64,000 nucleotides of DNA from an uncultured Acidobacteriota bacterium (GCA_963741955.1 CAVUKB010000004.1:480001-544000); one strand, 5' to 3'. Positions 1-64,000 are shown, numbered from the stretch's first letter. The notes: generated from the letters alone by a model not told the origin. Translations and numbers: made by a program.

Positions 1-241
1 TGGACGGCCGAACGTAGAAGTTCGTCTCGATCCCGATGCGACGGAGAAAGTCGGGGACGGTCTCTTCGGCCGACGCGTTCTCGATGATCTGCAGGTCACC
101 GATGAATCGGGCGCCGACGTCGGGCTTCGCCTCGTGCACCTCCACCATACGGTCCGCGCGGGCGAGCGTGATCGCGGCAGCCAATCCGGACGGGCCGGCG
201 CCGGCGATGCGAATCGGTGGTGTGTTCCCGGTCTGTGTCAC
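1..241 (-). CDS. FAD-dependent oxidoreductase, N-terminal part (runs off window)
   Basis: Hand translation from GTG at 241: MTQTGNTPPIRIAGAGPSGLAAAITLARADRMVEVHEAK..., with a Rossmann GxGxxG motif; not in the ORF track. Confidence 0.75.
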   Translation of the reverse strand, partial: MTQTGNTPPIRIAGAGPSGLAAAITLARADRMVEVHEAKPDVGARFIGDLQIIENASAEETVPDFLRRIGIETNFYVRPS

Positions 242-326
242 GTCCGTCGATTCCGCGTATCATTCCGCAGCAACCGCTGCGATCAACCGGGGTGTGTGGG
301 TCCGAATTCCGCAGAGCAGGGGAGGA

Positions 327-2033
327 ATGAGTATCGAACCAGCCGACCAGAAGGAGCGGGAGGAGGAACCGGGCCGGCGCGTAGACCGCCACGGCGGACA
401 CGGGGCAGGATACGCCATCCTCGTGGCGCTCGGGATCTTCCTCAGCCGCGTCGCCGGACTGATCCGCCAGCGGGTCTTCGCTCACTACTTCGGCAAGTCG
501 ATGGCCGCCGGCATCTTCCAGGCCGGGCTGCGGATTCCGAATTTTCTGCAGAATCTTTTCGGCGAGGGAGTTCTCTCCGCGGCATTCATCCCGGTCTACT
601 CGCGGCTCCTCGCGGAGGGTGACGAAGAGACGGCGGGACGGGTGGCGGGTGCGGTGGCGGCGCTCCTGGCCCTGATCATCTCCGTGATCGTGCTGATCGC
701 AGTTCTGACTACGCCGTGGATCGTCAATTTGATCGTGCCCGGGTTCGAAGGGGTGGCACGTGACCTCACCATTCGGGTGGTGCGGATCCTCTTTCCGGGT
801 GTGGGACTGCTGGTGCTGAGTGCGTGGTGTCTCGGAGTGCTGAACAGCCACCGGAAGTTCTTCCTCTCCTACGTCGCACCGGTGCTCTGGAATGCGGCGA
901 TGATCACGACCATGATCGCACTCGGCGGCGCGCTCCGTCAGGCCGATCTGGCCGTCGCACTGGCGTGGGGGACGGTCGTGGGGTCAGGACTCCAGTTCGG
1001 GGTCCAGCTGCCATTCGTCTTCCGTTACGCTCCGAAACTCCACTTTCGCCTCGACACGCTTCTCCGGCCGGTGAGGACGGTGATCCGGAATACCGGTCCG
1101 GTCATCCTCAGCCGAGGCGTGGTCCAGATCAGCGCGTACGTCGACCAGGTCATCGCGAGTTATCTTCAAAATGGTCCGGGAGCGGTGGCGATCCTCGGAT
1201 ACGCGCAGACGCTCTATCTCCTCCCGATCAGCCTGTTCGGAATGTCGGTCGCGGCCGCGGAGCTGCCCCAGATGTCGAGCGCTGTGGGCACGCCGGAGGA
1301 AGTCGCCGAAGCTCTCAGGCGACGTCTCTCTGCCGGGGTGCGTCAGATCGCGTTCTTCGTCATCCCGACCGTGGTCGGGTTTCTCCTGGTCGGTCGCGCG
1401 CTCGTCGCAGCGCTCTACCAGACCGGCCACTTCGGCGGCGCCGACAGCGTCTATGTCTGGTACGTGCTGGCGGGATCGACCATCGGGCTTCTCGCGGTCA
1501 CCCGGGGTCGTCTCTACAATTCGGCGTTCTACGCTCTGCACGACACGAAAACGCCTCTCTGGTTCGCGATGATCCGGGTCACGCTGACTGCGCTGCTCGG
1601 ATTTCTCTTCGCCTTCCCGCTCCGGCCGGTGGTCGCGTGGGTCATCGTCACTCTGCTCCACCTTCCCGCGCCTCGTGCGGTCGATGCAGCGATGGTCTTC
1701 GGGACGGCAGGGCTGACCGCGTCCGCGGGGATGTCGGGATGGCTCGAATACCTCCTGCTCAGGAGAGCGATGCAGAGGAGGATCGGCCGAGTGACCGTCG
1801 CGCTGAAGTACCACCTCAAACTGTGGGGAAGCGCTCTGATTGCGGGAGCTGCGTCGCTGGCGGCATACGTCACGGTCATGCCGCGGCTCTCGGCCGTCCT
1901 TCCATCGAACCTCGCTCCAGTGGCCGCGGGTGCAGCGGTGCTCGCGGTCTTCGCGGTCATTTACCTTCCGGGAACCTGGCTGCTCGGAGTCGAAGAGTCG
2001 TCGAGGCTCGTGAAACGGCTGAGGCGAGGGTAG
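327..2033 (+). CDS. murJ: Lipid II flippase MurJ (MviN)
   Basis: LSRVAGLIRQ, RIPNFLQNLFGEG.LSAAFIP and FYALHDTKTP motifs; many TM helices; GGAGG before ATG 327. Confidence 0.93.
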   Translation: MSIEPADQKEREEEPGRRVDRHGGHGAGYAILVALGIFLSRVAGLIRQRVFAHYFGKSMAAGIFQAGLRIPNFLQNLFGEGVLSAAFIPVYSRLLAEGDEETAGRVAGAVAALLALIISVIVLIAVLTTPWIVNLIVPGFEGVARDLTIRVVRILFPGVGLLVLSAWCLGVLNSHRKFFLSYVAPVLWNAAMITTMIALGGALRQADLAVALAWGTVVGSGLQFGVQLPFVFRYAPKLHFRLDTLLRPVRTVIRNTGPVILSRGVVQISAYVDQVIASYLQNGPGAVAILGYAQTLYLLPISLFGMSVAAAELPQMSSAVGTPEEVAEALRRRLSAGVRQIAFFVIPTVVGFLLVGRALVAALYQTGHFGGADSVYVWYVLAGSTIGLLAVTRGRLYNSAFYALHDTKTPLWFAMIRVTLTALLGFLFAFPLRPVVAWVIVTLLHLPAPRAVDAAMVFGTAGLTASAGMSGWLEYLLLRRAMQRRIGRVTVALKYHLKLWGSALIAGAASLAAYVTVMPRLSAVLPSNLAPVAAGAAVLAVFAVIYLPGTWLLGVEESSRLVKRLRRG

Positions 2034-2059
2034 TCCGGGGGGATCGCGCAACCCTCGCC

Positions 2060-2106
2060 CAGGCCGCTATCCGTCTCCGCAGCAGAGACGGTGTGAGAAA
2101 TGCGGG
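2060..2106. mobile_element. Right-end fragment of MITE-like family B
   Basis: caggccgctatccgtctccgcagcagagacggtgtgagaaatgcggg matches the right end of the full copies at 36616 and 53408; followed by CTAG. Confidence 0.85.
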
Positions 2107-2110
2107 CTAG

Positions 2111-2269
2111 GAGTCTGCGCGGTAGAAACTGTCCTACTGCGAAAGCGGATCAACGGTCCAAATCCACCCGGATTTTCGGCGAGTAGCCACCGCTACGCAC
2201 CTCAAATCCGAACGAATTTGGCCTCGTTGCTCCGCTTTCTCGCTACGGACGTTTCTATCGCGCAGACTC
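2111..2269. mobile_element. MITE-like family A, copy 1 (159 bp)
   Basis: Terminal inverted repeats GAGTCTGCGCGGTAGAAAC / GTTTCTATCGCGCAGACTC; CTAG on both sides (2107-2110, 2270-2273). Confidence 0.88.
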
Positions 2270-2273
2270 CTAG

Positions 2274-2432
2274 GAGTCTGCGCGGTAGAAACTGTCCTAC
2301 TGCGAAAGCGGAGCAGCGGTCCAAATCCGCCCGGATTTTCGGCGAGTAGCCACCGCTACGCACCTCAAATCCGAACGAATTTGGCCTCGCTGCTCCGCTT
2401 GCTCGCTACGGACGTTTCTACCGCGCAGATTC
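2274..2432. mobile_element. MITE-like family A, copy 2 (159 bp, tandem with copy 1)
   Basis: Near-identical to copy 1; shares the CTAG at 2270-2273; followed by CGAG. Confidence 0.88.
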
Positions 2433-2445
2433 CGAGCGCTTCTCT

Positions 2446-5142
2446 TTACTCCTTCACGACGCGGAACCCGATGTACTCCGGCGCGGTGGTCGGCTCTCCT
2501 TCCCTCCCGTCGAACGGACGATCCGCGGAAGCGCCCATCGCTTTGCCACTCCCATCCGGCATTACCACCCATTCGGCCGCGTTGCCATCGAGATCGAACA
2601 CGGGATCGTCTCCGGAACCCTTGAAGCTTCCGACCGGTTTGAGGAGAACCGTTCCGCTGCCGAGCTTCGCAATCTCGGGAGCCAGCCTCGCCGCGTCGTC
2701 GGGATTGACTGCGTATCCGGCCCAGTAGTCGAGAGTGTTCCCGTGCCCATCTCCGTCGTAAAGCTTCGTCGCTTCCTCCTGGTTCGGAAGGCGGTAATGC
2801 TCACCGCTCTTCTGCGACAGCCATGCGCAATACGCGATTGCCTTCTCGAGCGGAACTCCGGTGACCGGATAGTTCTCCGTTCCGGTGGCGACGGCGTAAC
2901 TCGGATCGAAGCGGGCGTACTCTGCCCGGGTCACCTCGAACCGTCCGACCTGCACTCCGTGATGCTTCACCACCTGGGGCGCGCGTACGCCGTCGCGGTC
3001 GACTCCCGGGGCGTTCGGTGAGCTCCCGGCGTGCAGCCGCAGCGCGACGTCGAGAGGTGAGCCGGGCTGCAGCGCCTCGTTCTTCACGTCTGGGTCGTTG
3101 AAGAGGTACTTGTCGAACCACGCCAGCTCTTCGACCAGCTTCCGGTGCTGATGAGTGAGCTTGCTGGGGCCATGACCTTCGCCGGGAAAGAGGACGAAGC
3201 GGACGTCCGTCTTGCCGAGTTGCTGGAGTGCCCGGTAATGCATCCACCCCTGCTGCGTCGGAACCTTGCGGTCTTCGGTCCCGAAGAAGATCAGGGTCGG
3301 AGTGGTGACGCGGTCGAGGTGGTAGAACGGCGACTTCGACATGTAGAGCTGAGGATCTTCCAGCGGTGATTTGCCGAAGTAGTAGTTGTCGAACGACGCG
3401 CCGAACTCGCAATTGCCCCAGTCGCTCGCCCAGTCGACGTCCCCCGCTCCGGAGGAGGCGACTTTGTATCGATTCGTGGCGACGGTGAGGGCGGTGGTGA
3501 GGATGCCGCCGTTCGACCATCCCATCACCCCGAGCTGGTTCGGGTCGACCAGACCCTTCGCGATCACGGCATCCACTCCCGATTCGATGTCGGGGATCTC
3601 GAGCTCGTAGTACTTCCCACCGGAGATCGATTCGGCCCAGTCGAGTCCATATCCGGAACTGCCGTGGTAGTTGACCTTCAGAACGAACGCACCCCGTTCG
3701 GTCATCAGCATCGCGGGATACGCCCATCGTTCCTGCCAGGCGTCGAGGTCGACGCCGGTGGGACCACCGTGGATCATCACCACCAGAGGCGACTTCGTTC
3801 CCTTCTTCCAGTCCATGGGGTAGTAGAGGAGTCCTTCGACCTGGTCTCCTCCCGCCCCTTTCCAGTGCACCGTCTCGACGCGAGGCTTCGGTTTGTCCTT
3901 GAACGAAGGGTTCAACTTGGTGATCTGAAGAGGTGCGCCGAGGGTGTTTCCGTCCAGCGACGCGCGAAACCACTGGTCGGGCGTATTCGCGGTGCTGTAG
4001 TGATAGACCACCGACTTCCCGTCCCGGGCAGCTTCGATGCCGAAGATGTGACCGGCGTTCGGTCCTTCGACGAGGAAGCGCTCCCATTCACCGCGGCTCC
4101 GCTTCATCAGAGCGAGCTTGTTGGTGACGCCGTCGGCGAGAAGGGCGAGGAATCCATCCGGAACCACTGCGATGTCTTCGGCCAGCCCCTTGTCCCATGC
4201 CGTGTAGATCTTCTGTGGTCCTTCGCCTCCGACGGTGTATTCGTACACCTCGGTGATCGTGGCGTTCACGTATCGGGGATCGCGGGTGGTTTCGCTGGTC
4301 ACGTAGAACCGGTGGTCATTGGCCCAGTGAATCGAGCGGACGTTGTAGAGCGGCTCGGCGAAGATCGGCGTGCTGGTGCGGCTGGTCAGATCCCACAAAC
4401 GCACCGCGGGCTTTACTTTCTGATCATAGACGTAGTGGAGGCTGCGGTCGTGGATGGTGACCGCCCAGCGGCCGTCGGGTGACACCGCGACCGAACCGAT
4501 CCGGTCCTGATTGTTGGTCAACCTCTCGACCTTCTTCTCTTTCACCCCGATTCGAAAGAGCCGGACCGGCGGTTCGTGAATCTCATCGTCCACCACGCGG
4601 GAAGAGTCCTTCCGCTTTTTCGTCTCCTGCTCGTAGCGGGAGGGTTCTTCCTTTGCCGTGAAGACGAGATTGTCCGGTCCGGCCCAGGAGAGCTCTTCGA
4701 CGTCACGATCGGACTTCGTGAGCTGCCACGGTTCGCCTCCGTTCGGGTCGATCAGCCAGATCTGGCGCTTCGGTTCCTTGGAATCGTCACCCGCCGAAGA
4801 ATCCGAGCGGCGGGAGACGAACGCGATCAGCTTTCCATCCGGAGCCCATTTCGGGTCGGATGCCCCTTCCGGACCACGGGTCAGCTCGATGCTGCTGCCG
4901 TCCGCGAGACGAGTGAGCACGAGGTTGTCCACTCGGCGATCCTTTTTCTCATCGGCAGTATTGCGAACCCAGACCACTCGGTCGCCGAGCGGCGAGATCT
5001 CGAACGACCGTCCCTGCTGGGCAAGGATCAGATCGCTTGGTTTCCAGGAGAAATCCCGCGCGGAAGCAGATTCGGTGAATCCGGCAGCGGCGGCGACGGC
5101 GAGAAGAGAGGCGAGAGAGAGAAGCGCAAAGCCGCGTTTCAT
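2446..5142 (-). CDS. Secreted S9 prolyl oligopeptidase-family protein with C-terminal FGE/sulfatase-modifying-factor-like domain
   Basis: Signal peptide; beta-propeller repeats; IHGGP, GWSNGG (Ser), EDRKV (Asp), EGHG (His); C-terminal FEVT..EY, YRLP, DLDGNAAEW, GFRV. Confidence 0.85.
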   Translation of the reverse strand: MKRGFALLSLASLLAVAAAAGFTESASARDFSWKPSDLILAQQGRSFEISPLGDRVVWVRNTADEKKDRRVDNLVLTRLADGSSIELTRGPEGASDPKWAPDGKLIAFVSRRSDSSAGDDSKEPKRQIWLIDPNGGEPWQLTKSDRDVEELSWAGPDNLVFTAKEEPSRYEQETKKRKDSSRVVDDEIHEPPVRLFRIGVKEKKVERLTNNQDRIGSVAVSPDGRWAVTIHDRSLHYVYDQKVKPAVRLWDLTSRTSTPIFAEPLYNVRSIHWANDHRFYVTSETTRDPRYVNATITEVYEYTVGGEGPQKIYTAWDKGLAEDIAVVPDGFLALLADGVTNKLALMKRSRGEWERFLVEGPNAGHIFGIEAARDGKSVVYHYSTANTPDQWFRASLDGNTLGAPLQITKLNPSFKDKPKPRVETVHWKGAGGDQVEGLLYYPMDWKKGTKSPLVVMIHGGPTGVDLDAWQERWAYPAMLMTERGAFVLKVNYHGSSGYGLDWAESISGGKYYELEIPDIESGVDAVIAKGLVDPNQLGVMGWSNGGILTTALTVATNRYKVASSGAGDVDWASDWGNCEFGASFDNYYFGKSPLEDPQLYMSKSPFYHLDRVTTPTLIFFGTEDRKVPTQQGWMHYRALQQLGKTDVRFVLFPGEGHGPSKLTHQHRKLVEELAWFDKYLFNDPDVKNEALQPGSPLDVALRLHAGSSPNAPGVDRDGVRAPQVVKHHGVQVGRFEVTRAEYARFDPSYAVATGTENYPVTGVPLEKAIAYCAWLSQKSGEHYRLPNQEEATKLYDGDGHGNTLDYWAGYAVNPDDAARLAPEIAKLGSGTVLLKPVGSFKGSGDDPVFDLDGNAAEWVVMPDGSGKAMGASADRPFDGREGEPTTAPEYIGFRVVKE

Positions 5143-5329
5143 GAAGGCTCCTTGGACGGCGTGGTGGTGCGAGGGCCGCCGGCCGATTGTACGGGAGGAA
5201 CTGCCGGGGAGAAAACCGGAGGTCCTCGGATGCGAACCTGGCATCGCTCTTTCTTGTTAACATGCCGTGGTCTTGAGCGAAGGAGTCGAAAAGCCGGTCA
5301 TGGGACCTTCCGGGGGGGAGGTCCTCGGC

Positions 5330-6349
5330 ATGCATCGGGAGGCGGCGGGCGAGCCGCTGCTGGAGATCCGCGACCTCACCACGGCTTTTTACTCGGAACG
5401 CGGCGCCGCCCGCGCAGTCGACCGCATTTCTTTTGCTCTTCCGAAAGGTGAGGCGACCGCGCTGGTCGGGGAATCGGGGTCGGGAAAGAGCGTGACGGCG
5501 CTCTCGATCATGCGCCTGATCTCTCCCCCGGGGAAGATTCTGTCGGGGGAGATCCTCTTCCGCGGTGACGATCTCCTGAAGCTTCCCGAGTCGGAAATGC
5601 GGCGGCGCCGCGGAAACGACATCGCGATGATTTTCCAGGAGCCGATGACTTCCCTCAATCCGGTCTTCCGAGTCGGCTATCAGATCGCCGAAGCGATCCG
5701 GCTCCACCGTGACGTCAGCAAGAAAGAGGCGAAGGAGCAGGCCGCGGCGATGCTCGAGCTGGTGGCCATTCCCGATCCGCACAAGCGTCTCGACGACTAT
5801 CCCCATCAGATGTCCGGCGGGATGCGGCAGAGGGTGATGATCGCGATGGCTCTCGCCTGCGAGCCGGAGCTGCTGATCGCGGACGAGCCGACTACGGCAC
5901 TCGACGTCACGATCCAGGCGCAGATCATGGAGATCCTCGCCAACCTTCAGGAGAAGCTCGGGCTCACGGTTCTGCTCATCACCCACGATCTCGGCGTCGT
6001 CGCGGAGTTCTGCCATCGGGTGGTGGTCATGTACACCGGGCGAGTGGTCGAAGAAGCATCGGTCCGGGAGCTCTTTGCCGACCCGAGACATCCGTACACC
6101 CGAGGACTTCTCGGCTCGCTCCCTTCGCTCGACGAGTCAGGATCTCCGGAGAAGAGGCTTCCGGCCATCCCGGGAATGGTTCCGGGGATCGGGAATCTTC
6201 CTCGGGGGTGCAAGTTCAACACGCGTTGCCAGGACGTGATGCCGGTCTGCTATGGACTCGAGCCGGCGCGCATCGTCGTCGGAGAGGACCACGACGCGCG
6301 CTGTTATCTCTACGGGGAAGAGGCCGATCCCGAGAGGGTGGAGGATTGA
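5330..6349 (+). CDS. oppD: Oligopeptide/dipeptide ABC transporter ATP-binding subunit
   Basis: [31 protein letters not shown] and C-terminal Cys domain; GGAGG before ATG 5330 (start could be 5267 or 5300). Confidence 0.9.
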
Positions 6350-7410
6350 TGCTCGCGTCCCGTGCCCCTGAACTTTCGAATCCGGAGCCGACTCCGGTCA
6401 TTCCCAGAGGAGATGGCGAGACACTCCTTGAACTGGCGGGTCTGGCGAAGTACTTCCCGGTCAAGCGAGGGCTCCTCGCGTCGACGGTCGCGGAAGTGAA
6501 AGCCGTCGACGGGATCAGCTTTGCAGTCTCCCGTGGCGAGACGGTCGGACTGGTCGGTGAATCGGGTTCCGGAAAGACCACAGTCGGACGCTGCATCCTT
6601 CGACTGATCGAGCCGACCGCGGGAAGCATGAAGTACGGCGACATCGATCTTCTCTCGCTCGATTCGAATGCGATGCGGCGGATGCGGCGGCGGATGCAGA
6701 TCGTTTTTCAGGATCCGTACGGTTCGCTGAATCCGCGGATGCGGATCGGTCCCATCGTCGAGGAGCCTCTGATCATTCACACCGGGGCGGGGAGTGCGGA
6801 GCGGAAGCGGCGCGTCGCGGAGCTCCTCGAGCGGGTGGGGCTCGATCCGAGCTACGGCCGCCGGTACCCGCACGAGTTTTCCGGTGGGCAACGGCAGCGG
6901 ATCGGGATCGCGCGGGCCATCGCCACGAACCCCGAGTTCCTGGTACTCGACGAGCCGGTCTCGGCGCTCGACGTCTCGATCCAGGCCCAGGTGATCAATC
7001 TGCTCCAGGATCTGCAGCGCGATCTCGGCCTGACGTATCTGTTCATCGCTCACGATCTGGCGGTGGTGCGGCACATCTCGCATCGCGTCGCGGTGATGTA
7101 CCTGGGGAAATTGATGGAGCTCTCGAGCCGGGACGATCTGTACCAGGATCCCCTCCATCCGTATACCAGGGCGCTTCTTTCCGCCGTGCCGGTACCGAAG
7201 CCCGAATCGCACAAGAAGCGGGTGATCCTCTCCGGCGACGTGCCGACCCCGATCAACCCTCCGACCGGTTGCGTCTTTCACACCCGTTGCCCGATCGCGC
7301 AGTTCCCCATCTGTTCGGCCGAAGTTCCACCGCTGATCGAGCACAAGCCGCGACACTTCGCCGCCTGTCACTTTGCCGGAGAACCGATACCCGAATCCGG
7401 CAAGTCCTGA
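6349..7410 (+). CDS. oppF: Oligopeptide/dipeptide ABC transporter ATP-binding subunit
   Basis: [31 protein letters not shown]; TGATG coupling to oppD. Confidence 0.9.
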
Positions 7411-7601
7411 CCGGCGAGCTGATGGAGCGTGACCGGCCGCATGAAACCGGCCAGTAAACTTCCCGTCAGGCGGCCAACTGAGCAAGTCCAAGTGCGTCAT
7501 TCTCCGATAGAATGTCGCGTCTTCCGGCGCCGGATCGCCCGTTTCTGATCGTTTACGAAACTCTTCGCGTCGTGATCCGTACACAGCCGTGACGAGGAGG
7601 A

Positions 7602-9317
7602 ATGCGCATGAAGTTTCTCATCCGCTGCTTGATCATCACCTGCCTGACGGCTCTTCCGGCCTTCGCCCAGGAGCCTGGGACGACGACGTCGAGTGGCGCA
7701 GCTCAGCCGGAGCGTGTGCAGACGCCACAGACCTCCGTCACCACACAGGCCCCGCCGAGCGCCACGCAGGACGTGGAGAATCCCAACGCGATGAAGCTGT
7801 CGCTCGAGGACGCGATCCACGCTGCGGTCGAGCAGAACCTGCAGGTCCAGCTCCAGAGCTACGACTATCGGATCATCGGTCAGGATCTCCGGGCGAGCCA
7901 TGGGATCTTCGACTGGTTCACCGACGCGACGATCTCCAAGAGCAGCTCGAAGCAGCCGGTCGTCTCGGCTCTCTCTGCATCGCAGAGCAGTTCCCTGAGA
8001 GCCGATTTCGGTGTGCAGCAGTTGATTCCCACCGGCGGGACGTACCAGCTCTCGTTCAACAATTCCCGTTCGTCGAGCAATAACCAGTTCACGTTCTTCA
8101 ATCCGTACTATCAATCGAGTCTCGGGCTGGGCCTGACCCAACCGCTGCTCAGGAACTTCGGTGTCGACGTCACCGAGCGCGGGATCTTCATCGCCCGGAA
8201 CAATCTCGGGATCAGCCGCGAGCAGTTCCGCGGAGCGATGATCAATGCGGTGCAGGCCGTCGAACAGTCGTACCTCGACCTCGCGTTCGCACGGCAGAAC
8301 CTGCAGGTGAAAGAGCAGTCGCTCGCGCTCGCGCAGGATCAGGCGCGGATCACCCAGATCCGTATCGACGTCGGCGCCGCGGCGCCGCTGGACATCCTCG
8401 AGCCTCGAGTCGCGATCTACACCCGGCAGGAAGAAGTGATCGCCGCGCAGGCACAGGTCCGTGCAGCCGAGGACCGGCTACGGCAGCTGATGAACGTTCC
8501 GCCGTCCGACTGGGACCGGCCGATCGTCACCACCGATCCCGTCGAGTACCAGCCCATCGACATCGACGTCGATCAGGCGGTGCAGAAGGCGATGCAGCAG
8601 CGACCGGAGATCGAGCAGGCGTCGCTCGCCACTCAGAATCAGAAGGTGCAGTACACGTACGCGAGGAACCAGGTCCTTCCGAAACTCGACCTCAACGTGA
8701 ACTACGGCTTCTCGGGTGTCGGTCCGGAGCCGATTCGCGACCCTGTAACCGGCGACATCGTCGGAACAAAGGGGGGATACAGCACGGCATTCAACCAGGT
8801 CACCGGGTTCGACTATCCGGGATGGACGGTCGGTGTGAACATCGGCGTGCCGGTGATGAACATTCAGGCAAGGGCGGAAGCGAAGCGTGCGGGCCTGGAA
8901 CTCGACAAGTCGAAGACCACCGAGGCGCAGACGAAGCAGACCGTTGCAATCCAGGTCCGGACGACGGTCCGCGACATCCACACTGCAGCGCAGCAGATCG
9001 AAGCGGCGAAAGCGGCACGTGAAGCCGCGGAGCAGAACCTGGAAGCGGAGCGGAAAAAGTACGAGAACGGTCTGAGCACGAACTTCGACGTCCTTCGCGT
9101 ACAGAATGACCTTTCCAATGCGCGCAGCAGCGAGCTGCAGGCACTGGTCTCTTATGAGAAGTCCCTCGCCGCGTACCATCAGGCGATCGGCGATCTGCTG
9201 GAGTCGCAGAACATCGTGATCCAGGAGCCGGAGAAGTTCTCGACCGGCCCGAGCCGACTTGAAACGATGCGCTGGCTGCAATACGGTACGTATTCAGGTA
9301 CCGACGAAAAAAAGTGA
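7602..9317 (+). CDS. TolC-family outer membrane efflux protein
   Basis: Signal peptide; LSLEDAI..A...N, LTQPLLRNFG, LPKLDL, YENGLST.FDVL pattern. Confidence 0.88.
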   Translation: MRMKFLIRCLIITCLTALPAFAQEPGTTTSSGAAQPERVQTPQTSVTTQAPPSATQDVENPNAMKLSLEDAIHAAVEQNLQVQLQSYDYRIIGQDLRASHGIFDWFTDATISKSSSKQPVVSALSASQSSSLRADFGVQQLIPTGGTYQLSFNNSRSSSNNQFTFFNPYYQSSLGLGLTQPLLRNFGVDVTERGIFIARNNLGISREQFRGAMINAVQAVEQSYLDLAFARQNLQVKEQSLALAQDQARITQIRIDVGAAAPLDILEPRVAIYTRQEEVIAAQAQVRAAEDRLRQLMNVPPSDWDRPIVTTDPVEYQPIDIDVDQAVQKAMQQRPEIEQASLATQNQKVQYTYARNQVLPKLDLNVNYGFSGVGPEPIRDPVTGDIVGTKGGYSTAFNQVTGFDYPGWTVGVNIGVPVMNIQARAEAKRAGLELDKSKTTEAQTKQTVAIQVRTTVRDIHTAAQQIEAAKAAREAAEQNLEAERKKYENGLSTNFDVLRVQNDLSNARSSELQALVSYEKSLAAYHQAIGDLLESQNIVIQEPEKFSTGPSRLETMRWLQYGTYSGTDEKK

Positions 9318-9324
9318 GAATGCG

Positions 9325-10068
9325 ATGAATGAATTTGTGGAGCCCCAGGGGCCTCCCGTTCCGGCCCCGAAGCCGAATCCCTTCGAGCGGTTGTTCGGAG
9401 TCCTCTTTTCTCCGGGCGAGGCGATGGCGAGTATCGCCTCGAAGCCGACCTGGTTGATTCCGATGGTCGTTCTGATCCTCGTGTCGGTCGGTACGTCGAT
9501 CGTGGTCAAGCCCCACATCGACATCGAGTCGGCGATGCGCAAGCAGTTCGAAGAGCGCAACGTGCCGCAGGATCAACAGGAGACCGCGATTGCGGTCGCC
9601 ACGACGATGCAGAAGGTCTCGGTCTACCTGTCGGTGGTCTGGGTCCCGGTCTCGATCCTGATCGTCGCCGCAGTGTTTCTCCTGGTCTTCAAGACCTTCG
9701 GAGGGACGGGGACGTTCGGCCAGTTCTTTGGAGTGACTGTCTGGGCCTGGATTCCGGCGGCGCTGAAATGGATCCTCTTCGCGGGCATTCTATCGACGAA
9801 AGGGATGGTGGATCCGACACAGATCCCGGTGATGATCAAGTCGAGTCTCGCGTTTCTCTCCTCCCCGTCGCATCCGATGATGTTCGCGTTTCTTTCCTCG
9901 ATCGACATCTTCGCGCTGTGGACTCTTGCGCTTCTGGTGCTCGGCTATGCCGCGAGCTCGAAGTTCTCGCGGACGAAGAGCGCGGTCCTGGTGTTCAGTG
10001 TGTGGGCCATCGTGATCCTCGGTAAAGTCGGCCTCGCATCGCTGCAGACCCTTGGAGGAAAGGTTTGA
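9325..10068 (+). CDS. Yip1-family membrane protein (YknW-like)
   Basis: GVLFSPGEA, multiple TM helices, IDIFALW; lies in the efflux operon. Confidence 0.75.
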   Translation: MNEFVEPQGPPVPAPKPNPFERLFGVLFSPGEAMASIASKPTWLIPMVVLILVSVGTSIVVKPHIDIESAMRKQFEERNVPQDQQETAIAVATTMQKVSVYLSVVWVPVSILIVAAVFLLVFKTFGGTGTFGQFFGVTVWAWIPAALKWILFAGILSTKGMVDPTQIPVMIKSSLAFLSSPSHPMMFAFLSSIDIFALWTLALLVLGYAASSKFSRTKSAVLVFSVWAIVILGKVGLASLQTLGGKV

Positions 10069-11345
10069 GCCGACGCTGGATCGGGATTGCCGCGGGCGTC
10101 GTGGTCCTGACGGTCATCGTCGTAGCCAGTGTCCGGAGCGGCGGAAATGATGGCGAGAAGGTCTACGTCGAGCCGGTCACCCGTCGAAACATCGAATCGA
10201 TCGTCTCGGCGCCTGGCGCCATCGACCCGCGGGTGAAGGTCAACATCAGCGCCCACGTGATCGGGAAGATCGAAAAGCTCTACTTCGAAGAAGGCGACAC
10301 GGTGAAGAAGGGGCAGAAGCTCGTGGAGCTGGAGAAGGTTGCCTACCAGGCGGCTGTCGAGCGCTCCAGGGCGGAGCTCGCGAGCCGCCGCATCGAGCTG
10401 CACCGCGCACGAGTGAGCGAGGCCAATGCGGAGCTTCAGTTCAAACGGGCGCAGCAGCTTCAGACCGAAGGGATTCAGGCCCAGCAGCTCTACGAGGACG
10501 CTCAGATGCAGCTGGCCAACGCGAAAGCGGCGCTGATGTCCGCAGACGAAGGAGTCCGGCAGGCGCAGGCGACTCTCGAGCAGACCCTCGACGACCTCTC
10601 CCGCACCACCATCCTCGCGCCGATGTCCGGCAAGATCGTCCAGCTCAACGCGCACGAAGGCGAAGTGGTGATCACCGGGACGATGAACAATCCCGGATCG
10701 GTGATCGCCGTGCTCGCGGACCTCTCCGAGATACTCGCCGTGGCGGAAGTCGGTGAGACGGAAGTGGTGCGGGTCCACGAAAACCAGACCGCGCGCATTC
10801 ACGTCGATGCCATTCCCGACAAGGAGTACCAGGGTCACGTGGTGGAGATCGGAAGCTCGGCGCAGACGAAGACGGCGAGCTCCGGACTCCGCTACTTCAA
10901 CGTGAAGGTCGCGATCGACAACGCCGACGATCGGTTGCGTCCCGGAATGACCGCACAGGTGGACATCGTCACCGACACCGCGACCAGCGCGCTCTCCGTC
11001 CCGGTTCAGAGCGTCGTCGAGAGGGTTCCGGGACAGAAGGGCGCCAATAAGCCGAAGGACGTCTCGGACGAGACTCCGAAGAAGAAGTACGTCTTCGTGC
11101 TCGATGGCGAGAAAGTGCATCAGAAGGAGGTCACCACCGGAATCAGCAACGATAGGTACGTGGTGATCACCTCCGGTCTGACCGGAAAAGAGAAGGTGGT
11201 CACCGGTCCGTTCCGGACACTCAAGAAGATCGAAGACGGCGCGCACGTGACCCCCGAGGTCGAAGGGAAAGGCGGTAGCGGCACTTCGGACGAAGGAACG
11301 ACGTCGGGCTCGGATGACGAGAGGAAGGACGGGTCGGAATCGTGA
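10065..11345 (+). CDS. Efflux periplasmic adaptor (MFP, MacA-like)
   Basis: N-terminal TM; [25 protein letters not shown] motifs. Confidence 0.9.
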
Positions 11346-12061
11346 CCATGACCATGACAGACGCACCAGGGGCGCAGCCGTCGCGTAACGGGGCCCATCT
11401 GATCGAGATGGAGGAGATCTACCGGATCTACGAACTGGGTCCGGACAAGATCTTCGCCCTGAACGGTCTCTCGCTGACCATCGAGCACGGTGAATACGTC
11501 GCCATCATGGGACCCTCCGGCTCGGGTAAGTCGACCCTGATGAACATCATCGGCTGTCTCGACACGCCCACCTCGGGGAGCTATCACCTCGACGGGGTTG
11601 CGGTGGAGAGCATGACCGACGACGAACTGGCCGCAGTCCGGAACCTGAAGATCGGATTCGTGTTCCAGACGTTCAATCTCCTCGCCCGGACCACCGCGCT
11701 CCACAACGTGGAGCTCCCGCTGATCTACGCGCGGATTCCGCGAGCCGAGCGCCGCCGGAAAGCGGAAGAAGCGCTGCGACACGTCGGACTCGCCGAGCGT
11801 ATCAATCATCAGCCGAACGAGCTGTCGGGCGGCCAGCGTCAGCGCGTCGCAGTCGCCAGGGCGCTGGTCAACGGGCCTTCTCTGCTGCTCGCCGACGAGC
11901 CGACCGGGAATCTCGATACCAAGACCGGGCGCGAGATTCTCGATCTCTTCCGAGAGCTGCACGACCGGGGAAACTCCATCATCATGGTCACCCACGAGGA
12001 AGACGTGGCCCGTGAGGCGAAGCGCGTGATCCACATCCGGGACGGAGTAGTGAGCCAGTAG
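11342..12061 (+). CDS. ABC transporter ATP-binding protein (MacB/LolD-like)
   Basis: [40 protein letters not shown]. Confidence 0.92.
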
Positions 12062-12079
12062 GCAGCCGCGGGCGACGAC

Positions 12080-13303
12080 ATGTTTCTCGAGAACCTAAGC
12101 ATTGCACTCAAGGCCATCTGGGCCAACAAGATGAGGTCCGTCCTCACCACGCTCGGGATCATCGTCGGCGTCTCATCGGTCATCGCGGTCGTGTCGCTCG
12201 TACAGGGGATGCAGTTCAGCATCTCCAACGAGCTCCAGGGGGTCGGCTCCACCTACATCATCGTCGTCCCCGAGGCGGATCGGGAACACCGGACGATGGA
12301 CCAGCGGATTCCCGAGCTCAATTATCAGGACGGCCTCGCCGTTCTCCGCCAGGCCCCCGAGATCAAAGAGTTCACGCCGATCTTCTTCACCGGGGCGCAG
12401 ACGAAATTCCGCGACAACACCCACTCCACGACGCTCCTCGGCGTCGGAGAGTCGTACCAGGAAGTGGTGAATCACTGGGTCGATCGCGGCCGCTTCTTCA
12501 CGCCATTGGACGTGGAGGCGCGGAAACGCGTTGCTCTCGTCGGAATCGAAGCGGCGAAGAAACTCGGAATCGACGAAGCTCCGCTCGGCAAGAGCATCCA
12601 GATCAACGGAACGCCCTTCACGGTGATCGGGATCATGGAGAAGAAGGGGAGGATGTTCGGACAGGACAACGACGACGTGGTCCTGATTCCCTTCTCCACG
12701 GCGGCGGTGGTGTACGGTCCCGACGCGGTTCGGACCATCCGGCTCGACTTTCAGGCCCGCGATCCGAAGACCATGGATCTCGCGAAGGAACAGATCAATG
12801 AGGTGCTCCGGGCGAGGCACCATCTGAAGAAAGACGCCAAGGACGACTTCCGGATCATTCTCCAGGAAGAGCTTCTCAACACGATCTCGAAAGTACTGAG
12901 GTCGACCACGCTGGTCATGGCCGCAGTGGTCGGAATCGCGCTTCTGGTCGGAGGCATCGGGATCATGAACATCATGCTCGTCTCGGTGACCGAGAGGACC
13001 AGGGAGATCGGGATCCGGAAGGCCGTGGGCGCGCGTCGCGCCGACGTCCTCCAGCAGTTTCTGATCGAAGCGATCACCCTCTCGGGTGTCGGAGGCGGAT
13101 TGGGAATCGTCTTCGGAGTGGGGCTGGGGATGCTGGTCCGAAAGCTCCTGGCACGGCTCGTCGAGTTCCCGGCGGTTCACACTCCGCTCTGGGCAGTCGG
13201 ACTCTCAGTCGGATTCTGCGCTCTGCTGGGCATCATCTTCGGGATCTATCCGGCCGCGAAGGCGTCGAAGCTCGATCCGATCGAAGCGCTCCGCTACGAG
13301 TAG
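12080..13303 (+). CDS. MacB/FtsX-like ABC permease
   Basis: RSVLTTLGIIVG, GGIGIMNIMLVSVTERTREIGIRKAVGA, PIEALRYE. Confidence 0.92.
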   Translation: MFLENLSIALKAIWANKMRSVLTTLGIIVGVSSVIAVVSLVQGMQFSISNELQGVGSTYIIVVPEADREHRTMDQRIPELNYQDGLAVLRQAPEIKEFTPIFFTGAQTKFRDNTHSTTLLGVGESYQEVVNHWVDRGRFFTPLDVEARKRVALVGIEAAKKLGIDEAPLGKSIQINGTPFTVIGIMEKKGRMFGQDNDDVVLIPFSTAAVVYGPDAVRTIRLDFQARDPKTMDLAKEQINEVLRARHHLKKDAKDDFRIILQEELLNTISKVLRSTTLVMAAVVGIALLVGGIGIMNIMLVSVTERTREIGIRKAVGARRADVLQQFLIEAITLSGVGGGLGIVFGVGLGMLVRKLLARLVEFPAVHTPLWAVGLSVGFCALLGIIFGIYPAAKASKLDPIEALRYE

Positions 13304-13339
13304 CACCCGATCCGCAGGACGCCGGGCTGATCCCCTCTG

Positions 13340-13897
13340 CTATTTCGCGCGCTCGATATAGCGATTGTCGGAAGGATCGACGATCAGCTCTTCTCCGTCG
13401 CTGACGAAGGGAGGGACCTGGATGACCACTCCGTTCTCGAGCGTGGCGGGTTTGTACGAGGCGGACGCGGTGCCACCCTTCACCTCGGGCTGGGTCTCGA
13501 CCACTTTGGCTCGGATGGTCTTCGGAAGGTCCACGCCGATCGGACGTGCTTCGTAGAACTGGACCGAGATCTTCAGCCCCGGCGTCAGCCACTGGGCGGC
13601 GTTCCCCAGGTCGTCGCCGGTCATCTCGATCTGTTCGAAGTTTTCGGTGTTCATGAAGTGATGAGCCGATCCGTCGGAGTAGAGGTACTCCATCTCGTGC
13701 GTCTCGATGAAGGCCTGGTCGATCGAGTCGCCGGAGCGGAAGCGATGCTCGAACTGATTCCCCGTCCTGAGATTCCGGAGCTTGGCCTGCACCATGGCGC
13801 GGAGGTTTCCGGGGGTGTGGTGGCGGAACTCCATCACCTTGCAGAGGTCCCCGTTGAAGAGGATGATCATGTTGTTGCGGAGGTCATTGGCTTGCAT
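13340..13897 (-). CDS. efp: Elongation factor P (PGNL tip variant)
   Basis: HTPGNLRA, FMNTENFEQ, KPATLENG..QVPPF, YIERA. Confidence 0.95.
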   Translation of the reverse strand: MQANDLRNNMIILFNGDLCKVMEFRHHTPGNLRAMVQAKLRNLRTGNQFEHRFRSGDSIDQAFIETHEMEYLYSDGSAHHFMNTENFEQIEMTGDDLGNAAQWLTPGLKISVQFYEARPIGVDLPKTIRAKVVETQPEVKGGTASASYKPATLENGVVIQVPPFVSDGEELIVDPSDNRYIERAK

Positions 13898-14161
13898 GAG
13901 GGCGCGTCAATCCTTTCGTTCGTTTCAGGCGCAAATTCGGTGTCCCGGGGGGAGCGCTGCGGGGCGCGTCGGGCGTCGCCGGCACACGCACCTCGAGCAC
14001 GCGAACGTCCGGCGTCACACAGCCGGGAAACGCCACGGGGCGAGGAACCTATTCCGCCTTCGATGGAGTCGGCGTTTCACTCTGGGGAAGAAATCGCGGT
14101 AAAATCCGGAGTCGAAGTCCAAAATAACGTTCCAATCCCTGAAAGTTGACCGAGGTGGCCG

Positions 14162-15334
14162 GTGCACATCAATGACTTACTCAAAATCGCGACCGAACGT
14201 CGGGCGTCGGATCTTCACCTGAAGGTCGGCTCACATCCCGTGATTCGTGTCGACGGGCAGCTGATCCCGCTGGTCGAGCTCAAGCGCCTGATGCAGGAAG
14301 ATACGATCGCGATGGCTTTCTCCATGATGTCGTCCCGGCAGAAGGAGAAGTTCAAGAACAACTACGAGATCGACTTCGCATACTCGGTCCCCGGCCTCGG
14401 CCGGTTTCGCTGCAACATCTTTCAGCAGCGCGGGACGGTGGGCCTCGTCCTTCGCGTCATTCCGGTCAAGATCGCGACCGTCCGTGAGCTGATGCTCCCG
14501 GTGATCCTGGAGAAGGTCTGCGAAGAACAGCGTGGACTGATCCTCTGCACCGGGACCACCGGATCCGGTAAGTCGACCACCCTCGCCGCGATGATCGATT
14601 ACATCAACGCCCACCGCACCGAGCACATCATCACGGTCGAAGACCCGATCGAGTTTCTCCACCGGGACAAGAAGTCGATCGTCAATCAGCGCGAGGTGGA
14701 AGTCGACACCAAGTCATTCTCCCAGGCGCTCCGCTCGGCACTCCGTCAGGATCCCGACGTGATCCTGGTCGGTGAAATGCGTGACTACGAAACCATCGAG
14801 ACGGCGCTCACCGCAGCAGAGACGGGACACCTCGTCCTTTCGACGCTCCACACCATGGACGCCACGGAGACGATCAACCGCATCATCGCGGTCTTCCCGC
14901 CGCACCAGCAGAAGCAGATCCGTCTGCAGCTCGCGGCGGTACTCAAGGCGGTCATCTCGCTCCGCCTCCTCCCGCGAGCGGACGGGCTGGGACGAGTTCC
15001 GGCCTGTGAAGTACTGATCTCGACCAACTACATCCGCGACTGTATCGAGAACAAGGACAAGACGAAGCTGATCAAGGACGCCATCACCCAGGGTACTTCG
15101 CAGTACGGGATGCAGACGTTCGATCAGTCGATCTTCATCCTGTACAAGAACGGCCTGATCACTCTGGAGGAGGCGCTGCGCCGGGCCTCGAATCCCGACG
15201 AGTTCAAACTTCGCATCCAGGGAATCCAGTCGACCGCCGACGCCTCCCGGGAGGAGATGGAAGGAAAGCTTCAGATGGCGCAGGAGGATCCTTTCTCCGA
15301 GGATTCTCCGTTCGATTTTTCGAATCAGGTCTGA
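14162..15334 (+). CDS. pilT: PilT/PilU-family type IV pilus retraction ATPase
   Basis: ASDLHL, GTTGSGKSTT, TVEDPIEF, ALRQDPDVILVGEMRD, GMQTFDQS. Confidence 0.9.
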   Translation: MHINDLLKIATERRASDLHLKVGSHPVIRVDGQLIPLVELKRLMQEDTIAMAFSMMSSRQKEKFKNNYEIDFAYSVPGLGRFRCNIFQQRGTVGLVLRVIPVKIATVRELMLPVILEKVCEEQRGLILCTGTTGSGKSTTLAAMIDYINAHRTEHIITVEDPIEFLHRDKKSIVNQREVEVDTKSFSQALRSALRQDPDVILVGEMRDYETIETALTAAETGHLVLSTLHTMDATETINRIIAVFPPHQQKQIRLQLAAVLKAVISLRLLPRADGLGRVPACEVLISTNYIRDCIENKDKTKLIKDAITQGTSQYGMQTFDQSIFILYKNGLITLEEALRRASNPDEFKLRIQGIQSTADASREEMEGKLQMAQEDPFSEDSPFDFSNQV

Positions 15335-15348
15335 GGGAGCTCCGGAAA

Positions 15349-15394
15349 CCGAAGTTGCGCGAAATGCGCGAATCGCGCGATTCGCGCGATTTTT
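15349..15394. repeat. Short tandem 9-mer repeat (GCGCGAnnn x4) with a partial inverted partner near 15467-15480
   Basis: gcgcgaaat gcgcgaatc gcgcgattc gcgcgattt. Confidence 0.6.
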
Positions 15395-15526
15395 CTGCGG
15401 TCCGATTCGGCGCGGAAACGGCCGGCCGCCCGACGCAGCGTGGCTTCCGCGTCAGGTCTCGATCGATTCGCGCAATTCGGATCGGATCCCTCTGACACGA
15501 GGTGGGCACGTTAGAATGACCCCGCC

Positions 15527-16063
15527 ATGCCGCGCCGACCTTCCCCCGACCAGCCGCCGATCGAAGATCCCGAAAAGTGCTACGAGGCGGCACTGCGTCT
15601 GCTCGGGTACCGATGGAGGAGCTCGGAGGAATTGCGGCTGCGCCTCCGACGACGGAACTTCTCGGCCGCAGTGATCGAGCGGACGATCGAGCGGCTGACC
15701 GGAGCGGGGTGGGTGGACGACGAGCGATTCGCTTCCGAAATGGCGCGATCGCTTCTGCGGCGCAAGCGCGGTCCGCGAAGGGTGCTGCAGGAGCTCCGGC
15801 AATTCGGTATCGATCAGGCGGGGAGGGAAGCGGCGCTCTCGGGAGCCCTGCAGGAGGAGCCTGCGGAACGGCATCTCCGGGAGCTCTGCCGGAGGAGAAT
15901 CCGGATGGCCGTACGCTCCCGCGGCCGGGAGTGGCTCGTCTCGGATCAGGAAAGAAACAAATTGATCGCATATCTGTTGAATCACGGGTACGACTACGAA
16001 TCGGTTGCGGACGTGGTGAAAGACGAGCTCCAGCGCGCCGCGTCGAACGAAGCGGAGTCGTGA
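15527..16063 (+). CDS. recX: Regulatory protein RecX
   Basis: ALRLL.YR.RS..EL..RL, GWVDDERFA, GPRRVLQELRQFGI, YLLNHGY. Confidence 0.85.
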   Translation: MPRRPSPDQPPIEDPEKCYEAALRLLGYRWRSSEELRLRLRRRNFSAAVIERTIERLTGAGWVDDERFASEMARSLLRRKRGPRRVLQELRQFGIDQAGREAALSGALQEEPAERHLRELCRRRIRMAVRSRGREWLVSDQERNKLIAYLLNHGYDYESVADVVKDELQRAASNEAES

Positions 16064-16126
16064 TCCCCGCGGCCCGACCGGTCCGGGCCGGAACCGAATT
16101 TCTGAGACAGGAGAGCGGAATTCCCG

Positions 16127-18799
<2,673 letters not shown>

Positions 18800-18822
18800 A
18801 GACCTGACCCTTTTTTCGAATC

Positions 18823-19584
18823 ATGACCGACACGAGGACGCACGCCTGGGGGACGCAGCCCGAGATGTTCGGGCCGCGTCACGAATACCGGCTGGCGATG
18901 TTTCTCAGAGAGACGCGTTCCCTCCCGAGACCCTCGCGGATCCTGGACGGAGCGGTGGGGCTCGGCCAGCTCGCCTCGAAGCTGAAGAGTCAGGGCCATC
19001 GGGTCTTCGGGATCGATGCTTCATTCGCTGCGGCGCTCCATTCGTCCCGATCAGGGATTCCGTCGGTTGCCGGCGATCTGACGCGGATGCCGTTTCGGCG
19101 GGAGGTTTTCGACGCCGTGACGTCGGGCGAGACGCTCGAGCATCTCGACGCCGATGCACCCGCAGTAAGCGAGATGGCGCGAGTGGGACGGGAGGGAGCG
19201 AAGCTGGTGATCACCGTTCCGGCGCTGCGCGCACTCTGGACGCGATCGGACGACTACTACGAGCACCGGCGGCGCTACTCGCGCCGCGAGCTGACGGGAC
19301 TCTTTCGAGCGGCATCGCTGACGGTGCAGAAGGCGCGGTTCTGGGGATTCCCCGTCGTGCTCGTCTATGACACGCTCTTTCTTCTTCCGATGAATCTCCG
19401 GCGTGCACGGCGAGCAGTGGAGGAGGATCGTGCGCTCCGCTCGGTGGCCGTGGCCGGCCGCGCACGCTGGCTCGTTCACGTCGTCCAGGCGGTGTTCTCG
19501 ATCGACCGCCTTTTTTCTTTCGTTCCGTTTGGTCCGGGATTGCTCCTCGTTGCACGCAAGCCCCGGTCGGGTGAGCGAGGGTGA
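18823..19584 (+). CDS. Class I SAM-dependent methyltransferase
   Basis: ILDGAVGLG, FDAVTSGETLEHL, ITVPA, HRRRYS. Confidence 0.8.
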   Translation: MTDTRTHAWGTQPEMFGPRHEYRLAMFLRETRSLPRPSRILDGAVGLGQLASKLKSQGHRVFGIDASFAAALHSSRSGIPSVAGDLTRMPFRREVFDAVTSGETLEHLDADAPAVSEMARVGREGAKLVITVPALRALWTRSDDYYEHRRRYSRRELTGLFRAASLTVQKARFWGFPVVLVYDTLFLLPMNLRRARRAVEEDRALRSVAVAGRARWLVHVVQAVFSIDRLFSFVPFGPGLLLVARKPRSGERG

Positions 19585-20210
19585 TGCCGTCCGAACCGAC
19601 CGCGCGTGTCGTCATCGTGACGCGCCCGATCGACGCGGCGACCTTCGACCGGCTGGACCGCGACGCGGACATCATCGCCCTCTGCGGCGATTCGCTGGAG
19701 GTCGCAGAACCGGCACTTTTCGAGCCCGTCCTCGACCGTCGCTCGCTTCTGGTGGTCGGGCTGGACCGGACGTCTCGTTCTTTTCCTTTCGCACTCGGAA
19801 TGGTCGCGGACGTTTTCGCGGTACACGTCGAATCCTCCGTGACACTGAACCCGCGAAATCCGGAGATCCTCACCGGAATCGGTTCCAGAATAGGGCGGGA
19901 GGCAATCCGGTTGCTGTTCGATGGGCCGGTCTCGATCGACGGGCGCGGCCTGTGCGACGCCGGGCTTTGCGATGCGCTTGTCGAGAAAAGCGAGGATTCG
20001 GTAAAGTGGATCGACTCGTGGCTCGGGAAGAGGAGCGTTCTCGCGCTCGCGGCTGCGGGCCGTCTCATACGGAGCCGTGGAGGTGACGTTCTCGAGCGTT
20101 TCGAGTTCGGACGGCTTTTCGCGGCGGGCGAGCCGCAACGGGGGCTGGAGAAATTCTTGAAGAAGCTTCCTCTGGATTTCACCGGAAAGACGATCGTGGA
20201 GAGGTTATGA
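19581..20210 (+). CDS. Degenerate crotonase/enoyl-CoA hydratase-like protein
   Basis: Only the C-terminal part is recognisable (RIG.EA..LLFDG, GLCDALV, F...[16 protein letters not shown]). Confidence 0.5.
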
Positions 20211-21973
20211 GCCGAAGCGAAATGGACCTGGAGAAGAAGCCTGCCGACGTGAGACCGGTCGCAGGAGAGGTAGAAGCGCAGCAGTTGTCGCTCTTTGCAC
20301 CCGAAGCGCTCGGTGAGATCCGCGAAGAGGAAGTGCGCTGGCGAAAGGCCACTCATGATCCTGTTGCGTCGAAGCGCGGCACGTGGAAGAAGGACTTCAC
20401 CACGGTCAGCGGAATGGACGTGAATCCGCTAGCCACTCCGCTGTCGATCGAGAAACTCGATTTCGACCGTGATCTCGCATTCCCGGGTGAGTTCCCGTAC
20501 ACCCGCGGAATTCATCCGATGGGGTATCGAGGGCGGCTGTGGACCATGCGGCAGTTTGCCGGCTTCGGTACCGCGGCTCAAACCAACGAGCGGTTCAAGT
20601 ATCTCCTCAGCCAGGGGCAGACCGGTCTTTCCGTCGCCTTCCACCTGCCGACCCTCTACGGCTACGACTCCGATCATCCGTTCAGCGCGGGAGAAGTCGG
20701 CAAGTGCGGCGTGGCGATCGATTCGCTCGCGGACATGGAAACGCTGTTCGAGGGGATCGATCTCGAGGAAGTGACGGTCTCCATGACCATCAACTCGACT
20801 TCTCCGATCGCGCTGGCGATGTACCTCGCGGTCGCGGAGAAGGAGGGGGCCGACTGGAAGAAGATCTCCGGCACGCTTCAGAACGACATTCTGAAAGAGT
20901 ACATCGCACAGAAGGAGTACATCTACCCGCCGCGTCCTTCCATGCGGCTGATCACCGACATCTTCAGGTTCTGCACCGAGCGCGTGCCGAAGTACAACAC
21001 CATCTCAATCTCCGGCTATCACATCCGCGAGGCAGGCTCGACCGCTCTGCAGGAACTCGCATTCACTCTTCGCGATGGAATGGAGTACGTCGAGTACGGC
21101 ACGCGCGCGGGTCTCGACATCGACGAGTTCGCGCCGCGTCTGTCCTTCTTCTTCAACTCCCACAACGACCTGTTCGAAGAAGTGGCGAAGTTCCGTGCGG
21201 CCCGCCGGGTGTGGGCGAAAGTGATGCGCGACCGCTACGGCGCGAAGGATCCCCGCTCCTGGATGCTCCGTTTCCACACCCAGACCGCGGGGTGCAGTCT
21301 CACTGCCCAGCAGCCCTACAACAACATCGTCCGGGTCACCGTTCAGGCCCTCGCCGCGGTTCTCGGCGGAACCCAGTCGCTCCACACGAATTCGCTCGAC
21401 GAGACGCTTGCGCTTCCGACGGAGAAGTCTGCCCGGATCGCTCTTCGAACCCAGCAGATCCTCGCGAACGAGTCGGGAGTGATCAACACCACCGATCCCC
21501 TTGGCGGCTCCTATTTCGTGGAAGAGCTCACCGACCGGATGGAGAAGGGTTGCTTCGAGTACATCGAGAAGATCGACCAGTACGGCGGCATGGTCGAAGC
21601 GATCGAAGCCGGCTTCCCGCAGAAGGAGATCTGGGATGCGTCTTACCAGTACCAGCGCTCCATCGAATCGAACGAGAAGCTGATCGTCGGCGTGAACGCG
21701 TTCCAGATGGAACAGGAAGAGCCGTACGACATCCTCTACATCGACGAGTCGGTCGGAGACGAGCAGATCCGGCTTCTCAGAGACCTCCGGCAGCGGCGTG
21801 ATTCGAAGAAAGTCGACGAGACCCTCTCCGCACTCCGTAAAGCCGCGTCGGAAGAGGCGACGAACACCATGCCCTTCATCATCGAGTGCGTGAAGGCCTA
21901 CGCTACGGTGGGGGAGATCTCGGATGTCTTCCGCGAGGTGTTCGGTACGTACGAGGAGCCGGCGCTTTTCTGA
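20207..21973 (+). CDS. AdoCbl-dependent acyl-CoA mutase large (substrate-binding) subunit with isobutyryl-CoA mutase-type signature
   Basis: [51 protein letters not shown]; no DxHxxG B12-binding domain. Confidence 0.9.
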
Positions 21974-21990
21974 AGTCGACCTGAGCCCCT

Positions 21991-22046
21991 CGGATTTGGA
22001 CCGCTGATCCGCTTTCGCCGTAGGACAGTTCCTACCGCGCAGACTC
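21991..22046 (-). mobile_element. Half copy of MITE-like family A (reverse orientation)
   Basis: Reverse complement gagtctgcgcggtaggaactgtcctacggcgaaagcggatcagcggtccaaatccg matches the first 56 nt of family A. Confidence 0.85.
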
Positions 22047-22237
22047 CCCGGTCAACAATCTGCGACAACCTTTCCCGACCGGCGCTACGAGCGCCGGTTT
22101 TCGCTTATCCTTCCGTTACCGTCAAAACCGAGAGATTCGAAGCGGCGCCAGAATGGCTTCCGGTGCAGTGTCACCTCCCGCCGTTGCTGGTGCTCCAATC
22201 GTTGAATGAGGCAGGACTGAAAACGAGGAGGAGGAAA

Positions 22238-23317
22238 ATGCGCACTCGTACGGGAATCCTTGCACTGATTGCCACGCTCGCTTTGCCGTTGACACTATTC
22301 GCGAATGACGTATGGATCCCGGTCGCGGGGCGTATCCAGGGAGGCAATTTCTTCCGGAGCGACCTGACGGTGGTCAATCCGTCCGGGACGGCCGATGCGG
22401 CGGTGACGATCGCGTACCTTCCGGTCGACAACGTTCCGGCTCCTTCGCCGGTGACAGAGACGATTCCGAGACGTCAGATGAAGGTTTACACGGACGTCGT
22501 CGGCACGCTGTTCAACATCAACGGTCTCGGAGTGATCCACGTCTCGACGCCCGCCGGCGTCGACGTGATCGCGACCTCTCGCATCTTCACCGACACCACC
22601 TGTACGGATCCGGCAGTGCAGGGGGGAACCTACGGACAATTCGTCCCGGGGTTCACCACTTCACAGGCGCTGATGAAAGGGGTGATTCCGCAACTCGCCT
22701 ACAACGCCGACACCTCGTCCGGATTCCGTTCCAACGTCGGTTTCGCCAATCCGAACAACACCGACGCCGCGGTAGTCGTCACCCTGCACAAGGCCGACGG
22801 CTCGATTGTCGGAAAGCAGAACACGATCAACCTGAAGCCGCACGGCGGACTCTCTCCGACCAGTCTCCCGAACCTGGTCACCGAACCCGGGCTCGACCTG
22901 GCGAGCGGATTCGTGACCTTCTCCGCCGCGCTTCCGATCATCGGCTACGGTTCGGTGGTCGACAACCGGTCGGCCGATCAGATCTTCGTCGCGGCGGTTG
23001 CGGACACGGGCACCGATCCGGTGCAGCCGCAACCGCAGACGGTGACCGTCAACGTCGGACCGGGCCTGTCGTTCAGCCCCGAGGAAGTGACGATCAAGCC
23101 CGGCGACACGGTGCGCTGGGTGCTCCAGGGGGGCATCCACACTACGACCAGTGACAGTCCAACCGGTCCGGAGTCGTGGAACTCCGGGACGATGCAGAAC
23201 AGCGGGCAGGCGTTCAGCCACACGTTCCACACGGTGGGTGATTATCCGTATTACTGCAAGATTCACAGCTCTCCCGGCGGAACGGCGATGAATGGCGTCG
23301 TCCACGTCGTACAGTGA
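22238..23317 (+). CDS. Secreted protein with C-terminal cupredoxin (type 1 copper) domain
   Basis: Signal peptide; FSPEEVTIKPGDTVRW, HTTT, YYCKIH..PGGTAMNG (His...Cys-x2-His-x7-Met). Confidence 0.8.
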   Translation: MRTRTGILALIATLALPLTLFANDVWIPVAGRIQGGNFFRSDLTVVNPSGTADAAVTIAYLPVDNVPAPSPVTETIPRRQMKVYTDVVGTLFNINGLGVIHVSTPAGVDVIATSRIFTDTTCTDPAVQGGTYGQFVPGFTTSQALMKGVIPQLAYNADTSSGFRSNVGFANPNNTDAAVVVTLHKADGSIVGKQNTINLKPHGGLSPTSLPNLVTEPGLDLASGFVTFSAALPIIGYGSVVDNRSADQIFVAAVADTGTDPVQPQPQTVTVNVGPGLSFSPEEVTIKPGDTVRWVLQGGIHTTTSDSPTGPESWNSGTMQNSGQAFSHTFHTVGDYPYYCKIHSSPGGTAMNGVVHVVQ

Positions 23318-23338
23318 GCGTATCTCGATGAGGAACGC

Positions 23339-23374
23339 GGAATCGTGCTCGATCGCATGGTCGAGCACGATTCC
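23339..23374. repeat. Perfect 14-bp stem-loop downstream of the cupredoxin gene (possible terminator or processing hairpin)
   Basis: ggaatcgtgctcga-tcgcatgg-tcgagcacgattcc; no U-tract. Confidence 0.55.
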
Positions 23375-23466
23375 TGCAGGCTCCCCTCGCATCCGGAGAC
23401 GAGACCGATTTCGCTGTCACTCGCTCTCCGTATCTGTTAGTATTTACGAAGGCTACGACGACTAGT

Positions 23467-25995
23467 GTGCGTGTTGGGGGTGTGGAGCTGCGTCAATTTC
23501 TGAAGAGCCGGCGCGGCGGAGAGCTGATCGGAATCGTGATCTCCGCCATCGGGGTGGTCGTCGCGGCGTCCCTCGTCACGTACCACCCCACGGATTCGTC
23601 CGCCTTCTTCACCTCCTCCACGGTCGAGATCCGCAACGCCATCGGTTATTACGGTGCGACGCTCGCGTGGATTCTCGTCAGTTTCTTCGGATTTGCGAGC
23701 CTTCTGTTCCCGCTCACACTGCTGGTGATCGGCTGGAACCGCTTCTGGGGCCGTGAGCTCGAATTCGTCCAGACGAAACTGATCGGATTCATCGTCCTCG
23801 CTCTCTCGGTGCCGCCTCTGTTCGATCTGCTGTTCGCGAAGATCTGGTTCCGTCGCGCCTTCATCCAGGCGGGCGGATATCTCGGAAGCGAGATCGACGG
23901 GGCGGTGCGAGCGAACTTCAACGGAATCGGAGCAGGGATCGTATTCGTGACTGCGCTCCTGGTCGGAGTCCTTCTCGCGACCCGGATCAGTCTCGGCTCG
24001 GTCTTTCTCCGGCTCAAAGAGCTGCTCATCGTAGCTGGACGCGCGCTGCACGTGCGATGGGTGCGGCTGGTCGAACGTCGCCGCAAGGAAAAGATGAAGA
24101 CCGATGTGATCCGAAAGCACCTCGACCGGGCCGTGGAGATCCACGCGACCCCGAATTCGGAACACGACGAGCGGGGAGTGGTGGTCCGCGAAGTTCGAGG
24201 AGAGGGTCGTTTTCAGATCCGCAAAGTCACCCGCGCGGATCTGCGGAAGGCGGCGGAAGAGATTGCCATTCACGGCAGCCGTGACCCGTGGGAGCGGTGG
24301 GCCGAACAGGAGAGTTTCGACGATCTTCTCCCGGAAAACGTCACCCCGATCCGAAGTCAGTCCGCGGAGGAGATGGAAGAAGAGCGCGAGATTCAGGAGC
24401 GTCCGTCACGACGGTCACGCACCATCCCGAAGCCGCAGGCTCGGCGGACGAAGGCTTCCAGCTCGTCTCTGCGCCGCACCGCACTCGCCCGCGGTTCGAA
24501 TCTTTCGCGTGAGCGGCTGCCGTACGTCGGACTCCTCACTCCCGGTCCTCAGAACGACGGAATCACGGAAGAGGTGCATCGGAAGTTTCTCGACGTCGGG
24601 AAGGTCATCGAAGAGCGCTGCCGCGAGTTTTCGGTGGAAGGAGAGGTGACCGCGTACCATCCCGGTCCGGTCGTCACCACGTTCGAGTTCAAGCCGTCGG
24701 CCGGCGTCAAGTACGCCAAAGTGGTGAACCTCGGCGACGATCTCGCGCTGGGCCTGAAGGCGGAGTCGATCCGTATCGAGCGGATCTCGGGATCGTCGAC
24801 GGTCGGAATCGAAGTTCCGAACCGGAAACGCGATCTGATCGCGCTCCACGACATCATCGACAGCGACGCTTTCGTACAGTCGCAATCTCTGATGACCGTC
24901 GCACTCGGAAAGGACATTCACGGCGATCCGTTCGTGACCGATCTCGCGAGGATGCCGCATCTGCTGGTCGCGGGCGCAACCGGCGCCGGAAAGTCGGTCG
25001 GCCTGAACTCGATGATCGTCTCGCTTCTCTACAAGGCGCTTCCGAGCCAGCTGCGGCTGCTGATGATCGATCCGAAGATGGTCGAGCTGAAGATGTACGA
25101 AGACATTCCGCATCTTCTGCATCCCATCGTCACTGATCCGAAGCTCGCTTCGAATGCGCTGATCTGGGCAGTGCAGGAGATGGAAGGTCGATACCGGCAG
25201 CTCGCGGAGTGCGGGGTCCGCAACATCGACCAGTACAACGCGCTGCTGCAGGACTCCGAGGCGTGGCAACGGGTGGTACGTCGCAACGGAGGCGACATTG
25301 AAGCGCCCGTTCCCGATCCGATGCAGTTCGTGGTCATCATCATCGACGAGTTCGCGGACCTGATGATGGTCGCCTCGAAAGACGTCGAGGACTCGGTGAC
25401 CCGACTCGCTCAGAAGGCGCGCGCGGTCGGAATCCACCTGATCGTGGCGACGCAGCGCCCGTCAGTGGATGTCATCACGGGAGTGATCAAAGCCAACTTC
25501 CCATCGCGCATCTCCTACCAGGTTGCTTCGAAGATCGACTCGCGGACCATTCTCGATACTCAGGGGGCCGAAAAGCTCCTCGGCAACGGCGACATGCTCT
25601 TCCTCCCTCCCGGGACCGCGAGAATCCGGCGAATCCACGGAGCGTACGTGTCGGAGAAGGAGATCGGCGAGATCGTCGACTTCGTGAAGAAGAACCAGGG
25701 CGAGCCGAAGTTCATGGAAGAGATCACCAGGCCGACCGAGGAGAAGGGCGGCGCGGACGGGATCGAATACCTCAGCGACCCGAAGTACGACGACGCGGTT
25801 CGAGTGGTCCTGACCACCGGACAGGCATCCGCTTCCTATCTTCAGCGCCGTCTCAAGCTCGGTTACTCGCGTGCAGCCCGGCTGATCGAGATCATGGAAG
25901 CGAACGGAATCGTCGGCCCCAGCCAGGGATCGAAGCCGCGCGAGATCCTCGTTCGTGCCGACGATTATCCGGGCATCATGGAGATGGGCTCCTAG
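23467..25995 (+). CDS. ftsK: DNA translocase FtsK
   Basis: 4TM N-terminus; MPHLLVAGATGAGKSVG, IIDEFADLMM, ATQRPSVDVITG; gamma domain LQRRLKLGYSRAARL. Confidence 0.96.
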   Translation: MRVGGVELRQFLKSRRGGELIGIVISAIGVVVAASLVTYHPTDSSAFFTSSTVEIRNAIGYYGATLAWILVSFFGFASLLFPLTLLVIGWNRFWGRELEFVQTKLIGFIVLALSVPPLFDLLFAKIWFRRAFIQAGGYLGSEIDGAVRANFNGIGAGIVFVTALLVGVLLATRISLGSVFLRLKELLIVAGRALHVRWVRLVERRRKEKMKTDVIRKHLDRAVEIHATPNSEHDERGVVVREVRGEGRFQIRKVTRADLRKAAEEIAIHGSRDPWERWAEQESFDDLLPENVTPIRSQSAEEMEEEREIQERPSRRSRTIPKPQARRTKASSSSLRRTALARGSNLSRERLPYVGLLTPGPQNDGITEEVHRKFLDVGKVIEERCREFSVEGEVTAYHPGPVVTTFEFKPSAGVKYAKVVNLGDDLALGLKAESIRIERISGSSTVGIEVPNRKRDLIALHDIIDSDAFVQSQSLMTVALGKDIHGDPFVTDLARMPHLLVAGATGAGKSVGLNSMIVSLLYKALPSQLRLLMIDPKMVELKMYEDIPHLLHPIVTDPKLASNALIWAVQEMEGRYRQLAECGVRNIDQYNALLQDSEAWQRVVRRNGGDIEAPVPDPMQFVVIIIDEFADLMMVASKDVEDSVTRLAQKARAVGIHLIVATQRPSVDVITGVIKANFPSRISYQVASKIDSRTILDTQGAEKLLGNGDMLFLPPGTARIRRIHGAYVSEKEIGEIVDFVKKNQGEPKFMEEITRPTEEKGGADGIEYLSDPKYDDAVRVVLTTGQASASYLQRRLKLGYSRAARLIEIMEANGIVGPSQGSKPREILVRADDYPGIMEMGS

Positions 25996-26230
25996 CCCCA
26001 ATGGCCCGAACTACTTAAGCAAAATCCGCGTCTCAGCCGGGAGTCGGCGCGAGCTTGATGGGCAGCCAAGGATCCCCTTTCCGAGGCTCCGAGGGGCGCC
26101 ACGGCTCCCGCCGTGGCCGCGCAGATCGCCTTCAGAACGCAACGAGACGACACCTGCGGCAGATGCGCAGTAACTCCGCGCATCGGCTCTGTGAACACCC
26201 ACAGCGCCCCTTAAGTTCGGGCCATTGCTC
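25996..26230. mobile_element. MITE-like element C (235 bp)
   Basis: Subterminal inverted repeats CAATGGCCCGAAC(tac)TTAAG / CTTAAGTTCGGGCCATTG; CTAG on both sides (25992-25995, 26231-26234); only one copy in the window. Confidence 0.7.
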
Positions 26231-26234
26231 CTAG

Positions 26235-26393
26235 GAGTCTGCGCGATAGAAACTGTCCTGCTGCGAAAACGGATCAGCGGTCCAAATCCGTCCGGATTTT
26301 CGGCGAGTAGCCACCGCTACGCACCTCAAATCCGAACGAATTTGGCCTCGCTGCTCCGCTTTCTCGCTACGGACGTTTCTACCGCGCAGACTC
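26235..26393. mobile_element. MITE-like family A, copy 3 (159 bp)
   Basis: Same length and inverted termini as copies 1 and 2; flanked by CTAG and CTGG. Confidence 0.88.
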
Positions 26394-26397
26394 CTGG

Positions 26398-26422
26398 CCC
26401 GCATTTCTCACACCATCTCTGC
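26398..26422. mobile_element. Terminus of MITE-like family B
   Basis: cccgcatttctcacaccatctctgc is the family B terminal repeat. Confidence 0.75.
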
Positions 26423-26600
26423 GGGCAGGTTTGCAGCCCGGGCATCCCTCGCACTGCACCAGCGCGCCGCAGGAACCATCCGAGTTCGCCGACTTCTGCT
26501 CCCGGATGATCCGGAGGTATGCGTGAGGCGACGGCTCGTCTGACCCGTGGAGCTCCTGCTGCAATTTCGGCAGCGGAGCAGACGTTGCGGACGATCGGAG

Positions 26601-26629
26601 TTGCCGGATCGCTGCGGCTGCTTTACAAT
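26601..26629 (+). promoter_or_regulatory. Putative sigma70 promoter of tRNA-Arg
   Basis: TTGCCG-N17-TACAAT, about 20 nt upstream of the tRNA. Confidence 0.55.
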
Positions 26630-26648
26630 CCCCCGGTTTTCGCATCGC

Positions 26649-26725
26649 GCGCCCATAGCTCAGCTGGATAGAGCGTCGGCCTCCGGAGCCGAAGGTCAGA
26701 GGTTCGAATCCTCTTGGGCGCACCA
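26649..26725 (+). tRNA. tRNA-Arg(CCG)
   Basis: Acceptor GCGCCCA/TGGGCGC, D arm TAGCTCAGCTGGATAGAGC, anticodon stem TCGGC-CT CCG GA-GCCGA, GGTTCGAATCC, encoded CCA; 77 nt. Confidence 0.97.
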
Positions 26726-26897
26726 CCTCTCTTTTTCTCTTGCGTTCTCTGCCGGCCGGAGGGAGCTTTCTGATTTTCGCTGCCTCTCGTCCCGTCGATT
26801 TCGCACGTTCTTCCGATTCTCTTGATCCGCCGTTTCCCATTTCTCCGCGGCTCGGTATAATGCCCCCGCCAACCGCCGATCGAGGTCGTTCGCCTGC

Positions 26898-27842
26898 ATG
26901 TACGGACCACTGAAAGTATTCACGGGAAGGGCCCATCCATCGCTCGCTCACGAGATCTGTAACATCCTCGGCATTGCGCCGGGGAGGGTTTCGCTCTACA
27001 ACTTCTCGGACGGCGAAAACTACGTTCAGATCGACGAGAACGTTCGCGGCGCGGACGTCTTCATCATTCAGCCGACCTGCCCTCCGGTGAACGACAACCT
27101 GCTCGAGCTGCTGATCATGCTCGATGCGTTCAAGCGGTCGTCGGCCAGCCGGATCACGGCGGTGATCCCGTACTACGGCTACGCACGGCAGGATCGGAAA
27201 GACAAACCTCGCGTTCCGATCACCTCGAAGCTGGCGGCGGATCTCCTGACTGCGGCCGGCGCGAACCGGATCCTCACCATGGACCTTCACGCGCCGCAGA
27301 TCCAGGGCTTCTTCGACATCCCGGTGGACCATCTCTTCGCGGCGCCGGTGCTCGTACGGCACCTGAAGACTCTCGAGCTCCCGGACCTGACCATCGTTTC
27401 TCCGGACGCCGGCGGAGTCGAGCGCGCCAGAGCGTACGCCAAGAGACTCGGGGCGTCCCTTGCGATCGTCGACAAGCGAAGAATCGCCAAGAACCAGACC
27501 GAGGTCATGAACATCATCGGTGAGGTCGAGGGACGGAACGTCTTCATCGTCGACGACATCATCGACACGGCAGGGACCCTGATCCACACCGTTCAGGCCC
27601 TGACCGAACAGGGAGCCAAATCCGTCTCCACGGCCTGCACCCACGCAGTCCTTTCGGGGCCGGCGATCCAGCGAATCCGCGACTCGGATCTCGAGCGCGT
27701 CACCGTGACCAACACCATCCCCACCTCGGAGAAGGAGTCACGCTGTCCGAGCATCACCTCGCTCTCGATCGCGGATCTTCTCTCCGAGGCGATCAAGCGG
27801 ATTCACAACGAGGATTCGGTCAGCTCCCTTTTCGAGATGTGA
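26898..27842 (+). CDS. prs: Ribose-phosphate pyrophosphokinase
   Basis: FSDGE, PYYGYARQDRK, VSPDAGGVERA, VDDIIDTAGT. Confidence 0.97.
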   Translation: MYGPLKVFTGRAHPSLAHEICNILGIAPGRVSLYNFSDGENYVQIDENVRGADVFIIQPTCPPVNDNLLELLIMLDAFKRSSASRITAVIPYYGYARQDRKDKPRVPITSKLAADLLTAAGANRILTMDLHAPQIQGFFDIPVDHLFAAPVLVRHLKTLELPDLTIVSPDAGGVERARAYAKRLGASLAIVDKRRIAKNQTEVMNIIGEVEGRNVFIVDDIIDTAGTLIHTVQALTEQGAKSVSTACTHAVLSGPAIQRIRDSDLERVTVTNTIPTSEKESRCPSITSLSIADLLSEAIKRIHNEDSVSSLFEM

Positions 27843-27975
27843 GCCCCCCGGGCGTCGCTTCCGGTCGGATAGGAAAAGGACCGGATTCGGAGTAGAATCG
27901 GCGGCCCGCTGGAATATTCAGCGCCACAACCAGCTTTGAAATGCGTCGTTTGCACGATTTAAGGAGCTTTCTGAC

Positions 27976-28626
27976 ATGGCCGAGCTGCAATTGGAAGTTT
28001 CTCGCCGCGACCGCACCGGGAAAGAATACGCGAAGAAACTTCGGCGAAACGGAGTGATCCCGGCGGTCGTCTACGGTGGGCACCGCGAGCCGGTACCGAT
28101 CGAGGTCGACCGGAAACAGGTGACGGAGCTCGTCACCAAGAGTCAGCACGGACTCCGTTCGATCTTCCTGCTGAAGATGAAGGACAGTGACCAGCAGCGT
28201 CACGCGATGATCAAGGAGATCGACGTCGATCCGGTGAGCCGGACGATGCGGCACATCGACTTCGTCCGGGTGGTAATGGACGAAATCGTCCGGGTCACGA
28301 TTCCGATTCATCACGTCGGGACCGCGGTCGGGCTCAAGATGGGTGGCCTGCTCGATTTCCAGCTCCGCGAGCTCCACGTCGAGTGTCTGCCGGATGCGAT
28401 TCCGGACACGATCGACATCGACGTGACTGCACTGGAGGTCGGGCACTTCTACCGGATCTCGGATCTGAACCTCCCCGAAGGAGTGAAGGTCCTGGACGAT
28501 CCGGAGCGCGTGGTGGTGAGTGTGTCCATGCCGCGAGCCGAAGTCGTCGAGGAAGCGGCCGAAGAGGAGACCGAAGCCGCCGAACCGGAGCTCATCCGGA
28601 AGGCAAAGGACGAAGAAGAGGAGTGA
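27976..28626 (+). CDS. rplY: 50S ribosomal protein L25/Ctc
   Basis: LRRNGVIPAVVYG, HIDF, ECLPDAIP, acidic tail; follows prs. Confidence 0.95.
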   Translation: MAELQLEVSRRDRTGKEYAKKLRRNGVIPAVVYGGHREPVPIEVDRKQVTELVTKSQHGLRSIFLLKMKDSDQQRHAMIKEIDVDPVSRTMRHIDFVRVVMDEIVRVTIPIHHVGTAVGLKMGGLLDFQLRELHVECLPDAIPDTIDIDVTALEVGHFYRISDLNLPEGVKVLDDPERVVVSVSMPRAEVVEEAAEEETEAAEPELIRKAKDEEEE

Positions 28627-28648
28627 GCCACTCCACTCTCGATTTTCC

Positions 28649-28681
28649 ACGCCCCGCCACAGTGCGGGGCGTTTTCATTTT
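28649..28681 (+). terminator. Rho-independent terminator after rplY
   Basis: acgccccgc-cacagt-gcggggcgt followed by a T-rich tract. Confidence 0.8.
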
Positions 28682-28764
28682 GAGCCGAGTGCCTCCCGCG
28701 GAGGGAAGAGAGCCGCGTTCCACCTCGTTGAGATAGCAGAGTCGATCGAGCAAAGAGGAGCTTC

Positions 28765-29364
28765 ATGAAACGCATCGTCACGATTCTCGCTACGCTCTCC
28801 CTTCCCTGGATCCTTGTGGCCGGTTGCGCTCGTCGGGAGACTCCCGTCCAGGCGCCGGCATCACCCACAGCGAATGCCGCTGCCGATGTGGCCCCCGAAG
28901 CTCCGTCGGTCACCGGCGCGCCGCAGGGTGTCACCGCCGCGACACTCTCCGATTGGCACGCCAACAAGCTCGACGGCGGAACTTTCCAGGTCGCCGACAT
29001 GAAGGGGCAAGTGGTCCTGCTCAACGTGTGGGCTACCTGGTGTCCTCCGTGCCGTCAGGAGGTTCCGGATCTGATTCGTCTTCAGAAGCAGTTCGGAGAG
29101 AAGGGTCTCAAGGTGGTCGGTGTCAGCGTCGACGACGGTAAGGACATGGAAGACGTGCGGAAGTTCGTGTCGAATTACGCGATCAACTATCCGGTGGTGC
29201 TCGACCCCACCTCCGAGATCGCGAACAAGCTGCAGTCGACAGTCATCCCCATCTCGGTTCTTCTGGACAAGGAGGGGAGGATGGTCTGGTACCAGCAGGG
29301 ATCGATCATTGCGGGAGACCCGCAACTTCTTTCCGCCATCGAGCGAACCCTGACCGCCAGCTGA
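28765..29364 (+). CDS. TlpA/ResA-family thiol:disulfide oxidoreductase lipoprotein
   Basis: Lipobox VAGC; LNVWATWCPPCRQE. Confidence 0.9.
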   Translation: MKRIVTILATLSLPWILVAGCARRETPVQAPASPTANAAADVAPEAPSVTGAPQGVTAATLSDWHANKLDGGTFQVADMKGQVVLLNVWATWCPPCRQEVPDLIRLQKQFGEKGLKVVGVSVDDGKDMEDVRKFVSNYAINYPVVLDPTSEIANKLQSTVIPISVLLDKEGRMVWYQQGSIIAGDPQLLSAIERTLTAS

Positions 29365-29580
29365 CCGGAGGGGCTCCGCGGCAGGTCATCGCGCTGTTGG
29401 GGCGCGAAGTTCGTAGGTCGCGAGTCGTGGGACTCCGCCACTCCTCTCCCTGCACCGCGAGTGGGGACATTTAATCCGCCGCGCGAGGATTGCGCCACGC
29501 GACCGCTCGGGGCCGGAGGCGGATGGCGCGGAGCGGGTCCGCGCCTCGCAGAAACTTCTTCGTGGGGGATCGTGCGAGCT

Positions 29581-29781
29581 TTACGCGCTCTTGCGCCGAT
29601 CCGGCGTCCGTCGCGGTCGACCCCGTCTTTCCTGACGTCTCTTCACCCACTGCCGGACGTTGGTGGCGACATTCCGGGCGATGGTGTCGACTGCCAGTCG
29701 CATCGGGACGTACGCGAGCATCAGGCCGACCACGATGGTGGCGGCCAGGAACGCGAGCGCGATGATCAGAGTCAGAGGCAT
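29581..29781 (-). CDS. Small single-TM hypothetical protein (66 aa)
   Basis: MPLTLIIALAFLAATIVVGLMLAYV followed by a basic ERR..PRR.PDRR tail. Confidence 0.5.
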   Translation of the reverse strand: MPLTLIIALAFLAATIVVGLMLAYVPMRLAVDTIARNVATNVRQWVKRRQERRGRPRRTPDRRKSA

Positions 29782-29857
29782 GGTTTTTCCGTTTGGCCGG
29801 GTTCTCCCGGCGAGAGATACGTGCAAATCGGCGGCCGGAATTCGGAGGGATCTGATC

Positions 29858-30262
29858 TCAGCCCGTCTTGCCGGGTCGCAGCCGGTGCTCTCGTTTGGCG
29901 AAGTCTCGCGCCGTCCGAAGCAGCACGCTCAGGTCGAATGGTTTCATCAGCACACGGCCGACGGTCCGGTCGAGCTTGTGGGACGGCATCGCGGTCATCA
30001 CGATGACATTCTCGAGATTTTCCGGGTCCTTCCGGCGCAGATGCTGGAGAACGCCATAGCCATCGATTCTCGGCATCATCAGATCGAGCAGAATCACGTC
30101 GAATTTGCTCTCGTCGATCCGTTCGATCGCCTCGAACCCGTTCTCTGCGGTCGTGACGTCGAAGTCGTTGCGCTCGAGCATCTTCGAGACCATCGCCCTG
30201 ATCGCTTCGTCGTCGTCGACGACGAGAACCTTCGCGTGGTGATTTTCAAACTGATGCTCCAT
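29858..30262 (-). CDS. Single-domain response regulator (receiver)
   Basis: KVLVVDDD, DVILLDLMMPRIDG, VMTA, KPF. Confidence 0.88.
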   Translation of the reverse strand: MEHQFENHHAKVLVVDDDEAIRAMVSKMLERNDFDVTTAENGFEAIERIDESKFDVILLDLMMPRIDGYGVLQHLRRKDPENLENVIVMTAMPSHKLDRTVGRVLMKPFDLSVLLRTARDFAKREHRLRPGKTG

Positions 30263-30338
30263 ACAGGAGTGCCCTGTCGGGGAAGAAGCAAATAACTTGC
30301 CAGGCTCGGTCAGCGCGGGACGGAGGTGGCGTGATTCA

Positions 30339-31103
30339 CTAGTGGAACCACGATCCGCCGTTGATGTCGATCGTCGCCCCTGCGAGGTAATCCGAGAGGG
30401 GAGAGGCGAGAAACAGGATCGTGTTCGCCACTTCTTCGGCTGTTCCGATCCGTCCCGTCGGCACTTGCGCCGTGAGCTCTGCCCGCTTGTTCTGCAGTTC
30501 GCTCTGCGCCATGTCGGTCTCGATGAATCCGGGGGCGACGCACGTCGCGATGATCCCGTCGCCGGCACATGCGCGGGCGAGCGAACGCGTCAGATTCACC
30601 AGCGCCGCCTTCGATGCGCCGTAATCGGCGAATTCCGTCTCTCCACGGAATGCCGCGCGGGATGCGACGTTGATGATCTTTCCTCCACCCTGGGCGCGCA
30701 TGAGTGGGAGCACGAGGTGCACGAGGTTGGCCGCGCCGAAGACGTTCACTTCGAACGTCCGGTGCCAGCCTCGCTGCCAGTTCTCGTAGTCGCCGCCGTA
30801 GAACGGGTTGTACGCGAAGATCGCCGCGTTGTTCACGAGGACGTCGATCCTTCCGAATCGATCCACCACCTCGTCGACCATGTTCGAACAATCGGACGGA
30901 TTCCCGACGTCAGCCTTCACCGCGAACGCTCGCTCGGCTCCGATCGACGTGACGACTTCCTGCGCCGCAGCTTCACGCGAGAGGAAGTTCACCGCGACAT
31001 ACGCGCCGGCCCGTCCGAGAAGAATTGCGGCTTCCCGCCCGATTCCTCGTGAAGCTCCGGTGATCAGAATCGATTTTCCGCTGAGGTCGATCTCCATCCC
31101 CAT
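30339..31103 (-). CDS. Short-chain dehydrogenase/reductase
   Basis: TGASRGIG, LVNNA, YGASK, PGFIETDM. Confidence 0.9.
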   Translation of the reverse strand: MGMEIDLSGKSILITGASRGIGREAAILLGRAGAYVAVNFLSREAAAQEVVTSIGAERAFAVKADVGNPSDCSNMVDEVVDRFGRIDVLVNNAAIFAYNPFYGGDYENWQRGWHRTFEVNVFGAANLVHLVLPLMRAQGGGKIINVASRAAFRGETEFADYGASKAALVNLTRSLARACAGDGIIATCVAPGFIETDMAQSELQNKRAELTAQVPTGRIGTAEEVANTILFLASPLSDYLAGATIDINGGSWFH

Positions 31104-31183
31104 GATCCAGCCTCCGTGGTGAGATGCGGGAAACCTTACCAGAGAAGAGAGTACGTCGCGGCACGAGGTCGTACAATCGGCAC

Positions 31184-31483
31184 GTGCCACTCTTCAGACG
31201 AACGAGCAACGACGAGCGTGCAGTTCCGGTCGAGATCTACTCGCGCCGCGAGTGTCACCTCTGCGATGTCGCGGAGGGCCTGATCGAGAGTCTCGCGCTC
31301 GAGCACCATCTGGTTCTGGATGTGCGGGTGATCGACGTCGATTCCGACGCGGAACTCCGCAGGTTGTATGGAGAGCTCGTTCCCGTCGTCTTCGTCGATG
31401 GAAAGAAGGCGTTCAAGTTTCGGGTCGATCCGGAGAAGTTCGTCACCAGGGTCCGCCATGCGGCATCGAAACGTCGAAAGTGA
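31184..31483 (+). CDS. Glutaredoxin-like protein (DUF836-type)
   Basis: YSRRECHLCD, YGELVPVVFVDG. Confidence 0.8.
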   Translation: MPLFRRTSNDERAVPVEIYSRRECHLCDVAEGLIESLALEHHLVLDVRVIDVDSDAELRRLYGELVPVVFVDGKKAFKFRVDPEKFVTRVRHAASKRRK

Positions 31484-31499
31484 CATCAGGAGGTCGCCA

Positions 31500-31823
31500 A
31501 TGGGTCTGGCCGAGAAGGAATGCATCTCCTGCCGCGGAGGCGTCCCGCCGTTGGGAGCAGACGACGTGACCCGCCTTCTCGCGGAGCTGGGCGGCGGATG
31601 GGTGGCGGCCGAGCGGCACCATCTCGAAAAGGAGTTCCGGTTCGACGACTTCCGCGCGGCTCTCGATTTCACGAACCGCATCGGTGCCCTCGCGGAGCAG
31701 CAGGGCCATCACCCCGACATCCACCTCTCGTGGGGAAGGGTCCGGGTCGAGATCTGGACCCACAAGATCGACGGGCTCACCGAGAGCGACTTCATTCTCG
31801 CCGCGAAAATCGACCAGGTGTGA
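31500..31823 (+). CDS. phhB: Pterin-4-alpha-carbinolamine dehydratase
   Basis: AEQQGHHPDI, WTHKIDGLTESDFILAAKID. Confidence 0.9.
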   Translation: MGLAEKECISCRGGVPPLGADDVTRLLAELGGGWVAAERHHLEKEFRFDDFRAALDFTNRIGALAEQQGHHPDIHLSWGRVRVEIWTHKIDGLTESDFILAAKIDQV

Positions 31824-31879
31824 GACAACGAGCTCCGGTCCGTCCGCCGCCACTCCATCGCTGAACCGGGATTCTTCGA

Positions 31880-33052
31880 TCAGAGCACCCGGTGGCTCTG
31901 GAGCTCTCTCTTCACGAAGGTGTAGATGATCGGCCCGAGCACCAGTCCCTGCAGCCCGAACGCGACCTGACCGGCGAAGAGGGCAAGGAGGATCTCCCAC
32001 ATCTGAGAGCCGGTCTTGGAACCGACGATCCGGGAGTTCACCACGTACTCCAGCTTGTGGATCAGCACAAGGAAGACGAGCGACGAGACCGCGGTCCCGG
32101 GCGAGATCCCGAACGAGACGATCACGATCACGGTGTTGGAGATCAGATTCCCAACCACCGGTATCAGGCCGCAGACGAACGTGATCAGAACGATGGTGCC
32201 GGAGAACGGCAGCCGGCTGTGAAACGCCGGCAGCAGGACCAGGAGGTAGACCGCAGTCAGAAGGGTGTTGATCGTGGAGATCTTCAACTGCGCCGAGACG
32301 ACCCGGGCGAACGCCTCGGTGAAGCGCTTGATCTTTTCGAGCAGGAGCGACGAGAACCGGGTGCCGCTCGCTTCTCCGTTCGCCGGAACATGCCGGAGGA
32401 AAACCATCGCTGCGAGAAGGAGAGCCATGATCGCGTGCATCGTCCCGAGGGTGAATGTCTCGCCCGCGATGCCGATGACGTTGGAGTGCGACTTCAGCCA
32501 CTCGACGATGATCTTCTTGAAGTCCTCGGCGTCCTGCACGGCCTCGGGGAACATCTCGTATCCACCGAATCCGACCAGCCAGAGGCGCGTCGATTCGATG
32601 ATGTCCGCCATCGCTCCCATCAGTCGCGGGATGTTCTTGATCTGGGTGCGGAAGACTCCGACCACCAGCGCGGTGGCGGCGGTCACGATGGCCGAGCCGA
32701 TCACCGTCGCGGAGAAAAGCGCGAGCGGCCGTATCGCGCCCGCGGCGCGTCCCCGAAAGCGGCTGCGGAAGAACGCCGAGATCTTGTCCAGGAGGATGTA
32801 GAACGCGAGACCGACGACCACCGCGGGTACGAGGTGACGATAGAACACCAGCAGGATCGCCGCTCCCATCAGAATCCACGCCGCGATCTCCGAGCGCGAG
32901 ATCGTCGGCGTCGTCGCTGCCTGCACCGCGGGGAGGACCCCATCGACAGGCCGGACGTCGATCCTCACCGATTCGGGCGGTGTCTTCGGCACTTCCTCGG
33001 GAACGGGCAGGTTACTGATGATTCCCTCCTGGCAAAAGATGCCTATCCACAC
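31880..33052 (-). CDS. AI-2E family transporter (start uncertain)
   Basis: Multiple TM helices; LIPVVGNLISN, IHKLEY..N.RIVG, GLVLGPIIY. Confidence 0.8.
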   Translation of the reverse strand: MWIGIFCQEGIISNLPVPEEVPKTPPESVRIDVRPVDGVLPAVQAATTPTISRSEIAAWILMGAAILLVFYRHLVPAVVVGLAFYILLDKISAFFRSRFRGRAAGAIRPLALFSATVIGSAIVTAATALVVGVFRTQIKNIPRLMGAMADIIESTRLWLVGFGGYEMFPEAVQDAEDFKKIIVEWLKSHSNVIGIAGETFTLGTMHAIMALLLAAMVFLRHVPANGEASGTRFSSLLLEKIKRFTEAFARVVSAQLKISTINTLLTAVYLLVLLPAFHSRLPFSGTIVLITFVCGLIPVVGNLISNTVIVIVSFGISPGTAVSSLVFLVLIHKLEYVVNSRIVGSKTGSQMWEILLALFAGQVAFGLQGLVLGPIIYTFVKRELQSHRVL

Positions 33053-33140
33053 ACTAAGACCTTACGTTTGCCGGGGATATTTCGTTTCTTTACGGATGTT
33101 CAGATTCCGTCACGCCGGGGGAGAGGGACTCCCGCCGAGA

Positions 33141-36100
33141 TCAATGAAAGTCGTGGCTCTCCACGTGTGCATACACTTCCAACGGCCAGAACCGCTCCGC
33201 CTTCACCGAGGGTTGCCCTCCGTTCTTCTGCAGCACGCCCTCGATCACCAGCCCGGCCGATCCCACGATCATCGGACGGTGCTCCTTGAACAGCCCCGGA
33301 TTGACGATCGCCTGGGACATCCCGGTCTCGTCCTCCAGAGTGAGGAAGACGAATCCCTTCGCCGTTCCCGGGCGCTGCCGCACGATCACCGCTCCTGCCG
33401 TTCTCACTGTGGCCCCGTCTCTTCCCCGCAGCAGCTCCGCGGCCGTGAGGACTCCTTTCTTCCTCAGCTCACCGCGGAAGTACTGCATCAGATGAGGTCC
33501 CGCAGTGAGGTTCATACTGTCGTAGTCGGCCAGAGTTTCGCTGAAGGGAGTCATCTGCGGGAGGGGGGAGTGCGCTCCGTCACGCTCGGTCCGATCGAAG
33601 AGCGGCCCCGCATCCCGCGCCGCCCGTGCCGCCTGCCAGAGCGCTTCCCGTCGAGCCAGGCCGAACCCGGCCAGGGCTCCGCTGTAGGCGATCTTCGTCA
33701 TCTGGTCGTCCCGAAGCCGGCATCGCCGCGCCAGGTCCTGCACGTCCTCGAACCCTCCTTTCGACTGCTCCTCTTCGATTCGTTTCCCCTCGGTCTGATG
33801 GATCCCTCGTATGAACCGCAGGCCCAGACGGACGCCTCCGTTCTCCCACCGGCACATCCACCCCGACTGGTTCACGTCGATCGGGAAGACCTTCACTCCG
33901 TGCCGCTGCGCGTCCTTGATCAGCGTCGCCGGATGATAAAACCCCATCGGCCACGCATTCAGTAATGACGCGTAAAAGGCCGCCGGATGCCGCGCCTTGA
34001 TGTACGCACTCGCGTAAGCGATGAGGGCGAAACTCGCCGCATGCGACTCGGGGAAGCCGTACAGCGCGAACGAGGTGATCGACTTCACGATGTCGTCCTG
34101 CGTCTTCCCGGTGATTCCTCTCGCGCTCATCCCGTCGCGCAGTTTTTTCTCGATCTCGGTCATCCGTTCCACGGACCGCTTGAAGCCCATGGCCCGCCGC
34201 AGCTCTTCCGCCTCGCCGCCGGTGAATCCCGCCGCAACCATCGCGATTCGCAGCAGCTGCTCCTGAAAGAGTGGGACGCCGAGCGTACGTTTCAGGATCG
34301 GTTCGAGCGACGGATGCGGATACTCCACCGGAACGCGTCCCTGGCGCCGGTCGAAGAACGGACGGATCATCCCGCCGACGATCGGGCCGGGGCGGATGAT
34401 CGCCACCTGCACCACGATGTCGTAGAAATTCTTCGGTGCATTCCGCGGGAGCGACGCCATCTGCGCACGACTCTCCACCTGGAAGACTCCGACCGTATCC
34501 GCGTCGTTCAGCATCCGGAAGACGCCGGGGTCGTTCTGTGGCAGGTGCGCGAGATCGACCTCCACCTTTTCGTGCTCGCGGATCATCGGGATCGCCTCTT
34601 CCATCGCCGCGAGCATCCCCAGCCCGAGGAGGTCGACCTTGATCAGGCCGAGATCGGCGCAATCGTCCTTGTCCCACTGGATGACGACGCGTCCCGGCAT
34701 CGATGCGGGCTCCAGCGGCACGACCTCGTCGAGCCGCCCTCCCGCCATCACCATTCCTCCCGAGTGCTGCCCGAGGTGCCGCGGAAGATTCTGGATGCGC
34801 AGCCAGAGGCGGACCAGATGCCGCACACGCGCGCTGTCGGTATCGAGCCCCGCTTCCTTCATTTCCGTCGGAAGCTCGCTCACCTTGTCGCGAATCTCGC
34901 CGAACGTCCACTGTCCGATCTGCTTCGCGAAACGCTCGATCTGCTCCGGCGAGAAGCCGAGAGCCTTTCCGACCTCGCGCGCTGCGGAGCGCTCACGATA
35001 CGTGATCACGTTCGCGGTCATTGCCGCGCCGTGCTTTCCGTACTTCCGGTACACGTGCTGAATGACTCTTTCCCGTTGATCCCCCGAAGGCAGATCGAGA
35101 TCGATGTCCGGCCATTCGCCACGTTCTTCGGAGAGGAATCTCTCGAACAGAAGATCCATCTTCACCGGATCGACGGCGGTGATGGAGAGGGCGTAACAGA
35201 CCGCGCTGTTCGCCGCCGAACCGCGACCCTGAACCATGATGTTGCTCTCGAGGCAGAAGCGGACGATGTCCCAGACGATCAGGAAGTAGCCGGCGAGATC
35301 GAGCTTCTCGATCATCGCCAGCTCGCGCTCGATCTGCGCCTGCGCACGCGCGGTGAGGGGGCGGAAACGTGCCCCTGCGCCGTTCCAGGTGATCTGGCGC
35401 AGCAGCGACATCGGCGTCTCGCCCGGTGGAAGAGGGTAGTCGGGAAAGCGGTAGCCGAGATCGGCGAGAGTGAAGTCGAGCCGCGAGGCCAGTGCGACCG
35501 TCGCGTCGAGAGCCTCGGGAAGATCGGCGAAGAGATCGCTCATCTCTGCGGCGGAGCGGACGTGACGCTCCCGATGCGCGGCAAGAAGACGTCCTGCAGT
35601 GTCGAGGTTCGTGCCGTGACGGATGCAGGTGAGGACGTCGTGCAGCTCCTTGTCGACCGGCCGTGCGTAGCGGACGCCGTTGGTCGCGACGATCGGGAGG
35701 CGGAGCGAGCGCGCGAGCTCGAGGAGAGCCTGATTGCGGTGCTCTTCGTCGCGCCGGTGATGGCGCTGCAGCTCGACGTGGAGGCGGCCGGGAAAGAGAC
35801 TCTGCAGATGCATCATCACGTCGCGCGCGGCGTCGAGTCCGCCTGCACTCAAGGCGTGCGCGACGGGACCTTCTTCGCTCCCGGTCAGGCAGTGGAGGCC
35901 TTCGCTGTGCGCGGCGATGAGATCCCAGTCGTACGCGGCTTCACCTTTCGGCCGGTCGAGCGCGCCGGCAGTGAGGAGCTTCGAGAGGTTGCGATAGCCG
36001 GTGCGATTCTCGACGAGGAGCGTCAGACGCGTACCGCTCTCGTCGAACGGAGGAGTGTCGGGGACGAGACGGAGTGAAGCACGAGGCTCGGGACTCGAGG

Positions 36101-36536
36101 CTCGGGATTCGAGCGGCGAGCGGCGAGCGGCGAGCGGCGAGGAGGACGCGCCGATCGAGAGCTGCTCGTCGTCTCCGGATCGAATCACGTCGCTCGATCT
36201 CATGAGGGTGACTTCGGCGCCGACCAGGGGACGAAGTCCTGCCTTGCGTGCGGCGCCGTAGAAACGCGGCGCGCCATAGACGCCGTTCCGGTCGATGAGA
36301 GCCATGGCAGGGAGGTCGTGCCGCGTCGCCGCGTCGACCAGATCCTCGGGGAGCGACGCGCCGTCGAGGAACGAGAAGGCGGAAGCCCCATGCAGTTCGA
36401 CGTAAGGCCGGACGTTCGTCCGTCCCGCCGGCGGCTTCCACGAGCGCTGGCGCAACTTCTCCTTGCGCGCTCCGGCGGAGCCGCTCATGCGATGCCCGAG
36501 GGCATCGAGATCACGGGATGGCGGGGTGCGGTTCAT
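33141..36536 (-). CDS. dnaE2: Error-prone DNA polymerase DnaE2 (ImuC)
   Basis: YVELH..SAFSFLDGAS.PE, GRGSAANS.VCY, PDIDLD, PRHLGQHSGG, WDKDD, YGFPESHAASFA, RQRPGTAKG, terminal SHDFH (SRDFH-like); start could be 36488. Confidence 0.96.
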   Translation of the reverse strand: MNRTPPSRDLDALGHRMSGSAGARKEKLRQRSWKPPAGRTNVRPYVELHGASAFSFLDGASLPEDLVDAATRHDLPAMALIDRNGVYGAPRFYGAARKAGLRPLVGAEVTLMRSSDVIRSGDDEQLSIGASSSPLAARRSPLESRASSPEPRASLRLVPDTPPFDESGTRLTLLVENRTGYRNLSKLLTAGALDRPKGEAAYDWDLIAAHSEGLHCLTGSEEGPVAHALSAGGLDAARDVMMHLQSLFPGRLHVELQRHHRRDEEHRNQALLELARSLRLPIVATNGVRYARPVDKELHDVLTCIRHGTNLDTAGRLLAAHRERHVRSAAEMSDLFADLPEALDATVALASRLDFTLADLGYRFPDYPLPPGETPMSLLRQITWNGAGARFRPLTARAQAQIERELAMIEKLDLAGYFLIVWDIVRFCLESNIMVQGRGSAANSAVCYALSITAVDPVKMDLLFERFLSEERGEWPDIDLDLPSGDQRERVIQHVYRKYGKHGAAMTANVITYRERSAAREVGKALGFSPEQIERFAKQIGQWTFGEIRDKVSELPTEMKEAGLDTDSARVRHLVRLWLRIQNLPRHLGQHSGGMVMAGGRLDEVVPLEPASMPGRVVIQWDKDDCADLGLIKVDLLGLGMLAAMEEAIPMIREHEKVEVDLAHLPQNDPGVFRMLNDADTVGVFQVESRAQMASLPRNAPKNFYDIVVQVAIIRPGPIVGGMIRPFFDRRQGRVPVEYPHPSLEPILKRTLGVPLFQEQLLRIAMVAAGFTGGEAEELRRAMGFKRSVERMTEIEKKLRDGMSARGITGKTQDDIVKSITSFALYGFPESHAASFALIAYASAYIKARHPAAFYASLLNAWPMGFYHPATLIKDAQRHGVKVFPIDVNQSGWMCRWENGGVRLGLRFIRGIHQTEGKRIEEEQSKGGFEDVQDLARRCRLRDDQMTKIAYSGALAGFGLARREALWQAARAARDAGPLFDRTERDGAHSPLPQMTPFSETLADYDSMNLTAGPHLMQYFRGELRKKGVLTAAELLRGRDGATVRTAGAVIVRQRPGTAKGFVFLTLEDETGMSQAIVNPGLFKEHRPMIVGSAGLVIEGVLQKNGGQPSVKAERFWPLEVYAHVESHDFH
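36082..36144. repeat. In-frame 9 x 7-nt tandem repeat inside dnaE2
   Basis: cgaggct cgggact cgaggct cgggatt (cgagcgg)x4 cgaggag. Confidence 0.85.
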
Positions 36537-36539
36537 GGT

Positions 36540-36582
36540 GAAAAGATGAATGCAGAATGCAGAATTCAGAATTGAGAAAAGA
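36540..36582. repeat. Left arm of a 43-bp inverted repeat (GAATGCA heptamers)
   Basis: 40/43 identical to the reverse complement of 37424-37466. Confidence 0.9.
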
Positions 36583-36615
36583 AACCGGGGCTCGGGGCTC
36601 GAGGCTCGGGGTTAG

Positions 36616-36792
36616 CCCGCATTTCTCACACCATCTCGTCGCGAGGAGGCGGAGAGTGGCCTGGATGCAAGGCGCGCCTCGCTTCGGCGACGAAGGCATA
36701 GCGGTGACTATGTCGAGGAGCCGAAGAGGGGCTCAACGCAGCAGACAGGCCGCTATCCGGCTCCGCAGCAGAGATGGTGTGAGAAATGCGGG
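36616..36792. mobile_element. MITE-like family B, full copy (177 bp)
   Basis: 22-bp terminal inverted repeats CCCGCATTTCTCACACCATCTC / GAGATGGTGTGAGAAATGCGGG; flanked by TTAG and CTAG. Confidence 0.88.
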
Positions 36793-36968
36793 CTAGGGGT
36801 TGTGCGTATCTCCCTTTCGTCATTTCCTGCTGCGAAACTCCGGCACCCCTTCGGGGGGCGACGAATGATCGCGCTCCTCTCTTTCCGGTGGCGTCTGCAT
36901 TCTGCATTCGTCCTTTCCTGGATTTCATGCTGAAAGCACAATTGAGAAAAGAAACCGATGACGTGGCT

Positions 36969-37406
36969 CTACACACTACTTTGTGCGTTCTTCCTTTGTG
37001 ATGTCGTTCGGACGATCGAGGTCAGAATCGCGACGAGCTCATTAGACTCCTGAAGGATCTCAGCGATCCTTCGCGAAGCGACGATGCCGGTTGCGGCGAA
37101 GAGGCGGAGCCAGTAATGAGATTCGCGGGCTTCCTTCAATGCGATGCGGCATTTCGAGATGAAGTCTGCACGGCTCTGTGCGGCGTGAGCTTCTTCCAGA
37201 TTTGCCCCGAGTGAAGTCCCTGATCGAAGGAGTTGCGCCGCCAGCGTTCGCGGTGCTTTGGTTGTGCTCATGTACTGATAGAGTTTGACTATTCTGCATG
37301 CGAACTCGAACGAACGCTCATAGATGTCTCTCGGCTTTTCAGGGGCATTCGCTTGGATCTTGCGATCACCGGTCAGTTCATCCATCCCGTGACTCTCTTT
37401 CGTCAT
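36969..37406 (-). CDS. Four helix bundle protein (23S rRNA IVS protein family, TIGR02436/PF05635-like)
   Basis: ERSFEFA.RI..L, QLLRSGTS.GAN.EEA..AQSRADFISK..IALKEARES.YWL; lower GC than neighbouring genes. Confidence 0.9.
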   Translation of the reverse strand: MTKESHGMDELTGDRKIQANAPEKPRDIYERSFEFACRIVKLYQYMSTTKAPRTLAAQLLRSGTSLGANLEEAHAAQSRADFISKCRIALKEARESHYWLRLFAATGIVASRRIAEILQESNELVAILTSIVRTTSQRKNAQSSV

Positions 37407-37423
37407 TTCCTTCGTCTCTCTTC

Positions 37424-37466
37424 TCTTTTCTCAATTCTGCATTCTGCATTCTGAATTCGTCTTTTC
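37424..37466. repeat. Right arm of the 43-bp inverted repeat
   Basis: tcttttctcaattctgcattctgcattctgaattcgtcttttc; starts 2 nt after the imuB stop. Confidence 0.9.
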
Positions 37467-37468
37467 TA

Positions 37469-39166
37469 TCAGTCGTAGATTCCGTCCACATACCACTCTC
37501 CCTCCGCCCGCGCTCTGTAGACGCGATAGATTCCGCCCCCCACCATCTCGACGTCCCAGTAGTCGCGCTCGACCGGATCGTCCGACCACCATCCTTCCTC
37601 CAGTGACCACGGTCCCGAGGCGACGCGAACCGCACCGTGGATCTCGAGAGGTCGCGGCGTGTATCCCTCCTGCTTCGAGACATTGCGGATGGTGTGGATC
37701 TCGCGGAGGTGAAGATCCCCAAGGGCGAAAGTACCGCCGTTCGAAGGAGCGGCACCGTCGCTGATCACTTCGACCGCCAGAGGAGGACGGAAGACGCGGA
37801 CGGCGAGGAGACCGCGCCAGCGGCGCGGAGCGCGGCGGACGGAGGGTGGTGACGGGGGATCGTAGCGTGCGATTCCGTAACGCTCGGGACGCCACGCATC
37901 GATGGTGCGGGGAGTGCCGACCCGGTCCGCCCCGACCATTGCCGCGATCTTCGCCACCGTGGTGGCGAGGAGGTCCGGGGAGAGCTCCGACGGCCCGAAA
38001 ATCGAGAGCTGACCCTCCCGCGGGCGGTCGGGATGGGCGATGAAGGTGAAGCCGGTGACCGGCGCTCCGGGTGGAGCGGACTCGAGGTCGAGCCGTATCA
38101 GGGTGAGGATGGTCTTCACGTCACGGGTGGGAGCCGGAAGATCGATCGCCCGGACATGGAATCCTTCCGGCTCGAGCCGCAGCGCGACTTCGATGGTTCG
38201 ACAACTGTAGCCATGACCCTCCATGCGGCGCATCAGGCGGTCGAGCGCCGCATTGGCCATGAAGAGAAACGGCTCGAGAGTGACGATCGGCCACTCGAAG
38301 TCCATTCCTTCGCGGAATTCCGGAGGAGCCTGCCGGGGAATCAGCGGCCGCGTGTCGATCCCCCGCGAGCAGCAGTGCAGTGCGCGTCCCAGCTCTCCCA
38401 GACGGGTGGCCACCTCACCTTCGGGGAGATTCGCCAGCTGCCCGATCGACTCGATTCCCCATCGGCGCAACGTCGCGGCAATCTTCATTTCCGGTCCCAG
38501 ACGCTCGAGCGGAAGGGGAGCGAGGAACTGGGCCTCCTCGCCCGGTGCGACGATGTGCGGCGACTTCGGCAGCTCCGCCGCAATCCGCGCTCCCAGCTTG
38601 CTCGACGCGATGCCGACCCGTCCGGGGAGTCCCGCCGCACGCATCGCGAGGAGCGCTGCCTGGGCCAGGTTGTGCTCGTGGGGGAGCGGGGCTCGAGGCT
38701 CGGGGCTCGAGGCTCGCTTTTCTGGATCATCAGTCGTCGGTTCTGGATCTGAGACACGGGATGAATCGATTCGTGACGTTTTCTCCGAGCTCCGAACCTC
38801 GAGCCTCGAGTCCCGCGCTCCGAAGTACCGCTCCATTCCGCTGATGTCGAGAAACACCACCCCTCCCTCTGCGTCCTCCACACGTGGCGAGAATTTCTGG
38901 GCCGCTTCGAAGAGCGCCTCCTGGGCCGCGCGCTCGCATTCGGCGTCGCGCCCCCGTGCGATGAGCTTCGGAAGGATCGCCCGTGCCTGAGGGAGCGACA
39001 TTCCCGGCGTGATCCCCGCCTTTCGCGCACGACGCGTCGCCGAAGAAATGTGGGCCGCGCTCCCGTTCCCTTCCACGATCACCACCGCTTCCTGCAGGAG
39101 CTCCGGCTCGGCGCGGAGTCTCGCGGCGAGAGGAAAGAGAGGAACGAAGAAGCAGGCGAGTCGCAT
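37469..39166 (-). CDS. imuB: Y-family DNA polymerase-like ImuB
   Basis: ARKAGITPGMSLPQARA, FSPRVE, LDISG, LAPLPLERL, WGIESIGQLA, GPW..EEGWW...ERDYW, WYVDGIYD. Confidence 0.88.
   Translation of the reverse strand: MRLACFFVPLFPLAARLRAEPELLQEAVVIVEGNGSAAHISSATRRARKAGITPGMSLPQARAILPKLIARGRDAECERAAQEALFEAAQKFSPRVEDAEGGVVFLDISGMERYFGARDSRLEVRSSEKTSRIDSSRVSDPEPTTDDPEKRASSPEPRAPLPHEHNLAQAALLAMRAAGLPGRVGIASSKLGARIAAELPKSPHIVAPGEEAQFLAPLPLERLGPEMKIAATLRRWGIESIGQLANLPEGEVATRLGELGRALHCCSRGIDTRPLIPRQAPPEFREGMDFEWPIVTLEPFLFMANAALDRLMRRMEGHGYSCRTIEVALRLEPEGFHVRAIDLPAPTRDVKTILTLIRLDLESAPPGAPVTGFTFIAHPDRPREGQLSIFGPSELSPDLLATTVAKIAAMVGADRVGTPRTIDAWRPERYGIARYDPPSPPSVRRAPRRWRGLLAVRVFRPPLAVEVISDGAAPSNGGTFALGDLHLREIHTIRNVSKQEGYTPRPLEIHGAVRVASGPWSLEEGWWSDDPVERDYWDVEMVGGGIYRVYRARAEGEWYVDGIYD
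38683..38821. repeat. In-frame palindromic heptamer insertion inside imuB
   Basis: Arm ggagcggggctcgaggctcggggctcgaggctcg (38683-38716) is an imperfect inverted repeat of 38786-38821. Confidence 0.75.
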
Positions 39167-40122
39167 TATGACGAGGCTCGGGATTCGAGGCTCGAGGCTC
39201 GTGAAACACGGGGCTCGAGCCTCGAATCTCGCGTCTCTTCCTCATCTCTCGCCGCTCGCCGCTCGCGTTCCGAGCCTCGAGCCTCGAGTCTCGAGCCTCG
39301 CGTCTCTTCCTCGTCTCTCGTCTCAACCGCCTCGCTCGCCGCCAGTCGCAGCATCTCCTTCGCTCCGGGACGGTGACGGCGATGCTTTTCCACCACCAGC
39401 TCCGACTCGACGCCGGTGAGGATGCGTGGCGAACGACCCACCCCCTTCCACAGCGCCTTTCCGTGGCTGCTCTTCACGACCGCCTCGGGGGCGGTCGCGG
39501 TCAGATGGAACGGAGTCGAGACGAAGAGCGCGCAGCCGTACGACGCAGCGGCGCGCGCGAGACGCACCCAGCTCGCGTCGGCGACACGCCGGCCACGGAG
39601 CTGCACGCCGAGCTCCACGACCACCAGAGGGAACCCCGTCGCGATCACCAGCTCCGCCGCATGCACCGCGTCGCGCACCGAGGGAGGACGGATCCAGAGG
39701 AGGCGATCCAGCTCGACGCCTGCGGCTGCGGCGTGCTCGGGGTCGAAGTGGTCCCCGTGGTCGATGAGAACCGCCGGCTCGCCGGAGGAGGTGACTGCCG
39801 CGAGCGCTGCGAGGACGGTCGAGAAGCGTCCCGAAGAGCGCGTTCCGGAGATCTCGGTGAGCTCCCCCCGCGCGAGCCCGCCGTCGAGAATCCGGTCGAG
39901 TGGAGCGACCGTGGTCGGGAGGGCCTCCCGCCGCTGGTGGGAGTGGCCGCGCTGAAGCTCCGCCGCGCTGGTGATCCGGTGCCGCAGAGATTCGTCCAGG
40001 CTCTCCCGGAGGCGGGCGAGGTCGTCGCGCAGAGGCGGCGGTTCCGGCGCGGGAGCTTCGGCCGGCGCATCATCCTTCCAGGGAAGGGGAAACTGGAGTA
40101 ACCAATCGTAAGCACTTGACAT
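39166..40122 (-). CDS. imuA: RecA-like mutagenesis protein ImuA
   Basis: LDRILDGGLARGELTEISG..SSGR, LIDHGDHFDP..AAAAGVELDRLLWIRP; TAATG overlap with imuB. Confidence 0.85.
   Translation of the reverse strand: MSSAYDWLLQFPLPWKDDAPAEAPAPEPPPLRDDLARLRESLDESLRHRITSAAELQRGHSHQRREALPTTVAPLDRILDGGLARGELTEISGTRSSGRFSTVLAALAAVTSSGEPAVLIDHGDHFDPEHAAAAGVELDRLLWIRPPSVRDAVHAAELVIATGFPLVVVELGVQLRGRRVADASWVRLARAAASYGCALFVSTPFHLTATAPEAVVKSSHGKALWKGVGRSPRILTGVESELVVEKHRRHRPGAKEMLRLAASEAVETRDEEETRGSRLEARGSERERRAARDEEETRDSRLEPRVSRASSLESRASS
39171..39320. repeat. Heptamer tracts and 24-nt direct duplication forming the ImuA C-terminal tail
   Basis: CTCGAGC/GGCTCGA-type units; ctcgcgtctcttcctc(a/g)tctctcg at 39228 and 39297. 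Confidence 0.8.
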
Positions 40123-40209
40123 GGTTGTACTTGTCTCCTGCGGGCCGCGGCCCGCGCACCCCTCCGAGGCCGCCTCGGATGCGCCCCCATTCGCGGAGGG
40201 GTAAAAATA

Positions 40210-40238
40210 AACTTAGGCGGTAAAGAGGCGTAAGTCAA
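40210..40238 (-). promoter_or_regulatory. Putative sigma70 promoter of imuA-imuB-dnaE2 with a direct-repeat operator candidate in the spacer
   Basis: TTGACT-N17-TAAGTT on the minus strand; spacer contains CGCC-N7-CGCC. Confidence 0.6.
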
Positions 40239-40619
40239 GCGCGAGGATAAGAGAACAAGTCAGGCGTGGGCGTTGGAATCGTAGCAGGATGATCCAGGCT
40301 TCGTCCGTTGGAAGATGGGAGCGAATCCAATGAACCGCTTCGCGGTGAACTTCGGCAATCCGCGCGCATGGATCACCCTCGGCATCCTGCTCGGTGTTCG
40401 TCGCCCTCTCCATCGCACTGCCGGTGCTCCTCTGACCGCCCCTCCGCCCGCAGGTGTTACGATTTCCGAGTCACGACATGGGTGCGGCCGTTCCGGTCGC
40501 TGAGGAGCGAAGCGAACCCCCTCCGCTCTCGTGAGGAGCGGTGGAAGACGAGGCGGGCGCTCGCTTCGGGGCCATGAGAGGGATGTTCGCTCCACCGACG
40601 AATGGAGGAGGATTCGGCG

Positions 40620-41309
40620 ATGATGACGACCCGGAGGGTGAATCGATCCCACGGCGACCGATCTCTCCGAGGTTGGTTGGGAGTCGTCGTCGCGGTTCTC
40701 GTCGCGATCATCGGTCCCTCCGTCGCCCGCGGGGCGGAACCGGAAACGAAGTGTCCTGAACCGGAGGCGCGCCAGTTCGATTTCTGGATCGGGGATTGGG
40801 ACATCCAGCAGAAGATCCTCGGAAGCGACGGCGGTTGGATCGAGCTTCCCGCACATACGCACGTGGAACCGATCCTCGGCGGGTGTGCACTCCTCGAGCG
40901 TTGGAGTGGGCGCGTCCAGTTCTTCTGGGAAGGGATGTCGAAGCCGGAAGCGATGGACGGGATGAGCGTGCGTGCCTGGGATCCGAAGGAGGCGGTCTGG
41001 CGGATCTGGTGGATGGATTCCCGGTCGCGAAGGCTCGGTGTGCCGGCGGTCGGAGAGTTCCGTGACGGGAGAGGAGAGTTCGAATCGTCCCGCAAGGGAG
41101 CAGACGGGAAGACCATCCGCACGCGGATCAGCTTCGAGCGGCTCTCCACCGGGCGGGTTCACTGGGATCTCGCGATCTCGCGGGATGCCGGTCGCAACTG
41201 GCAGACGATCTGGATCATGGAAATGCGGCGATCCGGCAGCGTCGTCGAGCGGGACGTGCTTCCCTCGTTCTGCGGTACGATGGTCCATGGTCGGATTCAC
41301 CCACGATGA
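40620..41309 (+). CDS. Hypothetical secreted beta-barrel-like protein (DUF1579-like)
   Basis: Signal/TM segment; C..PEARQFDFWIGDW, GCALLERW, SRDAGRNW. Confidence 0.6.
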   Translation: MMTTRRVNRSHGDRSLRGWLGVVVAVLVAIIGPSVARGAEPETKCPEPEARQFDFWIGDWDIQQKILGSDGGWIELPAHTHVEPILGGCALLERWSGRVQFFWEGMSKPEAMDGMSVRAWDPKEAVWRIWWMDSRSRRLGVPAVGEFRDGRGEFESSRKGADGKTIRTRISFERLSTGRVHWDLAISRDAGRNWQTIWIMEMRRSGSVVERDVLPSFCGTMVHGRIHPR

Positions 41310-41315
41310 CAGGAG

Positions 41316-41885
41316 GTGTTCATCATGACCGGATTCGGCATGCTCTGGATTCCGATCCTCGTCGCCGGCGTCGCGGTGTTCGTGCTCAGCTCGATCATCC
41401 ACATGGCGCCGCTGTGGCACCGCAACGACTTCCCGAAACTTCCGGACGAAGAAGGGGTCAGGGCTGCACTCGGGCCCGTGCGGATCCCTCCTGGCGAGTA
41501 CATCGTCCCGCGCGCAGGGACCCCCGCCGAGATGAAGTCTCCCGAATACGTCGAGAAGCTGAACCAGGGACCGGTGATGATGATGACCGTTCTTCCGAAC
41601 GGCCAGTTCGGGATGGCGCGCGACATGATCCTCTGGCTCGTTTACATTCTGCTGGTCAGCTTCTTCTCCGCCTACATTGCCGGCCGAGCCCTTCCTCCGG
41701 GTGCGATCTACCTCTCCGTCTTCCGGTTCGCAGGAGCGACGGCGTTCATCGGGTATGCGGTTGCGCTCTGGCAGATGTCGATCTGGTACAGGCGCTCGTG
41801 GAGTCTGACCCTGAAGATCACCTTCGACGGGATCCTCTACGCCATCCTCACCGGCGGGATTTTCGGCTGGCTCTGGCCGCGGTAG
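41316..41885 (+). CDS. Hypothetical membrane protein
   Basis: Four TM segments; GGAGG ribosome-binding site; ends FGWLWPR. Confidence 0.7.
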   Translation: MFIMTGFGMLWIPILVAGVAVFVLSSIIHMAPLWHRNDFPKLPDEEGVRAALGPVRIPPGEYIVPRAGTPAEMKSPEYVEKLNQGPVMMMTVLPNGQFGMARDMILWLVYILLVSFFSAYIAGRALPPGAIYLSVFRFAGATAFIGYAVALWQMSIWYRRSWSLTLKITFDGILYAILTGGIFGWLWPR

Positions 41886-41973
41886 CCGCAGGCACCGAGC
41901 AGCTCACCCCTGAAGCCGGCGCGCCCGCTCTTCCGGACGAGCTCCGGCCGAGCGATGGTGGTTCGCACGATTG

Positions 41974-43302
41974 ATGCGTACGGCTTCGGCGGGACTGGTA
42001 TCCTTCTCTCCGATGAATCGCCGTTCTCCGATCGGACAGCCCGAGCGAATCCGCATCGCTCTCTCCGACGATGCGTCGGGATCGATTCCGCTGTCGCTTC
42101 CGCGTCGGCGCGTGTGGCCGGCGGGGATTTTCACCGGAATTTTCTTTCTGGTGATGACCAGCATCAGCTGGGGGGCGATCTCCTCGATCCACCGCTCCGC
42201 GGTGCACGATTTCTCCGACCTCGGGATCATCCTTTTCAGTTCGTTCTGGGTTCTCGGGTGGTCGGCCGGTGCGCTCTTCTTCGGCGCGCTCACCGTTCTC
42301 CTCCTCTTCTACCGCGAGAGCGCCCTGATTCAGGGTGACCGCCTGGTCGTCGGGCCGCGCCTGGGGCCGATCCGCATCCGAGCCGAATACGAGCTGGTGA
42401 AGATCCGCGACGTCCACGTCGAAAGCGCTGCCGCGAAGAACGGAGTCGCGATGGCGCGAGTCCGTTTCGGGTACCGCGGCGGGACCACGGGACTCGGCGA
42501 TGCGATGCCGCTCCCGCGCGCGGAGCATCTCGTGCGAATGCTCGAGCATGCCCGCGCGACGGTCGCGACAATTGCGACGACATCCGCGACTCAGGAAGAG
42601 GATGCCGCCGGGCTTTCGAAACCATTCGAGCCGCCGTCCGCAGCCGTCGATACGGATGCGCCGCCGTTCTCGTGGGCCGCGCCGTCGATGATCTCGCTCG
42701 TCGCCGCGAATGCGATCCCACTCGCGGGCGTCCTCCTGTTCCACTGGGATCTGGGGCAGCTGCTGCTCCTCTTCTGGGCGGAGAGCGCGGTGATCGGGTT
42801 CTACAACCTCCTCAAGCTGATCGTCGTCGCGAAGTGGGGAGCCCTCTTCATCGGCCCCTTCTTTGCGGGTCACTACGGCGGCTTCATGGCGGGACACCTG
42901 CTGTTCATCTACGTTCTCTTCATCAAGGGAGCGGAAGGCGGTGTCTCGGGCGAGCCGGTGACGACGACGCTGCGATCACTCTTCGCGCCTCTCTGGGTCG
43001 CGCTTCTGGCGATGTTCATCAGTCATGGCCTCTCGTTCTTCCTGAACTTCATCGGGCGGAAGGAGTACCGCACGGCGAACGTCGGAACGCTGATGGCCGC
43101 TCCCTACGGACGAATCGTGATGATGCACGTGACGATCATCGCTGGGGGGTGGATCATCATGATGCTCGGCAGTCCGCTCCCGGCACTGGCTCTCCTGGTG
43201 GTGCTCAAGACCGCCGCCGATTTCCGTGCGCACCGAAAAGAGCACGGGAGCGGTCCGGCGATGCTCGCCGCGCGGCGGGGTGCGAGCGCTTCCGCGTCGT
43301 GA
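41974..43302 (+). CDS. Membrane protein with C-terminal DUF6498-like domain
   Basis: ANAIPLAGVLLFHWD, FWAESAVIG, PYGRIVMMHV; start uncertain. Confidence 0.6.
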   Translation: MRTASAGLVSFSPMNRRSPIGQPERIRIALSDDASGSIPLSLPRRRVWPAGIFTGIFFLVMTSISWGAISSIHRSAVHDFSDLGIILFSSFWVLGWSAGALFFGALTVLLLFYRESALIQGDRLVVGPRLGPIRIRAEYELVKIRDVHVESAAAKNGVAMARVRFGYRGGTTGLGDAMPLPRAEHLVRMLEHARATVATIATTSATQEEDAAGLSKPFEPPSAAVDTDAPPFSWAAPSMISLVAANAIPLAGVLLFHWDLGQLLLLFWAESAVIGFYNLLKLIVVAKWGALFIGPFFAGHYGGFMAGHLLFIYVLFIKGAEGGVSGEPVTTTLRSLFAPLWVALLAMFISHGLSFFLNFIGRKEYRTANVGTLMAAPYGRIVMMHVTIIAGGWIIMMLGSPLPALALLVVLKTAADFRAHRKEHGSGPAMLAARRGASASAS

Positions 43303-43356
43303 AAATGACGGAGATTCCCGATCGCCGGGTGCGGGTCTTGCGGGGAGTCTCCAACC

Positions 43357-44082
43357 ATGCCTGAAACGAGACACGAGGAACGGACCGACGACGTGACCCG
43401 TGGTGAGGGTCTGCCGGTGGTCCGGGCCGAGCGCCTGAGCCGCGTCACCGGGACCACTGTTCTCGTCGGGGACGCGACGTTCGATGTCCTGAAGGGAGAG
43501 ATGCTCGCGATCGTGGGACCGAGCGGCTCCGGGAAGAGCTCTCTTCTTCGCCTTCTGAATCGCCTCGACGAACCGACCGGCGGAACGGTGTACGTCAACG
43601 GGACTGATTACCGCGAGATCCCGCCGCGCGAGCTGAGGCGCGAGATCGGAATGGTCACCCAGCGTCCTTTCCTCTTTCCCGGCACCGTGGCGGCGAATCT
43701 CCGCTTCGGCCCGGCGCAGCGTGGAGAGTTACTCGGGGATCACGAGCTCGCCGATCTCCTCACACGAGCGGGCCTGGATGGGTACGCGGAACGCGACGTG
43801 GCGAACCTCTCCGGAGGCGAGCAGCAGCGCGTCTCCGTCGCCCGGACCCTCGCGAATCATCCGCTGGTCCTCCTTCTCGACGAACCGACGTCGTCTCTCG
43901 ACGAGCGATTCAAGCTGGAGATCGAGACATTGATCGCGTCGATCGTCCGGGACCAGAACCTCACTTGCGTGCTCGTGACGCACGACATGCGTCAGGCACG
44001 GAGACTTGCAGATCGCGCCATCGTGCTCGAGGCCGGGAGGATCGTCCGGACCGGTCCGGTCGAGGAGGTACTCGATGCTTGA
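43357..44082 (+). CDS. ABC transporter ATP-binding protein (FetA/YbbL-like)
   Basis: [24 protein letters not shown]; overlaps the FetB-like permease. Confidence 0.85.
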   Translation: MPETRHEERTDDVTRGEGLPVVRAERLSRVTGTTVLVGDATFDVLKGEMLAIVGPSGSGKSSLLRLLNRLDEPTGGTVYVNGTDYREIPPRELRREIGMVTQRPFLFPGTVAANLRFGPAQRGELLGDHELADLLTRAGLDGYAERDVANLSGGEQQRVSVARTLANHPLVLLLDEPTSSLDERFKLEIETLIASIVRDQNLTCVLVTHDMRQARRLADRAIVLEAGRIVRTGPVEEVLDA

Positions 44083-44881
44083 ACATTGGCTTCATTCCCC
44101 GCTGCAACTCGTGATCGCTCAGGCATTGGTGGCGGCCGCAGCAGCCACGGTCGTAGTGGTTCTCGCACACCGCCGTGGGATCCGGCTGGAGGGCGACGCT
44201 GCGATCGCGATGATCCGCGGCCTGGTACAGATCGTCGCAGTCGGTTCGATACTCGTGCTTCTTCTTCGCGGTCCCCGCTGGACGAGCGTCTTCCTTCTGG
44301 TCGCGATGATCCTCGCCGCCGGGGCGACGTCGGCGAGACGTGCGAAGAAACTTCCCGGCGCATTCGCAGTCTCCGCCTGGGCGATCGCGGGAGGAGCCGG
44401 ATCGATCATCGCGGTGATGACTGCTCTCGGCGTGATCGACACAGCGATCACCTCCCTGGTGCCGGTCGGCAGCATGCTGATCGCGAACGCGATGAACACC
44501 AACAGCCTGGCGATGAACCGGTTCCGTTCCGAAGTGCTGGCCCACGTCGGCGAAGTCGAGACCGCGCTGGCTCTCGGCGCGGAGTCGAGAACGAGCGTGT
44601 CGCCCTACGTGCAGAATGCTTTCGAATCGAGTCTGATCCCCGCCATCGACTCGCTCCGATCGCTCGGCATCGTCTGGATTCCCGGGCTGATGACCGGCAT
44701 GCTCCTCTCCGGTGCGAACCCCATCCACGCGGCCATCTACCAGTTCGTGGTGATCGCGATGGTTCTCGCCTCGTCCGGCCTTACTTCCCTCATCAGCACG
44801 TTGCTGATCCGCCCCCGGATCTTTTCCGCGGCGGATCAGCTGGTGCTGCGAGAGGGGATGGCTGGAAACCCGAGGGGTTGA
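44075..44881 (+). CDS. fetB: ABC permease FetB/YbbM-like
   Basis: RGLVQ, PVGSMLIANAM, ETALALGA, LIPAIDSLRSLGIV.IPG.MTG..LSG..P..A..YQ. Confidence 0.8.
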   Translation: MLEHWLHSPLQLVIAQALVAAAAATVVVVLAHRRGIRLEGDAAIAMIRGLVQIVAVGSILVLLLRGPRWTSVFLLVAMILAAGATSARRAKKLPGAFAVSAWAIAGGAGSIIAVMTALGVIDTAITSLVPVGSMLIANAMNTNSLAMNRFRSEVLAHVGEVETALALGAESRTSVSPYVQNAFESSLIPAIDSLRSLGIVWIPGLMTGMLLSGANPIHAAIYQFVVIAMVLASSGLTSLISTLLIRPRIFSAADQLVLREGMAGNPRG

Positions 44882-44966
44882 CCTTCCGGCACCGCAGGAG
44901 TCTCGAAGATCCCGCAGGAAAATCTGCCGAGATCTCCATCTCTCGATCAGCTTCGCCTGCTCTCTC

Positions 44967-46391
44967 TCATTTCGCCGGCGCGGCGTTCACATCCTTCGCC
45001 GGGCGGAAACCGGGATCGGTGATCTTCATCTCTTCCACCGGACCGTACTTCTTCACCACGTCGCGGATCGCGGACGCCTTTCCGATGAAGACGAAGGTGA
45101 GATTGTCCGTGGTCGGGTAGACTCGGTCGATCACCTTCCGGATCCCCTCCGTCGTCACGGCATTCACCCTTGCCGCGTACTCGTCGACGTCGCTGCGATC
45201 AAGACCGTAGAACGCGAGCTCCGAGATCTTCGATGCGAGCTGCCCGTTCCGTTCGAGCTCGGGGGGATACTGCCCGAGGACGTATGCCTTTGCGGAGGCA
45301 AGGGTCTCGGCATCGAGCCCGTTCTGATGGAAACGCTTCAGAACGTCGAGGGAGAGATCGACCGCCTTCTCCGTCGAGTCGTTTTTCGTGTAGGAGCTGA
45401 TGGCGAGCGCGCCGGGCCGCGTGTCGAGATCGAGCACGGAGCTCGCGCCGTAGGTCAGTCCCGATTTGATCCTCAGCTCGGAATTGATCATCGACGTGAA
45501 GCGACCTCCGAACACGGTGTTGGCGAGGTCGGTCGCGACATAGTCGGGATCGGTACGGGCGATGCCGAGATTGCCGATCCAGAAGTAGGTCTGGGTGGCG
45601 TCCGGTTTGTCGACGAGGAGGACGCGCCTTCCTTTGGACGCTGCGGTCGGCGGCGCGACAGGAGCCGGGGCGGGCGTCCTGGCCCACTCGCCGAAGGCTT
45701 TCTCGATCCGGCCGGCCATGCCCTTCGCGTCGAAATCGCCGACCACCGCTAGGATCAGACGGTTTCCCCCGAAGTTCGCACGGTAATCGTCGAGGACGTC
45801 CTTACGGGTGATCGTTGCGAGAGTCGTTGCGGTTCCGCGCAGCGGATTTCCGTACGGGTGATCGCCGAAGAACCAGGCGTGGAAGTACGTGCCGATCAGC
45901 CATCGCGGATCGCCGTCCTTCGCCGCCGCGAGGCGTTCGATCGCCTGTTGCCGCACCTTGGCCAGCTCGTCTTCCGGGAATGCCGGACGGATCAGGAGAT
46001 CGGAGAGCAGCTCGACCATCAGATCGGAGTCGCGAGCGAGGAACTCGCCGCGTACGAGAGTCTCTTCCAGGCCGGGAGAAACGGAGAGGTCTGCGCCGGC
46101 GCCGTCGACGGCGCTTGCGAATTCCGCTGCGCTCCGTTTCCCGGCGCCCTTCTGGAGCATCTCCGCCGTGATTGCAGTCACGCCCTCCTTGCCGGAAGGA
46201 TCGTCAATCGCCCCGCCGCGCAGCCGCGCGGTGAACGCGATCATCGGAACATCGTGCTTTTCCATCAGGAGCACGGTGGCACCGTTCTTCAGATGAAGCT
46301 CCTGGTACGGCGGGAGCGTGACGCCGGCGGGTTCGGCCGCCTGCAGAATTCCGGCGGTGAGAAGAAGAGGGAGGAAGAACTGGAGCTTCAT
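44967..46391 (-). CDS. M16 family peptidase, non-catalytic subunit
   Basis: LKNG, HPYG, VVGD, FGGRFTS.....LR...GLTYG; no HxxEH. Confidence 0.85.
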   Translation of the reverse strand: MKLQFFLPLLLTAGILQAAEPAGVTLPPYQELHLKNGATVLLMEKHDVPMIAFTARLRGGAIDDPSGKEGVTAITAEMLQKGAGKRSAAEFASAVDGAGADLSVSPGLEETLVRGEFLARDSDLMVELLSDLLIRPAFPEDELAKVRQQAIERLAAAKDGDPRWLIGTYFHAWFFGDHPYGNPLRGTATTLATITRKDVLDDYRANFGGNRLILAVVGDFDAKGMAGRIEKAFGEWARTPAPAPVAPPTAASKGRRVLLVDKPDATQTYFWIGNLGIARTDPDYVATDLANTVFGGRFTSMINSELRIKSGLTYGASSVLDLDTRPGALAISSYTKNDSTEKAVDLSLDVLKRFHQNGLDAETLASAKAYVLGQYPPELERNGQLASKISELAFYGLDRSDVDEYAARVNAVTTEGIRKVIDRVYPTTDNLTFVFIGKASAIRDVVKKYGPVEEMKITDPGFRPAKDVNAAPAK

Positions 46392-47746
46392 CGTGACGCC
46401 TCCGGGGCGTTTCCGGCGGCCGGAACGAGCTGGCCGACCGTTCGATTGGTCGGGGTGAAGTACTTTGCTGCGACGTCGCGGATCTGCTCCGCGGTCACCG
46501 CTTCGTACGTTGCCGGTGCGGAGAAGAGCTGGTGATAGTCGCCGTGGAAGACCTCGTACTCGCCGAGTGCACGAGCCTTTCCGTTGATCGTCTCGAGGCC
46601 GCCCCAGAACTGCGCGAGAAACATGTTCTTCACCTTGGTCACCTCGGCGGGAGTCGGCCCATCGTGTGCGATCCGGGCGATCTCTTCGTCGATGATCTTT
46701 TCCGTTCGGTCGAGATTCCCGTCGGCGGAGAGAGTCACCATCATCCACGCGAGCCCCGGATCGAAGCCCTCGTCGGCGTATGCGTCGACACGGAGCGCCT
46801 GGCGCTCCTGGTCGACGAGGCGGCGGTAGAGACGGGACGAATCTCCTTCGGTGAGAATCGAGAGGAGGAGATTCACGGCGGGAAGGTCGGCGTCGGTGGC
46901 GTTGCCGATGTGCCATGCCATCTGAAGGATCGGCACCTGAGCGGCTTTGGTGATCTCCACCCGACGTTCACCTTTCTGCGCCGGCTCCTTCGTTCGGATC
47001 GGTGGAGGCGGATCGTGTCGCGGGATCGGTCCGAGGTACTGTTCGGCGAGAGAGAAGATCTCGTCGGGGGTCACGTCTCCGGTGACGATCATGGTGGCGT
47101 TGTTCGGAGCGTAATAGGTGCGGAAGTACCGGACCAGATCCTCCCGGGTCCATGATTCGATGTCGGAGGGCCAGCCGATGACCGGGTTGTGGTAGGGATG
47201 GGCGAGGAAGGCGGTCGACTGCACCTGCTCGGAGAGAAGTCCGAAGTTGTTGTTGTCGACCGACGAGCGACGCTCGGAGTAGACCACGCCGCGCTCGCTG
47301 TCGATCATCTTCGGGTCGAAGGCGAGGTTCTGGATCCGGTCGGCTTCGAGATCGAAGATGGTCCGGAGAGCCGACTTCGGGAACCAGTCCTCGTAGACGG
47401 TGACGTTCTCGCTGGTGAAGGCGTTGTTCGATCCGCCCGCCGCTTCCATGACTCGGTCGAACTCTCCCGGCCCGTACTTTTTCGCGCCGTTGAACATCAT
47501 GTGCTCGAAGAAGTGGGAGAGACCGGTGATCCCGGTGACCTCGTTGCGGCTTCCGACGTGGAACCAGTCGTAGATCACCACGTTCGGGATGTCGTGATCG
47601 GGCCAGACGATGATTTTCATCCCGTTCGGGAGCACTTTGCTGCGGATGTCCTTCCCGAGGCTCGATGCGGCATCCGGAGTGGCAGCGATCGCGGAGGCCC
47701 CGAGCAGGAGTGCCGTGATCGAGAGAAGCAGTACGAAGCGTTTCAT
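46388..47746 (-). CDS. M16 family zinc peptidase, catalytic subunit
   Basis: GSRNE..G.TGLSHFFEHMMF, NAFT, HPYHNPVIGW, YYAPNNA. Confidence 0.92.
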   Translation of the reverse strand: MKRFVLLLSITALLLGASAIAATPDAASSLGKDIRSKVLPNGMKIIVWPDHDIPNVVIYDWFHVGSRNEVTGITGLSHFFEHMMFNGAKKYGPGEFDRVMEAAGGSNNAFTSENVTVYEDWFPKSALRTIFDLEADRIQNLAFDPKMIDSERGVVYSERRSSVDNNNFGLLSEQVQSTAFLAHPYHNPVIGWPSDIESWTREDLVRYFRTYYAPNNATMIVTGDVTPDEIFSLAEQYLGPIPRHDPPPPIRTKEPAQKGERRVEITKAAQVPILQMAWHIGNATDADLPAVNLLLSILTEGDSSRLYRRLVDQERQALRVDAYADEGFDPGLAWMMVTLSADGNLDRTEKIIDEEIARIAHDGPTPAEVTKVKNMFLAQFWGGLETINGKARALGEYEVFHGDYHQLFSAPATYEAVTAEQIRDVAAKYFTPTNRTVGQLVPAAGNAPEASR

Positions 47747-47794
47747 CAGAGTGTCATCCTCTCTTCGGTAGATCGGAACGCGGCGGTGCGCGAG

Positions 47795-48949
47795 TCAGTT
47801 TCTGGCGATCACGTACCACCCTGGAGCGGTGAGATCATCGATGGAGTATTCGAGATTGGCGGCGTCGAGTTTCGTCCTGAGATCCTCGAACTCGGGAGTG
47901 AGGATCGGCGTCTGAGAGCGGAGCTCGACCAGTTGCCACCCGGCGATGCTCAGCATCTCTTCAATGGTCCGGCGGGTGAAGAAGCGAAGATGACCGGCGC
48001 AGAGAATCCCCATGTACACGTAATCGAAACGTCCGCGCAGAAGATCGGAGACCACCGGCCAGCTGGAGACGTTCGGGAGACTGAGCAGCAGATGCCCGCC
48101 CGGGGCCGCGAGGCGGCGCAGTCGCTGGAGAAACGTCCACGGCTCGTCCAGATGCTCGAGGATGTCTCCCCCGATGATCCAGTCGAACCTCTCGTCCACC
48201 TCGTCGACGACCTTCCGGACGTCTCCCGCAATCAGCCGGTCCACCCTCGCTCTTGCCGCCGCCTCGGCTTCCGGGTCGAGCTCCACTCCGACCACCCGGC
48301 ACCGCTGACGGAGTTTCAGCGCTTCGGCGAGGGCTCCTTCACCGCATCCGAATTCGAGGATGCTTCGGGCATCGGAAGGAATGATCTCGAGAAGATCGCC
48401 GCGCAGCTGTCCGCGCATCGACGCGAAGCGGTGCACGAATAGTGCGGGCACCACGGTGACCCGCGCGCCGTCGAGCGCCGAGTGGAGCGGCCCTGCCGAT
48501 CCGGCGATCGCAGCGGTTCGGGCGAGATAGATCCCGGGATCGGCGTCACCCCAGTCGGTGGTGAACGGCGCGGTGGCGTCCGCCGCGATGGCCGACGCCA
48601 CCTCTTCCAGCTGCCTCAGGGTCTGGTAGGGTCGGGGAGGTGCAACGCGCTGGCGCGGCTCGTCTCCCTCGTTCGAGACCGGGACCGCGGCCACCGCTTC
48701 GGACCCTTCGAGGGCCGTGGCGAGTCCACGCGCGAGGTCCGCGGGCGGCACCGCGAGCGGATCCGTCACCACCAGCACGAGCGGAGTGGCGACGGTCTCG
48801 ACGAGTCGAGCAGCGGGACTCCCGGGATCGTAACGCACCAGCGGGGCCTGCTCCGCGTCGCGAAGAATCCGCATCTCGCACTGCCAGGCGGCATAGCGCT
48901 CCTCGATGGCAGGATGGGTCGAATTGGGGAAGAGGATCGTCAGATCCAT
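47795..48949 (-). CDS. SAM-dependent methyltransferase with degenerate N-terminal glycosyltransferase-like region
   Basis: ILEFGCGEG, FDWIIGGDILEHLDEP, SLPNV, HLRFFT. Confidence 0.75.
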   Translation of the reverse strand: MDLTILFPNSTHPAIEERYAAWQCEMRILRDAEQAPLVRYDPGSPAARLVETVATPLVLVVTDPLAVPPADLARGLATALEGSEAVAAVPVSNEGDEPRQRVAPPRPYQTLRQLEEVASAIAADATAPFTTDWGDADPGIYLARTAAIAGSAGPLHSALDGARVTVVPALFVHRFASMRGQLRGDLLEIIPSDARSILEFGCGEGALAEALKLRQRCRVVGVELDPEAEAAARARVDRLIAGDVRKVVDEVDERFDWIIGGDILEHLDEPWTFLQRLRRLAAPGGHLLLSLPNVSSWPVVSDLLRGRFDYVYMGILCAGHLRFFTRRTIEEMLSIAGWQLVELRSQTPILTPEFEDLRTKLDAANLEYSIDDLTAPGWYVIARN

Positions 48950-48993
48950 GGGCGAGACGTTTATGCAACGCCTCAGGAGCGAAGTCAAGAAAT

Positions 48994-49404
48994 GCATCGA
49001 GGATCGAGGATCTGAAAGGCATCGAGGATCGAGGATCGAGGATCCGAAAGGCATCGAGGATCGAGGATCGCGGATCGAGGATCTGAAAGGCATTAGAAAT
49101 CTCTGATGGAAGATCTGGAATCCGGAATCTGAGAGAGATCGAGGACCGTCGATCGAGGAGTGATCGGCATCGCGGATCGGGGCGGGGGAGTCCCGCGTGT
49201 CCTCGATCCCGAAAGCCTCGCAGGTCCTCGATCTCAGATAGTTTCTCCTTGCTGGCCTTCAGATCCACGATCCACGATCCCAGATGCTTTCGATCCTCGA
49301 TCCACGATCCACGATCACAGATGCTTTCGATCCTCGATCCTCGATCCACGATCACAGATGCTTTCGATCCTCGATCCTCGATCCTCGATCCTCGATCCTA
49401 GATG
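48994..49404. repeat. Large inverted array of GATCGAG / GATCCTC heptamers in a divergent intergenic region
   Basis: Left arm 48994-49091 (GATCGAG units punctuated by (t/c)gaaaggc); right arm 49255-49404 (GATCCTC/GATCCAC units punctuated by cagatgcttt). Confidence 0.92.
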
Positions 49405-49429
49405 TCTCTCTTCCCTTACAATGCGGCGC

Positions 49430-50659
49430 GTGGATTTCTCCGTTCGGGCGACAGGGCTTTCGAAGAGCTACCGGCTGTACGAAAAGCCGCTCGACCGGCT
49501 GATCGAAGCGGTGACGCTCCGGCCGCGACACCGCGACTTTCCCGCGCTCCAGGACATCTCTCTCGACGTACGGGTGGGGGAAGCGGTCGGAATCGTCGGC
49601 CGCAACGGAGCGGGCAAGAGCACGCTCCTCGAGCTGGTGTGCGGCGTGACCCAGCCGACCGCGGGAAGCGTGCTGACCGCGGGGCGGATCGCGTCGATCC
49701 TCGAGCTCGGAACGGGATTTCACCCCGAGTTCACGGGGCGCAACAACGCCGAGCTGAATGCAGCGATCCTCGGGCTCTCTCCTTCCGAGATCCGTGAGCG
49801 TCTCCCCCGGATCTACGAGTTCTCGGAGCTCGGCAGCTTCCTCGACCGTCCGGTGAAGACCTACTCCTCCGGGATGTACATGCGGCTCGCATTCTCGGTC
49901 GCGGTGAACGTCGATCCGGAGATCCTGGTCATCGACGAGGCGCTGGCGGTCGGTGACGGTCACTTCCAGCGGAAGTGCTACGAGAAGATCCGGGATTTCC
50001 AGAAGAGCGGACGGACGATTCTTTTCTGTTCGCACGCGCTGGGAGCGGTCGCGGCGCTCTGCGAGCGGACGCTCTGGCTCGACCAGGGACGGGTGCGGAT
50101 GTTCGGTTCGACCGCGGAAGTGATCCAGGCCTACGAGCACTTCCTGATGGGCCAGCAGCTCGCGGAAGCGGACGCGGCCAGCGAGGAGGCGAAGCGGACG
50201 CCGATCCGGATCGTCGACGTCGATCTGCTCGATCGGGAAGGCGTCACGAGGGAGTCTTTCACCACGGGCGAGGAGATGACTCTCCGGATGGAGATCGAGT
50301 CGGCGACGCCCGAACAGCCCATCCATCTCCTGGCCGGCTTTCAGCGTGCGTCGGATCAGATGCAGTGCTTCGCCCTCGCCACACCGTGGGATGGAATCGG
50401 TCCGTGGAGCGGCCGCTCGCACTACCACGCGCGGGTCGACATTCCCTCGCTCCCTCTCGCTCCGGGCGATTACACCATCACGTTCTTCGTCGGCGACGAG
50501 AGCGCGATGCATGTATTCGACTTCAAAGAGGCGTCGTTCACCGTGGAGGGAGAGTCTCTGGAGGGGGCCCTGTTCGAGCTCCAGCACGAGTGGGTGATCG
50601 CGCAGGACGAGCCGTCCGGAACGTCGGCTCCCTCCAGGAATCTGCGGCAGAACCGCTGA
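49430..50659 (+). CDS. wzt: Polysaccharide ABC exporter ATP-binding subunit Wzt with C-terminal Wzt_C domain
   Basis: GRNGAGKSTLL, LELGTGFHPEFTGR.N, PVKTYSSGMYMRLAFSVA, DEALAVGD..FQ.KC; start GTG 49430 or ATG 49421. Confidence 0.9.
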   Translation: MDFSVRATGLSKSYRLYEKPLDRLIEAVTLRPRHRDFPALQDISLDVRVGEAVGIVGRNGAGKSTLLELVCGVTQPTAGSVLTAGRIASILELGTGFHPEFTGRNNAELNAAILGLSPSEIRERLPRIYEFSELGSFLDRPVKTYSSGMYMRLAFSVAVNVDPEILVIDEALAVGDGHFQRKCYEKIRDFQKSGRTILFCSHALGAVAALCERTLWLDQGRVRMFGSTAEVIQAYEHFLMGQQLAEADAASEEAKRTPIRIVDVDLLDREGVTRESFTTGEEMTLRMEIESATPEQPIHLLAGFQRASDQMQCFALATPWDGIGPWSGRSHYHARVDIPSLPLAPGDYTITFFVGDESAMHVFDFKEASFTVEGESLEGALFELQHEWVIAQDEPSGTSAPSRNLRQNR

Positions 50660-50766
50660 TTCGCCGCATTATCTTCGGCATACACGTCCACAGACAGAAT
50701 AAAATACTCCAAAGCTGACACATTCACGCACGATCGTGCGCGGCGCCCCCGGCCAGGCGATCTTCT

Positions 50767-52218
50767 TCACTCCAGCCCGAGCTTTTTCCAGATCGCGTCC
50801 ACCCGGGCCCCCACGTCCGCCGACATCTCGATCTCCTCCGGCCAGACGCGGTCGAATCCCTCACCGGGGAGCTTCTTCGTTCCGTCGATCCCGACATGGG
50901 AGCCGTACCCGAACGCGCGTGACGAATGATCGAGGACGTCGATCGGCCCCATCACCATCTCCATGTCCCTCTGGGGATCGATGTTGTTCAGCGCGTACCA
51001 CGCGACGGTTCGGAGATCGTGCGGGTCGACGGGCCCGTCCACCACCAGGATCACTTTGGTGAACATCGCCTGGCCGAGCCCCCAGATCCCGTGCATGATC
51101 TTCCTCGCATGGCCGGGATAGCGCTTCTTCATCGACACGATCATCAGGTTGTGGAAGACCCCCTCGGCGGGCATGTGGATGTCGACGATCTCCGGGAACT
51201 GCTTCTTCATGATCGGAAGGAACATCCGCTCGATCGCGAAGCCCATGTGCGCGTCTTCCTGCGGGGGCTTTCCGACGATGGTGGTCATGTAGATCGGCTT
51301 CTTCCGGTGCGTGATCGCTTCGACATGGAACACCGCGTACGGTTCGACCGGAGTGTAGAAACCGGTGTGATCTCCGAATGGTCCCTCGTCGCGCCGTTCG
51401 GCCGGATCGACCCATCCTTCCAGAACGATCTCTGCGCTGGCGGGAACTTCGAGATCGTTGGTGACACACCTGACCAGCTTCACGGGGTCACGTCTTGCGA
51501 AACCGGCGAACATCATCTCGTCGATGTCGGGAGGAAGTGGGCAGACGGCGGAGAATACGGTGACCGGCTCGGCCCCGATGGCGACGCTCACCGGGATGCG
51601 CTCCCGTTTGAGCGACTCGGCTTCCTGATGCTGCCGCGCGGCATCCTTGTGGAGCTGCCAGTGCATGCCGGTCGTATTGCGGTCGTAGACCTGCATCCGG
51701 TACATCCCGCAGTTCCGCTTTCCGCTCACCGGATCCTTCGTGAATACAAGCGGCATGGTGATGAACGGGCCGCCATCCTGCGGCCAGCAGGTGAGGACGG
51801 GGAGGATCGACAGATCGACCTCGTCGCCCTTGATCACCACGTCCTGGCACGAGCCGGAGCCGACGACCTTGGGGATTGCGCTGGTCAGCTCCGTGACCAT
51901 CGGAAGCATCTTCAGTTTGTCGACGATGCCGGTGGGGACGCGCGGCTCCAGGAAGAGGTCGAGTCGTTCGGTCCACTCTTCCCACGAGTCGATTCCGAGA
52001 GCGAGGAACATCCGTCGCTGGCTCCCGAGGAGGTTGATGGCGACCGGCATCGACGAGCCTTCGACATTCTCGAAGAGGAGGGCGGGACCGTGCCGCTTCG
52101 AGACGCGATCGGTGATCTCGGAGATCTCGAGATCCGGCGAGACCCGCTCCCGGATCCGCACCAGCTCTCCCGCTTTTTCGAGGACGTCGAGGAATTCACG
52201 GAGATCGGCGTAACTCAT
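50767..52218 (-). CDS. UbiD-family decarboxylase (menaquinone-biosynthesis type)
   Basis: DLREFL, WPQDGGPFIT, RNCGMYRMQ, EGPFGDHTGFY, GKPPQED, GIDGTKK. Confidence 0.9.
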   Translation of the reverse strand: MSYADLREFLDVLEKAGELVRIRERVSPDLEISEITDRVSKRHGPALLFENVEGSSMPVAINLLGSQRRMFLALGIDSWEEWTERLDLFLEPRVPTGIVDKLKMLPMVTELTSAIPKVVGSGSCQDVVIKGDEVDLSILPVLTCWPQDGGPFITMPLVFTKDPVSGKRNCGMYRMQVYDRNTTGMHWQLHKDAARQHQEAESLKRERIPVSVAIGAEPVTVFSAVCPLPPDIDEMMFAGFARRDPVKLVRCVTNDLEVPASAEIVLEGWVDPAERRDEGPFGDHTGFYTPVEPYAVFHVEAITHRKKPIYMTTIVGKPPQEDAHMGFAIERMFLPIMKKQFPEIVDIHMPAEGVFHNLMIVSMKKRYPGHARKIMHGIWGLGQAMFTKVILVVDGPVDPHDLRTVAWYALNNIDPQRDMEMVMGPIDVLDHSSRAFGYGSHVGIDGTKKLPGEGFDRVWPEEIEMSADVGARVDAIWKKLGLE

Positions 52219-52284
52219 GGGCGAAGCATAATTCATTTTGTGTGGCCGGGCGGGATCCGGCCTCGGGACGAATATCGCCATGAT

Positions 52285-52527
52285 GGGGTGCGGATCCTCC
52301 GATCCGCCGCGCAGATCGCGTTCGGAGCGGAACGAGAGAAGGCCTGCGGCAGAAGCGAAGCCGAATGGGGTGCGGATCCTCCGATCCGCCGCGCAGATCG
52401 CGTTCGGAGCGGAACGAGAGAAGGTCTGCGGCAGAAGCGAAGCCGAAAGGGGTGCGGATCGTCCGAACCGCCGCGCAGATCGCGTTCGGAGCGGAACGAG
52501 AGAAGGCCTGTGGCAGAAGCGAAGCCG
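52285..52527. repeat. Three tandem 82-bp repeats, each with a GCGGATC-ctcc-GATCCGC hairpin
   Basis: Units start at 52285, 52367 and 52449; near-identical throughout. Confidence 0.92.
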
Positions 52528-52609
52528 CAATGAACCTCCGCGCTCACGCAAATCGAGCGCAGCAAGTCACGTGGAGAGTCAACCCCTCCAGACATACAAT
52601 AGAACTTCG

Positions 52610-53272
52610 ATGACCGGCTATCCCGACGGGGAGTTCCTTCTCCCGCTGTTTCCGTTGCCGAATGTGGTCTTCTTTCCGCGGACCAGACTCCCGCTGCACG
52701 TCTTCGAGCCGCGGTACCGGAAGATGGTCGGTGACGCGCTCGAGGGAGACCGGCGCATCGGGATCGTTCTCCTCAGACCGGGATGGGAACAGGAGTACTT
52801 CGGGGTCCCTCCGGTGCACACGCACGGCACGATGGGGGAGATCGAGCAGGCGGTGCCGCTCGATGACGGCCGCTATCAGATCGTCCTGGACGGAGTGGTC
52901 CGGTTCCGGATCGTCGAGCCGATGACCAGCGATCCGTATCGCGTTGCGCGGGTAGTAGCCGATCCGGAGCGGATGCCCCCGCCATCGGAGGCGTGGGCAC
53001 TCCGTGAATGGCTCGCGGATCTCTCACGCAGCTATCTCGATCTCCTTCCGGGGGAAGACGACGTTCCGGAGATCGGCTCGGCGGCGCTCGACGCGCTCAC
53101 CACCGCGCTGATCATGTCGCTCAATCTCGCTCCCGAGATCCGTCAGGACCTTCTGTCTCTCGACGACGTGACGATCCGCTCGGAACGGATCGGCAAGCTG
53201 CTCCAGGAGAAGATCGAGTCGATGAAGTTCCTCTCCACCTTCAAACGTCCCGCGGATCCGAGCAGTAACTGA
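52610..53272 (+). CDS. LON peptidase substrate-binding domain protein
   Basis: LPLFPLPNVVFFP...LPLHVFEPRYRKM, DGRY.I...G..RFRI. Confidence 0.88.
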   Translation: MTGYPDGEFLLPLFPLPNVVFFPRTRLPLHVFEPRYRKMVGDALEGDRRIGIVLLRPGWEQEYFGVPPVHTHGTMGEIEQAVPLDDGRYQIVLDGVVRFRIVEPMTSDPYRVARVVADPERMPPPSEAWALREWLADLSRSYLDLLPGEDDVPEIGSAALDALTTALIMSLNLAPEIRQDLLSLDDVTIRSERIGKLLQEKIESMKFLSTFKRPADPSSN

Positions 53273-53332
53273 AGCGAATCACGCCACTGCCGACACCGTA
53301 GCTCCCCGCCGCGCTCAGACGTTCACAGGATC

Positions 53333-53358
53333 GGGGCGGCACGGCTTCTGCCGTGCCG
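53333..53358. repeat. REP-like hairpin
   Basis: GGGG-cggcacggc-ttct-gccgtgccg; related to copies at 26093, 62873 and 62984. Confidence 0.65.
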
Positions 53359-53407
53359 GCCGCGGCACAAGCCGCGGCGATCAGAGGTTCCGCGCCGCAC
53401 GGGCTAG

Positions 53408-53584
53408 CCCGCATTTCTCACACCGCCTCGACGCGAGGAGGCGGAGAGGGGCTTGGATACAAGGCGCGCGCAGCTTCGGCGACGAAGGCATAGTGGTGAC
53501 TATGTTGAGGAGCCGAAGCTGTGCGCAACGTAGTAGACAGGCCGCTATCCGTCTCCGCAGCAGAGACGATGTGAGAAATGCGGG
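53408..53584. mobile_element. MITE-like family B, full copy (177 bp)
   Basis: Same length and termini as 36616-36792; flanked by CTAG and CTAT. Confidence 0.88.
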
Positions 53585-53649
53585 CTATTGGCTCGGAGAT
53601 CTCTCGGCAGTGGAGATGACCCTCCGTGGCGCTTCCCTGCGATACGTAA

Positions 53650-54831
53650 TTACCTCTCCCCGAACCACCCGTCCGCGAGGCGCTCGACGTCGTCGAGTCG
53701 GGCTCGCGTCCGGTGGAGAAACGTCTCGCCGATCCGGGTCGAACCGAGCGTCTTCAATGCGGCGTTCAGAAGCGACGGCCGCGACAGGAGGAACGCGGCG
53801 CGGCGACTCCACCGGAGCCGGGAGGCGAAGAAGCCGCGGAATTCGTGAACATGGCTCCGCTCGATCTCGCCGCGACTTGCGGTTCCGTCGAGGATCGACG
53901 CGGTGTTGCGAGCTGCGATGACGGCGGACTGGATGGCCATGGTCATCCCGTTCCCGGTGAGAGGGTCGATCATTCCCGCCGCGTCGCCGACCAGCAGAAT
54001 CCCGGCGACTACCGGAGCTTTGGGGCGGAAGATGACCGGATCGGACGAGAGGAACTGATCCTGCTCCGGAGTGTGCGACGCGAAGAGCTCCCGAAGCGGT
54101 TCGCTCTCCTCGCTCAGCCCGGAGATGAACGTGTTCCATCCTCCGCGGAGGCCGCGGATTCTCGACGCGTGCACGATCCCGCAGATGTTCGTCGCGCCGC
54201 TCTCCACGCCCGACGCGCCGAGGTATCCGTTGCGGTACGGATAAAGAAGGATGGTGTCACCTGCACCATGTTCCGATCTGAAGTGGCGTTTGAACCCGAA
54301 GTGCCGGTTCCTCCGGTCCGTCACGAACTCGCGTGCGAACTGCCGGTCGAATCGCGCCCATCGTCCCCAGGCGCCGATGACCGTTCGTGCTTCGACCCGA
54401 AGCTTCTCCCGATCCCGGTTCACGATGACGATGCGGTACGGGTCACCCGGTTCGATCGTCTCGGCAGCCCATCCGGTGAGGTCCTGCGCTCCCTCTTTCA
54501 GCGCGTCGGCAGTCAGCATCGCGTCGAGTGCCATCCGCGAGATTCCTCGCGCCGGATGCGGAAGCTCGATCTCGTAACCGGTCTCCGTTCCGACGATGCG
54601 GCAACGCCGGATCTTCACCGCTCCGAGCGCATCGATCGAGCCGGTCAGCCCCATCCGGTCGAGGATCGGAAGAGAGTCGTACGACAGAAACTCGCCGCAC
54701 AGCTTGTCGCGCGGAAAGCGCTCGCGGTCGATCAGCACCACATCTCTGCCACGGCGTGCGAGGAGTGAGGCCGCGGTCGATCCTCCCGGTCCGGCGCCGA
54801 TTACCGCGACGTCCGCTCTCACCGTCTTCAT
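53650..54831 (-). CDS. FAD-dependent oxidoreductase (geranylgeranyl reductase/monooxygenase-like)
   Basis: DVAVIGAGPGG, FPRDKLCGEFLS, VGDAAGMIDPLTGNGM. Confidence 0.88.
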   Translation of the reverse strand: MKTVRADVAVIGAGPGGSTAASLLARRGRDVVLIDRERFPRDKLCGEFLSYDSLPILDRMGLTGSIDALGAVKIRRCRIVGTETGYEIELPHPARGISRMALDAMLTADALKEGAQDLTGWAAETIEPGDPYRIVIVNRDREKLRVEARTVIGAWGRWARFDRQFAREFVTDRRNRHFGFKRHFRSEHGAGDTILLYPYRNGYLGASGVESGATNICGIVHASRIRGLRGGWNTFISGLSEESEPLRELFASHTPEQDQFLSSDPVIFRPKAPVVAGILLVGDAAGMIDPLTGNGMTMAIQSAVIAARNTASILDGTASRGEIERSHVHEFRGFFASRLRWSRRAAFLLSRPSLLNAALKTLGSTRIGETFLHRTRARLDDVERLADGWFGER

Positions 54832-55511
54832 CGCGACTTCCACAGCAGAAGCCCGAATCGGAAGGGAAACGACCGGCGCATCTCGAATTCCGCCGCGGCG
54901 CTCCGCGCGGCGACTGCGGCCGCTTCGCTCGCGGTGTATCCCTGAAGAACCGAGGCGGGGGCGTCGAAGCGCGTCACTCGTCCGACCAGCTTCAGCCACC
55001 CGAGCGCCTTCACGAAAAGCCACGGAAAGAGATGACGCCTCGTGTCGGTGAACATCGCACCGATCCGCGCGACCCGCAGCGCTTCACCGATGATCCTCAC
55101 GTTCTCTTCCGCCCGAAAATGATGGAAGAAGTGCGACGACGTGACGAGATCGACCGATCCGTCGCGGAAGGGGAGCTCCAGAGCGTCGCCGGCGACTCGT
55201 CCGACGTCGTCGCGCCGAAGCTGACGGCCGTACGCGAGATGTCCGAGGTGCCAGTCGAGGGCGATCTTCCGGATGCCGGGCCCGAGGGATGAGACGAGAT
55301 CGGACGTGCCGCTTCCGATGTCGAGGACGGTCAATGGGGGAGTGGCATCCCTGGTCAGAGCGCGGAAGAACTTCGCATACGCGCGACGCCCTCCTGCCAG
55401 CGAGTTGAAGCGCCGGAGATCGCGGAGACTTCGAAGGCGGTCGTCGATCCCCACCGACGGGTCGTCGAGGAGCTCCTCGACTTCGACTCGGCGCGGTACG
55501 AGAAGGCTCAC
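54828..55511 (-). CDS. SAM-dependent methyltransferase
   Basis: EELLDD, LRDLRRFN..AGG, VLDIGSGTSD, SHFFHHF, DAPASV. Confidence 0.82.
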   Translation of the reverse strand: MSLLVPRRVEVEELLDDPSVGIDDRLRSLRDLRRFNSLAGGRRAYAKFFRALTRDATPPLTVLDIGSGTSDLVSSLGPGIRKIALDWHLGHLAYGRQLRRDDVGRVAGDALELPFRDGSVDLVTSSHFFHHFRAEENVRIIGEALRVARIGAMFTDTRRHLFPWLFVKALGWLKLVGRVTRFDAPASVLQGYTASEAAAVAARSAAAEFEMRRSFPFRFGLLLWKSR

Positions 55512-55539
55512 GATCTCACTCGGCCGGATTTTTCGTCAC

Positions 55540-56790
55540 TCAGCATCTGCGCAGAACCAGTGCCGAGTTCTTGGAGCCGAACGCGATCGTATTGCAGAGG
55601 GCGACGTCGACCCGTGCCCGCCGGTCCAGATCCGGAACGTAGTCGAGATCGCATTCGGGGTCAGGTCTTTCGAGGTTGATGGTCGGGGGGAGGACTCCGT
55701 CCCGGAAAGCCATCAGGGTCGCGGCGAGCCCGGCCGAGCCGCAGGCGCCCTGCGGATGACCGATCATCGACTTGGTGGCCGATCCCGGCAGTCGCGTCGC
55801 GTCCTTTCCGAACGCGAGCTTCACCGAGCGCGTCTCGATCCGGTCGTTCAGATCGGTGGACGTGCCGTGGTAATTGAGGTAATTCACTTCGCTCGGATCG
55901 ACCTCGGCCTGTTGCATCGCGAGCTGCATCGCCCGCGCCGGCTCTTCACCCGACTCGTCGAGCCGCACGCGGTGGTGTGCGTCGCAGGTCGAGCCGTACC
56001 CCGCGATCTCTGCATAGATTCGCGCGCCGCGTGCGCGTGCGCTCGCCTCCCGCTCCAGGACGAACATCCAGGAACCTTCTCCGAGCACGAAGCCGTCGCG
56101 GTCGACGGAGAAAGGACGGGATGCCGCCTCCGGAACGTCGTTGTAACCGGTGGAGACGATCCGCATGATGCAGAAACCGGTCAGCACTCCTTCAGTGATC
56201 GTCGCGTCTGCGCCACCTGCGACGACGTAATCGGCAGTTCCCATCCGGAGGTTCATCATGGCGTAGCCGAGCGCATCGGTCGAAGAGGTGCAGCCGGTGG
56301 AGATCAGGTGCGAGAAGCCGTGGAGGCCCCAGGCCATCGAGATCTCCGACGCTATGGTGCCGATCGTTCCGGAGGGGATGGAGTAGACGGATGCCTGCTT
56401 TTCCTTCCCCGCGTACCAGAGCTCGTACATCCGCTCGTTGAATTCGACCGCGCCCCCGCCGGAGCCGAGAAAGACGCCGAACCGGCGACGGGTCTCCAGA
56501 TCCATCCCGGAGGGATCGAGCTTCGCGTCGTGAAGTGCTTCCGCGGTGGCGGCAATGGCGAGAGGGACGGCGCGCGAGACGTGCTTGAGCTGCTTGGGGT
56601 CGACCCACGCGCCAGGGTCGAAATCTTCGATCGAGCCGGCGACGCGGCAGCTGAGCTGCGACGCGTCGAACCGTGTGATCGGCTTGATGCCGGATTCACC
56701 GCGGGTGAGCGCGGCAAAGTACTTCTCGCGTCCCACACCATTGGGACTGACGGCGCCGACTCCGGTGATGACGATTTTTTCCCCGGTCAT
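55540..56790 (-). CDS. fabF: Beta-ketoacyl-ACP synthase II-like ketosynthase
   Basis: VITGVGAVSPNG, STGCTSS (Cys), RPFSVDRDGFVLGEG, HGTST, KSMIGH. Confidence 0.85.
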   Translation of the reverse strand: MTGEKIVITGVGAVSPNGVGREKYFAALTRGESGIKPITRFDASQLSCRVAGSIEDFDPGAWVDPKQLKHVSRAVPLAIAATAEALHDAKLDPSGMDLETRRRFGVFLGSGGGAVEFNERMYELWYAGKEKQASVYSIPSGTIGTIASEISMAWGLHGFSHLISTGCTSSTDALGYAMMNLRMGTADYVVAGGADATITEGVLTGFCIMRIVSTGYNDVPEAASRPFSVDRDGFVLGEGSWMFVLEREASARARGARIYAEIAGYGSTCDAHHRVRLDESGEEPARAMQLAMQQAEVDPSEVNYLNYHGTSTDLNDRIETRSVKLAFGKDATRLPGSATKSMIGHPQGACGSAGLAATLMAFRDGVLPPTINLERPDPECDLDYVPDLDRRARVDVALCNTIAFGSKNSALVLRRC

Positions 56791-56912
56791 GAGTGTCAGG
56801 AACTGCAGAAGGCGGTGAGACGATTCCCCTTCGCTACGCTCGCCGCCTTCTCATCAGATGCAGAATCGAGTCCGCACGTGACGGGATCGATCTCGGAGAG
56901 ACGGTCGTCCGG

Positions 56913-59009
56913 TCAGAAGCTTCGTCGAACCCACACCATCACCTTTCTCGCTGGAAGACGATAGTACTGCGCGTCGCCGAGCTCACTCTCAGCCACCGGC
57001 GGGCGGACGTCGCCGAGGTTATCGCCTTCCACGCGAAGCTCGAGATTCGACCAGCGGTATCCGATGCCGGCGGCTAGGGTGAGATAAGACGGAGCCGTCG
57101 CGGTGTTGCGCTTATTGAGATACCTCGCGCCGGTGAAGGTCTCGGTCAGGTGTCCGAAGAATCCGTGTGCCGGCCAGTACGTCGCGCCGATCGAACCCAT
57201 GTGCAGCGGCGACATCTCCAGCCGGTTTCCCTCGAGCTGCGCCGGCACTCCATCGAACTCAGCGACGTAGTCGCGGAAACGCGCGTCGTGATAGCTGTAG
57301 GAGCCGTGGAACATCACGTCGTGTGCAAGGGCGATCTCCCCCTCGGCTTCCACGCCCTGGAAGCGCTCACCGCCGGCGTTGGCCAGTGAGGGAAGCCCGT
57401 TCACAGTCTGTGCGACGACCAGGTTGCGGAAGTCCATGGTAAAAATGCTGACCTGACCCCGCGCGCGGCCGCTGCGACCCTTCACTCCCCCCTCCCAACT
57501 CTTCGCGGTCTCCGGCTGGAGGATGTCGACCTCCGCCTCGGGACCGAAGTCGACCGCCGCCGGCTTGAACGTGTTGCGGTAGTCGGCGAAGAGCCAGAGA
57601 GCTCCCTTCCCTCGTGACCAGGCGAGCCAGTCGACGCCGGCGCTGCCGCTCAGGCGCGTCTTCGTCAGATTCTGGTGCTCTTCTTCTCCCTGCATGTCGG
57701 GATCACCCGATCCGATCTTGGCCTCGGTGGTGTGGTTCAGGCGAAGCCCGCCGAGGAATGTCCAGCGCGCCGCCGGGCTCCACTGGATCTGTCCGTACAG
57801 GCCGGAGAAGTGGCGTCGCACCCGGAGCTCGAGCGGAGTCTCCGAGTCGGTCTCCTCGACGTCGGGTGCGGGAGAGCCGCTGAGAGGGACGGTGTAGTCG
57901 AAGTCGTGACTGGTCGCGTTTCCACGACCGTACAGATCGTCGATGCCTGCGACGATCGTCGCGGTCGAACCGAGCTTCTTCGCGACGTGCGAGTCGAGAT
58001 ACATGTCCGTGATCCCGCGGCTTTGGGTGTAGCCGTGAGCGTTCGGAGTCAGATCGAAGTCTTCGACCAGGAATCCGCGGAGGATGTCGTTGGTGGTGCG
58101 GGTGAGCGAGAGCGTCGTCACCCATGGAGTGCCGCCGATCGCGCTGTCGTATCCGAGCCGGAGGTTGACGCGGTTCTCGTCGATGTGTGCGCCGTCGGGG
58201 TTGTGGTTCGCATCGAGCGGAATCTCGTCGGTCAGGCTGCTGCCGACACGGGGATGCGGACTGGCGGGATCCTGACGCAGGATCATCGCGTCGACGTCGG
58301 CGTGGAAACGTGCCGAGTCGCCGACGGGAGTCGATGCGCGGTAGAGAAGATGCAGCCGGTCCGCGCCGGCGCGGTCGTCGCGGAAGCGCATCCGGTCGCC
58401 ACTGAAGATCAGCGACTGCTGGAGTGAACCGCTCGAGGGAAGCCCGACGGTGCCGGCGACGGAGGCGCTGCCGAACGTGCCGCCGCCGACCCGGAAGGCG
58501 TCGGAAGTCGATTGCGCGTTCTCGTGGATCACCTGGATCACGCCGACGAACGACGTCGCGCCGTACATCACCGGCGCGGAGCCGCGGATCACCTCGATCC
58601 GGTCGACACCGGTGAGATCGATCGCCTCGACGGCGGGGTTGAACGCACCCCCCCACGGCACTCCGTCGACCACCAGGAGAAATGCATCGAACTCACGGAG
58701 TCCCCACATTTCCACGACTCCGGAAGCGGGTCCGGAATCGCCGCCGGGAGCGAGATTCACGCCCGCGACCCACCCGAGCGCGTCACCGAGCGTGTACGCG
58801 CCGCGGGCCCGGAGCTCGTCGCCGCGGAGGATGGTGATCGCCTGCGGGACGATCTCGACGTCCTCCGGAACGCGCGTGGCGGTGACCTCGACGTACGCCG
58901 TGGCGGGAGTCTGCTGTTGGGTGGTCGGGGCCGGTTCTTCGGCGAAGCCGGCCGAAGTGATCGAAACGACGAGGCCGATACAGATCGAAAGAACGCGGGG
59001 TGATCTCAT
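56913..59009 (-). CDS. TonB-dependent receptor
   Basis: Signal peptide; VEVTATR, LVVDGVP, DRIEVIRGSAPVMYG, GDNLGD, terminal Phe. Confidence 0.88.
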   Translation of the reverse strand: MRSPRVLSICIGLVVSITSAGFAEEPAPTTQQQTPATAYVEVTATRVPEDVEIVPQAITILRGDELRARGAYTLGDALGWVAGVNLAPGGDSGPASGVVEMWGLREFDAFLLVVDGVPWGGAFNPAVEAIDLTGVDRIEVIRGSAPVMYGATSFVGVIQVIHENAQSTSDAFRVGGGTFGSASVAGTVGLPSSGSLQQSLIFSGDRMRFRDDRAGADRLHLLYRASTPVGDSARFHADVDAMILRQDPASPHPRVGSSLTDEIPLDANHNPDGAHIDENRVNLRLGYDSAIGGTPWVTTLSLTRTTNDILRGFLVEDFDLTPNAHGYTQSRGITDMYLDSHVAKKLGSTATIVAGIDDLYGRGNATSHDFDYTVPLSGSPAPDVEETDSETPLELRVRRHFSGLYGQIQWSPAARWTFLGGLRLNHTTEAKIGSGDPDMQGEEEHQNLTKTRLSGSAGVDWLAWSRGKGALWLFADYRNTFKPAAVDFGPEAEVDILQPETAKSWEGGVKGRSGRARGQVSIFTMDFRNLVVAQTVNGLPSLANAGGERFQGVEAEGEIALAHDVMFHGSYSYHDARFRDYVAEFDGVPAQLEGNRLEMSPLHMGSIGATYWPAHGFFGHLTETFTGARYLNKRNTATAPSYLTLAAGIGYRWSNLELRVEGDNLGDVRPPVAESELGDAQYYRLPARKVMVWVRRSF

Positions 59010-59196
59010 GGCGGATGCGGTCTCTCCTTGCGCGATCTTCTCCGGCGCGGAAGGCCGGGCGAGCGGAGGGCGGTGACCGGCCTGAGCCGGGCCCTCCTTC
59101 CGGTGCGGAATCATACCATCCAGTCGAGTTTTCCTCCCGACCAGCCGGCCGCGTCACGGCCGGAGGGACCGATCCACTCGGGTAGAATGCTGAGCC

Positions 59197-60999
59197 ATGT
59201 TCTCTCGAGCCCGCTCTGCAGCCCTCCTGTTGCTTCCGCTCATCGCGCTCGTTTTCGCCGGTTGTGCGACGTCCCACCCGCCCGTCCCGGCCGAGCGATC
59301 CCTCTCGCTCGACGAGAAGGTCGGGCAGCTCATCGTGATCACCGCGGACGGCCGTTTCATGAACGAGGAGTCGCCGGAGTTCCAGCGGTTGCTCCACCAG
59401 GTACGCGACAACCACGTCGGCGGGATCCACTGGTACAACGCGGACGTCTACGAGACCGCGTGGCTGAACCGGCAGCTGCAGGCGGCGTCGAAGGTCCCGC
59501 TGCTGGTCAGCGCGGATCTCGAGGCGGGGATCGGGATGCGCTTCATCGACACGACGTACTGGCCGTGGGCGATGGCGGTCGGCGCGACCGGCGATCCGGC
59601 GTACGCCGAGAAGATGGGAGGGGTCACGGCCGACGACGCGAAGCTCGTCGGGATCAACCAGGTCTACGCCCCGGTGGCCGACGTGAACAACGATCCGGAC
59701 AACCCGGTGATCAACGTGCGGAGCTTCGGAGAAGATCCGGCGGACGTGGCTCGCTTCGTCGCGGCGTTCGTGCGTGGCGTGCAGTCGGAAGGAGTCCTCG
59801 CGACGGCGAAGCATTTTCCGGGGCACGGCGACACGCACACCGATTCTCACCGCTCCGTGCCGGTGGTCGACGTCTCCCGCGAACGGCTCGAATCGACCGA
59901 GCTCGTGCCGTTCCGCGCAGCGATCGCCGCAGGCGTCGGATCGATCATGCCCGCGCACGTTTCATATCCGGCGCTCGACTCGACTCCCGTTCCGGTGCGG
60001 ACGAACCTGACCCCGAAGCAGAACCCGTACGGCGCGGGGATCGACGAAGTGGCGCAGAACACCACGAGGCCGGCGACCGTCTCTCCGAAAATCGTGCACG
60101 ACCTCCTTCGAGGAGAGCTCGGATTCAAGGGGCTCGTGGTGACCGACTCCCTCGGGATGGGTGGAATCACATTGCACTATGCCCCTGGCGACGCAGCGGT
60201 CCTCGCCATCGAGGCGGGTGTCGATCAGCTCCTCAACTCTCCCGACACCGATGAGGCGATCGAAGGAGTGAAGGAGGCGGTCGCGGACGGCCGGATCTCC
60301 CGGGCGCGCATCGACGAATCGGTCGCGCGGATCCTCGAGGCGAAGTCGCGCGTGAGCCCACCGGCCGACTCGCAGGAAGAGATCTTCCGCGCTCTCGACT
60401 CGCCGCAGAAGAAAGCGCTCGCCGCAGAGATCGCGCAGCGGTCGCTCACTCTGGTCCGGCAGCAGGAGGGCGCGCTGCCTCTCGACCGCGGTGCGAAAGT
60501 GGTGGAGATGGTCGTCAGCGATTTCCTCGAGGCGGTGCCACCGCTGCTCGATCTGCGACGGGAGCTCCGCGCGCGACTCGAGAACGCGCCGGACCGCTTC
60601 TACTTCGACCGGCGCTCCACCGCCGACGATCAGGCGCAATTCCTCGAAGCGGCGAAGAATGCCGACGTGGTTCTGGTCGAGTCGGTGGTGCGGCTCCGCT
60701 CGGGGGAGGGTCACATCTCCATGCCGGAACTGGCGCACCAGACGCTCCTGCAGCTTCCGAACGCGACGAGCGCACGGATCGAGATGATCTCCTTCGGCAC
60801 GCCGTACATCGTCCGCGACGTGCCGTGGATGCCGACGTACCTGATCGCATGGGGGCCGCAGCCGGTGATGCAGGTCGCGGCCGCGAGGGCGCTCTTCGGC
60901 GAAGCGCCGGTCAGCGGTCATACGCCGGTCACCATTCCGGGGATCTGCGACCGCGGATGGGGGATCGTCACCGCTCCGGTCGCGGCGGGCACGAGGTGA
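59197..60999 (+). CDS. GH3 beta-N-acetylhexosaminidase lipoprotein (NagZ-like, two-domain)
   Basis: Lipobox FAGC; EKVGQL, APVADVNNDPDNPVINVRSFGE, KHFPGHGDTHTDSH, LVVTDSL.M. Confidence 0.9.
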   Translation: MFSRARSAALLLLPLIALVFAGCATSHPPVPAERSLSLDEKVGQLIVITADGRFMNEESPEFQRLLHQVRDNHVGGIHWYNADVYETAWLNRQLQAASKVPLLVSADLEAGIGMRFIDTTYWPWAMAVGATGDPAYAEKMGGVTADDAKLVGINQVYAPVADVNNDPDNPVINVRSFGEDPADVARFVAAFVRGVQSEGVLATAKHFPGHGDTHTDSHRSVPVVDVSRERLESTELVPFRAAIAAGVGSIMPAHVSYPALDSTPVPVRTNLTPKQNPYGAGIDEVAQNTTRPATVSPKIVHDLLRGELGFKGLVVTDSLGMGGITLHYAPGDAAVLAIEAGVDQLLNSPDTDEAIEGVKEAVADGRISRARIDESVARILEAKSRVSPPADSQEEIFRALDSPQKKALAAEIAQRSLTLVRQQEGALPLDRGAKVVEMVVSDFLEAVPPLLDLRRELRARLENAPDRFYFDRRSTADDQAQFLEAAKNADVVLVESVVRLRSGEGHISMPELAHQTLLQLPNATSARIEMISFGTPYIVRDVPWMPTYLIAWGPQPVMQVAAARALFGEAPVSGHTPVTIPGICDRGWGIVTAPVAAGTR

Positions 61000-61003
61000 G
61001 GCG

Positions 61004-62848
61004 ATGAAGCTCGAGACCATCGACTTCACCATTCTCGCGGCGTACTTCCTCCTGGTGATCGGAGTCGGTCTCCTCTTCGCGCGACGTGCGAAGAGATCGA
61101 TGGTCGACTACTTCATCTCCCACCGCTCGATGCCGTGGTGGCTCGCAGGGACCGCGATGGTCGCGACCACGTTCTCGGCCGACACCCCGCTGGCGGTCAC
61201 CGAGATCGTGGCGAAGAACGGGATAGCGGGAAACTGGCTCTGGTGGTCGATGCTGCCGTCCGGAATGCTCACCGTCTTCTTCTTCGCTCGCCTGTGGCGC
61301 CGTGCGGCGGTGGTCACCGACGTCGAAGTGACCGAGCTCCGTTACTCCGGCCGGCCCGCCGCGTTTCTTCGCGGTTTCCGCGCCGCATACCTCGGGCTGG
61401 TGGTCAACGTCATCATCATGGGGTGGGTGAATCTCGGCATGGCGAAGGTTCTCGCCGGAACGCTGGGCGTGCCGAAGTGGGCTGCGCTCGGGGTCTGCCT
61501 CCTGATCACGTTCGGTTATACCGTGGTCTCGGGATACTGGGGCGTCGCGTCGACCGACGGGCTGCAATATGTCTTCGAGATGGGGGGCGCGATCCTCCTG
61601 GCGGTGATCTCGGTCGGCGCGGTCGGCGGGATCGAGGCGATGAAGACGAAGATCATCGCCGCGCATCCTGCAGGTGCGGCTGCGGGCGTCACGTTCGGCA
61701 GTGCGGGGGATGCACTCTCGTTCTTCCCACACGGAAGTACGGCGTGGGCGCTTCCGGTGATCACGTTCGCGGCACTGATCGGCTTCAACTGGTGGGCGTC
61801 GTGGTATCCGGGGGCGGAGCCGGGGGGAGGAGGCTACGTCGCTCAGAACATGCTCGCGTGCAAAGACGAGCGGAACAGCCGTCTCGCAGTGCTCTTCTTC
61901 AATGTCGCGCATTACGCGATCCGGAGCTGGCCGTGGGTGATCACGGCGCTCTGCTCGCTCGCCATCTACGGGGGCGCGGTCCACGGGGCAGGCGGCGCGG
62001 AGGATCCGGGGGCGAACTACGTGCGGATGATGGTGGATCTGCTGCCGGTCGGCCTGCGCGGGCTGATGCTCGCCTCGTTCGCCGCGGCGTACATGTCGAC
62101 GCAGGCGACGCAGATGAACTGGGGGTCGAGCTATCTGGTGAACGACCTTTATCGGCGGTTCCTCCGGAAAAACGCCGACGAGCAGCATTACGTGACTGCA
62201 TCGCGGTACGCCACTCTGTTGACCCTCCTGCTGTCGATCGTGGTGACCTACTTCATGGATCAGGTCAGTCACGCGTGGGAGCTCCTGCTGATGATCGGAG
62301 CGGGGACGGGGCTGGTCTACATCCTCCGCTGGTACTGGTGGCGGATCAACGCGTGGAGCGAAGTCTCGGCGATGGCGGCGGCGCTCGGGTTTTCGCTCAC
62401 GCTCCGCGGCGTCGGGGGTCATGTCTCCACTCTGGATACCGGCACGGCGGTGGGTTTCGCGCTGAACCTGATTCTGACTACCCTCGGGACCACCGTGGTG
62501 TGGCTGGTGGTGACGCTCCGGACCAGGCCGGAACGGGAGTCGACGCTCGATTCGTTCTATGCGCGCGTCCGGCCTGCGGGGTGGGGATGGGGACCCGTCG
62601 CGGCGCGGACCGGAATTGCTCAGGGGCGGGAGGAAGTCTGGCGCAATGCGTGGATGTGGGCGCTCGGCGTGGTGTTCGTCTACTCGATCATGTTCTCCAC
62701 CGGCGCGCTGATCTTCCATCTGCAGCAGAAGCTGTGGTTCTGGGGATCGTTGCTGGTCCTGTCGGGACTGCTGCTCGGCTGGAGCTTCGCACGGGAGCCC
62801 AAGATCGCCGAAGCCGCAGGCACACCCGACGCCCTCGCGGAGAGCTGA
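61004..62848 (+). CDS. Sodium:solute symporter (SSS family)
   Basis: PWWLAGTAMVATTFSADTP, GLRGL, AAYMST, many TM helices. Confidence 0.9.
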   Translation: MKLETIDFTILAAYFLLVIGVGLLFARRAKRSMVDYFISHRSMPWWLAGTAMVATTFSADTPLAVTEIVAKNGIAGNWLWWSMLPSGMLTVFFFARLWRRAAVVTDVEVTELRYSGRPAAFLRGFRAAYLGLVVNVIIMGWVNLGMAKVLAGTLGVPKWAALGVCLLITFGYTVVSGYWGVASTDGLQYVFEMGGAILLAVISVGAVGGIEAMKTKIIAAHPAGAAAGVTFGSAGDALSFFPHGSTAWALPVITFAALIGFNWWASWYPGAEPGGGGYVAQNMLACKDERNSRLAVLFFNVAHYAIRSWPWVITALCSLAIYGGAVHGAGGAEDPGANYVRMMVDLLPVGLRGLMLASFAAAYMSTQATQMNWGSSYLVNDLYRRFLRKNADEQHYVTASRYATLLTLLLSIVVTYFMDQVSHAWELLLMIGAGTGLVYILRWYWWRINAWSEVSAMAAALGFSLTLRGVGGHVSTLDTGTAVGFALNLILTTLGTTVVWLVVTLRTRPERESTLDSFYARVRPAGWGWGPVAARTGIAQGREEVWRNAWMWALGVVFVYSIMFSTGALIFHLQQKLWFWGSLLVLSGLLLGWSFAREPKIAEAAGTPDALAES

Positions 62849-62871
62849 GCCGCACGCGCAGACGCAGCGCA

Positions 62872-63008
62872 TGGGGCACCACGGCTTCCGCCGTAGCGAA
62901 CTTCAGGAGACGCCGTTCCGAGAGGGGTGCGGATCCTCCGATCCGCCGCGCAGCTCGCGTTGTACGCGCTGAAGAGCGCACCTGGGGCACCACGGCTTCC
63001 GCCGTGGC
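62872..63008. repeat. REP-like cluster: hairpin type 1 - type 2 - type 1
   Basis: tggggcaccacggcttccgccgt at 62872 and 62983; ggggtgcggatcctccgatccgccgcgcag at 62924. Confidence 0.8.
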
Positions 63009-63188
63009 GTTTCCCGTCATTCAGACGAAGAGCATCAGCCAGTGCAGCCGCTTCAATCCGATCTGACGATCGCGAGGTCACGATTGCGATTGCGACCCCA
63101 ATGCGGATTGCCATGCACCGTCGGGTGATCGAGCCCGCCGAAAAGGCGAGCTGAGTCTCAGCCGTGGTTCAGGAGCCTGCGCCGGCGA

Positions 63189-63473
63189 TCATTGCTTGAC
63201 GAGCTCGACGCGCCGGTTCAGTGCCCGTCCCGCCTCGCTGTCGTTGGACGCGACCGGTGCGTAGGGCCCGACGCCGAACGGAGCGAGGCGCGAGGCGGGG
63301 ATGCCGTATTTCGTCGTAAGTGCCTGTACGACCGCCGCAGCGCGGCTCCGCGACAGCTCCATGTTCGTCGCGAGTGCGCCGGCGTTGTCGGTGTGACCGA
63401 CGACATACAGTTTCAGCTTCGGGTCATTCTCCAGCAGCTTTGCGATCTCTTTGAGTGCTGCTGCGGATTCCGG
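63189..63473 (-). pseudogene. 5'-truncated OmpA-like peptidoglycan-binding domain
   Basis: Hand translation PESAAALKEIAKLL..DPKLKLYVVGHTDN.G....NMELSRSRA..V...NRRVELVKQ*; no in-frame start before an upstream TGA. Confidence 0.75.
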
Positions 63474-63734
63474 GGCACCACGCCTCTTTCCGCGGCGGGA
63501 ACTGGACCGGCTCGAGAGACCGATAGAAGGCCGATTTTCGAATGACTGCGCGTGCCGGCATCGTCGCGCGTTCCGTGATTCGTTTCGCTGCGCTCAGAGG
63601 CGTACTTCGATGCGCTGGGAACGCGATTGGCGCGGCGGACTGTAACGCCGCGCTCCATGACGCGCTGGCTTTACCGAACGAGGCGCTCGTCGGCCATGCG
63701 GCGGCGCGCAGCGGTCGGTGTGAGCGACCGGGAT

Positions 63735-64000
63735 CTAATGAGACTCGGGTGACTCACCCGACTCGCCGTTCTCTCCTCCTTCGGCGTGTTCCCCCTGCTG
63801 TTCCGGAGCCGCAGCGACCGCCTGCTGGTACTCGGCCGGAGTCATCTTCGGGAGTTTCTCCATGAATGCGACCACGCCCCAGAGCTTCTGGTCCGACTCG
63901 CCGTGGAACGAGGGCATGCCGGTCATCCGGATGCCGTTCTTCGCGATCCAGAAGATCTCGTTGGGCTGAAACTCTTCGACGATCTCTTTCACCTCCGGAG
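63735..64000 (-). CDS. C-terminal part of a cytochrome c-type protein (runs off window)
   Basis: EIFWIAKNGIRMTGMPSF...DQKLWGVVAFMEKLP; CxxCH not visible in the window. Confidence 0.65.
   Translation of the reverse strand, partial: PEVKEIVEEFQPNEIFWIAKNGIRMTGMPSFHGESDQKLWGVVAFMEKLPKMTPAEYQQAVAAAPEQQGEHAEGGENGESGESPESH

Follow-up and report, generated by a model that had tools for sequence, protein, structure and literature searches.

The 927-bp spacer between imuB and dnaE2 in an uncultured Acidobacteriota bacterium carries a gene for a four-helix-bundle protein (PF05635) within long inverted repeats made of tandem heptamers. The residence in a protein-coding operon of an ORF-bearing cassette of the type found as intervening sequences (IVSs) in 23S rRNA, in a group of soil Acidobacteria, is a real feature; the mechanism that we attach to it is inferential. 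The overall best explanation of the spacer is an old insertion of a PF05635 cassette that is now resident in the operon and behaves by the mechanism proposed below, a reading to which we give a probability of roughly 0.55. The spacer lies in a window of 64,000 nucleotides (GCA_963741955.1 CAVUKB010000004.1:480001-544000), to which coordinates refer unless a contig is named.

The genes imuA, imuB and dnaE2 form one co-directional cluster on the minus strand. Their Pfam domains fit a mutasome operon, and both their order and the adjacency of imuA to imuB are conserved in relatives. The operon's first gene, imuA (40122..39166, minus strand), encodes a RecA-like protein of 318 aa (PF00154 RecA, 43.3 bits). 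It is followed by imuB (39166..37469, minus strand; 565 aa; stop codon 37469-37471), which matches PF00817 IMS with 69.1 bits, and by dnaE2 (36536..33141, minus strand; 1131 aa; ATG 36534-36536), in which Pfam recognizes PHP, DNA_pol3_alpha, finger, HHH_6 and OB domains. As alignments with relatives run up to ImuB residue 565 and start from DnaE2 residues 1-6, the ends of both genes are supported. The LexA-box motif GTTCN7GTTC had 71 matches in the window compared to 67.5 expected, and none upstream of imuA. Between 36300 and 37700, a consensus scan gave no sigma-70-like promoter, there was no minus-strand terminator, and Rfam had no match at E ≤ 1.

The four-helix-bundle gene (37406..36969, minus strand; 145 aa) is co-oriented with the operon and belongs to PF05635, the 23S rRNA IVS protein family, a large family for which we know of no function. 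It scores 77.5 bits (cut-off 33.8, E 1.1e-21), with residues 27-129 aligned to profile positions 4-105 of 106. By sequence, its closest solved relative is PDB 2RLD chain A (E 5e-27, residues 26-136), an entry that contains 5 chains of its sequence. The gene region (36927-37407) is unique at the DNA level in its own genome, as shown by blastn, and the gene has a GC content of 0.54 compared to 0.64 for the locus. PF05635 is the sole Pfam match in the imuB-dnaE2 spacer and, since no other ORF there matches Pfam, the spacer encodes no transposase. The preliminary description of a lower-GC four-helix-bundle gene with no transposase was thus correct, and its reading as a non-transposase, IVS-like cassette is supported. 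The protein did not match the bAvd profile PF22296 at E ≤ 0.001. The genome's sole match to the reverse transcriptase profile RVT_1 sits on another contig (C11), which excludes a DGR role.

Rather than a single unit, the spacer is a composite of three or more elements. In operon sense, its 5' arm (37424..37466, minus strand) consists of tandem GAATGCA/GAATTCA heptamers and starts 2 nt past the imuB stop, while the outer 3' arm (36540..36582, minus strand) ends 3 nt before the dnaE2 ATG. These 43-nt arms are 93% complementary (40/43), with 841 nt between them, and their score of 63.9 bits lies well outside what chance would give. The arms and both of their positions agree with the preliminary description, whereas its view of the 927 bp as a single block does not stand: the arms enclose two stacked hairpin units and a nested dispersed repeat. 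The first unit is the gene cassette (36927-37466). Its degenerate inner 3' arm (36927..36952, minus strand) pairs with 37424-37449 (26 nt, 88%) and is also a direct repeat with 36557-36587 (87%). The second unit is a gene-less hairpin of GAATGCA flavour (36540-36917), the 5' arm of which (36894..36917, minus strand) pairs with 36540-36563 (24 nt, 92%). The order in operon sense is therefore arm, four-helix-bundle gene and degenerate arm, then arm, loop with a nested MITE-like repeat and arm. It is because a second, gene-less element adjoins the gene cassette, with the MITE-like repeat inside it, that the outermost arms bracket 927 bp.

A loop segment of about 70-80 nt at 36812..36893 (match range to 36909) is common to about ten gene-less GAATGCA-armed sites (62-83 nt, 89-99% identity by blastn). 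Gene-less GAATGCA-armed elements of about 270 bp occur elsewhere in the genome, at C6:133778-134049, C7:637421-637690 and C9:52587-52853. The MITE-like repeat nested in the gene-less element here (36613..36795, 183 bp) has perfect 25-nt terminal inverted repeats (36613-36637 and 36771-36795) and is dispersed, with 67 full-length genome copies at ≥85% identity; the flanks of 40 copies revealed no consistent target-site duplication. Many copies are extended by a further 12-nt inverted repeat. A (GGGGCTC)n heptamer array (36586..36611) belongs to another dispersed flavour, whose AGCCCCG/AGCCTCG units form 78 arrays genome-wide. When 36500-37500 was compared with its own genome by blastn, 346 HSPs were obtained, with tens of matches for the heptamer arms. 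The GC content of the spacer is 0.41-0.60, compared to 0.64-0.72 in the flanks. For annotation, these 927 'intergenic' base pairs are a stack of three repeat elements and not regulatory DNA of the operon.

To place this junction among relatives, we searched for ImuB over 41 genomes, in which the relatives are all from other genera; this yielded 30 loci, including our own, which we analysed by tblastn, ORF calling, Pfam and inverted-repeat scans. All counts take in two unpublished genomes, G022 (L028, L133) and G030 (L018, L099). A PF05635 gene lies between imuB and dnaE2 in 11 of the 30 loci (our own, L009 with two copies, L011, L017, L019, L020, L021, L023, L028, L032 and L033). Elsewhere, imuB is followed by a GIY-YIG gene within 77-nt inverted repeats (L016), by a PIN gene with a small upstream ORF (L025), or by a 117-aa ORF without family assignment (L024). 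Spacers without a gene are found in L014, L036 and L015, where the last (genome G001) is a nested heptamer hairpin. Little or no spacer separates the genes in L012 (GTGA overlap), L034 (TGATG overlap) and L037 (a stop, a short spacer and a candidate GTG start). In the remaining ten loci (L010, L013, L018, L022, L026, L027, L029, L030, L031 and L035), dnaE2 was absent from the downstream DNA examined.

The overlapping genes of L034 and L012 are the empty sites for which the preliminary description proposed to look. Across the filled junction, the text reads TGA-TA, then the block, then ACC-ATG, compared to TGATG in the empty L034, with no duplication beyond a shared A at this one pair of junctions. 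The words that make up the junction arms vary by genome (GAATGTT, GAACGAT, GAACGCA, GAATTTC, AGGGATC, GAATGCA), and the arms are 88-100% complementary. The exception is the first four-helix-bundle copy in G008 (L152), which is unarmed. It had also been argued that relatives keeping the gene at this position without arms would speak against a cassette; tandem-heptamer arms surround at least one copy in every case. The junction ORFs are intact in all 12 instances, with Pfam scores above cut-off, at about 40% ImuB divergence. The relatives with a taxonomic name are two MAGs, L154 (labelled Acidobacteria gp7) and L156 (labelled Thermoanaerobaculia), of which L156 has the order imuA, imuB, four-helix-bundle gene, dnaE2 with AAATGCA-type arms. 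Proteins of 43-61% identity occur, away from mutasome genes, in MAGs labelled Bacteroidota, Ignavibacteriaceae, Clostridia, Verrucomicrobiales and Sedimentisphaerales.

In a tree of 117 PF05635 proteins (L088, L119, L134, L150 and L151 were left out for stops or length), the junction genes of family f1, to which our locus belongs, fall into a single clade that also contains a LigB-adjacent subclade. The pairings within f1 (G000 with G006; G009 with G022; G015 with G020, G023 and G008) are broadly congruent with the ImuB tree, which argues that the junction cassette is old and vertically inherited. A recent mobile insertion does not fit this copy. Junctions of family members that are un-invaded, or that hold something else, are losses or replacements. 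Stable synteny across genera is also seen in other cassette lineages, which lie downstream of a LigB-family gene in 5 genomes, a pyrimidine-nucleoside phosphorylase gene in 4 and GDE_C in 2; long residence is therefore not special to the mutasome operon. Closely related proteins in the tree have a repeat unit in common (AGTGCTG, ACTGAGG, CGTCTTGGG, the CGGGCN hexamer clade and AACGATG).

The architecture is general. We pooled 116 above-cut-off PF05635 regions from the 41 genomes with our own six loci, and 120 of these had enough flanking sequence. An inverted repeat of ≥30 bits flanked the gene in 103/120 loci, compared to 11/500 (2.2%) random sites in our own genome passed through the same pipeline. 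Among these 103 loci, the best arm period was 7 in 73, 8 in 15, 6 in 9, 9 in 5 and 10 in 1. Taking as the neighbour on either side the longest open frame of ≥100 codons, we counted 102 loci, of which 55 have the cassette gene running in the direction of both neighbours and 5 have it running against both. The upstream stop lay ≤10 nt from the start of the arm in 42 of 82 loci, a distance whose range is bounded by construction through the selection of frames, and which is not evidence.

PF05635 genes are also concentrated in the mutasome operon, with 15 of 122 in or beside imuA, imuB or dnaE2. Assuming about 4000 junctions per genome, about 0.1 of the 122 would be expected in the operon's three positions by chance, and the concentration is real. 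As kin are not independent, only separate events can be counted: the mutasome-operon copies come from at least five separate clades (f1, G027, G026, G036 and G040). Judged from the tree, there are thus at least four further independent insertions into the same operon beyond the f1 lineage. G026 has sister copies at the imuA-imuB and imuB-dnaE2 junctions, and the G036 copy is at the imuA-imuB junction.

Our own genome contains six PF05635 genes above cut-off. The preliminary description expected other family members to have inverted arms, and such arms flank five of the six, each drawn from a different dispersed repeat family: (AGAGGCG)n, (GGGGTCA)n, (GAATGCA)n, a repeat containing ATCGTGG/ATCGAGG with 160-290 copies, and a 150-nt repeat with about 80 copies. 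The unarmed gene (C4:5264) clusters in the tree with an (AGGGGCT)n-armed relative, and no armed gene in this genome uses (GGGGCTC)n. GAATGCA-type tandem units occur at 76 genome sites and frequently form paired hairpins, which span 89 to about 270 bp. Arrays of period 7 number 526, compared to 133, 6 and 26 for periods 6, 8 and 9, and the commonest heptamer units in the genome are those of the resident cassettes.

Two flavours were compared across genomes. Arrays of GAATGCA type (≤2 mismatches in 21 nt) were present in 15/25 genomes of the family and in 0/16 outside it, and the genomes richest in them, G010 (272 matches) and G016 (288), had no GAATGCA-armed gene that we could find. AGTGCTG arrays were abundant in 8 genomes, 6 of which encode a member of the cognate clade; in G009, 456 matches occur and that clade is absent. 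The link between array and gene is therefore real but not obligatory. A strict rule of one gene to one flavour was rejected on these two flavours.

We folded a 966-nt sense RNA, in which the outer arms are paired in both the predicted MFE and centroid structures (z = -6.47, with 0/20 shuffles folding as well). The closure of the outer stem that had been anticipated on the operon mRNA is thus borne out at the level of prediction. The mismatches within the arms do not point to RNA in the same way. In 94 ungapped arm duplexes there were 3131 Watson-Crick pairs and 261 mismatches, of which 57 were G·U, 53 A·C and 151 of other kinds. Selection on a helix in the sense RNA should enrich G·U, and these 94 duplexes showed no such excess (G·U versus A·C, p = 0.78). 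The complementarity cannot therefore be credited to selection for an mRNA stem, and may be kept by a process at the DNA level or by a shared binding protein.

We propose the following course of events. In an ancestor of this acidobacterial family, the cassette would have entered an overlapping imuB stop and dnaE2 start of the TGATG type. Since then it would have been inherited with the operon, its protein staying intact and its arms changing by lineage yet remaining complementary. With no promoter or terminator detected by consensus scan, the cassette is probably transcribed with the operon. On the operon RNA, the arms would pair over about 43 bp, and the base of the resulting helix would leave 5 nt between the imuB stop and the dnaE2 start. 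A ribosome ending imuB would melt the base of this helix and free the dnaE2 start, such that the insertion would retain the original translational coupling, with dnaE2 masked when imuB is untranslated. By analogy with the rRNA versions, the helix is of the type cut by RNase III, and may be sensitive to it. Retained coupling, together with a helix of this type, would make the cassette a tolerated passenger. Its protein would be under selection for a putative function of its own, most likely the binding of its repeat arrays. Against the coupling view, a helix of about 43 bp with 880 nt of structured loop could equally lower dnaE2 expression or sever the message.

What else could account for a gene held between such arms? 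In REPtrons (REPINs/RAYT), a single-copy gene lies between inverted short repeats that are also dispersed as hairpin pairs, and different gene copies have different repeat families. An analogous mobile unit acting at the DNA level would use the arms as arrays of binding sites or as a hairpin/cruciform substrate. A protein of this ring-forming family, or a host factor, would then maintain, copy and disperse the cassettes and gene-less hairpins, and the RNA stem would be a by-product. The strand symmetry of the arm mismatches fits such a unit, as do the match of each of the five armed genes to a different dispersed family and the huge over-representation of period-7 arrays, with the units of resident cassettes at the top. 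Further support comes from the repeat unit that closely related proteins carry across genomes, the cognate clade in 6/8 AGTGCTG-rich genomes, the at least five phylogenetically independent insertions into the mutasome operon, and the 43-61% identical proteins in MAGs labelled as other phyla. However, gene and array are not obligatorily linked (G010, G016 and G009), no catalytic motif is known for PF05635, the imuB-dnaE2 junction shows no visible target-site duplication, and the way in which flavour follows the protein tree is explicable by co-inheritance alone. We regard this explanation as possible but doubtful. Symmetric mismatches would also be left if the arms had no function and arose locally through repeat slippage and quasi-palindrome correction on either side of a selfish gene in decay, which a dispensable operon could tolerate. 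The dominance of transversion-type mismatches (151/261) is as unit shuffling would give, and this copy is a repeat-invaded mosaic. Such decay is nevertheless very unlikely given that 12/12 junction ORFs are intact at about 40% ImuB divergence, that the architecture recurs in 103/120 loci, and that orientation to neighbours is strongly non-random.

The persistence of intact ORFs at the junction across the family, and the 15/122 PF05635 genes in or beside imuA, imuB or dnaE2, could instead reflect a functional member of the operon, a four-helix-bundle protein that works with ImuB/DnaE2 in error-prone synthesis much as an Avd-like accessory would; PMC10053308, in its accessible portion, treats PF05635 as a homologue of Avd. 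This would not explain why operon insertions come from at least four distant PF05635 clades, whose sister clades adjoin unrelated genes (LigB, PYNP and ABC transporters among them), or why, in other relatives, this junction is occupied by a GIY-YIG or a PIN gene or left vacant. Relatives with overlapping imuB and dnaE2 do without the gene, PF22296 is unmatched, and the sole RVT_1 match is on another contig. We therefore judge an Avd-like role most unlikely. A resident, old and vertically inherited cassette remains our preferred reading.

A bolder idea, and as it stands a rather unlikely one, is that PF05635 proteins are the dedicated partners of heptamer arrays. A ring of subunits would read a run of about five 7-nt units, and would maintain or spread both gene-bearing cassettes and gene-less hairpins, making these a transposase-free mobile class; repeated settlement in this SOS-type operon would time expression to DNA damage. 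If true, a very large family now listed as 'unknown' would gain a function, and the excess of 7-mer repeats, on which others have long remarked, would gain a cause. Such repeats have been known in bacteria for decades, to our knowledge without a cause being found for them.

The data above tie PF05635 and heptamer repeats together quantitatively in one bacterial family. Because one cassette lineage can be traced at the imuB/dnaE2 junction over long divergence, this site offers a natural series on the insertion and persistence of such an element and its effect on translationally coupled genes. The series includes unoccupied junctions, arms that differ in sequence but keep their complementarity, a remnant that has no gene, and cases where other small genes have taken the place. 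Repeated colonisation of an error-prone polymerase operon may modulate the supply of DnaE2, and hence stress-induced mutagenesis.

How does this cassette compare with known systems? It resembles REPtrons in that a gene is flanked by inverted copies of a genome-dispersed repeat whose flavour varies by gene copy. It differs from them in encoding a four-helix bundle rather than an HUH/Y1 transposase, in having tandem arrays rather than single palindromes, and in that the co-occurrence of gene and repeat is partial. In MS2, long-range RNA pairing between coat and replicase couples the cistrons. By analogy, the start of dnaE2 would likewise be masked in a helix opened by upstream translation; unlike in MS2, this helix would come from an inserted element, and here it is a predicted one. 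With DGR Avd, the cassette protein shares a related four-helix-bundle fold and family, as far as the available part of PMC10053308 describes it, and a place beside an error-prone polymerase. Unlike Avd, it has no reverse transcriptase or template/variable repeats and no PF22296 match, and heptamer arms are not a DGR feature.

Dispersed intergenic heptamers, in tens to hundreds of copies, are described in the accessible text of PMC4692102 and PMC4679880 as GGGAATC in Xanthomonas, GGGGA(C/T)T in Nostoc and TAACTGA in Beggiatoaceae, and the Xanthomonas arrays as including 70-75 convergent inverted pairs. A text search of both papers found no mention of S23, four helix or intervening sequences. 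In contrast to the heptamers as described there, the arrays here bracket one gene family and match it in flavour. A literature search (subscription journals and supplements excepted) found no paper on PF05635 genes in heptamer arms outside rRNA. In print, we found a gene in a stem with heptamers for the 23S rRNA IVS only, and the two papers on heptamer arrays describe them with no link to PF05635.

The closest likeness is to the ORF-bearing 23S rRNA IVSs (Coxiella, Leptospira, Brucella and Xanthomonas-type S23p), which, in the portions of the literature available, also have a PF05635 ORF in the loop of a long terminal inverted repeat, with tandem heptamers and a length of about 0.43-0.55 kb. 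In Coxiella burnetii, as the accessible part of PMC4990558 describes, the IVS has a 28-bp terminal stem and tandem GACAGAT heptamers before its ORF, and RNase III cuts within the stem. The same part reports a mobile origin proposed without a transposase, and its authors argue that S23p is decaying. The stem of our cassette is of this type, with 43-nt heptamer arms at 93% complementarity that pair in the predicted MFE and centroid folds. Excision by RNase III is shown for the rRNA elements, and would here act on a stem that is predicted. Unlike those elements, our cassette lies between two genes of an SOS-type polymerase operon and not in 23S rRNA helix 45, and, in contrast to the S23p argued in that text to be decaying, its protein is conserved over a whole family. 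To this picture our analysis adds a lineage with a fixed address across that family, strand-symmetric arm mismatches, tests of two flavours across genomes, and the stacked, MITE-invaded state that explains the 927 bp.

The junctions of the mutasome operon held a range of occupants in related genomes. Small genes of other kinds were found in the imuB–dnaE2 spacer of two relatives: a GIY-YIG gene enclosed by 77-nt inverted repeats (95%, beginning with TTGTCATCCTGAG) at locus L016 of genome G005, and a 69-codon ORF followed by a PIN-domain gene at locus L025 of G014, which looks like a toxin–antitoxin pair. At locus L015 (G001), the 350-nt spacer from the imuB stop to dnaE2 was occupied by a nested hairpin without a gene, in which about 25 (GAAGAGT)n units lie inside (GCAGATG)n and (AGACGAG)n arms. 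In a single operon on contig C26 of G026 (loci L038 and L043), both the imuA|imuB and the imuB|dnaE2 junctions held cassettes with the PF05635 four-helix-bundle gene; these are sisters with different heptamers (AGGATTC/AGGAACC and AGGGATC).

At another locus, L048 (G040:C24:27743-29448), dnaE2 itself contained a PF05635 heptamer cassette with (GTGGCCC)n arms (543 bases, locus coordinates about 586-1128), inserted between the residues aligned to 898 and 902 of the window DnaE2. The dnaE2 frame ran unbroken through the full insert, and the four-helix-bundle gene was in a different frame. Either DnaE2 retains a 181-residue insert here, or some form of processing takes place.

Across the genome from which the window derives, tandem arrays of period 7 numbered 526, compared to 133, 6 and 26 for periods 6, 8 and 9, an excess of about 4 to 90 times; the AGGATCG unit accounted for 134 arrays by itself. 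The same genome contained a GAATGCA-armed element of about 270 bp that lacked a gene (C6:133778-134049, C7:637421-637690, C9:52587-52853, C5:656795-657087 and C1:114255-114462). Its loop carries three short GC-rich hairpins with GAA loops. The element could represent either the remains of a cassette that has decayed or a structured RNA.

The repeat at window 36613-36795 is 183 bp long, and its terminal inverted repeats, of 25 nt, match perfectly. This genome contained 67 full-length copies of at least 85% identity (for example, C10:261306-261487 and C5:175223-175403), many of them prolonged by an additional 12-nt inverted repeat (CGCGCAGACTCC). The copies showed no consistent target duplication, and the repeat had no Rfam match.

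Upstream of imuA, within TTGACTTACGCCTCTTTACCGCCTAAGTT, lies a promoter-like site, TTGACT-17 nt-TAAGTT (window 40210-40238, minus strand). This site lacks the GTTCN7GTTC LexA box. It is similar to dnaE2-upstream sequences at loci L014 and L036 of relatives (TTGATTTACGCTTTATTTTCGCCTA; TTGTATTTATGCTTCATTTATGCATA), and may be the SOS operator of this group.
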